From a virus (Duplodnaviria > Heunggongvirae > Uroviricota > Caudoviricetes), in the IMG/VR virus record IMGVR_UViG_2671180724_000008: 64,000 nucleotides of DNA. One strand, written 5' to 3'. The translations under genes were made by a program, and so were the position numbers. Below, in pieces: positions 1-64,000 of this stretch. The stretch's first letter is position 1. Each line of letters begins with the position of its first letter. Below the pieces are notes generated by a model. The model worked only from the letters and a program-made list of their open reading frames with translations. It ran no database searches and was not told the origin of the DNA.

Positions 1-2
1 AC

Positions 3-311
3 CCGAACGCACACCTGCATATTCCATCATGGTACACCGGCGATAACGACATTCTCGACCAGAACTACCGAAACGAAGGATTGGTACGGCTTGCACCCGG
101 AACAGAGCCTCAACGTGGGGACATCTTCTTTATCCAATACGGGAAAATGCCTGACCACTGCGCGGTTTATATCGGTGATGGAATGATTCTTCATCACCAG
201 ATCGACCGCCTTAGTTGTCGTGCTTATTACGGCGGGATGTATCAGAAACATACGACGCATCACTTGCGTCACAAAGACTTGCTCAAGGGAGATGAGACGT
301 GTCTGAGTTAG
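3..311 (+). CDS. tail assembly protein K-like (NlpC/P60-type peptidase domain), 5' end lies outside window
   Basis: Frame is open from the window edge to the stop at 311. Cys/His motif HCAVYIGDGMILHH. Position immediately upstream of I-like and J-like genes. Confidence 0.55.
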   Translation, partial: PNAHLHIPSWYTGDNDILDQNYRNEGLVRLAPGTEPQRGDIFFIQYGKMPDHCAVYIGDGMILHHQIDRLSCRAYYGGMYQKHTTHHLRHKDLLKGDETCLS

Positions 312-889
312 TTCATGTGCAGCTTGGCGGCCCTATGGCCAAACATTTTGGCCGCCACTGGCATCTAAAGGTGCGCAATACAAAACAGGCTCTGGATTTA
401 ATTGAGGCCAACAAGCCTGGGTTTAAAGCATGGATGAAGCGCAATATCAAAACCTATGACAGATACCACATCCAGATCACCAATAAACAGGGCCACAAGT
501 GGTCTGTGGACGAGAGTGAATATCAGATGATGGGGCAGTCTGACAATATTGCAAAAATCCGCATTACCCCTGTTCCGCGAGGAAGTGGTGGATCTGCTTT
601 TGGATGGTTTCAGACGGTTGTTGGAGCAGTATTAATGGTTGCCTCGATATGGGTGCCCGCTCTTGCGCCTCTCGGTTTGTCACTGATGATGGGCGGTATA
701 GCGCAAATCATATCTCCGCAAGCCACTAACGAAAGTGTGAGGCAGGCGGATAACTCGAACTCTTATTACTTTGATGGACCTCAAAACACAACAAACCAGG
801 GGAACCCTGTACAGCTTATCTATGGCGAGGAAATTTTAGTTGGCTCACAGGTCGTGAGTTCTTCTATCACCATCGACCAGCTTATGTAA
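299..889 (+). CDS. tail assembly protein I-like
   Basis: 196-aa ORF overlapping the K-like stop and directly preceding the J-like gene. Hydrophobic C-terminal segment as in lambda gpI-type proteins. Confidence 0.5.
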   Translation: MSELVHVQLGGPMAKHFGRHWHLKVRNTKQALDLIEANKPGFKAWMKRNIKTYDRYHIQITNKQGHKWSVDESEYQMMGQSDNIAKIRITPVPRGSGGSAFGWFQTVVGAVLMVASIWVPALAPLGLSLMMGGIAQIISPQATNESVRQADNSNSYYFDGPQNTTNQGNPVQLIYGEEILVGSQVVSSSITIDQLM

Positions 890-900
890 TCAAGGATTTT

Positions 901-3900
901 TTGGACATGGAACAGTTCAAGAAGAAAAAATTACCGCTTCTTATTGCCGGTGCTGGTGGCAAGAAAAGTAAAAGCTCCAGCCGTACACCGGTTGAAGCTG
1001 ATGATACTGTCAATTCTCGTGCTATGGCAGCCATCCTCGACCTTCTTGGCGAGGGGGTTATCGGTGGCCTGGTAAATGGCGCAAAGTCGATCTTCATCGA
1101 CGATTTACCGATCTTGAATGAAGATGGCTCTTCCAACTTCAGCGGTATTACATGGGATTTTCGTGACGGCTCACAAGACCAGACGCCAATGGCTGGTTTT
1201 GATTTTGTTGAAACGCCTAAGTCCGTAAATATTCAGCTTAAAAAAACACACGACGTTACGGTTTCAATCGATAACGATGAAGCTGATCGCGTTCGTGTCA
1301 TCATGAAATTCCCCTCTTTACGTAGCGTTGATAAAAGCTCTGGCGATACAAATGGCACTACGGTGAAGTACAAATTCCAGATCGCCAACGGAGACGCAAC
1401 ATTTTCTGATGTAGTGGCAGAAGGTGAGAAAAGCGTTGATATCACGCTAACGGCAAAGAAAACCGGCGTGTATTACCGTAGCTATGAGCTGAAACTGCCT
1501 AAGCCTGGTCGTGCATACAAGGTTAGGGTAATTCGTCTTACAGATGATAACAGTAGCCAGTACCTCTACAACGACACATGGGTTGATTCCATAGGTGAGA
1601 TTGTAGATACACCCATGAACTACCCTAATTCTGCACTTGTTGGCTTAAAGGTCAATTCAGAGCAGTTTGGTAGCACAATGCCTTCCCGTTCGTATTTGGT
1701 GCGCGGTATCAAAATTCGAGTACCGTCAAACTACAACGAATACACCAATACTTATGTCGGCGTATGGGACGGTACTTTTAAGCTGTTGTCTTCTTCAAAC
1801 CCTGCGTGGATTCTCTACGATTTGCTTACCAATACTCGGTATGGTCTTGGGCAATTTGTGTCGGAATCCATGATTGACCTCGGCCAGCTCTACCAGATTG
1901 GTCGATATTGTGACGAAGAGGTCGATGATGGCTTTGGGGGTAAAGAGAAACGCTTTGCAATCAATACGCAGATCACTAGTCGACAAGACGCATACCGATT
2001 AATTCAGGATATTGCCGGTGCATTCCGCGGCATGGTGTTTTGGGCTGGTGGCATGGTTAACATCATGCAGGATAGCCCATCAGATCCGGTAATGATGTTT
2101 ACCAACTCCAACGTCAAAGATGGGCTGTTTACCTATAAAGGTTCTGCGCGTAAAGATCGCCCATCCGTTGCGCTCGTAACCTACAACAACAAGGAGGACG
2201 GTTATAAGCAAAACATCGAGTACGTTGAAGATCAGGACGCAATGCGCCGTTATGGTGAGCGTAAAACAGAAGTCGTAGCATTTGGATGTACAAGCCGAGG
2301 CCAGGCTCACCGAGTTGGTTTGTGGCTTTTGTATACCGCCAGAATGGAGTCGGATGTAATTACATTTACTGCCGGCTTAGACGCCTCATTTCTGATGCCC
2401 GGTGAAACCGTTCTGATTCAGAACAAATATCGTGCAGGTAAACGTAACTCCGGTCGAATTGTGGAGTTTACCAAAAACAGCATCACTCTCGATGCGCCTG
2501 TGTCGTTAGCTAAAAGCGGCAGCTTTATTCGGATATTGAATCAGGAAGGCAAAATCGTTGAACGCGATGTTCTTGAAACTGGCGAAAACATAACAAAGGT
2601 TACGTTTTCAAAAGCCCTGTCGTCAGCGGAAACGCCTGTTTTGAACGGTGTCTGGACAATTACAGAACCAGATCTCGAACCTATGCGCGTTCGCATCGTT
2701 AACATCGCGCAGGGGGAAACGCCGGGTAGCTTTGACATCACCGCTGTTGAGAACAATCCGTCTAAATATGAGGCAATCGACAATGGTGCAACGCTTATCC
2801 CGCAGAATACGACGGTATTGGACCCGACTTACTCCAAGCCATCTAATTTGCAAATCACTGAAGGGACTTATCTCTCAAGCCCGGGAAACCTGTCAGTAAA
2901 ACTGACTGCAACATGGGAAGGGAAATCTCCAGAGTATTGGATCAGTTGGCGACGTTCTGATGAAAACAATGTATCGAACTGGCAATCGGCGCGTGTAACC
3001 GAAGAGCAATACGAAATCGTTAATGTCGCGGAGAATGGACGCTACGACTTCCAACTGTATGCGGTTTCATTCAACGGTAAAAAAACAGAAATTATCAGTA
3101 CCGTTTATCAGGTGCTGGGCACAATGACACCGCCGGATGCACCAACGTCATTAACGGCCGTTGGAGACTATCGTAATGTGATACTAAATTGGGTTAATCC
3201 AGATTCGGTAGACCTTGATCACATTAATGTTTACGCATCCCAGACCAACAATCTGGATACGGCGAAACTGATCGCGGAGTCTGCAAGCACCACCTTTACA
3301 CATGCTGGTCTTGGGGATAGTGAAACGTGGTATTACTGGGTTCGAGCATCGAACAAGCGCGGCATGTTAAGTCCTCCGAACTCAAACTTGGGTACAGAGG
3401 CGACAACTCGCGATGTACTGTCGTTCCTGGAAGGTAAGATTACATCGTCTGAGCTTGGTCAGGCTCTGCTTGAGGACATCCACAGCAAAGCCTCTCAAGA
3501 AGCAGTTGACGAGTTAAATGAGCATATCAACCAGAGCGTCGAATCTTTGGAGGGGGCGGTAAACGACGTTAAGGAAGATATAGCTGAATTAGATAAGCAG
3601 TTCAGCGATAACCTCGCGGATTTTGAAATAAAATTCAACGAGCGTAGCGATGCTTTGGAGAACGCACAAACCGAGCTTAAAGGTGAGGTTTCGGCAACGA
3701 TCGACAAGGTCAATGAAGCGTTTGAAAAAATTGGTGCTACTGATGCTGCAATTGTTGAAATCGAAAACACCGTATCTGAACACGATAAAGCTCTCGCTAA
3801 TACAGTCGAGGCAATAAAGGCTGCAAGAGATGAAGCAGCAGCTCTTATTGCTAAGGAAAGCGAGGCTCGTGTTGAAGGCGATGCTGCAAACGCTAAACAA

Positions 3901-5631
3901 CTGGAAGTGTTGCAGTCAACGGTAGAGGAAAGCTCCGCTGCCGTTGAAGAAATGAAAAAGACGGTTGCAGAGGTCGATCGTGCCAGTGCAGAACTGACTA
4001 CGAACATTGAGGCGTTAGCCAAAACAAATATTGACCTGGCTCTTCGTCAAGATGAAGACCAGCGCAAGCAGATGGTCAATAACGCGAAGATCGCAACAAC
4101 ACAGAAAACCTTTGCTGATGATATGTCTGCAATGGCCACGAAGGTTGAGGAAATTCGCGTAGAAATTGGCGAAGACATTAAGGCCAGTATTCTGGAAGAG
4201 TCCACCGCTCGTGCCGATGGCGATGAAGCGTTGGCAAAGCGTGTCACTCAGCTGCAATCTAAGTTTGAAGGAGATATCAGCGCGGCGATTAGTACAGAGC
4301 AGGAGGCTCGTACATCTGCCGATGAAGCTCTGACGACACAGATCACTCAGCTTGAGTCGAAAGTAAGCAACGATATCGTCGCAGCTATTAAGGAAGAGCA
4401 AGAAGCCCGAGCAACGGAAGATTCGGCTCTGGCAAGCCAGATCACCCAACTTCAGGCAAAGGTTGATGATGATATTTCTGCTGCAATACGTAGTGAGCAG
4501 GAGGCTCGAGCAAGCGGGGACTCTGCATTAGCCAAACAAATAAACCAGCTTCAGTCAAAGGTTGACGGTGATATATCCGCTGCCATCACTCAGGAGCAGG
4601 AGGCCAGGGCAAGTGCTGACCAGGCGCTCTCACGAGAAATTAACAGCCTGCGAGCACAGACCGGAACTGATATTGCCGCAGCGGTTGCTGTAGAGACAAA
4701 GGCAAGGACTGATGCCGATAGTGCATTGTCCACTCAGATTACGTCTCTTACAGCAAAAGCTAATGATCTCGAGGCATCTCTTGCCAGAGAAACAACGGCT
4801 CGTGCAGATGGTGATACCGCTTTAACAAAAGAGGTTTCAAGTTTAAAAGCACAGACTGCGAAAGATATTAGTGCGGCCGTTGCAGTTGAAACGCAGGCTC
4901 GAACTGATGCTGACTCGGCGTTGTCATCTCAGATCACCAAGCTGACCTCTCAATACAAAGAGGATATTAAAGCGGCTGTAGCAACCGAAACGAAAACGCG
5001 TACAGAGCAAGATGCGGCACTGGCGACTCAAATCACAAACTTAGAGTCTCAAACAGCAGCCAACATTTCTGCGGCGGTCACAACTGAAACGACAGCGAGA
5101 ACGCAGGCAGATAATGCTCTAAGTGGGCGAATCGATACTCTGAAAGCAGAGGTGGATGGAAATACCGCGACAATTCAACAGCAGGCAACGGCCATTGCTG
5201 ATACCAACAAAAAAGTCTCAACCGCGTGGACGTTGAAAATGGAGACTTCAACGAGCGGAGGGCAGAAGTATGTTGCCGGTATTGCGCTTGGTATCGACAC
5301 CACCGGTCTTTCTCAGTTTTTGGTGCAGGCGGACAGATTTGGTTTGGTCAACTCTGTTAACGGGAAGATCACCACGCCATTTGTTATCGAAAACAGTATC
5401 GCCTATATGAATGGTGCGTATATCAAGGATGGCACAATCACCAATGCAAAAGTAGGCGATCTGCAATCTACCAATTTTGTTAGCGGTAGATCTGGATGGC
5501 GGTTCGGCAAAAATGGAACGCTTGAGATCAACGGTAATAGCGGAGGTAATGGGCGACTGGTCATAAATGGTCAGCGGATTGACGTTTATGACGATAACAA
5601 CGTCCTACGAGTAAGAATTGGCCTTCTGTAA
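901..5631 (+). CDS. host specificity / tail tip protein (lambda J-like) with C-terminal coiled-coil repeat extension
   Basis: 1576-aa ORF with RBS-like aaggat upstream. Contains the J-family motif NPAWILYDLLTNTRYGLGQF and fibronectin-III-like segments, followed by about 300 aa of periodic Ala/Glu/Gln-rich repeats. Confidence 0.8.
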   Translation: MDMEQFKKKKLPLLIAGAGGKKSKSSSRTPVEADDTVNSRAMAAILDLLGEGVIGGLVNGAKSIFIDDLPILNEDGSSNFSGITWDFRDGSQDQTPMAGFDFVETPKSVNIQLKKTHDVTVSIDNDEADRVRVIMKFPSLRSVDKSSGDTNGTTVKYKFQIANGDATFSDVVAEGEKSVDITLTAKKTGVYYRSYELKLPKPGRAYKVRVIRLTDDNSSQYLYNDTWVDSIGEIVDTPMNYPNSALVGLKVNSEQFGSTMPSRSYLVRGIKIRVPSNYNEYTNTYVGVWDGTFKLLSSSNPAWILYDLLTNTRYGLGQFVSESMIDLGQLYQIGRYCDEEVDDGFGGKEKRFAINTQITSRQDAYRLIQDIAGAFRGMVFWAGGMVNIMQDSPSDPVMMFTNSNVKDGLFTYKGSARKDRPSVALVTYNNKEDGYKQNIEYVEDQDAMRRYGERKTEVVAFGCTSRGQAHRVGLWLLYTARMESDVITFTAGLDASFLMPGETVLIQNKYRAGKRNSGRIVEFTKNSITLDAPVSLAKSGSFIRILNQEGKIVERDVLETGENITKVTFSKALSSAETPVLNGVWTITEPDLEPMRVRIVNIAQGETPGSFDITAVENNPSKYEAIDNGATLIPQNTTVLDPTYSKPSNLQITEGTYLSSPGNLSVKLTATWEGKSPEYWISWRRSDENNVSNWQSARVTEEQYEIVNVAENGRYDFQLYAVSFNGKKTEIISTVYQVLGTMTPPDAPTSLTAVGDYRNVILNWVNPDSVDLDHINVYASQTNNLDTAKLIAESASTTFTHAGLGDSETWYYWVRASNKRGMLSPPNSNLGTEATTRDVLSFLEGKITSSELGQALLEDIHSKASQEAVDELNEHINQSVESLEGAVNDVKEDIAELDKQFSDNLADFEIKFNERSDALENAQTELKGEVSATIDKVNEAFEKIGATDAAIVEIENTVSEHDKALANTVEAIKAARDEAAALIAKESEARVEGDAANAKQLEVLQSTVEESSAAVEEMKKTVAEVDRASAELTTNIEALAKTNIDLALRQDEDQRKQMVNNAKIATTQKTFADDMSAMATKVEEIRVEIGEDIKASILEESTARADGDEALAKRVTQLQSKFEGDISAAISTEQEARTSADEALTTQITQLESKVSNDIVAAIKEEQEARATEDSALASQITQLQAKVDDDISAAIRSEQEARASGDSALAKQINQLQSKVDGDISAAITQEQEARASADQALSREINSLRAQTGTDIAAAVAVETKARTDADSALSTQITSLTAKANDLEASLARETTARADGDTALTKEVSSLKAQTAKDISAAVAVETQARTDADSALSSQITKLTSQYKEDIKAAVATETKTRTEQDAALATQITNLESQTAANISAAVTTETTARTQADNALSGRIDTLKAEVDGNTATIQQQATAIADTNKKVSTAWTLKMETSTSGGQKYVAGIALGIDTTGLSQFLVQADRFGLVNSVNGKITTPFVIENSIAYMNGAYIKDGTITNAKVGDLQSTNFVSGRSGWRFGKNGTLEINGNSGGNGRLVINGQRIDVYDDNNVLRVRIGLL
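4200..5120 (+). repeat. imperfect tandem coding repeats (about 40-aa period, coiled-coil-like) inside the J-like gene
   Basis: Recurring peptide pattern EQEARASADSALxxQIxxLxxKVxxDISAAI repeated more than 8 times. The same repeats generate the spurious long minus-strand ORFs in this region. Confidence 0.7.
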
Positions 5632-5723
5632 TGTAGAAAAAAATATTTACATCGGTAAAAATAAGTATGTACTTACTTAATGGCGGGCAAGGATAGCCCG
5701 CCAAATCAAGGAGCATATTCAAC

Positions 5724-8700
5724 ATGTGGTACAGGGAAGGTACTATCACATTTACACAGGGTAGCAATACTCTGGTTGGGGTTGGGACAGCCTGGAACGT
5801 AACAGCTAATGGTGTGTTGCCGGGGATGATCGTCATTGGCCCCGACAATAAGCTGTATGAGATCAAGCGCGTAACAAGCGATACGAATATTGTTCTCTCA
5901 GAACCTTATACCGGCGAAACTCAGTCTGAAGTTCCGTGCCGAATCATTACGACCTATGAAGGCGACTTAACACAGTTTAGCGCGCGCTTTACTGCGCTAA
6001 TGTCGCGTATGTCGGCTGATTCCAAGTCCATGCGCAGTTGGTTGACTGCTCTTGATGAGGTGACAATCGAGCGTGAAGACGGTACAGAAGTTACCGTTAA
6101 GCCGCTGATGCAGATCGTCAACGAGCACAACGAAAACGTTGAGTGGTATAAAAATAACACCGACGCGATTGACGCTGCTGGCGACAAAGCTCGTGAGGCG
6201 GCGGCCAGTGCTGCCGCAGCAGCAGAAAGCGCCAATACCGCTGGAGAAAAAGCCTCTCAAGCGTCTCAAAGTGCATCCGCTGCGGAATCCTCACAAAGTG
6301 CTGCAAGTGCGAGTGCAACTGCTGCGAAAAAATCTGAAACGAACGCAGAATCAGCATATGTCGCGGCAGCAGAATCAGCATCTGTAGCGTCGACTAAAGC
6401 ATCGGAGGCGGCCACATCTGCGTCCAGTGCCTCTGCATCTAAGGATGCGGCTAAAGCATCAGAGGCTAACGCTTCATCGAGTGCAAACGCGGCGGCATCA
6501 TTTGCAACAGAAGCTGAAAATTCGTCTAAGGCAGCAAAAGCGTCAGAGACAAACGCAAAAGCATCTGAAACGGCAGCCGGGCAGAGTGCATCGTCTGCAA
6601 ACAGTTCGAAATCTGCGGCAGAAGCGTCAGCAAGCGCAGCCTCAGCAAGTGCGGATAGTGCTTCATCAAGTGCAACTGCGGCAGGAAAATCTGCGGAAAG
6701 CGCGTCGTCATCAGCGGCAACAGCTACCGCAAAAGCGACTGAGGCGACGAATCAGGCTACAGCCGCTAAAAATTCAGCATCAGCAGCGAAAACCTCTGAA
6801 ACAAATGCAAAGTCTTCAGAAGACAATGCCGCTTCCTCTAAGACTGCGGCTGCTGAATCTGCAAGTTCTGCGTCAGCATCAGCCACCTCGGCGTCTGCTT
6901 CAAAGGATGAGGCGACCAAGCAGGCATCAGCTGCGAAGGGTAGTGCTTCAACGGCATCCACGAAAGCAACAGAGGCGGCAGGCAGTGCGACGGCTGCATC
7001 TCAGAGCAAAACTGCTGCTGAATCCGCTGCGACTCGTGCAGAAGCTGCCGCTGATCGTGCTGAAGAGATTGCCGGTGCAGTTGCGATGGAAGACGCAAGC
7101 CTTACAACTAAAGGTGTTGTGAAACTTAGCAGTGCTGTCGATAGCACCAGCGAATCACTGGCTGCAACTCCAAAGGCAGTTAAAGCTGCGAATGACAATG
7201 CGAATAGCCGATTGGCGAAGAACCAGAATGGTGCTGATATACCAGGTAAGGATACCTTCACGAAAAATATTGGCGCTGGGCGAGCATTTGGAGGCTCTGT
7301 AAGTACAACAGCAGGAAACTGGACTACGGCACAGTTTGTCGAATGGTTGGACTCTCAAGGGGCGTTTAATCATCCGTACTGGATGTGTAAAGGCTCATGG
7401 TCGTATGGCAACAACAAAATCATTACTGATACTGGTTGTGGCAATATTCATCTTGCCGGGGCAGTAATTGAGGTAATGGGGATAAAGTCAGCAATGACGA
7501 TCCGCGTTACCACACCAACAACATCTAGCGGTGGTGGTACTGCTAACGCTCAATTTACTTATATTAACCACGGGACAGATTATTCTCCAGGCTGGCGACG
7601 AGACTACAATACAAAATACAAACCTACGCCATCGGATATAGGTGCATTATCAACATCAGGAGGGACGGTTTCAGGTCCGTTGTCTGTTACTGGTGGATTA
7701 ACTGGTTCATTGAATGGCAATGCGAGTACCGCCACGAAATTGCAGACTGCAAGAACTATCGGCGGCGTGGCCTTCGATGGATCTGCGAACATAAATTTGC
7801 CTGGTGTAAACACGGCAGGTAATCAGAGCACTACTGGTAATGCCGCAACCGCTACAAAACTTCAAACGGCAAGAACGATTGGTGGCGTTTCATTTAACGG
7901 AACTGCCAACATCGACTTGCCCGGAGTTAACAAAGCTGGCAACCAAAGCACCACAGGTAATGCTGCTACAGCTACTAAATTGCAGACAGCAAGAACCATC
8001 GGTGGTGTAAGCTTCGATGGCACTGCGAATATTAATTTGCCTGGTGTTAATGCTGCCGGTAATCAGAACACTACCGGTAACGCGGCCACAGCGACCAAGT
8101 TGCAAACTGCTAGAACTATTAACGGGGTGTCGTTTAACGGCTCTGCGAATATTTCAATACCAACAATTACGTCCAGAGGACGCGTTACTGCGCTCACCGG
8201 TACAACACAAGGTGCTGCGACTGGATTGCAGATGTACGAGGCATATAACAATGGCTACCCTTCGACTTACGGGAATGTGCTTCATCTTAAGGGCGCAACG
8301 GCCGTTGGTGAAGGTGAGTTGTTCATAGGTTGGAGCGGTACAAGTGGTGCTCATGCGCCTGTACATGTACGTTCGCGACGAGATACGGATACATCCAGTT
8401 GGTCTGAATGGGCGCAAGTTTATACGTCCAAAGACTCTATTCCAGGTGTCAATGCCACCGGTAATCAGAACACTACTGGCAACGCAGCCTCTGCAACGAA
8501 GTTGCAGACAGCCAGAACAATTGGAGGTGTGTCGTTTAATGGTACCGCCAATATTAACTTGCCGGGTGTTAATATAGCGGGTAATCAGAATACGACTGGT
8601 AACGCAGCTTCAGCCACGAAGTTACAAACGGCTCGTACCATCGGTGGTGTTAGTTTTAACGGTACAGCCAATATTAACTTACCTGGTGTGAATACGACCG

Positions 8701-9251
8701 GTAATCAGAACACTACTGGTAATGCTGCAACCGCCACAAAATTGCAGACAGCAAGGAAAATTGCTGGTGTTGCGTTTGATGGCTCTGCCGATATAACTTT
8801 GACTGCGGCTAACCTTAATGCTTATACGAAAACAGAGGTAACAAACCTTCTAAGTTCCTATGTGAAGAGCAGTGCTCTTCCAAGCATGACTGTGCGAACT
8901 TCCTCTGTATCAGGTGGGGATATGGGCATGAGTTTGTCTGCGTTCATTAGCCACCTTAAATCAAATGGAGCGTTTAGCAAAAGTTATTGGATTGGCTTTG
9001 GCGATGCTATGGGATTCAATGCTGGTAGTATCAACAATATAACGGGATTTGGTGCTGTAGAATTAGCAGAATCTATAATCGAAGTTTTTAATCTACCTAA
9101 CGGTGATTATACAATTCGTTTAACAACATCACATAAAGCTGACTACGGTGGAGTTACAAACGCAATCCTCGTTTATCACTACCGTAGTAATAGAAGTCCG
9201 TCAGGTCAATGGCTGAAATTTGCCGGTACTGTTGGGGCAACAAGCAACTGA
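5724..9251 (+). CDS. side tail fiber protein with phage-tail-fiber tandem repeats
   Basis: 1175-aa ORF with RBS aaggag upstream. Long Ala/Ser-rich low-complexity N-terminal third, then 9 copies of a 33-aa unit (TGNAATATKLQTARTIGGVSFNGTANINLPGVN). Confidence 0.7.
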   Translation: MWYREGTITFTQGSNTLVGVGTAWNVTANGVLPGMIVIGPDNKLYEIKRVTSDTNIVLSEPYTGETQSEVPCRIITTYEGDLTQFSARFTALMSRMSADSKSMRSWLTALDEVTIEREDGTEVTVKPLMQIVNEHNENVEWYKNNTDAIDAAGDKAREAAASAAAAAESANTAGEKASQASQSASAAESSQSAASASATAAKKSETNAESAYVAAAESASVASTKASEAATSASSASASKDAAKASEANASSSANAAASFATEAENSSKAAKASETNAKASETAAGQSASSANSSKSAAEASASAASASADSASSSATAAGKSAESASSSAATATAKATEATNQATAAKNSASAAKTSETNAKSSEDNAASSKTAAAESASSASASATSASASKDEATKQASAAKGSASTASTKATEAAGSATAASQSKTAAESAATRAEAAADRAEEIAGAVAMEDASLTTKGVVKLSSAVDSTSESLAATPKAVKAANDNANSRLAKNQNGADIPGKDTFTKNIGAGRAFGGSVSTTAGNWTTAQFVEWLDSQGAFNHPYWMCKGSWSYGNNKIITDTGCGNIHLAGAVIEVMGIKSAMTIRVTTPTTSSGGGTANAQFTYINHGTDYSPGWRRDYNTKYKPTPSDIGALSTSGGTVSGPLSVTGGLTGSLNGNASTATKLQTARTIGGVAFDGSANINLPGVNTAGNQSTTGNAATATKLQTARTIGGVSFNGTANIDLPGVNKAGNQSTTGNAATATKLQTARTIGGVSFDGTANINLPGVNAAGNQNTTGNAATATKLQTARTINGVSFNGSANISIPTITSRGRVTALTGTTQGAATGLQMYEAYNNGYPSTYGNVLHLKGATAVGEGELFIGWSGTSGAHAPVHVRSRRDTDTSSWSEWAQVYTSKDSIPGVNATGNQNTTGNAASATKLQTARTIGGVSFNGTANINLPGVNIAGNQNTTGNAASATKLQTARTIGGVSFNGTANINLPGVNTTGNQNTTGNAATATKLQTARKIAGVAFDGSADITLTAANLNAYTKTEVTNLLSSYVKSSALPSMTVRTSSVSGGDMGMSLSAFISHLKSNGAFSKSYWIGFGDAMGFNAGSINNITGFGAVELAESIIEVFNLPNGDYTIRLTTSHKADYGGVTNAILVYHYRSNRSPSGQWLKFAGTVGATSN
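7720..8165 (+). repeat. 99-bp (33-aa) tandem repeat block 1 inside tail fiber gene
   Basis: Five consecutive near-identical units encoding ATKLQTARTIGGV(S/A)F(N/D)G(S/T)ANI. Confidence 0.75.
8440..8800 (+). repeat. 99-bp (33-aa) tandem repeat block 2 inside tail fiber gene
   Basis: Three to four further units of the same repeat after an intervening unique domain. Confidence 0.75.
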
Positions 9252-9288
9252 TTTAGACATTATTTCTAATAAGGATAATTTATAAGAT

Positions 9289-9321
9289 GGTTGTGAGGTC
9301 GATAAATATGGCCTCACAACC
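9289..9321 (+). terminator. stem-loop downstream of tail fiber gene (putative terminator or RNA stabiliser)
   Basis: 10-bp perfect inverted repeat ggttgtgagg / cctcacaacc around a 13-nt loop. No clear T-tract follows, so efficiency is uncertain. Confidence 0.35.
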
Positions 9322-9341
9322 GCAGTTATAAGGATATATTT

Positions 9342-9596
9342 ATGAGCTATGGTGCACAGGTTTGGTCGCCATCAAGACAGGAGATGGTCGATGCGTTGGC
9401 CCCTGTTTATTACCTCGATTATTTTACTCCCTCTGGTTCTGGAAGTAGAACATATGATGTTGAGGCGGGATTGGGAATCGACTATTACATAATGGACGTA
9501 ACCAATGGGAAATACACAAGTCTTACGGTTTCTGGAAATACCATTTCATGGTCTGGAGCTAGTGGTAATTTAAACATATTGGTTTTTCAAAAATAA
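9342..9596 (+). CDS. hypothetical protein
   Basis: 84-aa ORF; stop overlaps the start of the next ORF (translational coupling). Lies in a lower-GC segment after the tail fiber. Confidence 0.4.
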   Translation: MSYGAQVWSPSRQEMVDALAPVYYLDYFTPSGSGSRTYDVEAGLGIDYYIMDVTNGKYTSLTVSGNTISWSGASGNLNILVFQK

Positions 9597-10204
9597 TGTA
9601 CGGAAGCAAGATATATCGATCTGACGGGAAGGTCTGGATGTCTCCTTCTTTGTCTCCTATCGTTTTTCAGAGAAAGCAGGTTGTTTCTTTATCCGGCGGG
9701 ACAGAGTTTAACACCCAAATATCTCCAGATCGTTCACCGATGATTTTTGTTGCCTATTCGAAAGCTGTTTCATTAATAGCCAACAGAATAGTGCGTAACA
9801 ACCAGGTGATTTACAGTTTCGGAGGTCAGGGTAGCGACTCTAGTGCCACGATATACGTATTTTCGAAAGGTATAGCCAAAAAAGAAACTTGGGGCATGAG
9901 TTTTTTCAATGCACAAGGGGAGGAAATCTATAATACGGCAAATATCCCACTTTCATTTACCTTTCTTAATAATACGGAGTGGAACAGCTCTGGAGGGCAT
10001 GTTTTTGATTACCCACCAGCGATAATCCCAACGTATGCGAATGTGTTCGCTGTTCCAGTACCGGGCGGAGCCATGACAATGGTTTATGGATATGCGGCAT
10101 ATGGAAATACTGTTAGCTCGATATTCGTAAACCAACTTAATGGCGGCCATAGTTTTAGCGTAAATGGCAGAGTACCGGTAATAAATAGAAATCTGTATAA
10201 CTGA
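9596..10204 (+). CDS. hypothetical protein (possible tail fiber accessory protein)
   Basis: 202-aa ORF translationally coupled to the preceding ORF. Position after the fiber gene; no recognisable motif. Confidence 0.4.
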   Translation: MYGSKIYRSDGKVWMSPSLSPIVFQRKQVVSLSGGTEFNTQISPDRSPMIFVAYSKAVSLIANRIVRNNQVIYSFGGQGSDSSATIYVFSKGIAKKETWGMSFFNAQGEEIYNTANIPLSFTFLNNTEWNSSGGHVFDYPPAIIPTYANVFAVPVPGGAMTMVYGYAAYGNTVSSIFVNQLNGGHSFSVNGRVPVINRNLYN

Positions 10205-10211
10205 TGAGTAA

Positions 10212-10445
10212 ATGATGAAAAGATTATTTCTAACAATAGCTGTTGTTCTCTCTCTTACTGGCTGCCAGAAATTGCCGACACCTATATGTTATGGTGAGGC
10301 TATCATTGGTGGACAGGAGACTGTCATACCTATATATGCTGTTAAAAAAGTGAACGACTATACCTTATACAAAGCGGGTAGCATCTATAACTGGCGATGG
10401 GTTGGAGTAGGTGCTTTCTCATCAGTCCGTTGCAATGCTGAATGA
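10212..10445 (+). CDS. small lipoprotein, candidate superinfection-exclusion (Cor/Llp-like) protein
   Basis: 77-aa ORF with lipoprotein signal MMKRLFLTIAVVLSLTGC (lipobox LTGC). Sits immediately after the receptor-binding genes. Confidence 0.45.
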   Translation: MMKRLFLTIAVVLSLTGCQKLPTPICYGEAIIGGQETVIPIYAVKKVNDYTLYKAGSIYNWRWVGVGAFSSVRCNAE

Positions 10446-10514
10446 TAGGTAAGTACACACCTACAACAAAAGGGTGAAATGTGATATAAATCCGCCATCC
10501 CGATTTGACTTTTC

Positions 10515-10850
10515 ATGGAGGAAAACATGTCGAACGAGATGGCGGGCGTTACAACAGAGCAAGTTGAGCGTATTGCCGCGATCGTTGCTCGGGAGGTTGT
10601 TGGCAAATTAGGTAAAGAGCTACGTGAAGAAATTGGCCAGGAGGTCAATGATCAGCTGAAAACCTACTTTGGTGATATGACCCCGGCGCAACATAGTATT
10701 CAACACTCCAATCTGGACAAACTCCTTAACCGGTTAGATTCCATCTCAAGTGGGTTCTTTGGCGGCATTGTTTCTAAAATAACGTCGTTCATTATTACCG
10801 CACTGCTTTTGGGGTTAGCCGCGTATGGCGTAAAAAATGGACTGCAATAA
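10515..10850 (+). CDS. membrane protein of lysis cassette (holin candidate)
   Basis: 111-aa ORF with a single C-terminal hydrophobic helix, directly upstream of the endolysin-like and spanin genes. Confidence 0.35.
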   Translation: MEENMSNEMAGVTTEQVERIAAIVAREVVGKLGKELREEIGQEVNDQLKTYFGDMTPAQHSIQHSNLDKLLNRLDSISSGFFGGIVSKITSFIITALLLGLAAYGVKNGLQ

Positions 10851-10863
10851 CAGGAGATCAAGG

Positions 10864-11556
10864 ATGAAGACTCCGAGAGGCATTCGTAATAATAACCCCG
10901 GTAATCTTGATAAAGGATCACCGTGGCAAGGTCTGGTTGTGAATCCAGACGAACCGCGCTTTTGCACGTTTAAAGACCCTGTTTGGGGGATTCGTGCGCT
11001 GGCGGTGACTCTAATTACCTACCACGACAAACGTCGCGCAAAAGACGGCTCAAGTATCGATACCATTCGTGAAGTTATTGAACGTTGGGCACCGCCGAAT
11101 GAAAACAACACTGACGCCTACATTAATGAGGTGTCTAAAGCCGTTGGTGTAACCGCAGACATGATCATCGATCTGCATGATTACGACATCCTTCGACCTT
11201 TGGTTGAGGCAATCATTCGCCACGAGAATGGTCGAGGTCCACTAAAAACGCTGAATACCTGGTATGCGGCAGAAGTTATTGAGGAAGGTCTGCGTCGAGC
11301 TGGCGTCGTTAAGCCGGTGAAAACCGTGAAGGCTGTTCCTGTAACTAAAGAAACAGCAGGCGCAACTGTCACAGCAGGTATTGGTCTGGCGCAGCTTGCC
11401 GATGTTATGCCGCAGGTTTCCGCTGCTATGGATAAGGCACAAGGTCATATCTCTAGCGGGGATACAGTACGCATCATCTTCGGTATTGCCACTATTGTTG
11501 TGGCAGGATTCATTGCCTGGTCGCAGGTAAGAAAACACCAGAAAGGGATGGTCTAA
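10864..11556 (+). CDS. putative endolysin / peptidoglycan hydrolase with C-terminal membrane anchor
   Basis: ATG at 10864 preceded by caggag. Conserved-looking N-terminal motif GIRNNNPGNL; C-terminal hydrophobic segment. Position between holin candidate and spanins. The ORF track offers an earlier start at 10837. Confidence 0.4.
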   Translation: MKTPRGIRNNNPGNLDKGSPWQGLVVNPDEPRFCTFKDPVWGIRALAVTLITYHDKRRAKDGSSIDTIREVIERWAPPNENNTDAYINEVSKAVGVTADMIIDLHDYDILRPLVEAIIRHENGRGPLKTLNTWYAAEVIEEGLRRAGVVKPVKTVKAVPVTKETAGATVTAGIGLAQLADVMPQVSAAMDKAQGHISSGDTVRIIFGIATIVVAGFIAWSQVRKHQKGMV

Positions 11557-11557
11557 T

Positions 11558-11809
11558 ATGCTAGGCAGCCTGATGACAAAGCTAAAAGTTGCTTTGATTA
11601 CGCTGGCTGCCGTTCTTTTCGTTCTGGTCGGCGCTTACACGATGGGCGGAAATGCGGCGCGACGAGCAATGGAAGAGAAGGCAAAACAGGAAGACAGGAA
11701 ACGACTTCAAAGCACATTGGACGTCAAAAATGAAACACTTGATGAGTTACGGAGCAAGGATGCTTCTACTGTTCATCATGAGTTGCACAATAAGTGGTTG
11801 CGTGATTAA
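11558..11809 (+). CDS. i-spanin (Rz-like)
   Basis: 83-aa protein with an N-terminal transmembrane helix followed by a charged helical periplasmic region; its start overlaps the endolysin stop. Confidence 0.55.
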   Translation: MLGSLMTKLKVALITLAAVLFVLVGAYTMGGNAARRAMEEKAKQEDRKRLQSTLDVKNETLDELRSKDASTVHHELHNKWLRD

Positions 11810-11960
11810 GCCTCAACCCGCTGGTGTGCTTTTCTGCGATGCGGCTACACCGCTATACATCAGCCGTGATGATCTCATGACCGAAGAGACTGAAAGAGAG
11901 GTGCTTTTTCACAATATGATAGGGGAGCGATTGTGTGGATGGGGCAGAAAAGTACCCTAA
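11730..11960 (+). CDS. o-spanin (Rz1-like lipoprotein), overlapped with i-spanin in another frame
   Basis: Internal start MKHLM in the 11652..11960 ORF. Lipoprotein signal with lipobox ISGC. Begins inside the i-spanin gene and extends beyond it. Confidence 0.5.
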   Translation: MKHLMSYGARMLLLFIMSCTISGCVIKPQPAGVLFCDAATPLYISRDDLMTEETEREVLFHNMIGERLCGWGRKVP

Positions 11961-12137
11961 CAGAAGAGGAGTTTTCTAACATAAAATTTGCATATTATTA
12001 GAGCACAAGGTAGATTTGGCACATGGATGTCAAGTAAATCATCCCTTGCATTAATGCTGCGACGCATACTCGTAGCCTCTAAACCCTGACAAGGGTCGCC
12101 GCTATGACATTAAGTTAATACCGGCTAAGGTGGACAC

Positions 12138-12521
12138 ATGCTGAACGAAAAACGTTCTATACAAACAATTCGCGATTGCACGAGTGTTATCGCAACTCAT
12201 GTGCTGAATAAGCGCAAACTTGAGGTGCGTAAACTTAACAACGATGCGACTGCGCCAAAAGACACTCGCTTCATCGTAACTTTCAAAGACGATGTTGAGA
12301 ATGCTGGTGCCAGTGTAAAACCGTTGGCTGAAGCGATTTTCCTGAACGATCGTGTTCGTTTCATTGTGAAGCCAGCAAAACAATACCCTGAATTAGCACG
12401 GTTTAGTGACCAATTCTCTGAAATTATTGAGAGTGCAATTCGCCGCTTTCTTAATACTCATGGTAGCATTGTCAGCAATACAACTGCTGATGGTACTGCT
12501 CTAAGATGGCACCTACACTAG
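12138..12521 (+). CDS. hypothetical protein
   Basis: 127-aa ORF with RBS-like aaggtgg upstream. Confidence 0.4.
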   Translation: MLNEKRSIQTIRDCTSVIATHVLNKRKLEVRKLNNDATAPKDTRFIVTFKDDVENAGASVKPLAEAIFLNDRVRFIVKPAKQYPELARFSDQFSEIIESAIRRFLNTHGSIVSNTTADGTALRWHLH

Positions 12522-13258
12522 AACGCACATACTCTAAAAATCTTTATGAGTTTCCTCACCGTGGGGAAACTCGCGTTTCACGTTTTGGCTACCTCATCAA
12601 CGAAGCATCGCTTTTCAAAATATCTGAAATAACCATTATCGAGCCTGATGATGATATCTGTCTGTATATCCTGATGGAGAAAGTTGGAGCACGAGATCAG
12701 GGTGAACTGATGGACTTCATTCTGGACAGAGGCGAAGATGGAATGTCTGATTCGGACATTATTCAAGCAATTCTGCGTTCCGACATGCTCGATCAGAGCA
12801 GAAACACGATAGCAGGCAGAATTGCATTGCGTGAATACACATTCATCGAGGATGGGGTAGAGATTGACTGCTATCAGATTGCAGGTGTTGAAACAGAAAG
12901 AGCAATAAGGCAAAGGGGACTGTGCAACCTCACGTATCGCTTCCTCCTTCATTGGTACGAACATCTTGTCTGTGATTACAATCAGACCATTCCTGGCGCA
13001 AAAATCTGGGCCGGTCCATTAATGCGAACAGGTGATGTAAGAATTTACAACGCAAAAACTGAGACGTTCGAGGATGTGTTAGGCGAATATGGGATGGGAA
13101 AAGAAACCGGCTTTTTGCCGTGGAACAGAGGATTGTTACTTGATCCAGAATTAAGCTCTTGGTTTCCAAATAAGGTGCAAGTTAACGTTGAGAAATTTAT
13201 CGTACTTATCATCTCCCGCAAAACAAGAACCCCAGTTGGTTTATATCTAAAAGATTAA
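12506..13258 (+). CDS. hypothetical protein
   Basis: 250-aa ORF overlapping the preceding stop; followed by a canonical terminator. Confidence 0.45.
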   Translation: MAPTLERTYSKNLYEFPHRGETRVSRFGYLINEASLFKISEITIIEPDDDICLYILMEKVGARDQGELMDFILDRGEDGMSDSDIIQAILRSDMLDQSRNTIAGRIALREYTFIEDGVEIDCYQIAGVETERAIRQRGLCNLTYRFLLHWYEHLVCDYNQTIPGAKIWAGPLMRTGDVRIYNAKTETFEDVLGEYGMGKETGFLPWNRGLLLDPELSSWFPNKVQVNVEKFIVLIISRKTRTPVGLYLKD

Positions 13259-13263
13259 CAATT

Positions 13264-13286
13264 AGGCGACTTCTGTCGCCTTTTTT
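13264..13286 (+). terminator. rho-independent terminator
   Basis: aggcgac-ttct-gtcgcc hairpin followed by tttttt. Confidence 0.7.
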
Positions 13287-13434
13287 GTTAACAGCCATTG
13301 ATTCTCGCCTAAAAATTCTAAGGCAGCACCTACCATTTAACCTTTACACAGCAGCCGTAGGCATTTAGGCTATATCACATATAAGAAAACAAGTTGTTTC
13401 AGACAATAATAATAGACGCAAAGGGAACTCTCCA

Positions 13435-14103
13435 ATGACCAAGATCTTTGTGGTTGGCGGCACAAAGGGCGGGCCTGGCAAATCCACTGTTGCCCAGCAA
13501 ATTGCCGTTTGCCTGAAAGTCAAAAAGAAGAAGAAGGTTTATATCACTGATATAGATATTCAGCGCACGACAACAAGCTGGTGTGAAGACCGTCGACAGA
13601 ACGAAGACCTTGAGCTGATTCCTTTTGCCTACGTTCAGGATGACATCATTAAGCACCTAAAATCGCTTCAGGGTAGAGCTGAGTTTGTAGTGGTAGATGC
13701 TGGTGGCTTTGACTCCGAAATTCAGCGACAAGCGATGCTGATGGCCGACGTTATCATTATCCCGCTGCGTCCTAAGCGTCGTGATTTGAAATCTCTGCGT
13801 GACATCGATCCTATTATCGACAATGTTCGTAATGTAAACGATAAAGTGAAGGTCCGCGCGGTCATGAACCAGTGCCCGGCTTTGCCATCACAAGTGTCTC
13901 GCATTCTGGCGGCTAAAGAGATTGTCGAGACGTTTGGCATCGAGTCTGCGCCAGTCAATCTATATAACCGCAACGTCTACGATGATGCGGAAGAGTCTGG
14001 TCGTTCTATCTTCGAAATGACCGGTAGCGAGCGCGACAAAAAGGCTGAAGCCGAGTTTGAAGAATTTGTAGATTATCTGTTGAGTCTGGAGGAAGAAGAA
14101 TAA
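13435..14103 (+). CDS. parA: ParA-family partition ATPase
   Basis: 222-aa protein with deviant Walker A GGTKGGPGKST near the N-terminus. Small size is typical of type Ib ParA. Confidence 0.8.
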   Translation: MTKIFVVGGTKGGPGKSTVAQQIAVCLKVKKKKKVYITDIDIQRTTTSWCEDRRQNEDLELIPFAYVQDDIIKHLKSLQGRAEFVVVDAGGFDSEIQRQAMLMADVIIIPLRPKRRDLKSLRDIDPIIDNVRNVNDKVKVRAVMNQCPALPSQVSRILAAKEIVETFGIESAPVNLYNRNVYDDAEESGRSIFEMTGSERDKKAEAEFEEFVDYLLSLEEEE

Positions 14104-14462
14104 TGTCCATGAAAATGGGTGACCTAGCAAAGCGCAAAGAGCCTGATGCACCGGCTAAGAACACAACTCCTTTGCGCCAACCAGTCAGACCACAGGGACG
14201 CCCGACTCGTGGCAAAGAGAAAATTAAGAGCCGCACGATGTCACTGGAGGACGAATACTTCGAACTGCTGGAGATGATGAAGTTCATCCCTCGTTTCGAG
14301 AAATTCACCCGTTCAGACGTGATTCGCGCAGCCATTTTCCATCTGGCAGAGAAGTCACCGCAGGAAATCGAGGACATCGTGAAACTTAACGAGGCGATCA
14401 CAGCTGCCGATGTCACGATGCGTACCGATGAAATCAAACGAGAGTTGATGAAAAAAGGTTAA
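14103..14462 (+). CDS. small ParB/ParG-like centromere-binding protein (putative)
   Basis: 119-aa ORF translationally coupled to parA (ATGA overlap). Basic disordered N-terminus and a C-terminal helical region compatible with a ribbon-helix-helix fold. Confidence 0.45.
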   Translation: MSMKMGDLAKRKEPDAPAKNTTPLRQPVRPQGRPTRGKEKIKSRTMSLEDEYFELLEMMKFIPRFEKFTRSDVIRAAIFHLAEKSPQEIEDIVKLNEAITAADVTMRTDEIKRELMKKG

Positions 14463-14499
14463 AAATCATGCATTGGCGCAATGTACGCGCCAATGCATG
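14448..14499 (-). terminator. terminator hairpin between convergent genes
   Basis: 13-bp perfect inverted repeat catgcattggcgc / gcgccaatgcatg with a 7-nt loop. A T-rich run follows on the minus strand (plus-strand gaaaaaaggttaaaaat). Confidence 0.6.
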
Positions 14500-14514
14500 A
14501 CTACAGTGTCAGCT

Positions 14515-15282
14515 TTATGCCGCGCTAACACTATGTTCAGTCCTAACCACCCCAACCTTCACAAAAGGGCTACCGTAGCTTGGTGGCTTCTTGATTAATT
14601 TGCCTACATACAGTTTTCTAATATGCTCATCGGCTATTCTGCCAACAAATTCATAACGTTTTGTGTCGGGGCCAAGAGCTATATCCCTTGTAAAGTACTG
14701 CTGAGAACCGGCTTTGACCCAGCATTCAATCCGATAAACTTCCATTATCAGCCCACCATATGTAGCGTAGGCATATTTGAGATTCTCGTCTCTTGGAACC
14801 TTTGCCCATACGCCACGCGTAGCTTCATATAATGCCAGAGCGGACATTCCTGACTTGTAGGTGCTGTTTAGCAGGAAGGCAAGACCGGCGTGCTCAGGAG
14901 CAATTTCAGTTTCCTCTTGCAGCACTAAGTGATGGTAGGCGTCCAGTGATATTCTGCCCATCATGGAACCACTTCCTCGTACCTTATTCGTAAGCTCTCC
15001 GACCCCCATAAGGTCGATGCATGTCGCCTCAACAAGTTTGGCTGTGGTTTCATCCATACCATGACGAAGTATATCTATGCCTAATTTTTTATTAGCCAAA
15101 AGTTCTTTGATCCGCATGGATTTGGGAGAGTCATCGGGATACTTGATGTGATCGAGACAACGAGTCGATTTGCCTTTTCCTATGTAAAACGGTCTTTTCA
15201 TCTTGTCTTCTGTATCATAGAGACAGTAAACATAGTATTTAGCCTTATCCAATGATCTCGCGTATACCGATAAATCGTCCAT
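14515..15282 (-). CDS. GIY-YIG family nuclease with uncharacterised C-terminal domain
   Basis: 255-aa minus-strand ORF. N-terminal YVYCLYD...PFYIGKGK..R..H matches the GIY-YIG catalytic pattern. It is the only minus-strand gene in a plus-strand block. Confidence 0.55.
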   Translation of the reverse strand: MDDLSVYARSLDKAKYYVYCLYDTEDKMKRPFYIGKGKSTRCLDHIKYPDDSPKSMRIKELLANKKLGIDILRHGMDETTAKLVEATCIDLMGVGELTNKVRGSGSMMGRISLDAYHHLVLQEETEIAPEHAGLAFLLNSTYKSGMSALALYEATRGVWAKVPRDENLKYAYATYGGLIMEVYRIECWVKAGSQQYFTRDIALGPDTKRYEFVGRIADEHIRKLYVGKLIKKPPSYGSPFVKVGVVRTEHSVSAA

Positions 15283-15392
15283 TATTGCATCTCTTAGCTA
15301 CTGACTAATGCGTTCTATTTTACACATAAGTTTTTAATCAATTTAACAGGCTCAAAGTGTAGAGCTTCTGGGCGTCTAAGACGACAAGTTAT

Positions 15393-15455
15393 GCCTGCTT
15401 CCGTATATATAAATAATAAGTAACTTATTAAATATATACAGAAGCAGGTCTTTTA
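15393..15455. repeat. conserved hairpin element, copy A (cctgcttc / gaagcagg stem around an AT-rich loop)
   Basis: 8-bp stem enclosing a roughly 39-nt AT-rich loop, followed by a T-run. A near-identical element recurs at 62088..62148. Confidence 0.5.
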
Positions 15456-15555
15456 AAAGACACCACCAGAACAACTCCCTTCCGTTTCCACTTCCAAAAA
15501 CTGCCACCAGTCGCTATCATCCGCCCATTGTGATAAGTAAGTAACTACCTACCAG

Positions 15556-16305
15556 GTGAGCCACATGAGCCAAATCTTTTTCGACACCATCGACAACGAC
15601 CAGTACGACTTCATGACAGAGTGGAATACCGCTGTTATGGATAAGTGGGTTGCTGAAAACATTGGTTTGTCGCGTTGCAAAGACGAGGCTGAACTCTTCG
15701 ATACGAAGTGGTTTGATTACCGCGACATGCATCCTCTTATGGCCACCTGTCTGTTTACAGAGGCATACAAACGTCAGTACTCAAATATCATGCTGACGCA
15801 CGGTCGAGAACACTTTGAAACAGCTCCGTTCACCACCGGGTTAAAACGCCTGCCTTATCAGGAGTTGTCGACTGCCAATAAAACGTCGCTATGGAAAGCA
15901 CGCCAGTTTGCTGACCGCTATTGCTGCTCATACGACTACTTTATTTCCACCGTTCTTTCCGCAGCTGCACGACGACTGTGGGACAAGCTGCCGCGTCCGC
16001 AGCATTTGTGGCAGCCAGAACTGATTGAGATATTCGAAGATAAATTAGCCAGACGCGCAACAACCCGTCTGGATGACTCTCTGGTTAGCTTTAAGCATAT
16101 GGGAGACATGCAGTTCAACCCGATTCAGGAAAGCTATTTTGAGTGGATTCTGGAGCGTTTACGCGCCATCCCCCGCAGCAAGCGCATACGCGCAATTTTC
16201 TCCGCTATCTGGCTAATGGAAATCGTTCCAGAGCGCCTTATTTCCGCCCACTTTCCAGAAGAACTGGAAGAAGCACGGCGGTTTATTGATCCCCTATCTA
16301 ATTAA
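15556..16305 (+). CDS. hypothetical protein (upstream of replicative helicase)
   Basis: 249-aa ORF, no recognisable motif. Any helicase-loader role is speculation from position only. Confidence 0.45.
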   Translation: MSHMSQIFFDTIDNDQYDFMTEWNTAVMDKWVAENIGLSRCKDEAELFDTKWFDYRDMHPLMATCLFTEAYKRQYSNIMLTHGREHFETAPFTTGLKRLPYQELSTANKTSLWKARQFADRYCCSYDYFISTVLSAAARRLWDKLPRPQHLWQPELIEIFEDKLARRATTRLDDSLVSFKHMGDMQFNPIQESYFEWILERLRAIPRSKRIRAIFSAIWLMEIVPERLISAHFPEELEEARRFIDPLSN

Positions 16306-16348
16306 CTAATACTAGAAAACAATTTGTTTAAAAAACAAAGGAAAGCAC

Positions 16349-17689
16349 ATGACCGAACTTTGCCATACAGGACGCGGGCTGTCCGAAGAGTTTGATGAAG
16401 ATTTCCAGAACAGACTGACGGCATATTTTTGTCGTGATCACGAGTTTCTTACTCGTGCGGGAGATCTGGTTGTGCCTAGCCAATTTGCCAATGCGGCCAA
16501 TGCCATATTGGTTAATATGGTTTCGGGCTATTACCGTATGTACAAGAGCGCGCCCTCTTCATCTGCAATTCTGGATATGCTTAAGCGTGCGAAACGCGAT
16601 AAGACTATCCGTGAGGAACTATTCGCCGATGTTGTTGCTGCGTTTAAGCGCATCCTTGCAGAAAAATTGTCCGATACCTCGTACATGGTTGACCAGGTAT
16701 CAACCTTCGCAAAAAGCGTAGCGTTTGATGATGCTCTGATTAAGGCTGCTGAACTGAAAGAGAAGGGCGACTTTCAGGGGGCGATGGCAATCATGGCCAA
16801 GGTTCAGCAGATTGGATCGAATGAAGCGACCGGAATCTATGACTACTACACCTCCGCAAGTGAGCGATTGAAAGCGCGTGAATATGAGGCTTCAGAGGAG
16901 TATGTACCAAACAGTATTACAACTGGACTCCCTCTTCTCGATAGGTTGCTGTACCAAAAAGGCTGGGCAAAGCGCGAAATGGTGCTCTTCATGGGGTTCG
17001 CTAAATCCGGTAAATCGACCGCAATGGGTGAGTTTTCCATAAACGCAACGCTTGCCGGCTACAATGTTCTGTATCTCTCGCTGGAGGTTCACACCAACAT
17101 TTTGTCCGACCGCTTTGATGCAAGATTGTCGGAGACGGAAATGTCCAAGCTGGTGGAACGGCGCGATGAAGTTCATCGTAAGTTGGCAGAGTTGGGAGCC
17201 ACGAAGGGGATTGGTAGTTTGTGGGTTGTTGAGCGTCCGTCAGGAAGTATGTCACCGGCCGATCTGGACCGTATGCTTAACAGTATGAAAGCCAATGGCA
17301 TGGTGCCTGACATGGTTGTTGTCGACTACGCAGATTTGATGCGTGCCAGTTATGACCTTCGTGATGATCGCGCCAATATTCGTAGTATCTACACCGATTT
17401 ACGTGCTCTTTATGACAAACATAACGTTGCTGGGATCACGGCATCGCAGACAAACCGTGAAGGTGGCGCGTCAGAAGTTGCCACAATGATGCACGCTGCC
17501 GACAACATCGAAAAAGTACGTATTGCTGACCTGGTAATAACGATCAACAAAACCGAAGAAGAAGAAGCGAAAGGAGAGGCTCGTCTCTACTTTGCTGGTT
17601 CGCGTAACCAGCAGGGAGGGATCAGCATTCGCGTTAAACAAAACCTCGAACAAATGCGCTTCATTGAGCGAATCTTAGACGTTACCTAA
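16349..17689 (+). CDS. DnaB-like replicative DNA helicase
   Basis: 446-aa protein with Walker A GFAKSGKST in a RecA-like C-terminal domain. Start preceded by aaaggaaagcacATG. Confidence 0.75.
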   Translation: MTELCHTGRGLSEEFDEDFQNRLTAYFCRDHEFLTRAGDLVVPSQFANAANAILVNMVSGYYRMYKSAPSSSAILDMLKRAKRDKTIREELFADVVAAFKRILAEKLSDTSYMVDQVSTFAKSVAFDDALIKAAELKEKGDFQGAMAIMAKVQQIGSNEATGIYDYYTSASERLKAREYEASEEYVPNSITTGLPLLDRLLYQKGWAKREMVLFMGFAKSGKSTAMGEFSINATLAGYNVLYLSLEVHTNILSDRFDARLSETEMSKLVERRDEVHRKLAELGATKGIGSLWVVERPSGSMSPADLDRMLNSMKANGMVPDMVVVDYADLMRASYDLRDDRANIRSIYTDLRALYDKHNVAGITASQTNREGGASEVATMMHAADNIEKVRIADLVITINKTEEEEAKGEARLYFAGSRNQQGGISIRVKQNLEQMRFIERILDVT

Positions 17690-17770
17690 AAAATAAGCGT
17701 GGAGAACACCTCCACGCTTGATTCATTGGTGAAACAACTTTTCTTTTGCCAAACCACAAAAGAAAAACAC

Positions 17771-18952
17771 ATGAGCCTTTATGTTATATCAACATTTAGG
17801 TTGGTCACAATATTGCCTGTTAAAAGTGGAATTATCGTGAGCGAGCTGAAAGAGCTAATTACCGAATTAGATTTTGAACAATGGTTGGACACTGAAGGTA
17901 TCGTTTATCGACGTGGAGGTGTGAGTGCTCGCGGTCGTGAAGTGAATATCAAGGAGTGTCCGGTATGCGGCAGCTCCAACTGGAAGGTATATTTCAATCT
18001 GACCAGTGGCGTCGGCAAATGCTTCGCTGGTGATCATCCCGAAGAGATTCAGTTCAATAAGCTGGTCTTCCTCAAGCACTACAGCGGTAAATCACGACGA
18101 CAGTTCGAGGAATATGTGCAGAACGCTCTTCTTTCCCAGGGGTGGGCACCAAAGAAAGAAGAGATAGTGCTTGCAAGCACAGTCGAGTTAGAGGGACCAC
18201 TTGCACTCCCTCGTCATTACGAGCTTCCTATAGATGGCCGTCTTCCAGACTATCTGGTTGAACGAAACATATCACCTGAAATGGCAAAGTATTTTGACCT
18301 ACGATACTGCGTCGAAGGCAAGCACGCTTATGTAGATCCGTATACAGATCAGGTAAAAGGACAGATATTCGATATGCGAGTACTGATACCGGTTTACGAT
18401 CTGGATGGGGTAATGAAGACATTTCAGGGACGAGACATTACCGGTACAGCAGACCGCCGCTACCTCTTTCCTATGCAGCTTCCAGCTTCAGGTAAGTTTC
18501 TCTACAACGGCCATAATGCGGTCGGCAAACAGACTGTAGTTGTCTGTGAGGGGGCGTTCGATGTTATGGGGGTTAAACGAGCTATTTTTGATGAAGAAAC
18601 ATTACGTGATTACGTGGAACCGATAGGAACGTTCGGGATGCATCTATCTGGTAACACCACTCAGGATGCAGAAGATCAGTTAGGCGCGTTCCTGACGCTC
18701 AAGGCGCGTGGGTTACGTAATGTGATCATGATGTGGGATAGTGAAAAGCAAGCTATACGCAACACTATGGCCGCAGCCAGGCGACTGACCAGTATCGGTC
18801 TTAATGTCAAAGTTGCGTGTTTGGGTGAGGAAGGACTCGACCCAGGCGGTGCAACGCCAGAACAAATTATCAAAGCCTATTATCGGGCAAAACCGTATAC
18901 CAAACAGTTGGAGTTGCAAAGCAAGGTTTTGGGCATTAAGGCTCTATCGTAA
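17771..18952 (+). CDS. DNA primase (zinc-ribbon plus TOPRIM)
   Basis: Zinc ribbon CPVCGSSNWKVY...GKCF and TOPRIM-like VVVCEGAFDVMG. Start chosen at the internal ATG preceded by ccacaaaagaaaaacacATG (conserved start context); the ORF track offers an earlier start at 17699. Confidence 0.65.
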   Translation: MSLYVISTFRLVTILPVKSGIIVSELKELITELDFEQWLDTEGIVYRRGGVSARGREVNIKECPVCGSSNWKVYFNLTSGVGKCFAGDHPEEIQFNKLVFLKHYSGKSRRQFEEYVQNALLSQGWAPKKEEIVLASTVELEGPLALPRHYELPIDGRLPDYLVERNISPEMAKYFDLRYCVEGKHAYVDPYTDQVKGQIFDMRVLIPVYDLDGVMKTFQGRDITGTADRRYLFPMQLPASGKFLYNGHNAVGKQTVVVCEGAFDVMGVKRAIFDEETLRDYVEPIGTFGMHLSGNTTQDAEDQLGAFLTLKARGLRNVIMMWDSEKQAIRNTMAAARRLTSIGLNVKVACLGEEGLDPGGATPEQIIKAYYRAKPYTKQLELQSKVLGIKALS

Positions 18953-19027
18953 CAAACGCCGTTAAAATAAGTAGATGATTACTTATCTTTCTGTAAGAAT
19001 ACTTTCATCTGTTAGCTAGGAGTTGGT

Positions 19028-19810
19028 ATGAAAGACGAAATTCAGAAATTAGCCTGCGACATCATTGATAAAACTGGTTTAGAAATCAGCGAGAGCAATC
19101 GACTAGACATCATTGAAAAAGCGGTAAAAACAGCAATGGATCATATCGCCACTCGTTTGGTTGAGATCCCGCTACCAGGGCTACCTTATCTGAAGGTTGA
19201 GTTACACGTATGGGGTGAACCTTCTTGTGCACGGCGTTCTGCATTAGTTGTTTTTATTAGCAAAGAAAACCCGCTCAGTCTTAAAGTGCAGGTTGGTGCA
19301 TGGATGGATGGAAAAGTGATCTACACAAATACCGTTTTTTGTGCGCCAAACGACAGTATTATTGAAGAGGCTATTCAGGAATCACTTCTAACTATGCATA
19401 GCTTAGTTTTGCTGGAAGACAAGCAAAACTACGAAGAGTACTTACGGTCGATAAAAGGTGAGAGAACATTGTCACTTAAAGCCGATTTTGTTACCCCGAC
19501 AAACCTGTTGGAAGTCTTGCTTAATAAAGGGGCTAATGATGCCGTAAATGTAATCAGAGAGAGTGAGTATGCGTCTCTTTGCGACATGTGCAAAAGCCAG
19601 TTGGATCTGGTGCATATCGTTATTGATGCTGGGAAGGCATGTGATGGCGTAATGGCGGAATTTGCTGGGAAGATGGTCAGGATTGCTAACGAATTACCGA
19701 TGATAGAGCAAGAGGCTAAATCATACGCCACCAATCATGTCACAGAGCTTCTTGTCCCCTATCGCTTAGAAAGCAATCAGCGCAAGATGGTTAGCTGGGG
19801 AAGTTGGTAA
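19028..19810 (+). CDS. hypothetical protein
   Basis: 260-aa ORF with RBS aggag upstream. Confidence 0.45.
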   Translation: MKDEIQKLACDIIDKTGLEISESNRLDIIEKAVKTAMDHIATRLVEIPLPGLPYLKVELHVWGEPSCARRSALVVFISKENPLSLKVQVGAWMDGKVIYTNTVFCAPNDSIIEEAIQESLLTMHSLVLLEDKQNYEEYLRSIKGERTLSLKADFVTPTNLLEVLLNKGANDAVNVIRESEYASLCDMCKSQLDLVHIVIDAGKACDGVMAEFAGKMVRIANELPMIEQEAKSYATNHVTELLVPYRLESNQRKMVSWGSW

Positions 19811-19865
19811 TCTCTCCGCGCGTCGTTTTTTACGCAAATAACGATAGGTAAGTACAAGATTATTT

Positions 19866-20348
19866 ATGGCGGTAGTTGTGAAAGCTGATTTGTCAAAAAT
19901 CCCCTCTATTTCAGGAAATAATGGTTATTCACTTCGTTGTGAGGAAGTAAAGATAAACGGTGAGTCGGCATATTGCAGCTACTCCGTTTGCCAGCACACC
20001 ATTCTTGCCTTCAAAGAAAACCGTCTTCCTCGAACTTCATTCCAGTCGTGCGCAACCACTATCAAAGCAGGCAAATGCAAGGCGTTAAAAATGATGGTTG
20101 AAGAGATTCGTAAAGGAGAATCTCTGTATTTCGAAGATATGACCGCGCTCATTAAGGAGGTTGAAGAACGGAATAAACAAGCCAGAACTATAAAACGAAA
20201 ACGTGACAGTGTAACGATTAATAGCATGGTTAAGAAGAGCACCACATCACAAACAGCGATCACTGACGTGTATGCGGCGTTGCTTGAAGAAACAACAAAA
20301 GAAACACATGAGCAAATCGATCAACATATGGAGGCAAAACAACAATGA
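19866..20348 (+). CDS. hypothetical protein (Cys-rich N-terminus)
   Basis: 160-aa ORF; several Cys in the first 70 aa (possible metal-binding). Confidence 0.4.
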   Translation: MAVVVKADLSKIPSISGNNGYSLRCEEVKINGESAYCSYSVCQHTILAFKENRLPRTSFQSCATTIKAGKCKALKMMVEEIRKGESLYFEDMTALIKEVEERNKQARTIKRKRDSVTINSMVKKSTTSQTAITDVYAALLEETTKETHEQIDQHMEAKQQ

Positions 20349-21667
20349 AAAAGTTGATCGCACTTAAGCATAAGCTGGACGAAATGAAAGCTATGGGAAC
20401 CAATGCAAAAAAAGAGGCATTGGCCAACATGGATGACTTCGAGCAAAGCATGGTTTCATTGATGCTCAACCCTTTCATCCGTTTTGGGGTAAAGAAATAC
20501 AAAGTGGCAGAGCCGCTTAGTGAGTCCGTCCCAAGTGACGAAAAAGCCATTGATATACTGAATAAGCTGGCCTCTCGCGAGCTGACGGGGAACGCAGCAA
20601 TAGCTGCTGTTGAGTCTATCGTGGCGTCAATGTGCGCCGATGGGCAGGACGTGTTCCGTCGTTTCCTCTTAAAAGATCCGAAAGCTGGCGTTGGGATTAG
20701 CCTATGCAACAAGGTTTTTGAAAATCCCATTCCGAAATTCGAGGTGCAGCTGGCGTCACCGTATAAAGAAAAAGGCGACAAATACCCCTTCAAGCCAAAT
20801 CCTAAAGCAAAATGGCCGATGATTGGCAGCCTTAAGCTCGATGGTTTGCGAGTAATTTGCGAGGTTATTGTTGACGAGGAAGAGGTGAACTTCCTTTCTC
20901 GTACTGGTAATCCAATCACGTCTCTCGATCACCTAAAGCCAGCCATGCTCGAATTAGGCAAACTTTCAGGCCACAAACACATCTTCTTCGATGGTGAAGG
21001 AACAGCCGGTTCATTTAACAAGTCCGTATCTGCATTGCGCAAAAAGAACGTGCAGGCAATTGGCGCTATTTATCATGTTTTCGACTTCTTCCTACCGGAA
21101 TGGCGGGCACAGGCTAAATCCAAAGAGTATGCAAAGACAGGTATGAAGCTGAAAGAGCGCCTGGCTATTCTCGTGGCGTTGTTCAAAAACGATCGCAGTG
21201 AAGACTACGCGCAAGACATTCACCTACATCCGTTCTACATCATCCATAGCCACGAAGACTTCATCGAACGCTTCATGAAACGCCTGGACGATAACGAAGA
21301 AGGGGAGATGGGCAAAGATCCGAACTCTGTTTACGAGTTTAAACGTACCCGCAGCTGGTGGAAGTTAAAAGACGAAGATTCAGAAGATGGTGAAATTATC
21401 GACTTTGAGCCGGGCGACCCGGACTCTGGTTTTGCCAACACACTTGGAAAAATTGTTATTCGTCTTGAAAACGGCGTCATCGTTCGTGCGAGCGGCATTA
21501 AGCATAAATATCTGGACGAGATCTGGAACAACAAAGAGAAGTACCGTGGTCGTATTGTCGAGGTTCATTGTCACGAGAAAACACCGGACGGCAGCTTACG
21601 CCACCCACGACTGAAATGGCCGCGTTGCTTACGCGATACAGAAGATCGAATCGGAGATAAAGAATGA
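20345..21667 (+). CDS. ATP-dependent DNA ligase
   Basis: 440-aa ORF with nucleotidyltransferase motif I KLDGLR (GSLKLDGLRV). Confidence 0.65.
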   Translation: MKKLIALKHKLDEMKAMGTNAKKEALANMDDFEQSMVSLMLNPFIRFGVKKYKVAEPLSESVPSDEKAIDILNKLASRELTGNAAIAAVESIVASMCADGQDVFRRFLLKDPKAGVGISLCNKVFENPIPKFEVQLASPYKEKGDKYPFKPNPKAKWPMIGSLKLDGLRVICEVIVDEEEVNFLSRTGNPITSLDHLKPAMLELGKLSGHKHIFFDGEGTAGSFNKSVSALRKKNVQAIGAIYHVFDFFLPEWRAQAKSKEYAKTGMKLKERLAILVALFKNDRSEDYAQDIHLHPFYIIHSHEDFIERFMKRLDDNEEGEMGKDPNSVYEFKRTRSWWKLKDEDSEDGEIIDFEPGDPDSGFANTLGKIVIRLENGVIVRASGIKHKYLDEIWNNKEKYRGRIVEVHCHEKTPDGSLRHPRLKWPRCLRDTEDRIGDKE

Positions 21668-21843
21668 TGCTCGGCTGGATGATTGCATTTTTAGCGGTTG
21701 GTTTTTTAATCGGTATTGTGGTGATGTCCAGTTGCATCAATGACTACATTAAAAGCGGTGTTATAGAACGACGCGGTCGTATTTATCGCATTGTAGAAAT
21801 AACCCACACAGTGAAGGAGATTAAGGATGATCGTATTAAGTAA
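21664..21843 (+). CDS. small membrane protein (paralog A)
   Basis: 59-aa ORF, absent from the ORF track (under 60 aa). ATGA overlap with the ligase stop. One TM helix and a conserved C-terminal GRIYRIVEITH motif shared with the ORF at 22039. Confidence 0.35.
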   Translation: MMLGWMIAFLAVGFLIGIVVMSSCINDYIKSGVIERRGRIYRIVEITHTVKEIKDDRIK

Positions 21844-22042
21844 GCGGGAGAAGGAAACGCTTCATGAAATCAGTAAGTGGCCGGAGTTCCCTGAGTACTG
21901 GAAGCCTAAAACGCGGGCTAAGTTAGAGCGGTTAGGGTTGGTTGCAAACGTTTCTGAAACGTGGTGTTCGGCCAACTACCAGTTAACTGATAAAGGGAAA
22001 GTATTGCTACAGCAATTAGTAGAATCAGGAGCGTTCAAATGA
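21827..22042 (+). CDS. hypothetical protein
   Basis: 71-aa ORF overlapping the preceding small ORF. Confidence 0.35.
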   Translation: MIVLSKREKETLHEISKWPEFPEYWKPKTRAKLERLGLVANVSETWCSANYQLTDKGKVLLQQLVESGAFK

Positions 22043-22191
22043 TTCCATACATCTCATTAGCTTTTATGGGTGGCTTCCTTATTGGCTTCGGCATCTGTCG
22101 TGATTTAATTAAGCAGGAACTTAAAACCAAAACACTGTGCATCGGAAAGCGTGTGTATCGGGTAGTTCATGAAACAAAGGTGAAAAAATGA
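22039..22191 (+). CDS. small membrane protein (paralog B)
   Basis: 50-aa ORF, ATGA overlap with the preceding stop. One TM helix and a C-terminal KRVYRVVHETK motif paralogous to the ORF at 21664. Confidence 0.35.
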   Translation: MIPYISLAFMGGFLIGFGICRDLIKQELKTKTLCIGKRVYRVVHETKVKK

Positions 22192-22478
22192 GCAATTTAA
22201 CTTCTTGGGAATGGTGGTTGGCCACCTATTTCTTAGCGGCCGGAGTCGCATTCGCCTTTTACGTAGGTCAGTTAGTCGTAAAACTGTTGCTGATTAAATT
22301 TGCTAGTCATAAACGTATCGATGATGGTCTGTGGCGTCTTGGCACCCTGGTGGAAACTCGCTACGGGCAACTTAAGGAGAACGAAACCATTACTATCCAA
22401 GCGAAACGATTCACTGCCACCATCACAAGAACACCTAGTCGTAGAGTGGCATTGATCAAAAAAGTCACAACCGAATAA
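22188..22478 (+). CDS. hypothetical membrane protein
   Basis: 96-aa ORF with an N-terminal TM helix; ATGA overlap with the preceding ORF. Confidence 0.35.
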   Translation: MSNLTSWEWWLATYFLAAGVAFAFYVGQLVVKLLLIKFASHKRIDDGLWRLGTLVETRYGQLKENETITIQAKRFTATITRTPSRRVALIKKVTTE

Positions 22479-23256
22479 AAACATATTGATAAGTATTTAC
22501 TTACTTATCTTTTGTGTATAAGATGACTTTGTTTTCGTTGAGACGCGACTGTTTGAACTTAAATACAAGTGCAAACGAAGAAGTCTATCTGGCAGTAGCC
22601 TAATAAGCCAAACACCAGCGAGGTCAGTTTCCAGCCTCGTTACCGAAATGGGACACACTGAGCGAGTGTGATTGCAGAACGCAGGAGGGAACATTCATGT
22701 TCCCTCCGATGAAGTAACAGAATGGGCGGTTGGTATATTTTCAACTCCATATGACTCCCGGATTCTTAGCCACTGACCGCCCATCCTGTTACGTCATTTT
22801 GTTCAATTATGTCGTTTATACTGGGTTAAAAAGCGGCGACGTAGCCCGGCTGGTATGGTTAGCCAGCACACAACGTTGAGGCCATTACATTTTTATCAAT
22901 TCTAAGGTTCTATTCACAGAGATACCGGCGAGCGTTGATATGTAACATGTTGGGCAAACATTCAATCGGAGTAGTGGCCTCAACGTTGTGAAGACGGGAT
23001 TGTTGTGTAGGTTTAACCACTGTTGCCATTGGTGCCTGTTTTCACAACAAATGATTCCATACATCACATTGTATAAATTACAAAGTAGGTGCTGTCCTCA
23101 GAAACATCATCTACTTAAAGATTTTGCCTTCTACTATTGAGCGAAGTCGAAAGCGTCTGGCACTAACGAAAAGTGCAAGTAGCGGTGCGTTTCCTGGCAG
23201 AAACTAAACCGTCGCGATTGGCACTGTTGAGTAATAAATACTGGCAGTGCTGAATT

Positions 23257-23331
23257 GATGGTGTAGCTCAGCGGTAGAGCAGTTGGCTGTTAACCAACTG
23301 GTCGGTGGTTCGAATCCACCCACCATCGCCA
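23257..23331 (+). tRNA. tRNA-Asn (anticodon GTT)
   Basis: Canonical cloverleaf read by eye: acceptor gatggtg / caccatc, D-arm gctcagcggtagagc, anticodon loop ctGTTaa, T-arm ggtggttcgaatccacc, encoded CCA. Confidence 0.8.
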
Positions 23332-23336
23332 ATTTA

Positions 23337-23423
23337 GGGGAGTTAGTCCGTAGAGGTAGCGGTGTAGACTGTAAATCTACTGTCATTGCGACTCGGGTGG
23401 TTCGACTCCATCACTCCCCACCA
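23337..23423 (+). tRNA. tRNA-Tyr (anticodon GTA), type II with long variable arm
   Basis: Acceptor ggggagt / actcccc, anticodon stem-loop gtaga-ctGTAaa-tctac, long variable arm, T-loop ttcgact, encoded CCA. Confidence 0.7.
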
Positions 23424-23427
23424 AATT

Positions 23428-23503
23428 GCCGGTTTAGCTCAGTTGGTAGAGCGCCTGCCTTGTAAGCAGGATGTCAGCGGTTCGTGTCCGTTAACCGGCA
23501 CCA
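23428..23503 (+). tRNA. tRNA-Thr (anticodon TGT)
   Basis: Acceptor gccggtt / aaccggc, D-arm gctcagttggtagagc, anticodon loop ctTGTaa, T-loop ttcgtgt, encoded CCA. Confidence 0.75.
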
Positions 23504-24171
23504 ACATAATATTGAGAACATTGGCGTAACGGGGTCATATCCCAATCTATGAATAAATGTTACGTTGCCGCGTGACAACCAGTGTTCTCAACATTGTGGT
23601 GAATGCACAGGCTGATGTGCCGCAACTACAGTAGTGCGCGCTTTGCGGGGCTTGCTACAACCCTGTGTCGGAGATCAGCGCCGACCATCACAATTTGGCT
23701 CTCTTGCAACAGCATAACGCTGAAATATGTCCAACCTGGTGCGGCCTGTTCACCCGCCGTTAGCTCCACGAAACGGAGCGCACAACAGATAAGAGAACTT
23801 CCCATATGGGGCTTGGCTTAAATGCATCGAGTTCTCTTATCGCTGTGTCACAGACAAATTTCCGACAGCCCTGTTTATCATCGGACGCAACCTAAAAGGT
23901 CGAGGCAAAGCCAGGTAATAGCGGAGGGAGTGACACAGCACACAACAGGTAAGAGCATTTGTAGAGTTCGACTCTCTACCGTGGGCTTTTTCCCGCGATG
24001 CGAGCCATAAATGCTCTTTCCGTTGTGGTGGATTCGCAGACTGATGCGATAGCTTTCTTGGATGTTAGGGAAATGCGGCCGCAAATCTTCCCTTTCGCGA
24101 GCGGTGATCGTCCGTAGTCCTAATTGGCTGCACCGTATGCCGGAGATTCAGTACCGGCCACCACAACGGCC

Positions 24172-24258
24172 GGAGAGTAGGGAGCATGGTGCTCAAGCGG
24201 TCTTGAAAACCGTCCCATTGTGCAAACGATGATGGTTCGATTCCATTACTCTCCGCCA
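24172..24258 (+). tRNA. tRNA-Ser-like (anticodon TGA), type II, non-canonical D-arm
   Basis: Acceptor ggagagt / actctcc, anticodon stem-loop gcggt-ctTGAaa-accgt, long variable arm, T-loop ttcgatt, encoded CCA. The D-arm is irregular, so function is uncertain. Confidence 0.5.
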
Positions 24259-24260
24259 GA

Positions 24261-24338
24261 CACAGCGTTGAGCGGTTTGGCCTTTTAATCAACTCGATTA
24301 AGACTCCGCTAACATAAACCAGACCGCTCAACGCTGTG
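24261..24338. repeat. long imperfect inverted repeat immediately after the tRNA cluster
   Basis: 20-bp arms (19/20 match): cacagcgttgagcggtttgg and ccagaccgctcaacgctgtg, separated by a 42-nt loop. Confidence 0.6.
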
Positions 24339-24370
24339 ATAGACAATTACGGCAGACGTTCTTAACCATA

Positions 24371-24400
24371 GCTTGCTAACATCCTAGCAACACTTTTTTT
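24371..24400 (+). terminator. rho-independent terminator after tRNA region
   Basis: ttgcta-acatcc-tagcaa hairpin followed by cacttttttt. Confidence 0.5.
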
Positions 24401-24413
24401 CAGCGCAAAATTC

Positions 24414-24436
24414 AAAGGGGCTTCGGCCCCTTTTTT
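24414..24436. terminator. bidirectional rho-independent terminator
   Basis: aaaggggc-ttcg-gcccctttttt, with an A-run upstream and T-run downstream. Lies just past the 3' end of the minus-strand gene 24454..25788. Confidence 0.75.
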
Positions 24437-24453
24437 GAAAGCAATGGGCAAGT

Positions 24454-25788
24454 TCATGCCAAATTATCCAGATTTCTTTTCTTTTTTTCAATTATATTTC
24501 TCGCGCCAGAAAAAATTTTACTCAAAATAATTGATTTGCTTGCTCTATTATTAAGATGTAACAACGCGCTATAAAATACATAGTTATCTATTTTACTATT
24601 TAAAGTATTCCCAAGCTTCCCGTTATATGTGCTATTAATAGTATTAAAATATACATGTTCAGGACCTATATTACAAATACCCCTATCAACTCGCTTTAAA
24701 TAATGTTTAACTAAAGAAATAGCATCTTCCTTATCATTAATAACATAAAGTCCTGAGCGTTTACCTAGCTTGCTGTCCGAGAATAATTTATAACCAACAA
24801 GTTCATTTAACGTATTATCCACTTTTGTCAACTCTTTGTTGGCAATCTCCAAATAATACTCAATCTCTTTCTCCATATTACTTATTAAAGAGTTAAATTC
24901 TGCTCGTAACAAATCACCACCAGGTGATTTATAACTCCATAAAATTGAATTGGTAATACGTACTACGTCAGATACTTCTGGTTTCTCTGAATAGTTTTTG
25001 TATCTAGTGCAAATAATGCTGTGCTTTATATATTCTCTAACTAATGATCGATAATCCCTTTCGAAAAGGTTTTTGACATCTAGTCTTCCATTGCTTGTTG
25101 TTATTAAGGTGGTGTTTAAAACTGGGTCGCCTTCAAAAAAATTATATTTATTTAGTAATCGTTTTAGCTTGTGTGAATTATGTGATGTTTCGCCATAATA
25201 ATTTATCCCAAAAATAGCAATTATTAGCATAACATCAGGAGTGATGAAATGTCGTAATTGCTCGGCATAAACTTTTTTATCTTCGATTTTCGAAGATGGA
25301 GAGTAAAAACCTTTGTCTATATATTCTAATATTGAAACAATATTACTAACATAACGTATAAAAACTTGATTCATTACAACGGAATCATAAACCTGATGCA
25401 AATAATCTACTCTCAAGTTGTTTTTTATTTTTTCCCCTGTACTAGATGATAACTCTTCTTTTACCTGCCCAAGTAGCTTTTCGTGGTGCTCCAGCAATGT
25501 TTTAAACCATTGTTCAAATGATGATTTTCTTGCCTCAGTTAATGAATCTGATGTTATCTGGACAGCTTTCATAGCTGCTTTCGCACTTTTCTTTGCTTCA
25601 TAAGCGTTCCATGCTGAAGCACAAAAAGCTGCCGCCGTGATGCAACTGGTAAAAATAGAAATCCTATCTGCAACATTCAAGCTCCAGAACCAATCAGACG
25701 ATGAAATCAAAACCACAGATATTACGGGAACAATGAAAATCAAAACAGGCATGTATGTACTCGCTCTAATAGTTATTAGTCGAGGCAA
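24454..25788 (-). CDS. low-GC membrane protein of unknown function (candidate accessory / defence or exclusion gene)
   Basis: 444-aa minus-strand ORF in a markedly AT-rich segment. Two predicted N-terminal TM helices, then a largely helical soluble region with no nucleotide-binding or nuclease motif recognisable by eye. Own terminator at 24414..24436. Confidence 0.5.
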   Translation of the reverse strand: MPRLITIRASTYMPVLIFIVPVISVVLISSSDWFWSLNVADRISIFTSCITAAAFCASAWNAYEAKKSAKAAMKAVQITSDSLTEARKSSFEQWFKTLLEHHEKLLGQVKEELSSSTGEKIKNNLRVDYLHQVYDSVVMNQVFIRYVSNIVSILEYIDKGFYSPSSKIEDKKVYAEQLRHFITPDVMLIIAIFGINYYGETSHNSHKLKRLLNKYNFFEGDPVLNTTLITTSNGRLDVKNLFERDYRSLVREYIKHSIICTRYKNYSEKPEVSDVVRITNSILWSYKSPGGDLLRAEFNSLISNMEKEIEYYLEIANKELTKVDNTLNELVGYKLFSDSKLGKRSGLYVINDKEDAISLVKHYLKRVDRGICNIGPEHVYFNTINSTYNGKLGNTLNSKIDNYVFYSALLHLNNRASKSIILSKIFSGARNIIEKKKRNLDNLA

Positions 25789-25848
25789 ATATTATATAAA
25801 TCTCGTTATGATTTACAGACATGTATACGTATTGCTAATTATCACCAA

Positions 25849-25880
25849 CAAATGATAGGTGTGTACATATCTATCATTTG
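25849..25880. promoter_or_regulatory. palindromic operator-like site in a divergent intergenic region
   Basis: Perfect 10-bp inverted repeat caaatgatag ... ctatcatttg with a 12-nt spacer, between the minus-strand membrane-protein gene and the glutaredoxin gene. Confidence 0.45.
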
Positions 25881-25930
25881 TTGTAAAATTAATGTATACG
25901 CTATGAATACACTAATAATATGAGGTAATC

Positions 25931-26176
25931 ATGACTATCGTTATCTACGGACGAGATAACTGTTCATACTGCAAACGTGCGGTCGAGCTGGCGAAGCAAC
26001 TAAAGGGACATGGCTACGGTGATTATGAGTACATCGACATCACTACTACCGGTATCGATAAGGAAAAACTTAGCGAAATTGTTGGTAAACCGGTAGAGAC
26101 TATACCCCAGGTACTGATCGATGGCCAGCCGATTGGCGGATACACAGAACTGGCTGCATACGTCAGCACCCTCTGA
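25931..26176 (+). CDS. glutaredoxin (NrdH/Grx-like thiol-disulfide redoxin)
   Basis: 81-aa protein with active-site CSYC near the N-terminus and the TIPQVLIDGQPIGG motif. Confidence 0.7.
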   Translation: MTIVIYGRDNCSYCKRAVELAKQLKGHGYGDYEYIDITTTGIDKEKLSEIVGKPVETIPQVLIDGQPIGGYTELAAYVSTL

Positions 26177-26180
26177 TTTT

Positions 26181-26206
26181 AACGGCTCACAGGAGCCGTT
26201 TTTATT
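26181..26206 (+). terminator. rho-independent terminator
   Basis: aacggctc-acag-gagccgtt hairpin followed by tttatt. Confidence 0.7.
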
Positions 26207-26386
26207 CCCACCAAACTCACTCCCGTTTCCCTTAAAATTCAAAAAACAACGTCAAAATGATTCCATACCTACTATGTATGGAATCATTCGTGAAAATGAG
26301 TTACTTTTACTCTTGATCCTATAAGAATCTATGCCTAATATACTGTTTACTTATACAGTGAATCGGCGTAACTCGGTGATTGTCAT

Positions 26387-27490
26387 ATGAAAAATAGCTT
26401 TGACAGAGCACGCGCTGCGGAGAACACCTCAAAAGAGGCGATTGAGTATCTCGAAAGAGCATCTCAAATGCAGGCCGTTATGATCTCGCAGGTTAGCAAT
26501 GACATGAGATTCTCGGACGCATTCATGTTATTCACTCGCTTATCTCTGCTTATAACCAGACGTCGGCCAGAGATCGCTGTTCATTGTATTTTGATACATG
26601 TTTTGCCGCACATTGCTGATGTAAAAGTAAGTGACATTAATAGGTTCATGGTGAACCAACTGGTAAACCCACTAATACTGGATGGCAAAATTGTTATGGG
26701 CCGCCGCGTTTTCTCTCTGATGAAGCAGTTCCTTAGCTGGTGCGCCTTCCAGGGGATGATAGACGTGTCACCGTTAAACGATATGTCACTAAACAAAGTT
26801 GCCGGTGGCGCAAAGCCCACACCTCGCGAGCGGAAGCTGACCGACGCAGAGGTATGGGTGTTCTGGAATATATGGGACTACTTCAATGTGTGCGCTGGTA
26901 CAAAATGGGCGGCCAGGCTGTGTCTTGTATCAGCAAGACGACCTGACGAAGTACTGCGGGCTAAAAAAAGTGAGTTCAATCTTAAGCGTGGGGTTTGGAA
27001 TCAAGGCAAGAGAAACAAGTCAGCACGTGAGCATTCGCTGCCTTTAAGCACATTAATGCGCACATGCATTGAAGAGTTGTTCGAATACGGTAAAGACAGC
27101 CAGTGGCTCGTGCCTTCGAATAAAAAAATCGGGAAAGACCTTCCTATGTCTAAAGTGGCAATAGCCCAGGCATTACGTCGTATTCTGGAACGACCAGAAC
27201 TGATGGAGCTTGAGCCATTTACACCCCGAGATTTGCGCCGTACTGCGCGTAGTTACTTCCCAGCATTAGGCATAAGCCAGGAGGTATCACGCAAAATCAT
27301 GAACCACAGTCTTGAGGGGATAGATCGGGTCTACGACCGGCACGATTATATGGACGAGATGCGAGACGCCTTAGAAAGTTTCTCGACGTACATCGCATCA
27401 ATCGTAGAGCAACCGGATTTAGACGAAATTGACCACAAATTCAAGGGAGATCGTCTATCAACAGAGCTTATTCGTGTAAATTTTTCATAG
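26387..27490 (+). CDS. tyrosine-type site-specific recombinase (integrase / resolvase family)
   Basis: 367-aa ORF. C-terminal catalytic region carries R..DLRRTARS ... HS ... YDRHDY, consistent with the R-H-R-Y tyrosine recombinase signature. Confidence 0.7.
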   Translation: MKNSFDRARAAENTSKEAIEYLERASQMQAVMISQVSNDMRFSDAFMLFTRLSLLITRRRPEIAVHCILIHVLPHIADVKVSDINRFMVNQLVNPLILDGKIVMGRRVFSLMKQFLSWCAFQGMIDVSPLNDMSLNKVAGGAKPTPRERKLTDAEVWVFWNIWDYFNVCAGTKWAARLCLVSARRPDEVLRAKKSEFNLKRGVWNQGKRNKSAREHSLPLSTLMRTCIEELFEYGKDSQWLVPSNKKIGKDLPMSKVAIAQALRRILERPELMELEPFTPRDLRRTARSYFPALGISQEVSRKIMNHSLEGIDRVYDRHDYMDEMRDALESFSTYIASIVEQPDLDEIDHKFKGDRLSTELIRVNFS

Positions 27491-27871
27491 AGACTTTATG
27501 GCCTCAACAACCTTTTGTGATGCGCCTTTCTCTTTACCGAATCGCTCGTTATATGCAGCAAGAACCTGTTTTTCGTCCTCGTTAAGAGGAGCGGTGCCTT
27601 CTTTGTATAAAAATGCTGCGAGTTCAGGTTGGCGTTCTTCCAGCACCATCATCATAAGACGACTTGGCTCAATACCCAGCGCCAGCGCCAGCGGACGAAC
27701 CTTATCGATAGGCAAAGGAATTTTGCCACTTTTAATTAAAGAAAGGTTGTTGGCATTTTTATAACCAATAAGTCTGGCTATTTGGGCCTGACTCATAGGT
27801 GAGGATTCAATCAGCCCTGCGATAAAAGCAGCATAGCGACTTTCTATAAATTCAATCTTGTTGTCAGACAT
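27485..27871 (-). CDS. XRE-family helix-turn-helix transcriptional regulator (repressor-like)
   Basis: 128-aa minus-strand ORF with HTH segment SQAQIARLIGYKNANNLSLIKSG. Convergent with the recombinase gene and divergent from the operon beginning at 28123. Confidence 0.6.
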   Translation of the reverse strand: MSDNKIEFIESRYAAFIAGLIESSPMSQAQIARLIGYKNANNLSLIKSGKIPLPIDKVRPLALALGIEPSRLMMMVLEERQPELAAFLYKEGTAPLNEDEKQVLAAYNERFGKEKGASQKVVEAIKSL

Positions 27872-28122
27872 TGTTACAACCTTTGCGCGTTTAATTCTCT
27901 CTGGTAAGTGCTTACCGATATTACATCAAAGGTTAGGGTTGTAAAGCTATTATCATTTTTTTCGGCAGGCACTTGTAAGACCGAGCAAAGGTCCATGCAT
28001 GGAGAAAAACTAGCCCAAAATAGGTAAGAAAATTAACTTGCATCTGATATAGATGTATTCAGTATTGATACAAATTTTAGTAGTATTCCTTACCATAGTA
28101 TAAGTTAGAATGGATTGATTGA

Positions 28123-28335
28123 ATGAAAACCACTATTTCCAGCCTAATCGCTCTTGAGATCGGACACGTACAGAAATTAGCTGATGAGTGTGTAGCTGAC
28201 ATCCTCACCGATCTACCGAATGAGCAGATTCAGGTTGGTGTGAATGACACAACTGGCTTTATATTCGAACTTAACAACAAACGCTTCACGCTTCTCAATA
28301 CCGGCTCCGGGTCTTTAGCCGTCAGAATCTGTTAA
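28123..28335 (+). CDS. hypothetical protein
   Basis: 70-aa ORF, first gene divergent from the HTH regulator. Confidence 0.3.
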   Translation: MKTTISSLIALEIGHVQKLADECVADILTDLPNEQIQVGVNDTTGFIFELNNKRFTLLNTGSGSLAVRIC

Positions 28336-28433
28336 CCCCTCTTCTCCCTGCGCGAATGGCTTAGTTCCCTGTTCGCGCAGTGCTACATTAAACACACTAG
28401 TAAATAATTTGTTTTCATAACAAAGGATTAGCC

Positions 28434-30542
28434 ATGTCTAAAAAACGTTCCATCAAAGAGGTTCAGGACTTCCGTGACAGTGTAAAACGAGTAGTCGCTC
28501 TCCTTTCAGGTAAAAACATCCCTGTTGCAGAACGAGGGGACGACGCTTATGTACGCTATAACGATGATGGAGAGCCAATTCTCGTAAACATCCCATCAAT
28601 CCCGGATAACGCAACACCGGCATTGATGAATGCTGTGCGCGGATTTCTCGATCATGAGGTTGCTCACATTTTGTTTACCGATATTCGTGTGTCCAACAAA
28701 ATGAGAGAAAAAGGACGCGTTCCTTCCTGGTCGCTATGGAATGCCTTAGAAGACGTGTTCATCGAGCGAAAAATGGGGCAGGTCTTTAACGGAACAAGAC
28801 GTAATCTGATGGCAACTCAGCGCCTTATAATCGAAAAAGTCTTTAAACCAAAGGCTTCAGAGGCTATTGCTTATTGTGGCAAAGATCAGCGCGCGCTTTT
28901 TCTAAACTTCTTTCTCTGTCCGGTTGTAAGAGCCTGGGATGGCCAAGCACCGTTCGTAGATTTCATGGATGAATACTGGCCTGTCATTGAGAAACCAATT
29001 TCATTATTAAAAGAACATGGTATCGATGTGGCCGTGCGTAACATGTCTTGCACCGAGGATTGTGTAAAGGTGGCTGCGACCATAGCTAAGATCCTCAAAG
29101 ACACTGAAAGTGAAAGCAAAGGTAAGGAGTCAGCTCCGGGAAAAACTTCCGATCCTTCAGACGCTGACCAGACGGATGCCTCTGGAGAAAACAATGAAGA
29201 CAACGAAGATCATGAGACACCCTCAGCGTTAGATAATCACAAATCTATCGAATCAGAATCACACAGTAAGCACAAACATGATAATAACGACAGTGATGAT
29301 TCAGATAATTCTGAATCATCAGAAACAATATTCGATGATACAGAAAATGATAAAGAGGTATCAGATTCTGATGCTTCTGATAACGCGGCGTCAGAATCAT
29401 TAACCGCTGGCCACGAAAAAAGAAAAACGACAGAAGACGGCTCTTCAGATATTCCAACTCCGTCAAAAATGAGTCTGGAAGAGGCTTTAGAGGAGCTGGA
29501 TAGCATAGAAGATGAAGTCGGAGGCATGACAGAAGATGCTCTATCCGAAACGATTAAAAGCGAGTTAACAGAAAGCTCGAAAAGCGAATACAGGCCATAC
29601 AATCGCTCATACGACTTCATCGGCTCGATTGATCAGGCAGAAGCCCATATCAAACGGCTTATTAAAACATTCTCCGATATTGATTTAGGAGGATATCCAA
29701 TCAGCCGCTATCGCATCGTTCCTGAAGGCAACCAGCTCTTCGACAAATATATTGAAAAGCATCTTTCGTCAGGTGTTTCGTCGACGCTGGCAAAAGACCT
29801 GGAGCGAGCAATAGCAAGCAGAAACAGAGTTCAGTTTATACCGGGCCAGCGTCGGGGGCGCATTCATGGTTCTAGTATCTACAGATTAGCAATGAATGAT
29901 GATCGCGTGTTTCGTAAAAAAGAAGAATCTAAAGCCGTTAACGCCTGTGTTCAACAAGTGATTGATTTATCAGGTTCAATGAGTGGCGAAACGATAAAAC
30001 TAGCTCTTGCAAGTGCATATACCATCGCCGATGCTCTTGATCGAATAAATGTTCCCAACATTATCACCGGCTTCACTACATTTGGCAGTCATCTGGCAGC
30101 GATAGAACTTAAGGCTATCAAGTATGAGTTCTCTCGCTTTGAATCTTTAATGCTACCTATCATCAAAAATTGGAATGAAAAAGCAAATTCTCGCGAAGTT
30201 CGCTCACGTATGGGGTGCGTAGGCTACACATTCCCACTTCTTAATAACGTGGATGGTGAAAGCATAGCCAGCCTTGCATCGTTATTTTCCGGTCGCATGG
30301 AGGACAGGAAGATCATGCTTGTTCTGAGCGATGGCGAGCCGCTGGCTGTTGGGAGAGGTTTTGACGCTCATTTGCGTTCGGTTGCGAAGCAAATTGAAAC
30401 GCAGACTGACATTGATTTGATGGCAATTGGCATCATGACTGACGCACCGGAGAGATTTTACGCAAATCATGCCCTGGTAACGAGCGTTGATAGTCTTGGT
30501 TCATCTGTAGTTACTGAACTATCTCGTATCATTTTGAAGTGA
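28434..30542 (+). CDS. CobT-like von Willebrand factor A domain protein with acidic disordered linker
   Basis: 702-aa ORF. C-terminal VWA domain with MIDAS DLSGSMSG, central Asp/Glu/Ser-rich low-complexity region, and an N-terminal HEVAH (HExxH) motif. Confidence 0.6.
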   Translation: MSKKRSIKEVQDFRDSVKRVVALLSGKNIPVAERGDDAYVRYNDDGEPILVNIPSIPDNATPALMNAVRGFLDHEVAHILFTDIRVSNKMREKGRVPSWSLWNALEDVFIERKMGQVFNGTRRNLMATQRLIIEKVFKPKASEAIAYCGKDQRALFLNFFLCPVVRAWDGQAPFVDFMDEYWPVIEKPISLLKEHGIDVAVRNMSCTEDCVKVAATIAKILKDTESESKGKESAPGKTSDPSDADQTDASGENNEDNEDHETPSALDNHKSIESESHSKHKHDNNDSDDSDNSESSETIFDDTENDKEVSDSDASDNAASESLTAGHEKRKTTEDGSSDIPTPSKMSLEEALEELDSIEDEVGGMTEDALSETIKSELTESSKSEYRPYNRSYDFIGSIDQAEAHIKRLIKTFSDIDLGGYPISRYRIVPEGNQLFDKYIEKHLSSGVSSTLAKDLERAIASRNRVQFIPGQRRGRIHGSSIYRLAMNDDRVFRKKEESKAVNACVQQVIDLSGSMSGETIKLALASAYTIADALDRINVPNIITGFTTFGSHLAAIELKAIKYEFSRFESLMLPIIKNWNEKANSREVRSRMGCVGYTFPLLNNVDGESIASLASLFSGRMEDRKIMLVLSDGEPLAVGRGFDAHLRSVAKQIETQTDIDLMAIGIMTDAPERFYANHALVTSVDSLGSSVVTELSRIILK

Positions 30543-30637
30543 TTAAAACAGCCTTAACGATAAGTAACTACTTATGATAGTTAATGATATATTTATATAA
30601 GAAGTTGAACGCTCATTAGAGAACAAAGGAAAAACGC

Positions 30638-31873
30638 ATGACTACTACTGCACTGCAAAATGAAAAAAATCCTTCTGATTACCTTGTTTGCAAGTGGTGC
30701 GGAAAATCATTTCACTATTTTAAGTCCCATGTAGCCTATGGTAATTGCGAGGGCATTCCTGAGTCGGTAAAAGATGCCGATCCTGACACCGTACTGAAAA
30801 TGTACACAACGCAGTTTCCAGATGAACCAACGCTATCGAAAAAGGCACTTGATGCAATTCAAGCTAAACGTGCCGAGCAAAAAAGCGAAATGGCCAAATC
30901 TTCTGGTGTGACCAGTAGCCCAGGCTACATAGGCACAGTTGAGTACAAGACAGATCTGGTCGCAGCTCACGAACTGCTAGACGTAACGGTGGAAGAACTC
31001 GGAACAAAACGTGGGACGCCGCTCATGGTTAGCGTCAACGTCAATACGCCGTTTCCAGAGTTCGTTCCTGAAGTGAAGAAGGGCTACGTATATGGCGACT
31101 TCGAACTGATCAAAGACATTTTCATGATGCTTGAACTTGGCATACCAGGCTATTTGTGGGGACATGCAGGAACAGGCAAATCGTCATTGCCTACACAGCT
31201 ATGTGCTTTGCTCAATCGTCCGTTGATCCGTGCCCAACATACAGCATCAATGGAAGAAGCTCATGTTACGGGTCAAATTCTGGCGCGTGATGGCTCTACG
31301 TATTTCGAGCCAGGCTTGCTTGCGCTCGCAATGAAGCATGGCTGGGTTTACCTCGCGGATGAATACGACTTTGCGTTTCCACAAATTCTTGGCGTGTATC
31401 AGCCAGTGCTGGAAGGTGAAGCGTTGGTCATCAAAGAGGCGACACCAGAATGGCGTCGCATTACTCCGCATAAACGGTTTGCTTTTATTGGCACTGGCAA
31501 CACGAACGGATCTGGTGATGAAACCGGCTTGTACCAGGGTACAAACATCCAGAACGCCGCGAACTTTTCGCGTTTTGGCATCGTTTCGAATGTGAAATAC
31601 ATGAGCAAAGAGGCAGAGATCAACATGTTGATAAATGCCGGCATTGTGGATGAGTACGCTGAAAAGATGGTTAAGTTTGCCGGTATCGTTCGCGATGGTT
31701 ACGAAGAACACAATATCAGCCAACCGATTGGGCCTCGTGAGCTTTTGTTGTCGGCCAAGATTGGAATGATGCGAGGCGACTTTGTGACAGGTATTGAGCG
31801 TTCTTTCATTAACAAACTCCCTTCAGCTTCTGCACAAGCGGCTCGTGAAGTTGTTCAAAAAATATTTGGTTGA
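30638..31873 (+). CDS. CobS/MoxR-like AAA+ ATPase
   Basis: 411-aa ORF with Walker A GHAGTGKSS and an N-terminal Cys-rich segment CKWCG...C. Start preceded by aaaggaaaaacgcATG. Confidence 0.6.
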   Translation: MTTTALQNEKNPSDYLVCKWCGKSFHYFKSHVAYGNCEGIPESVKDADPDTVLKMYTTQFPDEPTLSKKALDAIQAKRAEQKSEMAKSSGVTSSPGYIGTVEYKTDLVAAHELLDVTVEELGTKRGTPLMVSVNVNTPFPEFVPEVKKGYVYGDFELIKDIFMMLELGIPGYLWGHAGTGKSSLPTQLCALLNRPLIRAQHTASMEEAHVTGQILARDGSTYFEPGLLALAMKHGWVYLADEYDFAFPQILGVYQPVLEGEALVIKEATPEWRRITPHKRFAFIGTGNTNGSGDETGLYQGTNIQNAANFSRFGIVSNVKYMSKEAEINMLINAGIVDEYAEKMVKFAGIVRDGYEEHNISQPIGPRELLLSAKIGMMRGDFVTGIERSFINKLPSASAQAAREVVQKIFG

Positions 31874-32079
31874 TCGTGCGTAAAGGATGTTTCGGCTCTC
31901 TTATCGCTGCTTCTGAAACTGGTAAGGCTTGTCTGGTGTGTCCAGACAAGCCCGATTGTCACCAATCAGCAAAAGAAGTTGCGATTTCGATGCACGGGAA
32001 GTTCGTAGGCTTCCCAAATGACAAAATCAAAAAAACCAGAAAGGTAAAAACACATGAAGGCACTGATGGTTCGAACTGA
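31870..32079 (+). CDS. small Cys-rich hypothetical protein
   Basis: 69-aa ORF, ATGA-coupled to the upstream gene and overlapping the polymerase start. Contains CLVCPDKPDC. May be spurious. Confidence 0.25.
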   Translation: MIVRKGCFGSLIAASETGKACLVCPDKPDCHQSAKEVAISMHGKFVGFPNDKIKKTRKVKTHEGTDGSN

Positions 32080-35000
32080 CTTCTCACTTGGGGAGTCGGC
32101 TTTAAAAGCGGAAAACGCGGTGAAGATTGCCAGAGAAGCTGGCTACACCGCTGTAATTTCAGCAGATAGCATGAATATTGCGAGTGTTATTCCACTACAA
32201 CGTGCCGCTGGTGACGACATGGCGGTTATTTGTGGTGTGAAACTAAATATCGTTGATGATCCCACATACGAGTACCGGGCTAAACTTGCTAAAGAGTCTA
32301 AGGGATGTATGGAATCATTAGAGCGAGGACGTAACTACTCGTTTACCGCTCTAATTAAAAATGAGCAAGGATATCGCGACATCTGCGAACTAATGACGGT
32401 GGCCAACACACGAGAACAGTTCTACTTTGTACCGCGTCTCTCGCTCGAACAGTTGGTTTCTACATATGCCAAAGGCAACATCATCCTGCTCACTTCCGAC
32501 ATCGGTAGCGTGTTCCAACGCAACGATTTTGCAAAAATCATAAGCACACTGATTACAGCGGGTGGAAAAGACAACTTCTATAGTGTGGTTTATCCGCACC
32601 CTACCCCATTCTACGACCAGATTAACGTCCGGGCGATGAAAGTCGCCAGCGCATTGAAAATAGAGCCAGTGGCGTTCTATCCCGCTTATTACGAATCGAT
32701 CGACGATGCAGACATTAAAGACATTGCGCACATGGTTACGAACAACATCAAAATCGACCAGCCGCATCGTCTGCGTATCCCCCACCAGCGAGATAACGCC
32801 GTCAATGGTCGCCGCCATCTCCTTGAGGCTCTTAAAGCCTTCTCCGTTCGCATGGATGTGCCGGTAACAGCTGCAATGGCCTCAACAACGCAGGATACCA
32901 TTATCGATGCCTGCACATGGCGCTGGCATGAATTGCCGCCAGCACTGCCAAAGATGGCAGACGACGAGCCTGCAACGCTTATGAAACTGGCTGTTGCAGG
33001 GCTGCGTAAACGTCTTACCACAAAAGAGTTTGGCTACACACCACCTGCTTCTGAGAACAGGGTTTATGTTGAGCGGCTAAAGTACGAAATGGACACGCTG
33101 ACTCGCCTGGGATTTTGTGGTTACTTCCTGATGGTACGCGATCTGATGAATCACAGCCGTGAAACTGGCATTCCTGTCGGGCCTGGTCGTGGTTCCTCCG
33201 CTGGATCTCTGGTGGCATGGTGCATAGGCATAACCAACGTCGACCCAATCCGTCACGGTCTTCTGTTTGAACGTTTCATCAACCCTGAGCGTCTCGACTT
33301 GCCGGATGCGGATTTGGACTTCAGCCAGGCACGTCGCCATGAAGTGATCGAGTATTTGAATGAACGCTACGGCGAAGATTACGTTGCGGGTATTCCGAAC
33401 TTCACATATCTGGGCGCAGCCTCTGCACTACGTGACACCGCTCGTATTTATGGTGTGGAGTCCGCAGATATGGCGGTATCAAAAGAACTGAAGAACGTCG
33501 AGGATGATAGCCTTCCATTGGAAGAACTGCGCGAACAACTGGCAAGTCTCGACAAATACGCAACAAAATATCCTGATGCATTCAATGCAGCCTGCAAGTT
33601 ACAAAGCCTTATGCGTGGCTTTGGTAGACATGCGGCAGGGATGATCGTAGCAGGTGTTCCTCTGACAGAACGTACACCGGTTGAGCGCCGTGGTGACGCG
33701 CGTTGTATCGCATTTGACAAGCGTTACTGCGAGGCTATGGGCCTAATTAAGCTGGACGTGCTTGGCCTGGCAACTCTCGATTTGCTCGATAGTGCAAAAC
33801 GCTACATAAAAGAGAACACAGGTGAAGATATCAATCTTGATGCCATTTCTCTTGAGGATCGCAAGGTGCTGGATGGTTTTGCTGCTGGGTACACTCAAGG
33901 TGTTTTCCAGCTTGAATCAGGCCCAATGCGCAAGCTGCTTAAAGATTTAGGTGGTGGAATTGAGCCAATGAGCTTTAAAACGGTTGTTGCTACGACTGCG
34001 CTCTTCCGGCCGGGGCCAATTCAGTCAGGCATGTTGGATGATTATGTTTCTGTCGCCAAAGGCTTTATGACGCCGGAATCATTACACCCCGTTCTTGATG
34101 AACTTACCGCAGAAACAAATGGCGTGATTCTCTATCAGGAACAGACGATGAACGCGACTCGATTGCTTGCTGGCTTCACAATGGCTGAAGCTGACGGTGT
34201 TCGTAAAGCGATCGGCAAAAAAGACATGGAAAAAATGAAGAGCATGGGCGAGAAGTTCATCGTTCAGGCTCAAGCTGGCTGGATAGACGTTGAGCTGGAA
34301 GATGGCACTACACAGCGCATTCACCGTGCGGAACATTTTAAATGCGAAGACGGAACTCTGAAAACTGTCGAAGAGGCACTTGAGTACGGCGCAAAACTAC
34401 CTATAAACGCAGTACGCGTTACAGCGTCACATCCAGGGCTATCAGAGATGAAAGCGAAGGAGATCTGGACCGCATTCGAAAAGAATGGTGCCTACCAGTT
34501 CAACAAATCACACTCTGTTGCTTACTCCTTAATCAGTTATCAATCTATGTGGTTGAAAACTCATTATCCCGCAGAGTTTTTCGCTGCTGCTCTCACTATT
34601 CTTGGCGAAGATAAACACCAGGGGCTGGTTAAAGATGCGCTGACCTATGGTATTCGCGTATTGCCACCAGACGTTAACGTGTCATCTAACCGAATCGAGA
34701 TCCGCACGCTTGAAGATGGCAGCCAGGTGCTGTATGCGCCCTTCTCTGCTGTGAAAGGTTGTTCTGAGAATGGCTGCCAGGCCATCATGAGAGCGCGAGA
34801 AAAAGTTGGCGGCAAATTCGAGTCACTGGCGCAATTCGAAGAAGCTGTCGAGAAACGTGCCTGTAATAGTCGAGTGCGCGAATCACTGCAAAAAGTAGGG
34901 GCGTTTGCATCCATCGAGCCAGGTAGTCTGCCAGCAACTGATCCAGAGCGTCTCCGCGACCAAGCTGAATTGATGGGAAACCTTGTCATAGACGCAGTTA

Positions 35001-35572
35001 AAGCCTCACGTCCGTTTGAGATGAACCCCAAACGTTCGGCTGAGATTAACGTGCTCATGACACGGATGGCGGCTGAAATGGGATTAGGTGATGAACTAAT
35101 CCGCCCTAGCATTGGCATTAAGCCGAAAATCATGATCATTCTGGACAATGCAAACGGCAATGATGCTCGAACCGGTTACTTTATGGAGAACGGATACGAC
35201 GATTTTAAGGCCAAGCTGTTGACGGCTGGGGATTTGCGCATGGGCGATCTCTATGTCACAGGCGTTTGCAAAAAGGTGAAAGACAAAGAAAAGGACTACA
35301 CCAAAGACGAGATCGGCCAGTTCACCGACTTTATGCGTGAAGAGATCAATCTGGTGCGCCCGACCTATGTGCTGACGTGTGGCAGCCGGGCAACGGCATT
35401 GTTTAACAACAAAAACAAGCCATCCGATTTGGTCGGCAGGAAGGAGTACCTTCCAGACCTTGACGTTACTGTCTTTTACGGGTTTAACCCCAACATTCTT
35501 TACTTCAGACCTGAAGAGGGAGAACGACTAGAAGCGATATTAGCCGACGTAGCAGAAACCATTAAGACGTGA
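32054..35572 (+). CDS. dnaE: DNA polymerase III alpha subunit-like replicative polymerase (DnaE family) with C-terminal extension
   Basis: 1172-aa ORF. N-terminal PHP-like region, central Pol III alpha-type palm/fingers, and an extra C-terminal domain of about 200 aa. Start preceded by aaaggtaaaaacacATG. Confidence 0.75.
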   Translation: MKALMVRTDFSLGESALKAENAVKIAREAGYTAVISADSMNIASVIPLQRAAGDDMAVICGVKLNIVDDPTYEYRAKLAKESKGCMESLERGRNYSFTALIKNEQGYRDICELMTVANTREQFYFVPRLSLEQLVSTYAKGNIILLTSDIGSVFQRNDFAKIISTLITAGGKDNFYSVVYPHPTPFYDQINVRAMKVASALKIEPVAFYPAYYESIDDADIKDIAHMVTNNIKIDQPHRLRIPHQRDNAVNGRRHLLEALKAFSVRMDVPVTAAMASTTQDTIIDACTWRWHELPPALPKMADDEPATLMKLAVAGLRKRLTTKEFGYTPPASENRVYVERLKYEMDTLTRLGFCGYFLMVRDLMNHSRETGIPVGPGRGSSAGSLVAWCIGITNVDPIRHGLLFERFINPERLDLPDADLDFSQARRHEVIEYLNERYGEDYVAGIPNFTYLGAASALRDTARIYGVESADMAVSKELKNVEDDSLPLEELREQLASLDKYATKYPDAFNAACKLQSLMRGFGRHAAGMIVAGVPLTERTPVERRGDARCIAFDKRYCEAMGLIKLDVLGLATLDLLDSAKRYIKENTGEDINLDAISLEDRKVLDGFAAGYTQGVFQLESGPMRKLLKDLGGGIEPMSFKTVVATTALFRPGPIQSGMLDDYVSVAKGFMTPESLHPVLDELTAETNGVILYQEQTMNATRLLAGFTMAEADGVRKAIGKKDMEKMKSMGEKFIVQAQAGWIDVELEDGTTQRIHRAEHFKCEDGTLKTVEEALEYGAKLPINAVRVTASHPGLSEMKAKEIWTAFEKNGAYQFNKSHSVAYSLISYQSMWLKTHYPAEFFAAALTILGEDKHQGLVKDALTYGIRVLPPDVNVSSNRIEIRTLEDGSQVLYAPFSAVKGCSENGCQAIMRAREKVGGKFESLAQFEEAVEKRACNSRVRESLQKVGAFASIEPGSLPATDPERLRDQAELMGNLVIDAVKASRPFEMNPKRSAEINVLMTRMAAEMGLGDELIRPSIGIKPKIMIILDNANGNDARTGYFMENGYDDFKAKLLTAGDLRMGDLYVTGVCKKVKDKEKDYTKDEIGQFTDFMREEINLVRPTYVLTCGSRATALFNNKNKPSDLVGRKEYLPDLDVTVFYGFNPNILYFRPEEGERLEAILADVAETIKT

Positions 35573-35581
35573 TCCCATAAA

Positions 35582-35604
35582 CATGGCCTCTATGGCCATG
35601 TTTT
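35582..35604 (+). terminator. rho-independent terminator
   Basis: catggcc-tcta-tggccatg hairpin followed by tttt. Confidence 0.6.
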
Positions 35605-35697
35605 CCCTTATCCCCTCATATCCCCTATCCTCGAACTCCTTGCCTTATCATCACAATGATATAATCAATATAAAATGATAAGTAAAAAGGAAAGCAC

Positions 35698-36129
35698 ATG
35701 ATCACCGATATTTACGAGAAAATAATGTCTGATCTCGAGTTTGACCGAGACAATCTGGAGGAAGTCTGGCGTAGACAACCCCGCCTTTTAATGGAGTATG
35801 GCTCAAAACTCGCTCATGCAGAAAGAAGTGTCGCAGAGGCAAAACTTAACCTTGAAGCTGTTGAAGCAAAGCTATACGACACAGAGCGTAAGAACTTGAG
35901 TATGAACGGCATTAAGTTCAACGAGTCTGTACTGGACGCTAAGGTTAAAACAAACCCACAGTATCTGTCTAAACGGCAGAAGTTGGATGAAGCACGGCAC
36001 ATCGCAGACATATACAAACATGCTGTCGCCGCCTTTTCGCATCGCCGAGACATGATCGTTCAGGCGTCGAAGATGGCCATCGTTGAGTTAGATCGATTAG
36101 GCTCTGAACGCTTTATTACTCCCCGTTGA
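35698..36129 (+). CDS. hypothetical protein
   Basis: 143-aa ORF with the conserved start context aaaaggaaagcacATG, between the polymerase and SSB genes. Confidence 0.45.
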   Translation: MITDIYEKIMSDLEFDRDNLEEVWRRQPRLLMEYGSKLAHAERSVAEAKLNLEAVEAKLYDTERKNLSMNGIKFNESVLDAKVKTNPQYLSKRQKLDEARHIADIYKHAVAAFSHRRDMIVQASKMAIVELDRLGSERFITPR

Positions 36130-36246
36130 TTTTTGATAGATAATAAGTAAGTACTGATCTATCATTTAACAGCTCGAAAGAGCCACGAATGAACGAAAGC
36201 CCAACGCGCATAGCGCCATCGGCCAAATCACAACAAGGAGAAACAC

Positions 36247-37269
36247 ATGTCTAAGACATTACTTGATTTGCTTAACAAAACTCGTGAAGACATTGCCGCC
36301 AAACGTGGCAAAAACACTGATTTGACCCGCTTAAAAGACGGCATCAACTATATCCGCATCTTCCCTAATAAAGACGACCCGAATGGTAAGTTCTTCCAGA
36401 CTTTTGGTATGCACTACATTAAGTATCAGAACGAGGAAGGTAAAGAAGCAACCAATGCTTATATTTGTGAGCAACATACTCACGGTCGCGCTTGTCAGCT
36501 ATGCGAAATGGTGATGGAAGGTCGCGCTCGTCACAAGGGTAACAAAGCAATGGAAGAGCGCATCGGTCAAATGCGTGCAACCCCTCGCTACCTGGTAAAC
36601 GGCATTCTTTCAACTCGTGAGGATTTCTCCGATGCAGAGAAATGTCAGTTAATCGAACTGCCTTCCACTGTGTTCGATGATATCTGCAAAGCAATCACCG
36701 AAGACATCGCTGACGATATCGGCAATCCATTAAGCAAAGAGGAAGGTTACGCATTTCAAATTAAGCGCACAGGCTCTGGTCGCGATACAGAATATGACGT
36801 TTCACCAAAACGTAAAGTCTTCAAAGGTGATATCGAAGATAAATTCTGGAACAACCAACATGACCTGATTGCTTATGTGAATCAGGCCGATGAAACTCGC
36901 CTTCTTGCGACAGTTCGCACTATGGGTCGTCTGATTGGCATCGCTGCACCAACTGCCACTGCATCGGCACCAGCAATTTCCTCAACAGCGAAAACATCGG
37001 CCTCTGCACTGCCTGGATTTGGCTCGATCACTGGTCATACGGAAGGAGCGACGGCTGTAGCAACCGCCCACACTCCAGCTTCTGAACCAACCAGTCTGGT
37101 TGATGAAGAAGTCCTGCGAGCAATGGAATCTGAATTTAAATCAGAAACAAGTTCTGCTGCCACATCAGCCAAAGAGTCTGAAGCAGACGCAACGACATCT
37201 GTAGCAGCCGCATCTGCGGCGGAAGATGAAGGTATTGATGACCTGCTGAAAGAACTGGAGTCTCTGTAA
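36247..37269 (+). CDS. single-stranded DNA-binding protein (T4 gp32-like) with acidic C-terminal tail
   Basis: 340-aa ORF. N-terminal region aligns by eye with gp32 (INYIRIFPNKDDPNGKFF versus gp32 AVIRFLPSKNDEQAPF) and carries a Cys/His cluster CEQHTHGRACQLC. Acidic C-terminus EDEGIDDLLKELESL. Confidence 0.6.
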   Translation: MSKTLLDLLNKTREDIAAKRGKNTDLTRLKDGINYIRIFPNKDDPNGKFFQTFGMHYIKYQNEEGKEATNAYICEQHTHGRACQLCEMVMEGRARHKGNKAMEERIGQMRATPRYLVNGILSTREDFSDAEKCQLIELPSTVFDDICKAITEDIADDIGNPLSKEEGYAFQIKRTGSGRDTEYDVSPKRKVFKGDIEDKFWNNQHDLIAYVNQADETRLLATVRTMGRLIGIAAPTATASAPAISSTAKTSASALPGFGSITGHTEGATAVATAHTPASEPTSLVDEEVLRAMESEFKSETSSAATSAKESEADATTSVAAASAAEDEGIDDLLKELESL

Positions 37270-37286
37270 TCCCATTACGTGACCAG

Positions 37287-37314
37287 TAAGGCGTCTACGG
37301 ACGCCTTACTTTTT
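37287..37314 (+). terminator. rho-independent terminator after SSB gene
   Basis: taaggcgtc-tacg-gacgcctta hairpin followed by ctttttgg. It lies inside the longest version of the next ORF, arguing for a later start. Confidence 0.6.
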
Positions 37315-37329
37315 GGAAGGAATGTACCG

Positions 37330-38274
37330 GTGAATTATCTCTTCGTAGATGGCAATAGCCTGGGTTATTACCACCAACAATCTGACAAATTGCACAACGG
37401 CGAAATGGAAGTACAGGCTGCTTTCGGCTTTGTTAAGAACGTCCGTCGTTATGCCTCCATCCTCCATGCCCGACCTATGATTCTTTGGGATGGATTTAGT
37501 GACAAGCGTCGCGACTTTTACCCGGACTACAAAGCAAATCGCGACGACGATCCTGATATGAAAAAGATGAAGGAAGGCTTTGCTGTCCAGAAGCCATACA
37601 TCCTCAAAATGATGACCGCGCTTGGTGTTAACCAAATCATTGCAAAAGATGCAGAAGCGGATGATCTGGCCGGGCTGCTGGTATCCCGCATGGCACCGCA
37701 GCCAACCGTTGAACACATCTATCTGTTAACAGGCGATAGCGACTGGCTTCAGTTAGTTCGCGAAAACGTAAGCTGGGTAAGCCTGCGTGAAGACGCCAAA
37801 AACAAGCAGGTTAATTTTGAGCAATTTGCGGAGCTGACAGGATTCGCCACGCCTCGCGCATTTTTGGAAGCAAAAGCATTACAAGGCGATAACTCGGACA
37901 ACATTAGCGGTGTTGGTGGCATTGGTGCTGGCGGCGCGAAAGAGCTGCTGCATGAATGGGGAAGTGTCGCAACGATGGTACGCGGCATCAACGACGGCTC
38001 AATCGTGGTTAATAAAGGGCGTCATAAGACCGCCTTCAACAAACTAGCGAAGAATGCCTTCAACGAGAAAACAGGCTGTCGAATGCTCGAAGCGTTCAAG
38101 AGAAACATCACGCTAATGAACCTGATTGAGACGAAGTTTCCGCCTACCGAAATCGAAACAATCAAAGGCAATCGTGACGTGAAAGCATTCGAGCAACTGT
38201 GCTACGAGCTGAATTTCCGTTCGTTCCTTGAAGACCTTGAAGTGTTTGTTCTTCCATTCGAAAGGTATTGCTAA
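37330..38274 (+). CDS. 5'-3' exonuclease / flap endonuclease (T4 RNase H / T5 D15-like)
   Basis: N-terminal LFVDGNSLGYY and downstream acidic clusters typical of the FEN/PIN fold. Start set at GTG 37330 after the terminator, with ggaagg RBS; the ORF track start is 37279. Confidence 0.6.
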   Translation: MNYLFVDGNSLGYYHQQSDKLHNGEMEVQAAFGFVKNVRRYASILHARPMILWDGFSDKRRDFYPDYKANRDDDPDMKKMKEGFAVQKPYILKMMTALGVNQIIAKDAEADDLAGLLVSRMAPQPTVEHIYLLTGDSDWLQLVRENVSWVSLREDAKNKQVNFEQFAELTGFATPRAFLEAKALQGDNSDNISGVGGIGAGGAKELLHEWGSVATMVRGINDGSIVVNKGRHKTAFNKLAKNAFNEKTGCRMLEAFKRNITLMNLIETKFPPTEIETIKGNRDVKAFEQLCYELNFRSFLEDLEVFVLPFERYC

Positions 38275-38540
38275 TGCTTAAATCGATTATTAATGGCGCT
38301 ACCACCACCCCTACCCAACTGGCAAAAGAGATTGTCTTTTATCACGGTGAGTACGCTGTCATCGCACTGCCGTCAATTCTAGGCGCTGCCGGAATGAAAG
38401 CGACAGATCGCGAGTTTGGATTAGTCAGCGAGCAGGTCGTAAAAATCCTCGCTCGTGTATCCAAACACCTTAACCACGATGCGATTGTATTCGACGAATC
38501 CGCCGCTTTAAAACGAATCAACAAAACAAAAGGAGCCTGA
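38268..38540 (+). CDS. hypothetical protein
   Basis: 90-aa ORF overlapping the stop of the exonuclease gene. Confidence 0.3.
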   Translation: MLMLKSIINGATTTPTQLAKEIVFYHGEYAVIALPSILGAAGMKATDREFGLVSEQVVKILARVSKHLNHDAIVFDESAALKRINKTKGA

Positions 38541-38542
38541 TC

Positions 38543-39616
38543 ATGGCAAAAGGAAAATCCGCACTGGCACTTGCTCTGAAAAAGAAAATCGGTAGCAACG
38601 ACGAAATTCAGAAAGTAACCCATTGGATTGACACAGGCTTTCCTCCGTTAAACAAAGCTATTTCAGGTCGTTACGATGGCGGTTTCCCATGTGGTCGTAT
38701 CGTAGAAGTATTCGGGCCGCCAAGCGCGGGGAAAACCTTTTTGGCAACAGCAGCAATGATCTCCGCTCAGAAACAAGATGGTCTGGCGGTATTCCTCGAT
38801 CATGAGAACAGTTTTGACGTTGGCCTGGCGGTAGCCAATGGCCTGAATGCAGATGAGGATGACGGCCAGTGGGTATACAAGCAGCCTGATACCTTCGAAG
38901 ACTCTGTAGAGTTGATCGGCACAATACTTAAATTGGTACGTGATGAAGAGCTTATCCCTGAATCAGCACCTATCTGTATCGTGGCTGACTCACTTGCGTC
39001 TATGGTTCCGAACTCCAAAGCCGAGAAGTTCGAAAAGATGGCTGAAGGCACTGCCAAAGACAAAGATCAGCTAAACATGAACGACAATACGGCGCTTGCT
39101 CGTGCGACGAGCGCGAACTTCCCCACTCTGGCTTTGTGGGCACGCAAATATAACGCCTGCATCATCTTCTTGAATCAGGTTCGCACAAAAATCGGTGTAA
39201 TGTTTGGCGACCCTACGACGTCACCAGGCGGCGATTCACCGAAGTTTTACGCTTCTGTGCGCATCCGTCTCGGTGCATCGGTGATGAAGGATGGTAAAGA
39301 GAAGATCGGTCAGGACGTAGGCGCAGAGTGCATCAAAAACAAAGTTGCACCACCGTATGGCAAATGCACCTGGAAATTCTACTTCGATCCTACTCGTGGC
39401 CTCGACGTTATCGAGTCGCTCGTCGAGTACATGCTGGAAGAAGGATACCTGCCAAAGAACGCCAGCGGGCGCGTAGAAATTGGTGACAAGAAATACACCA
39501 AATCACAGATCGTCGAGATGTATCGGGAGAAGCCACTAGCTGAAATCATTGCGGCTTTACAGGCAATCGACGACCGGAGATCAAAAGACAATCCCACCGA
39601 GTCAGTAGAAGAGTAA
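38543..39616 (+). CDS. RecA-family recombinase (RecA/UvsX-like)
   Basis: 357-aa ORF. Walker A region RIVEVFGPPSAGKTFLA closely resembles RecA GRIVEIYGPESSGKTTL. Confidence 0.6.
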   Translation: MAKGKSALALALKKKIGSNDEIQKVTHWIDTGFPPLNKAISGRYDGGFPCGRIVEVFGPPSAGKTFLATAAMISAQKQDGLAVFLDHENSFDVGLAVANGLNADEDDGQWVYKQPDTFEDSVELIGTILKLVRDEELIPESAPICIVADSLASMVPNSKAEKFEKMAEGTAKDKDQLNMNDNTALARATSANFPTLALWARKYNACIIFLNQVRTKIGVMFGDPTTSPGGDSPKFYASVRIRLGASVMKDGKEKIGQDVGAECIKNKVAPPYGKCTWKFYFDPTRGLDVIESLVEYMLEEGYLPKNASGRVEIGDKKYTKSQIVEMYREKPLAEIIAALQAIDDRRSKDNPTESVEE

Positions 39617-39621
39617 ACACA

Positions 39622-39645
39622 AGGCGTCCACAGGACGCCTTTTTT
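39622..39645 (+). terminator. rho-independent terminator
   Basis: aggcgtcc-aca-ggacgcct hairpin followed by ttttt. Confidence 0.75.
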
Positions 39646-39708
39646 ATCTCTTGAAAATATATAAGTACTTACTTATCATTTTCACATAACAACCACATAG
39701 GAAAACAC

Positions 39709-39909
39709 ATGATCAAAATCTATCTATTGGCAGTAGCCACAGGCCTTTCAGTGGCTCTCATCTACGGATTACTGGTTCCGTCGCTGATTTCTGCAAAGAG
39801 TGATTTGGCCGTCATGCTTGGAGTTCTCGTTGGTTTTGGTACTCCTGTAATCGGTCTTATTGCTGGTCGTAAGTTTATTAACTCATTAATCAAAGCAAAG
39901 GGGAAATAA
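39709..39909 (+). CDS. small two-helix membrane protein
   Basis: 66-aa ORF with two hydrophobic helices. Start context cataggaaaacacATG. Immediately upstream of the SPFH gene. Confidence 0.4.
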   Translation: MIKIYLLAVATGLSVALIYGLLVPSLISAKSDLAVMLGVLVGFGTPVIGLIAGRKFINSLIKAKGK

Positions 39910-39912
39910 GTA

Positions 39913-40743
39913 ATGAAGAAACGTTTACCTGTAATTGCTCTGGCGGCTATTTGCACAATGGGTATTATTGGCTATGACCGCGTAGAACCTGGATTTGTTG
40001 GCATCAAAGTAAACAAAGTAGGTGAAGATAAAGGGATTGGTGAAGTTGTTGGTGTTGGCCACCAATGGGTAGGCATTAACACTGAACTTTATGTATTCCC
40101 GACCTTCAAACAAATGAAGATCTACGACGAGCCGTTCACATTCCAGATGAGTGACGGTACTGCTATCGGTCACAAAATTGGCGTTACGTATCTGGTTAAT
40201 CGTGACAAGGTAACGACAGTGTTCCAGACCTATCGCAAAGGCGTAGACGATATCACCGAATCAGATCTGCGTCAGAAAATTGCCGACTCTCTAAACCGTT
40301 TGGCCAGCCGTATGACCACTGACTCATTTATCGACGGTGGTAAGGCACAATTGCTGGACAACGCACTGAAAGATATTCAGAAAGAGATGTCTCCGGTTGG
40401 TATTGAGGTACTGAGCCTGTCATGGGTTGGAAAACCTGATTACCCAAAAACCGTCATTGAATCCATCAACGCCAAAGTAACGGCTAACCAGCGTACTCTG
40501 CAACGTCAGCAGGAAGTCGAACAACGTAAAGCTGAGGCGAATATGCTGCGTGAACAGGCTAATGGTGAAGCTGATGCTATCCGTGCTCGTGCGCAAGCAG
40601 AAGCAGACGCCATTCGTCTGCGCGGTGAAGCTCTGCGTCAAAACCCGAACGTTATGGAACTGGAAGCCATCAATAAATGGAATGGCCAGTTACCGCAGTA
40701 CATGACTCAAGGGGCTAACACTCCTTTCATTACCGTGAAATAA
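39913..40743 (+). CDS. SPFH / band-7 (stomatin-prohibitin-like) domain protein
   Basis: 276-aa ORF. N-terminal signal/anchor, central region with SPFH-like sequence character, C-terminal Ala/Glu/Arg-rich coiled coil (QRKAEANMLREQANGEADAIRARAQAEADAIR). Confidence 0.55.
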   Translation: MKKRLPVIALAAICTMGIIGYDRVEPGFVGIKVNKVGEDKGIGEVVGVGHQWVGINTELYVFPTFKQMKIYDEPFTFQMSDGTAIGHKIGVTYLVNRDKVTTVFQTYRKGVDDITESDLRQKIADSLNRLASRMTTDSFIDGGKAQLLDNALKDIQKEMSPVGIEVLSLSWVGKPDYPKTVIESINAKVTANQRTLQRQQEVEQRKAEANMLREQANGEADAIRARAQAEADAIRLRGEALRQNPNVMELEAINKWNGQLPQYMTQGANTPFITVK

Positions 40744-40761
40744 CTCTCTTTGAGAAGTTCA

Positions 40762-40786
40762 GGCGTCCAGTTGGACGCCGTTTTAT
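40762..40786 (+). terminator. rho-independent terminator
   Basis: ggcgtcc-agtt-ggacgcc hairpin followed by gtttta. Confidence 0.7.
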
Positions 40787-40838
40787 TCTCGTTATTATCA
40801 CATACAAGAAAACAATTTGTTAAAAGGTTAAGTTAATT

Positions 40839-41663
40839 ATGCCCAACCACATTACAAACGAAATCCGAGTCATAGGTGGCACAAATAAACAACGCTTAGA
40901 TTTCATACGTGCCATAACTAACAAAAAAGGTCTAATTGACTTTAATACCATTTGCAGACGTCCGAAAAGTATAGAAATGGAAGAAAACAATCATATCAGG
41001 CGCATGGCCTCTGCAATGGCGGGCGAAACAGTTTACGACTACATGTTCGGTGAATTAAAGACTCCAGAACAGCTCGAATTAGCTATGCGTGAATCAGGAA
41101 TGACACGCAAGGAAATTCGCAAAATCAAAGAGCAGGCTCTTATGCGGCTTGAGAATTATCGTCGCTATGGCTATTACTCATGGTTTGACTGGTCGCGAGC
41201 TAATTGGGGAACAAAATGGAATGCCTACAACATCGAAATGCCCGTAAAACGTATCCCTACACGTATTAAGTACGGCCATAATTTCCGCCATACACACGTT
41301 CGAGCATATGCAAAACGAATCTATAAAAAACGTCTTGCAAGACATGCCGCAACTGGTGGTGAGTTGGTGATTCGCTTTGAAACAGCCTGGTCTATGCCAA
41401 AACCAATTTATCAAGCGATGGCTAGAAAGTTCCCGCACCTTGAGTTTGTAATACGTTATGCAGACGAAGACTTCGGCAATAACTGCGGATTCATTTTACT
41501 TCGCAACGGCAAATGGGAATATGACTACATTGCACCGGCGAATAACGAACAATCGTCAGAAGAAAAAATCAAATGGCGCAAGTTCGCCTTTGAGTTATGT
41601 TGTCCTGGTATCACTCCACAAGAATACGGTCTAAATGAAGAATACGAATACGCCGGATATTAA
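40839..41663 (+). CDS. hypothetical protein (conserved-looking SWFDWSRANWGTKWN motif)
   Basis: 274-aa ORF; Trp-rich motif of unknown function. Confidence 0.45.
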   Translation: MPNHITNEIRVIGGTNKQRLDFIRAITNKKGLIDFNTICRRPKSIEMEENNHIRRMASAMAGETVYDYMFGELKTPEQLELAMRESGMTRKEIRKIKEQALMRLENYRRYGYYSWFDWSRANWGTKWNAYNIEMPVKRIPTRIKYGHNFRHTHVRAYAKRIYKKRLARHAATGGELVIRFETAWSMPKPIYQAMARKFPHLEFVIRYADEDFGNNCGFILLRNGKWEYDYIAPANNEQSSEEKIKWRKFAFELCCPGITPQEYGLNEEYEYAGY

Positions 41664-41709
41664 AAAAATTGTCATTTAGCTTTACGCATGAAGCATAGAG
41701 GTTAATAAG

Positions 41710-42450
41710 ATGAAAAGAAAAATTGAAGAACCAAAAACGACCCTTAATAAACATGGGGAAAAAATTCAAACACATCCAGCGTTCGGTCTTGTGAAAACAA
41801 GCCGTGTTAGCACAACTGGCATTCGCCTATTTGATTCAGAACTGGAACATAGAGACTATATTGAAATAGGCGTTTACGAGGCGGAACTGTCCTTAGACAA
41901 TGAACGAACCCGGCCACAAAGAAGTAGCAATAGACGGCCTTTAGTTGAAATCAGACTTAGTCAGGCACAATGGGCTGCTATGGTTAGCAGTTTTGGTGTG
42001 GGCGAAGGTGTGCCATGCACTATTTCATATAAAACCATTGGCGACTCAATTAGAGTTCATGATATTGCCGAGCAAAAAAGTATTCGGCAAAAATTCAACG
42101 ATCAAATAAAGGCAGCTACGAATAGTGAGATTGATCGACTTAATCAGCAAGTTTCAGAGCTAGGTGAGCTTGTGAAAAAAGGAAGAGCTGGAAAACGTGA
42201 CCTTGAAGAACTATATAGAAAACTTGCATCTGCTGTAGCTAACCTTCCTGAAAATCTGTGCTTTGCTACCGAATTAATGCAGGAGCAAATGGATGAAATT
42301 GTCTCATCTGGAAAGGCGGAGATTGAGGCGTATGTTGCGGGCACGGTTATGCGTAAAGGGTTAGCAGCATTAGGCACAGAATCATGCATTAACGATGATC
42401 CTACTGTCTCTATCACCAAAATGGAAAGCGGTAAAGAATTACTGCCATAA
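41710..42450 (+). CDS. hypothetical protein
   Basis: 246-aa ORF with RBS gaggt upstream. Confidence 0.45.
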   Translation: MKRKIEEPKTTLNKHGEKIQTHPAFGLVKTSRVSTTGIRLFDSELEHRDYIEIGVYEAELSLDNERTRPQRSSNRRPLVEIRLSQAQWAAMVSSFGVGEGVPCTISYKTIGDSIRVHDIAEQKSIRQKFNDQIKAATNSEIDRLNQQVSELGELVKKGRAGKRDLEELYRKLASAVANLPENLCFATELMQEQMDEIVSSGKAEIEAYVAGTVMRKGLAALGTESCINDDPTVSITKMESGKELLP

Positions 42451-42470
42451 ATGCATCTGAGGTACTGACA

Positions 42471-42860
42471 ATGCTTTTAATTCAACCTGGGTTCGGTTTA
42501 AAGATAAAAAAAGGGCATATGTTTGGTGAGCGAGATTCCAAACGAAAAATTCTGTCTATTCGATTACCATTTATCACCATTCATTGGTTAAACAGAGAGT
42601 CAACCGATTATTGGTATAAATGCGCAAGAGCAGCATTTAACGACCCTGACTGGTTTGTAGAAAATCACCACGCGGTTCGTCAGGCAAAAAGAAAGGCTAA
42701 TACGACATATATGAAGGCATATCAGGATGCCTGGGAAGAACATCGTGGCCGATACCAAAAAAACATTGAAAAACTTGAATCAGAAAATATGGACCTAAGA
42801 AGAAAACTTGGTGAAGCACGTCGAGACATCGAAGCATATAAACGTCTTGTATCGGAGTGA
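42471..42860 (+). CDS. hypothetical protein
   Basis: 129-aa ORF. Confidence 0.35.
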   Translation: MLLIQPGFGLKIKKGHMFGERDSKRKILSIRLPFITIHWLNRESTDYWYKCARAAFNDPDWFVENHHAVRQAKRKANTTYMKAYQDAWEEHRGRYQKNIEKLESENMDLRRKLGEARRDIEAYKRLVSE

Positions 42861-42922
42861 ATATATCTTTGCTTTATTTTTTCAAAGGTGATTATTTTCC
42901 TATTTATAAGGAGAAGTAAAAC

Positions 42923-43348
42923 ATGGCAGCAATTAAGAAACTCTACGATGCCGCAAACGCGGCTCTGGATGTTATTGATGATGAAGTATCAAAAGGCTTT
43001 CCTGAACCTGATTGGGCGCATCAGCTACGAAACGCTATCGCCGAAATGAATCCACCAGATCCGACCACCGACGAGACAGACTGGCAGCGATTTATCCGTA
43101 TGTACGCTCAGGAAATAGGTCCAACGCCAACGGCAGAGCAAGCAATGCTGCTGAAATACTTCAAAGAGGCGGGAGAGGATTTACCAATTGATGACTCAGC
43201 ATATTGGTTCCACTGCGCATGGCGTAAGTATGACGTGATATTCACACAAGGCATGGGGAGCAAAGATATGGTTGTGTGGCATCTACTCCATATAGACACA
43301 GCCGTTGACAGAGTTATTGAACAGTTTTTCCCTAAACAAGAAGATTGA
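42923..43348 (+). CDS. hypothetical protein
   Basis: 141-aa ORF with RBS aggag upstream. Confidence 0.4.
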   Translation: MAAIKKLYDAANAALDVIDDEVSKGFPEPDWAHQLRNAIAEMNPPDPTTDETDWQRFIRMYAQEIGPTPTAEQAMLLKYFKEAGEDLPIDDSAYWFHCAWRKYDVIFTQGMGSKDMVVWHLLHIDTAVDRVIEQFFPKQED

Positions 43349-43403
43349 TCGCCTATTCATAACTAACAAAATAAGTAAACACTAACCACAAAAGGAAAAA
43401 CAC

Positions 43404-43679
43404 ATGAGAGTTTTAGTTCGAATCGTTACCAGCACTGTCTATGACGTGTTTCCGCTTTTTATGGTCAAAGCCGATGGTCTTAACGACGAAGAAACTGACG
43501 CGCTGATCCAGCGTATTCTCGTTGAATATACAGGTCATGACGCTGATTCAGTGATGGTTGATGATGATGGTGTTTGTTGGCATAACGGCAACTGTTGGTA
43601 CGTAGAAGAGACTCAACAAATCAGTGATGAAGATGCCGCACATCTTGAGCGTATTTTAAGCATCAGCACTTTTGAGTGA
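43404..43679 (+). CDS. hypothetical protein
   Basis: 91-aa acidic ORF with the conserved start context aaaaggaaaaacacATG. Confidence 0.4.
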   Translation: MRVLVRIVTSTVYDVFPLFMVKADGLNDEETDALIQRILVEYTGHDADSVMVDDDGVCWHNGNCWYVEETQQISDEDAAHLERILSISTFE

Positions 43680-43718
43680 GTTTACAGTAAAATTTATATA
43701 AGTTAGTATCTACCTATC

Positions 43719-43898
43719 ATGAAGATTTTTATTGAATACTTGTTACTCATCGTGTCAATAGCTTTTGTCATCGACTGCATTTTCACTGGTGTCATTCGTA
43801 AAGTCTTTTCCCCGGTGAACGACGTAGTAATAAACGCTTTGGCTATCGTGCTCGTATTTAATTCAGCATTTGATGTAATCAAAGAGGTGGCAGCATGA
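43719..43898 (+). CDS. small membrane protein
   Basis: 59-aa ORF, absent from the track (under 60 aa). Two hydrophobic helices; ATGA overlap with the next gene. Confidence 0.25.
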   Translation: MKIFIEYLLLIVSIAFVIDCIFTGVIRKVFSPVNDVVINALAIVLVFNSAFDVIKEVAA

Positions 43899-44230
43899 AG
43901 GCCATCCCATTCGCGCTGTTGTTCCTTTCTTCGATCGTTGTGGCCGACACCACTGTTTATCAGTGTGAAATGTCTGTAGCCGACGTTAAGAATGGCGCTC
44001 TTACCGACGTCATAAAAGCACCATATGGAGCGATGGTCGTAGACAGCGGCGACCAGTTCTATGTTGTGCGTGACGATCGAGTATTGTCATCCCCATATCT
44101 CACAAACCGTAATGGCAAATTAACCGGCGTTGGAGAAGACCACTTCGTATACAACAAATACAAGGGCTTCTATGGCGTTCACGCTTCTCAGCAAAGCTAC
44201 CTTTTCGATGACTGCAAGGAGGTTGGATAA
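43895..44230 (+). CDS. secreted hypothetical protein
   Basis: 111-aa ORF with signal-peptide-like N-terminus MKAIPFALLFLSSIVVA. Confidence 0.4.
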   Translation: MKAIPFALLFLSSIVVADTTVYQCEMSVADVKNGALTDVIKAPYGAMVVDSGDQFYVVRDDRVLSSPYLTNRNGKLTGVGEDHFVYNKYKGFYGVHASQQSYLFDDCKEVG

Positions 44231-44442
44231 TGGCATTAACACTGGCAGGTCTGGAAATCGAGAAAACAAGCGGCTACTGGCGTGCTAAGGGTTTCAAGCA
44301 GCCAGGCATTCTTGAGCGTCTGGAACGTGAAGATGGGTATATCGTCCACCAGCGGCGTGAATGGCGTATGTACGATCCAGAAACAGGAAAACTGACTACA
44401 AAAGCCGGAACACTCTGGGGTCTGTTGAAGAAAATACACTAA
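44230..44442 (+). CDS. hypothetical protein
   Basis: 70-aa ORF translationally coupled to the preceding gene. Confidence 0.35.
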   Translation: MALTLAGLEIEKTSGYWRAKGFKQPGILERLEREDGYIVHQRREWRMYDPETGKLTTKAGTLWGLLKKIH

Positions 44443-44487
44443 ATGCAAACTGACTGCGGCTCGTTCCGCAGTCATATTTCATAGTCG

Positions 44488-45022
44488 TCACCGCTGACAG
44501 CATACACAATCAACTACCGCTGATAGCATATCGAGAGTCTATCTTACCGCTCACAGCATACTTTACTCGATTTTTTACCGCTGACAGCATACTTAAGACA
44601 TTGCATGAATAATGTGTACCGGTATGGGTATAACCAGAACAAAATTACCGCTGGCAGCATACGAAGGTCTGACATATACCATTAATTACCGCTGATAGCA
44701 TATCCAAACAAAAATTCCTCAATAAAACACCGCTGACAGCATACGTTCTATCAGGGAGCAGCAGGCAATAAATGCCTTTCACTACAAGCAATCAGCGCAA
44801 TAGCAATAGAATGTTAGTGAGCGCAAACCTATATGGAATGCACTCTTCGAGGTTAGTAACCACTGGGGAGGTATGACAGAGCATTGAGTGGTGATAGATG
44901 ATTTACCGCTCACAGCATACGTTCATCTCACTATACCGCTGGTAGCATATCTTTAACCGTTCACAGCATACTTTTCAGAAAAATAGCCGCTGATAGCATA
45001 CATTTCACCGCTGACAGCATAT
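44488..45022. repeat. iteron array downstream of repA (12 copies, incA-like)
   Basis: Twelve direct repeats with consensus (T)ACCGCTGACAGCATAC at irregular 20-45 bp spacing, in two clusters (7 + 5) separated by about 140 bp. Confidence 0.85.
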
Positions 45023-46116
45023 CAAAGCAGTTTGAGACTATTGGAAAGGATCTCAATCATCTTGATATTTTCAGGCGTCAAATTCTGCGAAAGTTCGGTT
45101 ATCTTGTTGATAATGTTCTGTTTAGCATCAATTTCCCCGGCTTTCTCATCTGGTTTTTTGGGTTCGATGTCTTCAGGTTTTGGCGGTGCGACTTTAAGTT
45201 TTGGATTACGGCTGTGAATCTGGATATAGATCGACCGCCCTCGCTTAATCTCGCTGTATTCGAGATAGCCCAAATCTTGGAGAGCTTTTAAGCCGTTACG
45301 TATAGTCTGATTCTGCGAGCTGACATTCCTGCTACTCAAATTGAGTCGCGCACGCAATCGAGCAAGCGATACCGGCGCAGGCTTGGTTGGAAGACTTTCG
45401 ATGAAGGTGTACAGAGCCTGTGCTGTTTCTTTGCGTGGTAGCTTATTGATAACCTTTAACTGCAAAAGAACCTTATGGTCAAAGCGATATAGTTCGGCCA
45501 GCTTCGGTTCTGCATAGAACACCACCGTATCTTTCTGCTCGTTGTAGTCCACGCTATTGATGAGGTGCACCATCAGAAGCGAGATCTTGTTAGAGCCGTC
45601 GACGTTCTTTTCTTCATACGTTCTCTGGAAAGACAGAGTTGTACGCATGATCTTCAAAAGACTGTTTGTAAGCCGGTCGCGGAGTGTTTTGCGGATCTGT
45701 GACGATGGATAGCCACAAAACTTCGCAAATTTCGTGATGCTTAACTCGACACGACCGTTAGGTTCGCCGTATTCTGCCAGCGAACGCACAACGCCCACCC
45801 ACGTTTTGAAATCATGATCCATGTCGAGACGAGGACCGGTTATCTTGATGTCGGAATAGCCTTCAGAACGGGCTACTTCGAGCTGAACAAGCTCCTTTGA
45901 AGCATCGATTTCATTTGGCTTGTTACGCTTGCTGTATTTTGTCCCCTTGAGCGTGGGCACGAACAACCCCAGCCGCATCAACGCAATTGGTTGGACTGTA
46001 TTGTTGCTATTAGGGACAAGTTCCCCTGTGTACAATTCAAGGGAACCTTCTTCAAAGTTGTCGAGATTATCTTCTACTTCTTTGTTATTTTTACCTTTTT
46101 TATTTTTTGTGGACAT
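45022..46116 (-). CDS. repA: RepA-like iteron-binding plasmid replication initiator
   Basis: Minus-strand ORF flanked on both sides by iterons. Start set at MSTKNKKGKNNK (ATG at 46116-46114) so that the coding region does not overlap the upstream iterons; the track start is 46236. Confidence 0.7.
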   Translation of the reverse strand: MSTKNKKGKNNKEVEDNLDNFEEGSLELYTGELVPNSNNTVQPIALMRLGLFVPTLKGTKYSKRNKPNEIDASKELVQLEVARSEGYSDIKITGPRLDMDHDFKTWVGVVRSLAEYGEPNGRVELSITKFAKFCGYPSSQIRKTLRDRLTNSLLKIMRTTLSFQRTYEEKNVDGSNKISLLMVHLINSVDYNEQKDTVVFYAEPKLAELYRFDHKVLLQLKVINKLPRKETAQALYTFIESLPTKPAPVSLARLRARLNLSSRNVSSQNQTIRNGLKALQDLGYLEYSEIKRGRSIYIQIHSRNPKLKVAPPKPEDIEPKKPDEKAGEIDAKQNIINKITELSQNLTPENIKMIEILSNSLKLL

Positions 46117-46134
46117 GTGGACACCTTTGTCATT

Positions 46135-46237
46135 CAACCGCTGACAGCATACTTGATTTGCCGCTGGCAGCATACAAAAAACAGTTGGCAGCATACGGCG
46201 AACCGTTGACAGACTATCAATTACCGCTGACAGCATA
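46135..46237. repeat. iteron array upstream of repA (5 copies, origin/incC-like)
   Basis: Five copies of the same CCGCTGACAGCATAC-type repeat, two of them degenerate, in the repA promoter region. Confidence 0.8.
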
Positions 46238-46278
46238 CATGAACATGGCTTCAGACCAGTCGTGGCGCGGCTTACAGC

Positions 46279-46351
46279 GATCGGGGATCTTATTTGATCT
46301 ATACAAGGATCTATCTATGGATCTCTTTATTAGGATCTATCCTGTGGATAT
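46279..46351. promoter_or_regulatory. origin-associated GATC cluster with DnaA-box-like sequence
   Basis: Six GATC sites within about 60 bp (46279-46337), followed by tgtggatat (reverse complement atatccaca, 8/9 match to the DnaA box TTATCCACA), adjacent to the iterons. Confidence 0.65.
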
Positions 46352-46437
46352 GTGAATAATTAAAACAGGCATTTACTACCTTCGGCGCACCTGGTGGGTT
46401 ATCGTTGCCTCGGCTAACAATCACAGAAAAATGACAT

Positions 46438-47082
46438 ATGGATCTAAAACGCACGCGCTGGGTTCGTCGTCTTGAAGACGGCTCATACACTATCGAATCA
46501 AATTCCAACCTGAATAAGCAGAAGTTGCTTTGTGACATCTGCGGTATAGCGGCGAAGTGCCCGATCTACGAAACCAGAATAAAACTTGATAAGGCTGGTG
46601 TGAATTTTCATTTAAACAGTTGCATCAGGTACGTTCCATTGCTCGCATTTCGTAAACCGATCATCGGATTGGATGCCCCCTACTTCAACACACTCCGTTC
46701 AGGTGTGACGTGGCGAGATCGTTTATCACCAGACAAGCTGATTTGCCTTGTATCCGCAGACACAGGGAAAATCATCCGTTTTGGGAAAGTAGACAAGGTT
46801 TACTCAGGTCCAGTAGACGAAATGTTGCGGAAACACAGCCGGTTTAATCATCTCTGTATGGGTGGTGAGAAAATCGAAAAGGTGGAAGAAGTGATCCGTA
46901 AATCCTACGGACACTTTCTGACCAAAGATAGCCTGCTCACCGCAATCTACATCAGACATGTAAAACGTGAGTTCGACCTCGAATACCACAGCGAAGAAGA
47001 GCTTAACCTTGTTGACCCACGTCCAAAAGCTGGCGTCATAAGCATAAACGCAGCGCGTAAAAAGCCCACTGACGCGCTGTAA
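46438..47082 (+). CDS. hypothetical protein
   Basis: 214-aa ORF next to the origin. Confidence 0.4.
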   Translation: MDLKRTRWVRRLEDGSYTIESNSNLNKQKLLCDICGIAAKCPIYETRIKLDKAGVNFHLNSCIRYVPLLAFRKPIIGLDAPYFNTLRSGVTWRDRLSPDKLICLVSADTGKIIRFGKVDKVYSGPVDEMLRKHSRFNHLCMGGEKIEKVEEVIRKSYGHFLTKDSLLTAIYIRHVKREFDLEYHSEEELNLVDPRPKAGVISINAARKKPTDAL

Positions 47083-47336
47083 CCCTCCAGATCGTATATT
47101 GGCGTAGATAGAATCTACGCCCCCTCAAAATAGCTCTCATAGCGTTCTACAGTGATCCTGTCTTATTTTTAGTCATACAGGCAAGCAAAGTTGCGCCACA
47201 ACAAATAGGTATATACTTACTTATAAATTTTGTATATTAAGACGCTCGTTTCATTCCTAACATACCGTTATGCATAGTTGTTTACCTTCTCATTGCTCTT
47301 AAAATTTGTATCAAAATAACCACAAAGGAAAAACAC

Positions 47337-48422
47337 ATGACTTTGCCATACGGCGTCATTTCTGACTGCCACTACCACAAATGGGATGCGTTCTCCACGA
47401 CGAACGCTGAGGGGCTTAACTCCAGACTTGAAATACAGTTGGAAGCAACGAAAGAAGCAGCCATCGCCATGAAGAAGGCCGGTTGTAAGTACATGTTGGT
47501 TGCCGGTGATACATTTCACGTCCGAGGAACTGTGTCCCCTTCTGTTTTGCATTACGTAACTGAAACGTACAAGTGGATTATCAACGAGCTTGATCTGACA
47601 GTAGTAATGCTGGCCGGTAATCACGATCTTGAAACCAACGATTCAGTATATAGCGCCAACGCAGCAGCATCGCTGAGTTCTATCGGCGTGGTAATCGTAT
47701 GTGGCAAGCGCCCACACTCAATAAAAATTGGTGATGTGACTGTCCACCTGATTAGCTGGCGTAACAATCATGCGGAGCTTATCAGCGATCTGAAAGCATT
47801 ACGTAAGAGCGTAGAAGGTGATAATCATGACGTTGTTATCCATACATCCATTAACAAAGCCATTCCAACAATGCCTGACGTCGGTATCGATGCGCAGGAG
47901 TTAAAGGATATCGGCTTTCGTCTCGTGCTTAGTGGGCATTACCACAACCACAAAGAGGTCATTCCTGGTGTTATCAGTGTCGGTGCGCTGACCCATCAAA
48001 ATTGGGGAGATGTTGGATCTCTGGCTGGTTACATGATCGTAAACCCGGACGGCAGTTTCAGTCACTACGAAACCAGTGCGCCTAAATTCATTAACCTGGA
48101 AGATTATGTTGCCGATGACCAAATTCGCGGCAACTACGTGCGTTTCCGCGCCGTAATTGAGAACGATGAAGAAGGCATTAAGTACCAGAATATCCTCAAA
48201 ACAATGGGCGCAAAAGGTGTCGTGTGCAACTTCATCCGTAAGTCATCAATGATGGAAGGGACAGCAAGCACAACGGAAACCAGCAAAATCGATAGCTTGG
48301 GAGAGTCGGTATCTGCTTATTGCAAGATTGTCCACGATACTGACGGCGGATTTGATCTGAGCAAGTTGGATATTTTGTGTCAGGAAATCCTCACCGAAGC
48401 GGAGAGTTCGGAGGCTGTGTGA
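47337..48422 (+). CDS. SbcD/Mre11-like nuclease (calcineurin-like phosphoesterase)
   Basis: 361-aa ORF with phosphoesterase motifs DCHYH, GDTFH and GNHD. Start context acaaaggaaaaacacATG. Confidence 0.65.
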   Translation: MTLPYGVISDCHYHKWDAFSTTNAEGLNSRLEIQLEATKEAAIAMKKAGCKYMLVAGDTFHVRGTVSPSVLHYVTETYKWIINELDLTVVMLAGNHDLETNDSVYSANAAASLSSIGVVIVCGKRPHSIKIGDVTVHLISWRNNHAELISDLKALRKSVEGDNHDVVIHTSINKAIPTMPDVGIDAQELKDIGFRLVLSGHYHNHKEVIPGVISVGALTHQNWGDVGSLAGYMIVNPDGSFSHYETSAPKFINLEDYVADDQIRGNYVRFRAVIENDEEGIKYQNILKTMGAKGVVCNFIRKSSMMEGTASTTETSKIDSLGESVSAYCKIVHDTDGGFDLSKLDILCQEILTEAESSEAV

Positions 48423-48651
48423 GGCAAAGTCGTTATGGGAGCTTTCGAGACTTTGCCATCACGATGAAAAGACTTGAACGAGGCCAGACGGTGATGTTTC
48501 ACAAGCCCTACCCGCCACAAGGAAATCCCGTAGCGTTTTATCTTGGAAGGTTAACAAGAAAAGGCGTATTGAGACGCAGATCCTTCCCGGCGCATACGGA
48601 GTTCAGATTGAAAGAAGGTCAAAAGCTAACACACGGTATCAAAGGTGTTAT

Positions 48652-50568
48652 ATGAAGTTTTTAAAGCTCCAGGTTGAGAATTTTATGGCTATCGCCAGCG
48701 CGGAGGTCGAGTTAGATCAGCGTGGTTTAGTGCTAATTCAGGGCGTTAATAGTGATGATAGTTCCGCATCAAGTAATGGCTCTGGAAAGTCAACTCTAAT
48801 GAATAGCCTGATGTGGTGTCTTTATGGCGAAACAGCTCATGGTGTGAAGGGTGACGATGTGTTGTCTACCGACCATGAAAAGAACTGTCGTGTTGCAGTA
48901 ACCATCGAGGATGAAGGCAAGAGATATGCGATCATTCGTCACCGTAAACACAAAGAGTTCAAAAATCGTCTTATCGTTCGTGGTGAAGATGGCGATATGA
49001 CGAAAGGCAAAGATGCGCTGACGCAGGAGTTCGTCGAGCGTCTGATCGGTGCATCTAAAGAGGTTTTCATGGCTTCCATCTATGCGAGCCAAGAAGCTAT
49101 GCCAGATTTACCTGGAATGTCCGACAAAAACCTCAAAACCATCGTAGAAGAAGCCGCTGGCGTTGACAGACTGACACGCGCCTACGCTATTGCTCGTGAG
49201 CGAGCTAATGCAGCTGCCGCACGTATGGATGTGGTTAAAACCAAATTGGAGTCGACAATCTCGACCATTGAGGCAACACAGTCAGAAATTGAGTCCGCGA
49301 AAGCCTCCTCTGAATCATGGGAACAAGAGCGTTCTAAACGTTATGACGATGCCTTGGCTGGGCTGGCAAGTGCCGAAGTTGAGTTAACGGAAGTTGAACT
49401 TGAGATCCGCACTCTTCCCGAACAGATCCGTGATACCGAGAAGGCAATCGAAAGTGAGCGCAAAAAGTTAGCCTCAAAAGAAGAACATGACGCCAAGTTG
49501 CTCAAAGTGCGTGGTGCGATAACTGATATTCGGGCAAGCATCAAAGCTACAGAAAATAGTCAGGCTGATGCAATGAGCCGCGCGCGCAATTTTAAGACTA
49601 AAGCAGAAGAGGTTGGTACTAAAGTGGGATCGCCATGCCCTACTTGTGGCAAAGCCTACTGCGAAGAAGATCTATCAACGGTGAAGGAGAATTTCATTGA
49701 ACAAGCACGTCAGGAAATTGGTCAGGCGAAGACACTTGCAGAGGCAATGGCTAAACACAAAACGAATCTTGAGAAAGCGTTAAGCATTGAGTCTGCCCTT
49801 GTTAAAACGACACCTGATGTAACGGCTATCATTGCACGGATTGAAGAGCTTACTAAACAACTCTCATCTTTGCGTCATCGTGAGAAGGAGGTTGTTGCTA
49901 TTGAGTCTCTTGTTACTCGTGCTCGTGCAGAGGTAGATCGTATCTCAAAAGAGGTTAATCCGTTTATTGCACTTATCGCCAGACACGAAGATAACCTGGC
50001 ATCCAGTAAGTCTACCTTCAAGTCCTTAAAAGATGAGTTGAAGGCTATTCAGGAACAAACGTTGCTATTGGAAAAAGCTCGTCAGGTCTACTCTCCTGCC
50101 GGGGTGCGTTCTCATATTTTGACGTCTGTTACGCCTTTCCTGAATACACGTACAGCTGAGTATCTCAATACGTTGTCTGACGGGAATATTACTGCTGAGT
50201 GGTCGACGATGGATGTCACTAAAAAAGGTGAGTATCGCGACAAATTCAACATTAGTGTGCAGAAGAAAGGTTCAAGTAAGTCGTTCCAGACCCTCTCTGG
50301 TGGTGAGAAGCGGAAGGTTCGCATTGCGTGTTCTTTGGCATTGCAGGATCTGGTTAGTAACCGGGCGAGTAAAAACATCGATTTGTTTATCGGCGACGAA
50401 ATTGACGATGCACTCGATACAGCCGGTCTTGAACGCCTCATGGGTATTCTGGAGTCCAAAGCTCGCGAGCGAGGTACTGTGCTGATTATCTCCCATAAAG
50501 AGATGAAGTCATGGTTCCGGGAAACTATTACGCTGGAAGTTAAAGAGGGGCGCAGCTATGTCGTTTAA
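48652..50568 (+). CDS. SbcC/Rad50-like ATPase
   Basis: 638-aa ORF. N-terminal Walker A NGSGKST, central coiled coil with CPTCGK zinc hook, C-terminal signature LSGGEKRK and Walker B LFIGDEID. Confidence 0.65.
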   Translation: MKFLKLQVENFMAIASAEVELDQRGLVLIQGVNSDDSSASSNGSGKSTLMNSLMWCLYGETAHGVKGDDVLSTDHEKNCRVAVTIEDEGKRYAIIRHRKHKEFKNRLIVRGEDGDMTKGKDALTQEFVERLIGASKEVFMASIYASQEAMPDLPGMSDKNLKTIVEEAAGVDRLTRAYAIARERANAAAARMDVVKTKLESTISTIEATQSEIESAKASSESWEQERSKRYDDALAGLASAEVELTEVELEIRTLPEQIRDTEKAIESERKKLASKEEHDAKLLKVRGAITDIRASIKATENSQADAMSRARNFKTKAEEVGTKVGSPCPTCGKAYCEEDLSTVKENFIEQARQEIGQAKTLAEAMAKHKTNLEKALSIESALVKTTPDVTAIIARIEELTKQLSSLRHREKEVVAIESLVTRARAEVDRISKEVNPFIALIARHEDNLASSKSTFKSLKDELKAIQEQTLLLEKARQVYSPAGVRSHILTSVTPFLNTRTAEYLNTLSDGNITAEWSTMDVTKKGEYRDKFNISVQKKGSSKSFQTLSGGEKRKVRIACSLALQDLVSNRASKNIDLFIGDEIDDALDTAGLERLMGILESKARERGTVLIISHKEMKSWFRETITLEVKEGRSYVV

Positions 50569-51301
50569 ATTAAGCCGCTCGCAGTTTTTGCAGGTATTTG
50601 CAGTGATGCAGTCGATAAAACTGATCAATGGGCATACTTCCAATAGTGCGGCTCCACGTATTCTGTGGGGCAGCAATAATATTGACAAAGCACAATTCGC
50701 CCCGTTGCTTGGTCTAATATCCGAGACACCATTGATGCAAAGTTTGGAATCACTACCGTCTGGATGTATTGCGCCGATCTTGATTAATCCTTTTGTTGAG
50801 GGGGGATATCTTCCCAACGTCGGACCTGGGTTTATCGCAACCCATGAAACTGAAGATCTTAACATTAATAGCGAAGGGTTCTTTGGGGCAATGGATGCGC
50901 ATCTCTGTATGGCTTTCACGAACCTTATTCGACTTGCCAATAAGCGGGCGGATAGTTTGGCATCGCCAGGTGATGCTTTTACTGGTTTCCTTATCCAAAG
51001 GAGGGATAAAAAGTACAGTGCGGACAAACTACAGTTTGTTGGTAAGTATGGAGAAATGGTAGAAATCGAACTTCAGCTCCCTCATGTTTTAGCAAACGAT
51101 AGTGCAGACAGTCGGAGGCTGTTGGGCATCATGCGTCATTTCATAGCAAGTGGCGTTAAACATGCCGTAGATAAACGTGTCACGCAGGAAAATGAGTATT
51201 CAGACTTTGCAAGCTATCCCCAACCAACGTTGCAAACGGCAATAGTAGCCAATTCGTTGGAGGCGAGATTATTGGAAAACCCTATATGGGGAACATGGTA
51301 A
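50558..51301 (+). CDS. hypothetical protein
   Basis: 247-aa ORF overlapping the SbcC-like stop. Confidence 0.4.
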   Translation: MSFKLSRSQFLQVFAVMQSIKLINGHTSNSAAPRILWGSNNIDKAQFAPLLGLISETPLMQSLESLPSGCIAPILINPFVEGGYLPNVGPGFIATHETEDLNINSEGFFGAMDAHLCMAFTNLIRLANKRADSLASPGDAFTGFLIQRRDKKYSADKLQFVGKYGEMVEIELQLPHVLANDSADSRRLLGIMRHFIASGVKHAVDKRVTQENEYSDFASYPQPTLQTAIVANSLEARLLENPIWGTW

Positions 51302-51310
51302 GGAGACTAT

Positions 51311-51880
51311 ATGAGTAAAAAAATCAGCGTAGTTGGTGTTGATCCCTCAATGAGCAACTTTGGGCTTGCTGTGGGCACTTTAGACCTTGAAACGGACGAA
51401 CTTGAGATTCACGGCCTTACTCTTGTTGAGACTAAAGCGGGGAGTAACAAAAAGACAGTTCGTGTGAACAGTGACGATCTGCGCCGTGCCAGTGAAATAT
51501 GGCGTGTTGCGAAGCCAATCATTGATAAGGCAAATATGGTTTTTTGTGAGCTACCGGTTGGGAGCCAAAACTCTCGTTCGCAGACGTCTTACGGTATTTG
51601 TATCGGTGTACTTGCGTGTGTGGATAAGCCATTGATCCAGGTCACTCCAAACGAAATTAAGCATTTTGTCGGCAATAAACTTACTACATCGAAAGAAGAG
51701 ATTATCCAGTGGGCTACGAAAAAACACCCTAAAGCACCGTGGCTGCGTCGTAAGCAATCTGGACAGGATGTTCTCGTGAACAAAAACGAACATTTGGCTG
51801 ATGCGGTGGCTGCCATCCATACCGGTATGCAAACGGATCAGTTCCGCCAGGTGCGCGATGTTCTTAAGTCTCTCATTTGA
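51311..51880 (+). CDS. RuvC-like Holliday junction resolvase (putative)
   Basis: 189-aa ORF. N-terminal ISVVGVDPS resembles the RuvC/YqgF catalytic Asp motif. RBS aaggag upstream. Confidence 0.5.
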   Translation: MSKKISVVGVDPSMSNFGLAVGTLDLETDELEIHGLTLVETKAGSNKKTVRVNSDDLRRASEIWRVAKPIIDKANMVFCELPVGSQNSRSQTSYGICIGVLACVDKPLIQVTPNEIKHFVGNKLTTSKEEIIQWATKKHPKAPWLRRKQSGQDVLVNKNEHLADAVAAIHTGMQTDQFRQVRDVLKSLI

Positions 51881-51914
51881 TTTCATTGATAGGTAAGTGC
51901 TTATCTATTAACAT

Positions 51915-51947
51915 GGGCCACTATATTTAGTGGCCCTCTTTATTTGG
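51915..51947 (+). terminator. rho-independent terminator
   Basis: gggccact-atattt-agtggccc hairpin followed by tctttatttgg. Confidence 0.65.
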
Positions 51948-51953
51948 TGATAC

Positions 51954-54269
51954 ATGATAAGCATCGTAAAACGTAACGGCCAAACAGAGCCGTTATCCGA
52001 AGAAAAATACAACCGCGTCGTAATGTATGGCGTAGAAGGCATTCGTGGTGTAAGCGCATCCGCTGTAGCAATGGGAGCTGCGGCCAGCATTTTTGATGGG
52101 ATTACCACCAGCCAGTTGCATGAGGCTTTGGTTAAATCTGCCGCTGATTTGATCTCACCAGATGCACCAAATTACTCGCAGGTGGCTGCCCGCCTGAACA
52201 TTTTTAAAATCCGCAAAGATGCCTTCGGTCGTTACGACTATCCGAACTTCTACCAACACATTGTCAAGAACGTTAACAAGGGCGTCTATGACAAGGATTT
52301 GCTGACACATTATTCATTTGAAGAGATCGAAGAACTCGGCAATTACATTAAGCCTAAACGTGACGATCTTTTTGGCTATGCAGCTACGGTGCAATTGCAA
52401 AGCAAATATCTCGTTCAAAACCGTGTTACTGGTGAGATTCATGAGGGGCCGCAACATATCTATATGCTGGTAGGCATGTGTCTGTTCCAGAATTGGGAAG
52501 ACGACTGCGCTGGCAAAACACGTATGGAGATGGTCAAAGGTTTCTATGACGTTACAAGTACGTTCAAACTGTCTCTGCCCACACCAATCATGGCCGGCGT
52601 CCGTACTCCAACCCGTCAGTTCTCCAGTTGTGTGCTGATTGAGTCTGGCGATAGTCTGAAAGGTATTAGTGCAGCTTCAGCCGCAATTATCGACTACGTT
52701 TCACGTCGTGCTGGAATTGGTATTGGTTTTGGCCGTATCCGTGCGCTGGGCAGCGAGATCCGCAATGGTGAAGCCACCCATACCGGAGTTATTCCATTCC
52801 TGAAGCATTTCCAGACGGCTGTTAAATCTTGTTCGCAAGGTGGTGTTCGTGGTGGCGCAGCAACAGCGTTTTACCCGATCTGGCATCTTGAAGTTGAAAG
52901 TCTGCTGGTGGTGAAAAATAACCGTGGTATTGATGAAAACCGCGTTCGCCATCTTGATTACGGCGTCATGAGTAACCGTCTAATGTACCGTCGACTCGTC
53001 AGAAGCGAGAACATCACTCTGTTCAGCCCGCATGATGTGCCTGATATGTACGAAGCCTTCTTCACAGACCAGGATCTGTTTGAAAAGCTGTACCATAAAT
53101 ACGAAGCCGATGATTCAATTCGCAAGAAGTCAGTACCTGCCATTGAGCTGTTCTCATCTCTGATGCAGGAACGAGCGTCCACGGGCCGAATTTATATTGC
53201 GAACGTCGATCATATTAATGAGCATGGCGCTTTCATTCCTGCTCTTGCACCTGTCCGCCAGTCAAACCTGTGCATGGAGATCACTCTACCCACTCGTCCA
53301 CTGGCATTTACCGACGACCCGAACGGTGAGATCGCGCTATGCACTTTATCCGCTTTTAACCTCGGAGCCATCCGTTCACTGGAGTCTCTTAAAGAGGTGG
53401 CGTTCTATGCCGTTGCTGCACTGGATTCGTTACTGGATTATCAAGACTATCCGATGGAGGCAGCCGAAGTGCCTGCCAAAGCTCGTCGTAGCCTGGGAAT
53501 CGGTGTAACCAACTTTGCTTATTACCTGGCAAAGAATGGCGTTCGTTATTCTGATACCGCTGGCAATAAACTGGTGCATGAAACGTTCGAAGCTATCCAG
53601 TATTACCTTCTTGATGCCAGCTGCCGACTTGCTGAAGCAAAAGGTGAGTGTGACTGGTTTGAGCAGACCAAGTACGCAATTGGTCAGTTGCCGATCGACC
53701 ATTACCGTTCTTCATTAGACGAAAGTGACGAAACCAACTTTGAGTTAAAGATGCCGTGGGAAGAACTGCGTGAACGTATTGCGAAATACGGCCTTCGCAA
53801 CTCCACACTGACGGCACAAATGCCATGTGAGACTTCCAGCCAGATCACTAATTCCACCAACGGCATCGAACCGCCTCGTGGCCCGGTGTCGGTGAAATCT
53901 TCTAAGGACGGCATCGTTAAGATGGTCGTGCCTGAGTTTGAAAAACTGAAGGAACAGTATGAATACCTGTGGGATATGCCGGACAACCGCGGCTATCTGA
54001 CAAAGGTGGCGATCATCCAGAAGTTCTTCGACCAGGCTATTTCAGCCAATACCAACTATGACCCTTCTCGCTTTGAAGGCGATAAAGTCCCAATGATGAC
54101 GCTACTGTCAGATTTGCTTCTCGCCTACAAGATGGGAGTTAAAACGCTTTACTACCACAACACCAGAGATGGGGCAGGAAAGCGTGATGACGACGAACCG
54201 CAGAATCCACTGACGCAAGCTGTAGCCGTCGAGCCAGAAGATGAGTGCGACGGAGCCTGCAAAATCTGA
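51954..54269 (+). CDS. nrdA: ribonucleoside-diphosphate reductase alpha subunit (class Ia NrdA)
   Basis: 771-aa ORF. Near-collinear, high-identity match (by eye) to enterobacterial NrdA along its length, including N-terminal ATP-cone, catalytic-site segments and C-terminal Cys pair. Confidence 0.9.
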   Translation: MISIVKRNGQTEPLSEEKYNRVVMYGVEGIRGVSASAVAMGAAASIFDGITTSQLHEALVKSAADLISPDAPNYSQVAARLNIFKIRKDAFGRYDYPNFYQHIVKNVNKGVYDKDLLTHYSFEEIEELGNYIKPKRDDLFGYAATVQLQSKYLVQNRVTGEIHEGPQHIYMLVGMCLFQNWEDDCAGKTRMEMVKGFYDVTSTFKLSLPTPIMAGVRTPTRQFSSCVLIESGDSLKGISAASAAIIDYVSRRAGIGIGFGRIRALGSEIRNGEATHTGVIPFLKHFQTAVKSCSQGGVRGGAATAFYPIWHLEVESLLVVKNNRGIDENRVRHLDYGVMSNRLMYRRLVRSENITLFSPHDVPDMYEAFFTDQDLFEKLYHKYEADDSIRKKSVPAIELFSSLMQERASTGRIYIANVDHINEHGAFIPALAPVRQSNLCMEITLPTRPLAFTDDPNGEIALCTLSAFNLGAIRSLESLKEVAFYAVAALDSLLDYQDYPMEAAEVPAKARRSLGIGVTNFAYYLAKNGVRYSDTAGNKLVHETFEAIQYYLLDASCRLAEAKGECDWFEQTKYAIGQLPIDHYRSSLDESDETNFELKMPWEELRERIAKYGLRNSTLTAQMPCETSSQITNSTNGIEPPRGPVSVKSSKDGIVKMVVPEFEKLKEQYEYLWDMPDNRGYLTKVAIIQKFFDQAISANTNYDPSRFEGDKVPMMTLLSDLLLAYKMGVKTLYYHNTRDGAGKRDDDEPQNPLTQAVAVEPEDECDGACKI

Positions 54270-54374
54270 CATATGGTGGGGGGTATCCCCACCTTCTCTT
54301 TGATTTGTAAGCCTTGTTTAAACAAATAAGATAACAACTTGTTTAAACACATCAAAAAGCAAAAGGAAAAACAC

Positions 54375-55517
54375 ATGTCATATTCAACGTTCCGTTTGGG
54401 TGCTAATGATGCAACCAAAGAGCCTATGTTCCTCGGACAATCTGTCAACGTGGCACGTTACGATCAGCAAAAATACCGTGATTTTGAAAAGTTGATTGAA
54501 CGTCAATTGTCTTTCTTCTGGCGGCCGGAAGAAGTTGATATTTCGAGCGATCGCATCGACTTCAATACGAAGCTGCGGGACCACGAACGCCACATTTTCC
54601 TGAGTAATCTCCGTTATCAAACGTTGCTCGATTCAGTTCAGGGACGTAGCCCAAATGCAACGCTGCTGCCGCTTATCTCTATTCCTGAACTGGAAACGTG
54701 GGTTGAAACGTGGTCTTTCTCTGAGACTATCCATAGCCGTAGCTACACCCACATTATTCGTGGCATGGTGGACGATCCGAGCATTGTTTTTGACGGTATT
54801 GTTACGGATGAAGAAATCATCAACCGAGCGATCAGTATCTCTGCTGAATATGACAGGCTTTATGGGATGACATGCGAGCGCCAGTCGTTAGGTGAGAAGG
54901 AGTTTGAACGTCTGTACGTAAATGAATATGGCTGGGAGCCATACCCTTTGCACCGTCAGCTTTTCCGCACGTTGGTGTCCATTAATGCGCTTGAGGCGAT
55001 CCGTTTCTATGTAAGTTTTGCATGTACGTTTGCCTTTGGCGAACGGAAGTTGCTTGAGGGTAACACCAAAATTATGCGCTTTATTGCCCGTGATGAAGCT
55101 CTGCATTGCGAAGGAACTGAACGCATGATCCGCTTCATGCGTACCGGTCGAGAAGGTTTATTGTGGAAAGAGATTGCTGCTGATGAAGAAAACGTCATTT
55201 ACGACACCATGAAATCAGTCGCCGAACAAGAAATGAACTGGGCAGACTATCTCTTCAAAGACGGTTCGATGATTGGTTTAAACGCGGATATTCTCAAAAC
55301 CTATGTAAAATACCGCACCAATCTGGCTATGAATCGTCTTGGCCTGAAGGCTTTATTTCCAGAAGTTACCACTGATCCGCTGGTCTGGATGAACAAGTGG
55401 TTGTTAACCGACACACTGCAAATTGCACCACAAGAGGCAGAGCAAAGCACATATCTGGTAGGTCAGATCGATTCTACCGTGGATAAGGCTTCTCTAAGCC
55501 AGTTTGCAGACCTGTAA
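54375..55517 (+). CDS. nrdB: ribonucleoside-diphosphate reductase beta subunit (class Ia NrdB)
   Basis: Start at the ATG preceded by aaaaggaaaaacacATG. Iron-ligand and tyrosyl-radical region [18 protein letters not shown] and ARDEALH conserved as in E. coli NrdB. Confidence 0.9.
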
Positions 55518-55594
55518 ACCGATACAAAGCATTATGTGGCCTGGCAACGCTGGGCCACAATGGATCACAAGAATTAAGAAGGAACAAAACTAGC

Positions 55595-56464
55595 ATGAAC
55601 TTTACCAAACTGACTGACCACCTGAAACTTGCCACCGATCGACTCATTGGATTTAAGCCAGAACCATATGAGTTGCATGAAGGTCATGGTGTAGCTACTG
55701 AAAGTATTTACAAGATGGTCGATCAGTTTCATGAACTCTTCCAGCATCCGAGACGCGTTATGCCGACACCAGAGCTGCTTCGTCTCCGTGCAAGCCTGAT
55801 TCATGAAGAAGCTGTAGTGGAAGGTATTCCAGCCGCAATGAATGGGGATATTGAGCAACTGCTGGATGCAATGGCCGACTTTTTATACGTTGGTGTTGGT
55901 ACGATGGTCGCCATCAAAGGTGGTATTTCTACCGGCATGACCTATTACACGCAGGAACAGAGCATTGATCGCTTTATGCAGACAATTTTTGTGCCTGGTA
56001 ACACTGTTTTCGATGATATGGCAATGCCATTTCAGGAAGCTCGTGAGGCGTCATGTATGCTCGAAGAGCTGGCAGATAAACTTGAGAACAAGACTGTTAA
56101 GGATTCTGAGCTGATTCAGGAACTGCGCCGTGTAATGAACAAAATCTATGTGGCGTGCATGATGACCTATCGACTGGCTGATTTCCTCGGTATCAATGTC
56201 GTCGAGCTGGTTGGCGAAATTCATCGGTCCAACATGACAAAATTATGGCCTGCAGATGCCGAAGAGCGTCGCCATGCTGTGGCCAACTGCAAATACGACT
56301 CTTCTGACCTGGGATTTCGCCATGCTGATGGCACCGATAAGATGATCGGTTTTCGAATTTCCGATGGAAAGATTCTGAAGTCTCCAACCTATAGTGATGT
56401 CGATTTATCCTCCTTTGTTGAGCAAGCTAAAGCCTCAGCAATGTACGGAATGATCAAAAAATAA
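55595..56464 (+). CDS. MazG-like nucleoside triphosphate pyrophosphohydrolase (putative, tandem all-alpha NTP-PPase modules)
   Basis: 289-aa ORF with two EE..E...D..D acidic helical motifs (IHEEAVVEG...DIEQLLDAMADFLY and EEL..K...D.E.I.E), located between nrdB and thyA. Confidence 0.35.
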   Translation: MNFTKLTDHLKLATDRLIGFKPEPYELHEGHGVATESIYKMVDQFHELFQHPRRVMPTPELLRLRASLIHEEAVVEGIPAAMNGDIEQLLDAMADFLYVGVGTMVAIKGGISTGMTYYTQEQSIDRFMQTIFVPGNTVFDDMAMPFQEAREASCMLEELADKLENKTVKDSELIQELRRVMNKIYVACMMTYRLADFLGINVVELVGEIHRSNMTKLWPADAEERRHAVANCKYDSSDLGFRHADGTDKMIGFRISDGKILKSPTYSDVDLSSFVEQAKASAMYGMIKK

Positions 56465-56533
56465 TTGTAGGTAGTTATCTATCTGTGTATATTGCATTGG
56501 CGCGTTAAATTTCTGAAACAACTATTCGTTTTT

Positions 56534-56558
56534 GGTGGCCTATGGCCACCATTTTTTT
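56534..56558 (+). terminator. rho-independent terminator
   Basis: ggtggcc-tat-ggccacc hairpin followed by attttttt. Confidence 0.75.
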
Positions 56559-56635
56559 ATCTATCTGGTCTTGTTCGCTCAATAAATGTAAACTCACATA
56601 ATGAATAAGTAGTTACTTATCTTTGTGAGGTTTTT

Positions 56636-57739
56636 GTGTCACTCCTTTTGAATCGTGAGCATACGAACGGTCAGGTAACAAACGCATCGTATGCAAAAGT
56701 TATTGAGACGGTGCTTAAAAGCGGCGTGCAGGCTGATGATCGCACAGGCACTGGTACTTTAAGCACCTGCTACGTTCCCTCTTACTACATGCTTACTGGT
56801 GGGACTGTGCCGCTTATTTCTGGAAAGGCGGTAAATCTTAAGCCACTACTTGTCGAACTTGAGTGGTATCTGAAAGGCACGGGCAACATCCAATTTCTCA
56901 AGGATAACGGCGTTAAGATTTGGGATGCATGGGCCGATGAGAATGGCGATTTGGGGCCGGTTTACGGTAAGCAGTGGCGTCGCTGGGAAGATACCCGCAT
57001 CGTGAGCCATAGTGAGTATCTGAGCAAGATCGATACGTTCCGTGAACGCGGGTACAAAGTCGAGGGATACCTGGGTATCAGTGAAGATCGCGTAGTGCTG
57101 TCCCGTGAAATCGATCAGCTACAGCGTATTGTCGATACACTGCGCACGAACCCTACCGATCGTCGCATCATGCTTAACGCATGGAACGTAGGCGAGCTTG
57201 AGGATATGAAACTGCCACCTTGCCACTTTGTCTTCTCTTTGTGGAGTCGTGAGCTTGATTTTGAAACCCGTTTAACGATGGCAACTGACATTGGTCTTCA
57301 ACACAGTCGCCTCGGTTACGAGTCTATCTACACCAAGATGCTATACGATCTGGAGATGGTCGGCAGTGTTACTGAAACTGAACTGGATGAACTTGGAATC
57401 CCCAAACGCATCCTCAACTCCTGCCTCGTACAGCGTAGCGTAGACACTTTTGTTGGTATGCCATTCAATATTGCTGGTTATGGCATTCTCACTCATTTTC
57501 TCGCGAAGATTACGGGTCACATGGCCGGTGCCTTTGTGCATTTTGGCTTTGACGTGCATTTGTACAATAACCACATGGAAAGTGTGTGTGAGCTAATGAA
57601 ACGACAGGCTCCAGAGCATTCAGATCCGGTCGTTATTTTCCCTCATGAATGGTCTGAGCTGGATGATTTCAAATGGGACGATATTCTGATTCTTGGCTAT
57701 GACCCTCTACCGTGGATCAAGGTTCCAGTGGCGGTGTGA
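56636..57739 (+). CDS. thyA: thymidylate synthase (ThyA family) with internal insertion
   Basis: GTG start. Conserved DRTGTGTLS, RRIMLNAWN and catalytic LPPCHFVF motifs plus QRSVDTFVGMPFNIAGY. At 367 aa it is about 100 aa longer than E. coli ThyA, mainly from an insertion after the catalytic Cys. Confidence 0.8.
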   Translation: MSLLLNREHTNGQVTNASYAKVIETVLKSGVQADDRTGTGTLSTCYVPSYYMLTGGTVPLISGKAVNLKPLLVELEWYLKGTGNIQFLKDNGVKIWDAWADENGDLGPVYGKQWRRWEDTRIVSHSEYLSKIDTFRERGYKVEGYLGISEDRVVLSREIDQLQRIVDTLRTNPTDRRIMLNAWNVGELEDMKLPPCHFVFSLWSRELDFETRLTMATDIGLQHSRLGYESIYTKMLYDLEMVGSVTETELDELGIPKRILNSCLVQRSVDTFVGMPFNIAGYGILTHFLAKITGHMAGAFVHFGFDVHLYNNHMESVCELMKRQAPEHSDPVVIFPHEWSELDDFKWDDILILGYDPLPWIKVPVAV

Positions 57740-57740
57740 T

Positions 57741-58154
57741 ATGGCAAGAGGTATGTATGTCTTATGCGAAATTGAAGGTGTGCTGGCAAATACCAGCCAT
57801 CGTAAATCTGTATCTGACGCGGATGCAGGCCAGCTCATTGCCGGTGATGAACTCATTTTCCCTACCAGCCGTATGTTGCGTGGTTTTGCTCGCTCAGGGG
57901 CTGAAGTGGTGCTTATCAGTAGCCGCTCTGAAACCCTTGAAGCGCCCACTAAACGATGGCTGAAAGATTTTGGTGTTGATTACGACTGGCTTCATCTCGT
58001 ACCGAATGGCATCAGTTATGAGAAGCATATTAAGCGCACATTAGCGGAGCATAAAGGCGATCTGCTTATCGCTGCGCTGGTGCACGATCCTCGACTCCGT
58101 GCCGCTTTAGCTGACTCTCATCATAGACCGGTCATCTATGAGGTGGGCAAATGA
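57741..58154 (+). CDS. HAD-fold hydrolase-like protein (putative nucleotidase-like; atypical motif I)
   Basis: Start at the ATG immediately after the thyA stop. Motif YVLCEIEGVLA resembles HAD motif I DxDGVL but with Glu in place of Asp. Confidence 0.3.
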   Translation: MARGMYVLCEIEGVLANTSHRKSVSDADAGQLIAGDELIFPTSRMLRGFARSGAEVVLISSRSETLEAPTKRWLKDFGVDYDWLHLVPNGISYEKHIKRTLAEHKGDLLIAALVHDPRLRAALADSHHRPVIYEVGK

Positions 58155-58627
58155 AGATGATAGCTGCTGTTGGCCGTAATTATGAGATCGGTAGAGCGAA
58201 CGAACTGCCCTGGCGTTGCTCTACCGATCTGAAGCTATTTAAGAGACTCACCAAAAACGCCACTGTCGTTATGGGACGTAAAACGATGGAAAGTCTCAAA
58301 CGCCCTCTTCCAGAGCGTCATAATCTCGTTTTGACGCGCTCTCATGGCTTTGTACCAAATGGATTCTACCCTGCTGGTGTGGATGATGTGTTGCGATTAC
58401 CAGAGCCTGTGTGGGTGATTGGCGGGGAACAAATTTACTCGCTATTCATGCCGCATGTTGAAGAGATTTGGCTCTCCCACATCGGCGTTGATGTACCAAA
58501 CGCTGATGCATTCTTCCCGGCAAGCATGATGCGTAACTTAGGCTTTGTGCCTGTTGAAACAGCTTATACCCAACGAGCCAGCGAGGAAGAGCCTGGCTTT
58601 TCGCAGATCGTATACAGAAGGTCGTAA
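58151..58627 (+). CDS. folA: dihydrofolate reductase
   Basis: 158-aa ORF with N-terminal MIAAVGRNYEIGRANELPW and VVMGRKT motifs typical of DHFR; translationally coupled to the upstream gene. Confidence 0.8.
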   Translation: MKMIAAVGRNYEIGRANELPWRCSTDLKLFKRLTKNATVVMGRKTMESLKRPLPERHNLVLTRSHGFVPNGFYPAGVDDVLRLPEPVWVIGGEQIYSLFMPHVEEIWLSHIGVDVPNADAFFPASMMRNLGFVPVETAYTQRASEEEPGFSQIVYRRS

Positions 58628-59271
58628 TGGATTACCGGATTGGGATCACTGGTGCTCAGGGCAGTGGGAAAACAACCCTGGCTAAATATATCGACAAACA
58701 TTACGGAATCCCTTACGTGGATGCTGGTGTCGGAAGTTTGATGAGCCGCCTCGGTGTTCGAGTAGGTGAGTCTATGCCTCTATATGAGCGGCTTCAGATT
58801 CAAATGGAAATAGCAAAGCATATAGAGCTACTTACGCGTGGTGTTGAAGGCTTTGTTATCGATCGTACACCTGCTGATGTTATGGCCTACACGTTGGATT
58901 TGGTCGGCCATACAAATGAAGAGCGGTGTATTGAGTTAGCCCTCGATATCGAAAAGTTTTGCCACAAAACTGCCATTTCAAACTTTAACGCCATTGCTGG
59001 CTTACGCCCGGGAGTCGCTCTCTCAGAGCGAGATTACTTGCGATCACAACGAGCATCATTAGACCGTCTGTATGTTGCTCGTATTGATGCGTTGATGTGC
59101 GGGGAACTGACAAAAATTCACCTGCATCCGCAAAGGGGAGATCTGCAAACCTTCGTCGTTTCCAACCGATATCGCACGGTTGAAGCAAGAGCCAGATCAG
59201 TGATGAGAATGCTAGATAACGCTGTAGAAAAGATAGAAAACCGGTTCTGTGGCCGAGTGACCGTTCATTAG
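58627..59271 (+). CDS. P-loop nucleotide/nucleoside kinase (putative dNMP kinase)
   Basis: 214-aa ORF with Walker A GITGAQGSGKTT at the N-terminus; sits in the nucleotide-metabolism cluster. Confidence 0.45.
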   Translation: MDYRIGITGAQGSGKTTLAKYIDKHYGIPYVDAGVGSLMSRLGVRVGESMPLYERLQIQMEIAKHIELLTRGVEGFVIDRTPADVMAYTLDLVGHTNEERCIELALDIEKFCHKTAISNFNAIAGLRPGVALSERDYLRSQRASLDRLYVARIDALMCGELTKIHLHPQRGDLQTFVVSNRYRTVEARARSVMRMLDNAVEKIENRFCGRVTVH

Positions 59272-59332
59272 AAATTGTTCGCCTCTTCTACATTGCGACA
59301 ATAAAACTCTCAAAATGGGTTAAGGATAAAAA

Positions 59333-59752
59333 ATGTTTAGTGAAATGTTGCTTGAAGATGAACTGGATCGGAAAACAACAGAGGCTTTGATTCGTGTGGC
59401 GGACGAACATTCTCGGTCGTTTATGAGCGATCGAGAGGCTCGTCTGGCTATTCGTGCCATATTCGAAACTGCGCAAGGGCTTGTTGGCGCACAAGTAGGT
59501 GAAGCCATTAACATCGCCATGTCTCAGTTCAGTGAAGGCAGTAAAAAGCCTCTGTTTCCTATGCATTTGATGCTGGCTGGTGGCACGGTGCTTTATATCT
59601 CTGTTTGTCTGGATAGCAACCAAATCAATATTCTCAACACTGCGTCAGGTAAGTGGAAAGATCCGATTGTCTGTGAAACCAGTGAAGAAACTTTGAAAAA
59701 AGCGGCTCAATTTGTACGTAGCGCACTACTTAAGGGCGCTAAGAAGTTGTAA
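59333..59752 (+). CDS. hypothetical protein
   Basis: 139-aa ORF with RBS aaggat upstream. Confidence 0.4.
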   Translation: MFSEMLLEDELDRKTTEALIRVADEHSRSFMSDREARLAIRAIFETAQGLVGAQVGEAINIAMSQFSEGSKKPLFPMHLMLAGGTVLYISVCLDSNQINILNTASGKWKDPIVCETSEETLKKAAQFVRSALLKGAKKL

Positions 59753-59761
59753 GGAGTTCTG

Positions 59762-60319
59762 ATGACAACGATTGTTGCAGGCATCGATATCGAGTCTACG
59801 GGACTGGATTTCCTTGCTGGTCATAAAATTATTGAAATCGCAATTACCCGCTATGAACTGGAGACACAGAGACATATTGATAGTCTGGAGATGCGTTTTA
59901 ACCCTCGCAGAAACATAGATCCGAAAGCTCAAGCCGTTCATGGCATTTCATTGGAACAGCTCGCAGCTGAACCTTTGTTGTCAAATCATGCCAGCGAAAT
60001 TGGCGCTTATATGGGGGCATGTAGTGCGTGGATTGCTCATAACGGCGAAGCGTTTGATATACCATTTATTCGGCACGAGTTTTCAGGGTATGGAGTAAGA
60101 CTGCCAGACGTTCCTGTTATAGATACTATGTTATCGGGATTGTGGGCCACAGAAGACGGTAAACGCCCCCGCCTTGAAGAGTTGGCCTTCTCTCTTGGCT
60201 TTATATACGATCATGCCAAAGCACATAGTGCCTTATATGACACAAACTTAATGATGCAATGCTTCTTTAAGGCACGTAATAAGTACGGATTTTTTAAATT
60301 ACCCTCTGAAATTGTGTAA
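59762..60319 (+). CDS. DnaQ-like 3'-5' exonuclease (DEDDh family)
   Basis: 185-aa ORF with Exo I GIDIESTGL, Exo II AHNGEAFDIPF and Exo III H..LYDT motifs. Confidence 0.7.
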   Translation: MTTIVAGIDIESTGLDFLAGHKIIEIAITRYELETQRHIDSLEMRFNPRRNIDPKAQAVHGISLEQLAAEPLLSNHASEIGAYMGACSAWIAHNGEAFDIPFIRHEFSGYGVRLPDVPVIDTMLSGLWATEDGKRPRLEELAFSLGFIYDHAKAHSALYDTNLMMQCFFKARNKYGFFKLPSEIV

Positions 60320-60323
60320 AACA

Positions 60324-60361
60324 AAAGCCTACTTTAAAAAGTTTAAAGTAGGCTTTCTTTT
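60324..60361 (+). terminator. rho-independent terminator
   Basis: 15-bp perfect inverted repeat aaagcctactttaaa / tttaaagtaggcttt with a 3-nt loop, followed by ctttt. Confidence 0.75.
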
Positions 60362-60477
60362 AAAGAACAGTCGCCTTTCAATCATTTCCTGCCTGTATTT
60401 AATACTTTTCCGCCTGATAGGTTTAGTCAAAATGTAGCCATCGAAACGCAAATGTAACCAAACAGAAGGAGACTTAC

Positions 60478-61287
60478 ATGAGTTCGGTTGAAAATGTAAT
60501 GACAAATGATGATCTGGACGAGCTGACAGCCATGTTGCAATCACTTGATGAACCAGTAAAAAAAGCTGCACAGGTTGAAAATACTGATGATATTGACGAT
60601 CTGCTGCTCGGCCTCGATGCTGGCGTAGCCATGAGTTCTGATGATGTTGCCGAAGAACTGTTCAATGAAGAAAAAGCAGGTGATTTCAGCTCTGCTTTAA
60701 ATGAGTTGGAGTTAGCGCATGAGCCTATAAACGTAATTAACGCTGAAAGTGGTGAAGCTGCCGAAAATGAGCCAGAACAGTTGGGGATCATTGAGGTTGA
60801 AGAGTGTGTTGAGGTTAATGATGAATTAAAAGTTCAACAGTCAAATGATAGCAATACAAATAAAAAAACTCGTGCTGCAAGAGGTCCTCGTTTTACTTTA
60901 AGTGATAAAGATGATTCGTTTTTCAATAAAGCAGGCTTAGAAAAAGATATTTTCTTAGACGCTTACGAAAACGCGCCTGTCAAAGCGAAGGATAAGATAT
61001 TAAACCTTCTTAATTGGTTTAGCGGAGGTCCAGATATTAGTGTTTACACGGTAATTTCCATGAGACACCTTCTTACAGAAAAGAAGGCTACAAGTAATAG
61101 TATTAAGATTGCTTTAATGAGCAATCCAGAAAAACCGTATCCGCTTAACACTGCGTCAACTCAGGCTGGGCAAATGATGGCTGTATTTCCAGCTACAGGA
61201 ATTGCCGTTAGAGACGGTGGAAATCTAACATTGAACGAAGAATCACCGATCGTTAAGAAGTTTGTCGCGGAGTACACTATTGGATGA
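60478..61287 (+). CDS. acidic hypothetical protein
   Basis: 269-aa ORF with RBS aaggag upstream; Asp/Glu-rich N-terminal half. Confidence 0.4.
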   Translation: MSSVENVMTNDDLDELTAMLQSLDEPVKKAAQVENTDDIDDLLLGLDAGVAMSSDDVAEELFNEEKAGDFSSALNELELAHEPINVINAESGEAAENEPEQLGIIEVEECVEVNDELKVQQSNDSNTNKKTRAARGPRFTLSDKDDSFFNKAGLEKDIFLDAYENAPVKAKDKILNLLNWFSGGPDISVYTVISMRHLLTEKKATSNSIKIALMSNPEKPYPLNTASTQAGQMMAVFPATGIAVRDGGNLTLNEESPIVKKFVAEYTIG

Positions 61288-61364
61288 CGTTCCCCTACTG
61301 AAAATAAAGCCCATAGAGAGCTTTATAGTGCTGGGTAAGCTAATCACATACCCAGCACCATAAA

Positions 61365-61410
61365 AACGCGCCAGAGAGCTTCTTGTTCGCATTTCTGGCG
61401 CGTTTTATTT
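61365..61410 (+). terminator. rho-independent terminator
   Basis: aacgcgccaga / tctggcgcgtt 11-bp stem followed by ttatttgatt; a second hairpin gtgctgggt / acccagcac lies just upstream. Confidence 0.7.
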
Positions 61411-61470
61411 GATTGCCATACATAAAATCAAATGCAAAAATAGGTAATCACTTACCTATCGAGAAAGAAG

Positions 61471-62064
61471 ATGATTGCAGCCGAAAAAATCAAACAGCGA
61501 AAGCGCGACAACTCTCTTCGTGACCTCTGGAGAACACCTGATTGGCTGTTTTCTGCCATTCAACGTTATCTTGGAGTGACATTTGATGTTGACGTTGCCT
61601 GCAACAAGGACAATGCAAAGCTGCCTAATTTCATAGGCATTGAGCGTGATGCTTTGAAATCTGAATGGGGACAGCCAGGTACAATTGCCTTCCTCAATCC
61701 ACCCTACTCCAAAATCTCCCCCTGGATTGATGCGGCTATACGTGAGCAGGCTCGCGGAGTTACAACAGTGATGCTAATTCCTCAATCCCTCGATACAAAG
61801 TGGTATGAGCGTGCAACAGAGTATGCGAATGAGACGATTATTCTGTCTGGTGGCCGCGTAGCGTTTGTCGAGCCTGACGTCAATTTGGGTCAGGTAGAAG
61901 TAAACATCAACCCCGGTGGCAGTATGCTCGTTGTTTTTCGAGGATTCTGTCAGGACGCTGGGCACTCTATAAGCAAGATCCCTTTGGACGTCATGAAAAG
62001 TCTGGGAGGGTATGATCCTGCGAATGTGGTCAGGAAAAAAAGACCATCAAAGAAGGCTGCTTAG
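61471..62064 (+). CDS. phage-type DNA N6-adenine methyltransferase (Dam-like)
   Basis: 197-aa ORF with catalytic NPPY motif (AFLNPPYS); small size is typical of the phage Dam family. Confidence 0.6.
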   Translation: MIAAEKIKQRKRDNSLRDLWRTPDWLFSAIQRYLGVTFDVDVACNKDNAKLPNFIGIERDALKSEWGQPGTIAFLNPPYSKISPWIDAAIREQARGVTTVMLIPQSLDTKWYERATEYANETIILSGGRVAFVEPDVNLGQVEVNINPGGSMLVVFRGFCQDAGHSISKIPLDVMKSLGGYDPANVVRKKRPSKKAA

Positions 62065-62087
62065 TTTGTTCTGGCGAGTGTAATTAA

Positions 62088-62148
62088 CCTGCTTCTGTAA
62101 ATAAATAACTACATATTAATTATTAATATACGGAAGCAGGCTGTTTTG
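62088..62148. repeat. conserved hairpin element, copy B (cctgcttc / gaagcagg stem around an AT-rich loop)
   Basis: Same 8-bp stem and similar AT-rich loop (gtaaataaataa...) as copy A at 15393..15455, followed by ctgttttg. Confidence 0.5.
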
Positions 62149-62249
62149 TATCAGAGACTCCCAGACCTGAACACCACTACAGAATCCACTAGAACCCCTT
62201 CTCAGACGCTTTAAAATCGATTTTATGAACCACTTTAAGGAAAACTAAC

Positions 62250-62480
62250 ATGTCATACCCGACCAATGTTGTTGCGCTCGTAGAGAGCGATTTTCTGGCT
62301 AAGGCTCGTGAAATGATGAAAGATCGCGAGCAGGCTTTCAACTTGTACGAATGGGCAATTAAGTGCTTGCATCTTGGGGAGCATCGCGAACTTGTTGAAC
62401 AGCTTTTAGGTGAGTTGATCAACGAGGTGTTTGCCTTGAATGTTCAACTACATGGTCGAGAAAATAATCAATCGAAATGA
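62250..62480 (+). CDS. hypothetical protein
   Basis: 76-aa ORF with start context aaggaaaactaacATG. Confidence 0.35.
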   Translation: MSYPTNVVALVESDFLAKAREMMKDREQAFNLYEWAIKCLHLGEHRELVEQLLGELINEVFALNVQLHGRENNQSK

Positions 62481-62997
62481 TAGATAAGTACAAACTATTC
62501 ATAAGATGAATTGTAAGTGCTAAGATCTGATAGTTTCCAGTCATAGACTGGAGACTCGACCTGATGGGTGGGGGTAAGCGTCACTGGCGTCAGGTTTAAA
62601 AAAGCTCACTACCAGCGTAGAACCGGTGCCGTTTAGGTGTCGGGGAAGGGGGAACCAAAGTGAGCAGAGACAAGGGTCACTTTATGATTGTCGAGTCTGG
62701 GGTGTTTCGAGAGGTTGAATCCAGTACTCCCCTTCATAAAGTGTGGGAAGATCTCGGTTCTGGGGTGCTGTCATCCATAACTTCCCAAGTCTAAGCTGGC
62801 AGTAGACTTAGACCATAGCTTTTCAGGTTATGAAACGACCAGGTTGGTGAGGAATTTTATACTCACCTCCCTGGGAGAGTATTACCTGAAAAGACAACCT
62901 CTCACTTCGTTCGAGGTGAACTTCACTCACTTCGTTCGTTCAGTTCAGGTTTATAAAAACCTGTACTGGGAAGTAATTTGTTTATTTTAATAATTAT

Positions 62998-63023
62998 TAC
63001 ACGCACGCGTGTGCGCACGCGCG
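62998..63023. repeat. 26-nt perfect alternating purine-pyrimidine tract (Z-DNA-prone)
   Basis: tacacgcacgcgtgtgcgcacgcgcg alternates Pu/Py without interruption and contains the direct repeat cgcacgcg twice. Lies about 40 bp upstream of the RNase H start. Confidence 0.6.
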
Positions 63024-63062
63024 AGGAAAAAAATAGGCGCGGCGCTTGATTCAGGAGTTTAT

Positions 63063-63653
63063 ATGACGTCGAAGACACCAGCCCGGTCGCAAGCAAAAAC
63101 TCGCAAAAAAGACAAAAACAAAAATTCTCCCCGCACCAATCCCACAACGCCTGTCGTAGAGTTCAATCCCCAGCTTAAAACCGTGAAAATCTTCAGTGAT
63201 GGCTCTTGCCTTAAAAATCCGGGTGGCCCGGGCGGTTACGGTATAGTTCTCCAGTATCGTGGTGAGGAACGCGAGTTCTCAGATGGTTTTCATAGCACCA
63301 CCAATAACCGCATGGAGATGATGGGGGCACTTATCGGGCTGGAGCGTTTGAAATATCCATGCAACGTTATTTTGCACTCTGATAGCCAGTATCTGAAAAA
63401 CGGCATGACACAGTGGATGAAATGGTGGAAACGCAATGGATGGATGACTTCTGACAAAAAACCGGTAAAGAATGTTGATCTGTGGAAGCGTCTGGATGAG
63501 GCCGCAAGTCGACATAATGTTCGCTGGAAGTGGGTTAAAGGTCACGCCGGGCATCGTGAAAATGAAATATGTGATCGACTCGCGAAGATCGCAGCTTTTT
63601 CAGCAGCAGATATGCCTCACAAGAAAGATATTGGTTTTGTTTATAACAATTAG
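63063..63653 (+). CDS. rnhA: ribonuclease HI
   Basis: Start at the ATG preceded by caggag. Motifs [28 protein letters not shown] and [14 protein letters not shown] are typical of RNase HI. Has a short basic N-terminal extension. Confidence 0.8.
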
Positions 63654-63801
63654 TAAGTAAGTATTTACCTATTATTTTAAATCATGTATCTTATCGGCGT
63701 CAGGATGACAATGTGTCGGTAAGACACAGTTCCAGGATGGAACGAGAAAGGCGGCTGGCAATCGCCAGCCGCAACTCTTTCTGACACTGGATGGAGTCCA
63801 C

Positions 63802-64000
63802 ATGGCACGTCAAACCTATTTCACTTCTGCAACTAAACGTCCTCGTTCTTTACGTCAAATTTTGGCCGAATTATTTAGCGGTCGTGTTATGTCACGTCTT
63901 GATGAACTAGAGACTACCGTTCGGTTGCTGAATGAACGTTTAGATAATCAAGCGTCAGTTGTTGCGAACGTGGGGGCGATTGTTGCCTCTGGTTCTTCAC
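63802..64000 (+). CDS. hypothetical protein, 3' end outside window
   Basis: ORF opens at ATG 63802 and runs off the window edge; a GC-rich hairpin lies upstream. Confidence 0.3.
   Translation, partial: MARQTYFTSATKRPRSLRQILAELFSGRVMSRLDELETTVRLLNERLDNQASVVANVGAIVASGSS

Follow-up and report, generated by a model that had tools for sequence, protein, structure and literature searches.

The DNA analysed here, a window of 64,000 nucleotides, corresponds to an SSU5/pHCM2-type phage-plasmid of E. coli; such elements carry a RepA/IncFIB replicon according to plasmid typing. Within its DNA-metabolism module, no ORF conserved across lineages was found between the gene for a 76-aa protein and the RNase HI gene (Table 1). 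This ORF-free stretch upstream of RNase H, pointed out in an original prediction made from the sequence alone, is genuine and more than a spacer. It is not the longest of the window, as had been claimed, since it ranked second to fourth depending on the ORF cut-off; at least the same length is reached at 44476-45021 (546 nt) and in the tRNA region. The predicted unit, 62481-63062, was also drawn too wide, and the body of a structured RNA of about 440 nt lies within it. ARAGORN found neither tRNA nor tmRNA at this locus, the tRNAs of the window being placed at 23-24 kb, 38 kb away.

Table 1. Features of the ncRNA locus and its neighbours, in window coordinates
Feature	Position	Strand	Remarks
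76-aa gene, phrog_5343, acidic, three helices	62250-62480	+	syntenic upstream neighbour of the RNA
Promoter zone	62481-62531
Palindrome GATAAGTACAAACT, abutting –35 on its upstream side	62483-62496		conserved
Predicted σ70 promoter	62498-62526	+	–35 TTCATA 62498-62503; extended –10 TGcTAAGAT 62518-62526
Structured ncRNA body, ~440 nt	62533-62976	+	approximate limits, from conservation boundaries and predicted promoter
5′-terminal hairpin AGTTTCCAGTC-ATA-GACTGGAGACT	62532-62556	+	inverted repeat I7
Helix 1, long hairpin with invariant GGGUGGRGG and CUGGC	62558-62597	+	14 pairs, 5 compensatory
Helix 2, CUCACU/AGUGAG	62605-62610/62659-62664	+	3 of 6 pairs compensatory
Helix 3, inside helix 2	62623-62629/62637-62643	+
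Helix 6, CACUUUAUGA/UCAUAAAGUG, closing an internal domain	62678-62743	+	inverted repeat I8; 5 of 9 pairs compensatory
Long-range helix AGAGGUUG/CAACCUCU	62710-62717/62895-62902	+	inverted repeat I11
Helix 10, UGGGAAG/CUUCCCA	62744-62787	+	100% paired, 3 compensatory
Helix 11, inside helix 10	62763-62767/62772-62776	+
Helix 12, GUCUAAGCUG-GCAG-UAGACUUAGAC	62789-62813	+	10 pairs, 100% paired, 5 compensatory
Helix 13	62814-62820/62826-62832	+
Helix 14, variable AU-rich loop	62836-62851/62862-62877	+
3′ domain	62895-62947	+	3′ strand of long-range helix, two CUCACUUCGUUCG repeats, helix 15
Helix 15, UGAACU/AGUUCA	62917-62922/62942-62947	+
Terminal hairpin	62941-62968	+	inverted repeat I4; followed by invariant CUGGGAAGUAA
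U-rich tract behind terminal hairpin	62977-62988	+	U-rich stretch in every lineage
Downstream spacer including Pu/Py tract	62977-63062		less conserved
26-nt alternating Pu/Py GC-rich palindrome, then A7 run	62998-63023		outside the RNA
RNase HI gene, basic N-terminal extension	63063-63653	+	Pfam RNase_H, E = 1e-44

In each of the eight ORF candidates of the locus, a frameshift or a stop interrupted the frame in 4 or more of the 16 lineages, and a 44-aa ORF in the RNA region retrieved no match in Pfam or PHROG, so that on the comparison of reading frames the locus was shown to be non-coding. A type I toxin-antitoxin system of the hok/sok kind did not fit the locus, which had neither a conserved ORF nor a hydrophobic candidate. 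The 4227 covariance models of Rfam 15, scanned over 61500-64000 at E <= 10, detected no family in the RNA, and the sole match inside 62533-62976, a 15-bit mir-375 match, was deemed to be due to chance; the L102, L106, L108 and L109 elements gave no family match either. Moreover, no annotation was present under the RNA across 233 E. coli matches in RefSeq, and a literature search found no paper describing it. The locus most likely encodes a new, previously unannotated structured ncRNA.

The RNA was found in 687 PLSDB plasmids and 12 phage records, and SSU5/pHCM2-type phage-plasmids were present in 232 of 5426 complete E. coli genomes. IMG/VR, GTDB genome and metagenome motif scans recovered only two clades (at least 86% and about 68% identical) and the L106 type. 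The RNA is specific to SSU5/pHCM2-type phage-plasmids of Enterobacteriaceae. Across relatives from E. coli, Salmonella, Klebsiella, Enterobacter and Citrobacter, the RNA core was 89-95% identical, versus 74-81% for Dam, the 76-aa ORF and rnhA. Sliding identity reached 0.90-1.00 in the core (~62533-62976) and 0.5-0.85 in the flanks, dropping off at ~62976. Conservation of the RNA exceeds that of the protein genes beside it and extends to its paired as well as its unpaired segments. In the L109 lineage, the slot behind the 76-aa gene holds a different RNA, which was detected neither by the covariance model of the 5′ domain (R1) nor by nhmmer and had no match in IMG/VR.

The claim that the region is highly structured was borne out by its folding energy, which exceeded chance on the + strand (–155.6 kcal/mol, z = –3.9) and was –130.6 kcal/mol on the – strand. 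For the covariation analysis, L108, uniformly ~80% identical everywhere and probably a noisy assembly, and L112, a patchy chromosomal copy, were left out; the sequence diversity amounted to about four independent lineages. RNAalifold proposed 111 pairs, 35 of them compensatory, and the curated structure comprised 102 pairs, kept paired across lineages in 98.0% of cases. Compensatory double changes were abundant in this alignment of relatives, occurring in 34 of the 102 pairs against 10.9 +/- 2.3 in shuffled alignments (0 of 500 reached the observed number) and 1-6 in slid controls, some of these counts representing the same few events because the independent lineages are few. The proportion of canonical pairs, 98.0% on the + strand, fell to 88.0% on the other owing to the asymmetry of G.U pairs. 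As far as comparative sequence analysis goes, secondary structure was thus shown to be under selection on the + strand; the strand call is computational, derived from G.U pairs and folding energy.

Six of seven lineages have, at the place of the 5′-terminal hairpin, a hairpin of different sequence (z from –2.3 to –5.5). In helix 1, CCUGAUG/CGUCAGG was changed to CUGGUG/CACCAG and also to GGCAGAUG/CGUCUGCU, and helix 2, which encloses the invariant G-rich GGGGAAGGGGGAACCAAAG, was replaced by CCUGUU/AGCAGG in the divergent lineage; the invariant G-rich tracts of the RNA span 62567-62575 and 62642-62652. The long-range helix crosses helix 6 in a pseudoknot-like manner, its 8 pairs being kept at 99%, with one compensatory change from G-C to U-A in L106. 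Of the hairpins listed in the original prediction, TGGGAAG (62744-62750)/CTTCCCA (62781-62787) coincides with helix 10, its three compensatory pairs giving AGGAAGG/CCTTCCT in the divergent lineage, and CAGGTTT-ATAA-AAACCTG (62946-62963) is present as inverted repeat I4. The third, AAAGTGA...TCACTTT, failed, since its arms are not complementary in the divergent lineage; the covariation-supported fold pairs GTGAGC with GCTCAC (62605-62610) and CACTTTA with TAAAGTG (62737-62743). Helix 12 appears as ACCGGGA/UCUCGGU in the divergent lineage, and a loop pairing of UUUCAGG (62821) with CCUGAAA (62885) is possible, the alignment showing UUCAGG/CCUGAA changed to UUCUGG/CCAGAA in the divergent lineage (inverted repeat I2).

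The announced direct repeat was located as 13 nt, CTCACTTCGTTCG, at 62901-62913 and 62926-62938. Helix 15 presented four compensatory pairs (GAAACC/GGUUUC) with the sequence of the CUCACUUCGUUCG repeat unchanged. The detailed fold of the 3′ domain is ambiguous in several helices, a consequence of the small number of independent lineages. Recurring conserved single-stranded motifs, CUGGG four times and CUCAC five times, were also observed, and an invariant loop GAUCUYGRUUCUGGGG lies within the helix 10/11 hairpin. This loop, GGGUGGRGG, UACCAGCG, GGGGAAGGGGGAA and the duplicated CUCACUUCGUUCG, all invariant and single-stranded, are candidate contact sites. AGAUCU, palindromic and invariant too, might allow the RNA to oligomerise.

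Upstream of the RNA, the predicted σ70 promoter has a spacer of 17 nt, counting the TGC extension, and matches 8 of 12 hexamer positions; it was not flagged by a simple promoter scan. TGnTAnnnT occurred at its position in 45 of 56 distinct upstream sequences (143 loci), and TTTACG-17-TAGAAT in 10 of the 11 others, from the Klebsiella clade. The promoter was thus conserved in 55 of 56, in a surrounding spacer only 40-65% conserved. The palindrome upstream of the –35 hexamer reads GGTAAGTACTTACC in most relatives, its TAAGTA being invariant and the spacer around it variable, and it is a candidate operator or activator site. From the promoter position, the start of the RNA is inferred near 62533. 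At the other extreme, a terminator scan called no canonical + strand terminator between the RNA and rnhA, and 62941-62988 is the probable 3′ end region, devoid of a canonical intrinsic terminator.

Published RNA-seq of the phage-plasmid Cyrano in strain LF82 revealed log2 values of 6.8-10.35 for CYRAN_81, which lies inside the RNA; its two neighbours gave 3.1-5.8 and 2.6-5.0. The difference was present in 10 of 10 samples, and the level of CYRAN_81 peaked inside macrophages (PMC9928086, Table 1 and S1 Table). The central 135 nt of the RNA were therefore 8- to 40-fold more abundant in the lysogen than both flanking genes, and their level varied with growth or stress condition. The RNA is abundant in the lysogen, a state in which the lytic genes for DNA metabolism around it stay silent, its ends and + strand being predicted. 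Together with the conservation above that of the flanking genes, the covariation and the lack of a coding frame, this abundant transcript strongly upheld the proposal of a stable ncRNA; neither a missing transcript, poor conservation, absent covariation nor a coding frame was found when each was examined.

The gene had been described as a regulatory locus upstream of RNase H, and an attenuator, a riboswitch-like element or a processive antitermination RNA acting in cis as the 5′ leader of the rnhA operon, to control early genes, would share the orientation of rnhA with no canonical terminator in between. The abundance drop of ~14- to 40-fold from the RNA into rnhA would fit attenuation, and a possible GC hairpin directly precedes the rnhA ribosome-binding site. 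This explanation is nevertheless distinctly unlikely. The RNase HI gene is the usual yet dispensable neighbour, the RNA being kept intact where unrelated cargo replaces the rnhA operon, namely convergently transcribed Gabija-like genes (L107), a BetT transporter (L009) and further genes (L007, L102 lineage). Dam, too, is missing from L106, L107 and L109. Since the RNA persists without RNase H or Dam, it is neither a leader of RNase H nor tied to it, and the former description is misleading; moreover, 440 nt and more than 12 helices are far above the size of known leaders. On the upstream side, distant homologues of the 76-aa gene have no gap and no RNA behind them, a distribution by which this gene is judged older than the RNA. 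Because the protein is acidic and these homologues lack the RNA, a specific partnership is unsupported, and its candidacy as a Rop-like or RNA-binding partner was rejected.

Downstream, the perfect purine-pyrimidine alternation of 26 nt that the original prediction had noticed was confirmed. No other run in the window exceeds 14 nt, and 200 shuffles yielded 23 nt at most. It occurs in the main clade and is shrunk to CGCGCGAG in the divergent lineage, and the sequences of L007, L009 and L107 diverge directly behind it; in these alignments the tract is the point of downstream cargo exchange, without being universal. That the tract and this exchange point adjoin the RNA, and that one phage record (H12) begins ~300 bp upstream of it, close to where the 76-aa gene starts, would suit a DNA-level site (pac/cos, partition, dimer resolution or recombination hotspot) merely resembling a conserved RNA. 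Such a site is highly improbable, because compensatory changes keep the pairing with G.U pairs tolerated on one strand only, the RNA has its own conserved promoter and abundant transcript, and there is no repeat array of the iteron or parS type. Nothing supported the suggested lytic origin or packaging site either, the GC skew being without inflection and no iterons or DnaA-box-like arrays being seen.

In an origin of another kind, primed by RNA as in ColE1 RNA II or an R-loop, the transcript would form a persistent hybrid near its 3′ end in the AT-rich stretch, be processed by phage or host RNase H and prime DNA synthesis at a second plasmid origin or the lytic origin. Like RNA II, the RNA is strongly structured and of similar size (~440 nt). 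It has invariant G-rich tracts and is followed by an AT-rich stretch, behind which lies a GC-rich palindrome, and the RNase HI gene, a link in common with RNA II, comes next in most lineages within a DNA-metabolism module. A precedent exists in the extrachromosomal prophages of mycobacteriophages, in which ncRNA origins of 400-500 bp are expressed in lysogens (PMC7157519). These systems and the present locus are alike in being ORF-free, structured, 400-550 nt long and transcribed in the carried state on an extrachromosomal replicon. However, the phage-plasmids already possess a RepA/IncFIB replicon, several lineages have lost RNase H, the downstream Pu/Py and AT layout is not kept in the divergent lineage, and the GC skew, in itself uninformative, has no inflection. 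The promoter scan also found no conserved antisense promoter and no gene of the RNA I type over the 5′ part of the RNA, the sole minus-strand promoter-like site (62539-62510) lying in the non-conserved spacer and facing away from the RNA. Finally, RNA II loops undergo compatibility-driven divergence, whereas the loops and single-stranded segments of the present RNA are near-invariant across genera. An RNA-primed origin is thus rather unlikely.

It is likewise unlikely, and slightly more so, that the RNA is a long base-pairing regulator, which would bind phage or host mRNAs through its duplicated CUCACUUCGUUCG loops or further invariant single-stranded segments, in the manner of the P1 c4 and P4 CI RNAs or of prophage sRNAs regulating host genes. 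The two identical 13-nt sequences in covarying stems, the expression in the lysogen and the induction in macrophages would agree with it, as would an 11-nt complement that overlaps, in PhiR41_1 and pHCM2, the Shine-Dalgarno of a gene for 72 aa. This site, kept in pHCM2, is gone in Klebsiella and Salmonella Newport though the loops are unchanged, which led to its rejection as a target, and chance alone would account for an 11-mer match (E = 3.9). No other significant complementarity was found in the 108-kb element: a blastn-short search with the RNA, run on the other parts of the window and on the 44 kb of PhiR41_1 beyond it, gave chance-level matches only. In addition, the size and whole-length conservation of the RNA are beyond the needs of seed pairing. 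The P1 c4 and P4 CI RNAs resemble it as phage-plasmid RNAs of lysogeny from a lytic-gene region with short repeated elements, but they are 69-77 nt, cut from longer transcripts, with complementary sites in the same operon, whereas the present RNA has ~440 nt, no conserved complementary sites were found, and Rfam C4 did not match it.

The probable explanation is a free-standing gene for a highly structured, independently transcribed, trans-acting ncRNA of about 440 nt, proper to SSU5/pHCM2-type phage-plasmids. It would be transcribed from its own σ70 promoter with the extended –10 at 62518-62526, begin near 62533, where a hairpin would protect its 5′ end, and end near 62976-62990. As a folded molecule it would act in trans as a scaffold, sponge or catalytic RNA, binding a protein or other macromolecule during plasmid-state carriage, a role distinct from that of a short-seed antisense regulator, an RNase H leader or a DNA site; trans action is deduced here solely by exclusion of cis coupling to the neighbours.

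Among known systems, the GOLLD and ROOL RNAs are likewise large, intricately folded, strongly conserved, apparently protein-independent RNAs of temperate phage genomes, discovered through intergenic conservation. They measure ~580-800 nt, often adjoin tRNA genes and were reported with lytic growth, whereas the present RNA is smaller, lies 38 kb from the nearest tRNAs, is produced during lysogeny or the plasmid state, is confined to one clade of enterobacterial phage-plasmids and had no covariance-model match at the locus or in divergent copies. The 6S and CsrB-type RNAs are also abundant, stable and structured, with recurring single-stranded motifs and a condition-dependent level; no similarity to either was found, the sole CsrB match being due to chance and outside the RNA, which lacks an array of GGA in loops. 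It is advanced tentatively, as a possibility rather than the expected outcome, that the RNA founds a new class of large functional RNAs on clinically common phage-plasmids, with a tertiary architecture of its own, and may be a ribozyme, a self-assembling particle or a protein-capturing scaffold in plasmid-state carriage, encoded in a slot able to hold unrelated structured RNAs, as in L109.

Phage-plasmids of the SSU5/pHCM2 type have spread widely among E. coli, Salmonella Typhi, Klebsiella and Enterobacter, and they disseminate resistance genes. The non-protein feature that they conserve most strongly is an unannotated, abundant structured RNA of ~440 nt that is on in the dormant state and raised further inside macrophages, and the annotation of a 44-aa "hypothetical protein" or "moron" at this locus should be dropped. 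Since Cyrano in LF82 and PhiR41_1 in K-12 make the element amenable to genetics, the function of the RNA is directly testable. Orphan bacterial RNAs so large with such covariation are rare, and earlier cases opened new biochemistry; if the proposed class is real, it would be one of large RNAs serving lysogeny maintenance, defence or anti-defence, or host manipulation under stress, such as that found in macrophages.

The 1.7 kb around the locus was 97–98% identical to the Escherichia phages PhiR41_1, CMS-2020a and Cyrano and shared ~80% identity with Salmonella phage SSU5 and with Klebsiella phage-plasmids, which marks the window, by sequence similarity, as an SSU5/pHCM2-type phage-plasmid. The locus is housed in a nucleotide/DNA-metabolism module encoding SbcCD, NrdAB, ThyA, a DnaQ-like exonuclease and Dam. 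The ORF-free gap described in the original prediction and three of its four sequence features were recovered, the exception being the hairpin AAAGTGA/TCACTTT, which was contradicted by covariation. The claim that this gap was the longest ORF-free stretch did not hold, with a second gap and the tRNA region rivaling its length, and the purine-pyrimidine tract was indeed exceptional (runner-up 14 nt; at most 23 nt in shuffles).

Coordinates of the RNA locus, its surroundings and related sites (window positions unless a locus of a relative, L-number, is named)
Feature	Position	Strand	Remarks
Second ORF-free gap	44476-45021		546 nt, equal in length to the studied gap
404-aa gene	45022-46236	-	Adjoins the second gap
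Hairpin between Dam and 76-aa gene	62088-62145		Long, perfect, CCTGCTTCTGTA...TACGGAAGCAGG, then CTGTTTTGT; probably a terminator; Rfam matches to plant miRNAs in homologous L106/L109 regions are spurious
76-aa gene	62250-62480		phrog_5343; upstream flank of the RNA locus
RNA body	~62533-62976	+	~440 nt
Conserved stretch	~62555 to ~62950		Sliding identity 0.90-1.00 (SSU5 and one Klebsiella relative)
Long-range helix	62710-62717 / 62895-62902	+	In the curated structure; compensatory change in L106
Recurrent 20-mer	62897-62916		3′ domain of the RNA
Alternating purine-pyrimidine tract	62998-63023		26 nt, the window's longest
Purine-pyrimidine palindrome and A-run	62998-63030		Exact point where relatives' downstream cargo diverges
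RNase HI N-terminal extension	63063-63180		~40 aa, lysine/arginine-rich, low-complexity; the gene is least conserved here (identity 0.3-0.5)
RNase HI gene	63063-63653		Pfam RNase_H, E = 1e-44; downstream flank of the RNA locus
Chromosomal module copy	L112:4240-4700		E. coli CP125919.1
Other region behind a 76-aa homologue	L109:2726-3437	+	Also in L110 and L111
AACGAAGTGAG sites	L115:17101-17113; L250:~408-421		L115 site at ~32100 of the PhiR41_1 record

At the level of sequence, conservation is the decisive fact for this locus. A gap-only query matched 687 PLSDB plasmids and 12 phage records, and the matches in other genera always spanned query positions 75 to ~551–577 with 88–92% identity. 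Relative to SSU5 and the Klebsiella relative, sliding identity was 0.4–0.65 in the 70 nt preceding the conserved stretch, 0.6–0.7 following it and 0.7–0.85 in the flanking genes; per feature, the RNA core reached 0.89–0.95, and Dam, the 76-aa gene and rnhA 0.74–0.81. The RNA was found in 232 of 5426 complete E. coli genomes (232 plasmid-borne placements and two chromosomal), on plasmids of ~100–200 kb, mostly 106–125 kb, with no RefSeq annotation beneath the matches. Divergent copies were traced via the 76-aa protein family plus motif scans, and the copies sorted into a main clade (at least 86% identical), the L106 type (~76–85%) and a divergent clade (~68%) composed of L102–L105, L205, L211, L232, L247 and plasmids of Cronobacter sp. 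JZ38 and Enterobacter sp. CP102. The L112 chromosomal copy, in which RNA-identical patches are interleaved with unrelated GC-rich sequence and the upstream gene is shortened to 58 aa, appears to be a remnant, either decaying or scrambled.

The comparative alignment proposed with the original prediction revealed compensatory double changes and conservation above that of the neighboring genes, and no conserved coding frame emerged in relatives: no ORF of 25 aa or more, in either orientation, stayed intact across the 16 representative lineages, frameshifts or interruptions breaking each one in four or more of them. The same holds for the 44-aa ORF annotated as CYRAN_81 in the Cyrano record, which was thereby rejected as a conserved protein. 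The structured character of the region was confirmed by a + strand folding energy of –155.6 kcal/mol (z = –3.9) versus –130.6 for the minus strand. RNAalifold, applied to an alignment of the 16 representatives, predicted 111 pairs, and compensatory double changes were seen at 35 of these; a curated structure of 102 pairs was 98.0% paired. Double changes occurred in 34 of these 102 pairs versus 10.9 ± 2.3 in 500 shuffles, none of which reached the observed value, and in 1–6 pairs when partners were slid by 1–3 columns. The predicted RNA is assigned to the + strand because the opposite-strand reading would pair just 88.0% of cells, the 10.7% that are G.U accounting for the loss, and this strand-specific covariation contradicted a pure DNA site. 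The 3′ domain, with both CUCACUUCGUUCG copies, admitted competing folds, its diversity being too limited to choose among them.

Expression was observed in Cyrano, the phage-plasmid harbored by E. coli LF82, which is 97% identical to the window at the locus and carries CYRAN_81 inside the element. In two replicates per condition, log2(FPKM+5) values (PMC9928086, S1 Table) were 6.8/6.9 in LB overnight, 9.3/9.0 in B1, 6.9/6.9 in B6, 9.0/8.2 in MB1 and 10.35/10.3 in MB6, a column code read as macrophage-internalized bacteria at 6 h. The upstream gene (3.1–5.8) and RNase H (2.6–5.0) were far lower in the same data set (PMC9928086, S1 Table); therefore, an abundant and apparently discrete RNA is made from within a lytic module that is silent otherwise, its strand being given by computation. 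In the same table, values for the RNA region and for CYRAN_98 (an S24 LexA/UmuD-like peptidase) rose together in macrophage samples, and CYRAN_43, a "hypothetical protein" 723-fold over background, is a candidate for a further mis-annotated RNA or a small gene.

The spacer 3′ of the 76-aa-gene stop codon was poorly conserved apart from two islands, a –35-like hexamer and an extended –10, TGnTAnnnT. Among 56 distinct upstream sequences, 45 had this –10; of the 11 that lacked it, 10 belonged to the Klebsiella clade and had TTTACG-17-TAGAAT in its place. A hairpin starts 6–7 nt 3′ of the extended –10, its sequence varying by lineage and its fold kept in 6 of 7. These elements point to a promoter and a 5′ end belonging to the RNA, from which it would be transcribed. 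Conservation ended at ...CUGGGAAGUAA (~62976), followed in every lineage by a U-rich stretch, and no canonical terminator was present at this 3′ end.

The RNA was kept where RNase H was swapped for other genes, as in E. coli S56 plasmid B, Enterobacter pEH4236, a Buttiauxella plasmid (with convergent Gabija-like genes in the RNase H position) and the whole divergent clade, and these cargo swaps excluded a leader of rnhA. Dam was absent upstream in L106, L107 and L109, and the 76-aa gene was upstream in every case. This acidic, three-helix protein (AF2 pLDDT 80), with no informative fold match, had only 22 relatives among 1.84 billion proteins in a profile search; more distant relatives had other genes directly next and no RNA, which argues that the RNA is a later addition to the clade and not an obligate partner of the protein. 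The L109–L111 lineage carries, 3′ of a 76-aa homologue (71% aa identity) and before two RNase H genes, a different ~450-nt region, a candidate second RNA in this slot, which is absent from PLSDB and IMG/VR. It showed no homology to the RNA of the window by blastn, nhmmer or a 5′-domain covariance model, the 13-mer AGGTGTCGGGGAA being the sole common sequence, and folded just as well, at –163.9 kcal/mol on the + strand (z = –5.5) versus –121.6 on the minus strand. The cargo beyond the purine-pyrimidine palindrome was variously the RNase H operon, BetT or Gabija-like genes, among others; an alternative junction, GTAATGTC.TCAATGTGCCAAAAGC, was common to L007 and L009, and the point of cargo divergence may be a recombination hotspot.

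The locus is a gene for a + strand non-coding RNA whose structure is under constraint, which is abundant in lysogens and which does not depend on its neighbors; this bears out the ncRNA option of the original prediction. Paired and unpaired segments alike hardly varied between genera, a pattern that suggests a tertiary fold with specific contacts, not seed pairing, and the folded RNA would act in trans. Base-pairing by the duplicated loop gained no support, the sole candidate site not being conserved where the loop is: in the E. coli and S. Typhi elements, the 11-nt complement of the loop, AACGAAGTGAG, overlaps the ribosome-binding site of a 72-aa gene, but the Klebsiella and Salmonella Newport elements do not conserve it. 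A ColE1-like primer/origin is a possible alternative, compatible with the size and G-tracts of the RNA, an AT-rich stretch and then a GC palindrome downstream, the frequent adjacency of RNase H and a precedent (PMC7157519); however, these phage-plasmids carry a RepA replicon, RNase H is dispensable, the downstream architecture is not conserved, an antisense partner is absent and GC skew is flat.

The 20-mer around the first repeat, ACCTCTCACTYCGTTCGAGG (ACCTCTCACT(T/C)CGTTCGAGG), recurred in ~68 loci of unrelated MAGs (L116–L187) versus ~9 expected by chance, from Bacteroidota, Acidobacteria, Chloroflexi, Nitrospirota, Omnitrophota, Planctomycetia and the archaea Natronomonas and Undinarchaeota; matches in Bacilli fell within a conserved ORF and are counted as a single chance event. 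The MAG copies were mostly intergenic and multi-copy, sometimes beside tRNA genes, usually in the context AAG-...-TGACA, and often formed inverted doublets with sister hairpins TGTCA-stem-GA-NN-loop-NN-GA-stem (TGTCATTTCGAGCGAAGCGAGAAA-like); no Rfam family covered the 20-mer. The MAG orientation would correspond to the minus strand in the window, with a predicted hairpin containing tandem G.A pairs. The 20-mer resembles a REP/REPIN-like or small-RNA module in which these pairs lie on the opposite strand. The phage-plasmid RNA may have captured such a module or may mimic it.

The original finding is thus real and of more interest than first supposed. Rfam 15 gave no match to the RNA in the window or in divergent copies, no description or printed sequence was found in the literature searched, and its sole trace there was a mis-annotation as a hypothetical-protein "moron". 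The nearest analogues are GOLLD and ROOL, large orphan phage RNAs that are alike in kind but not homologous. The RNA is considered to represent a new family of large, structured ncRNAs carried by phages, and the chance that its function is new as well is substantial.
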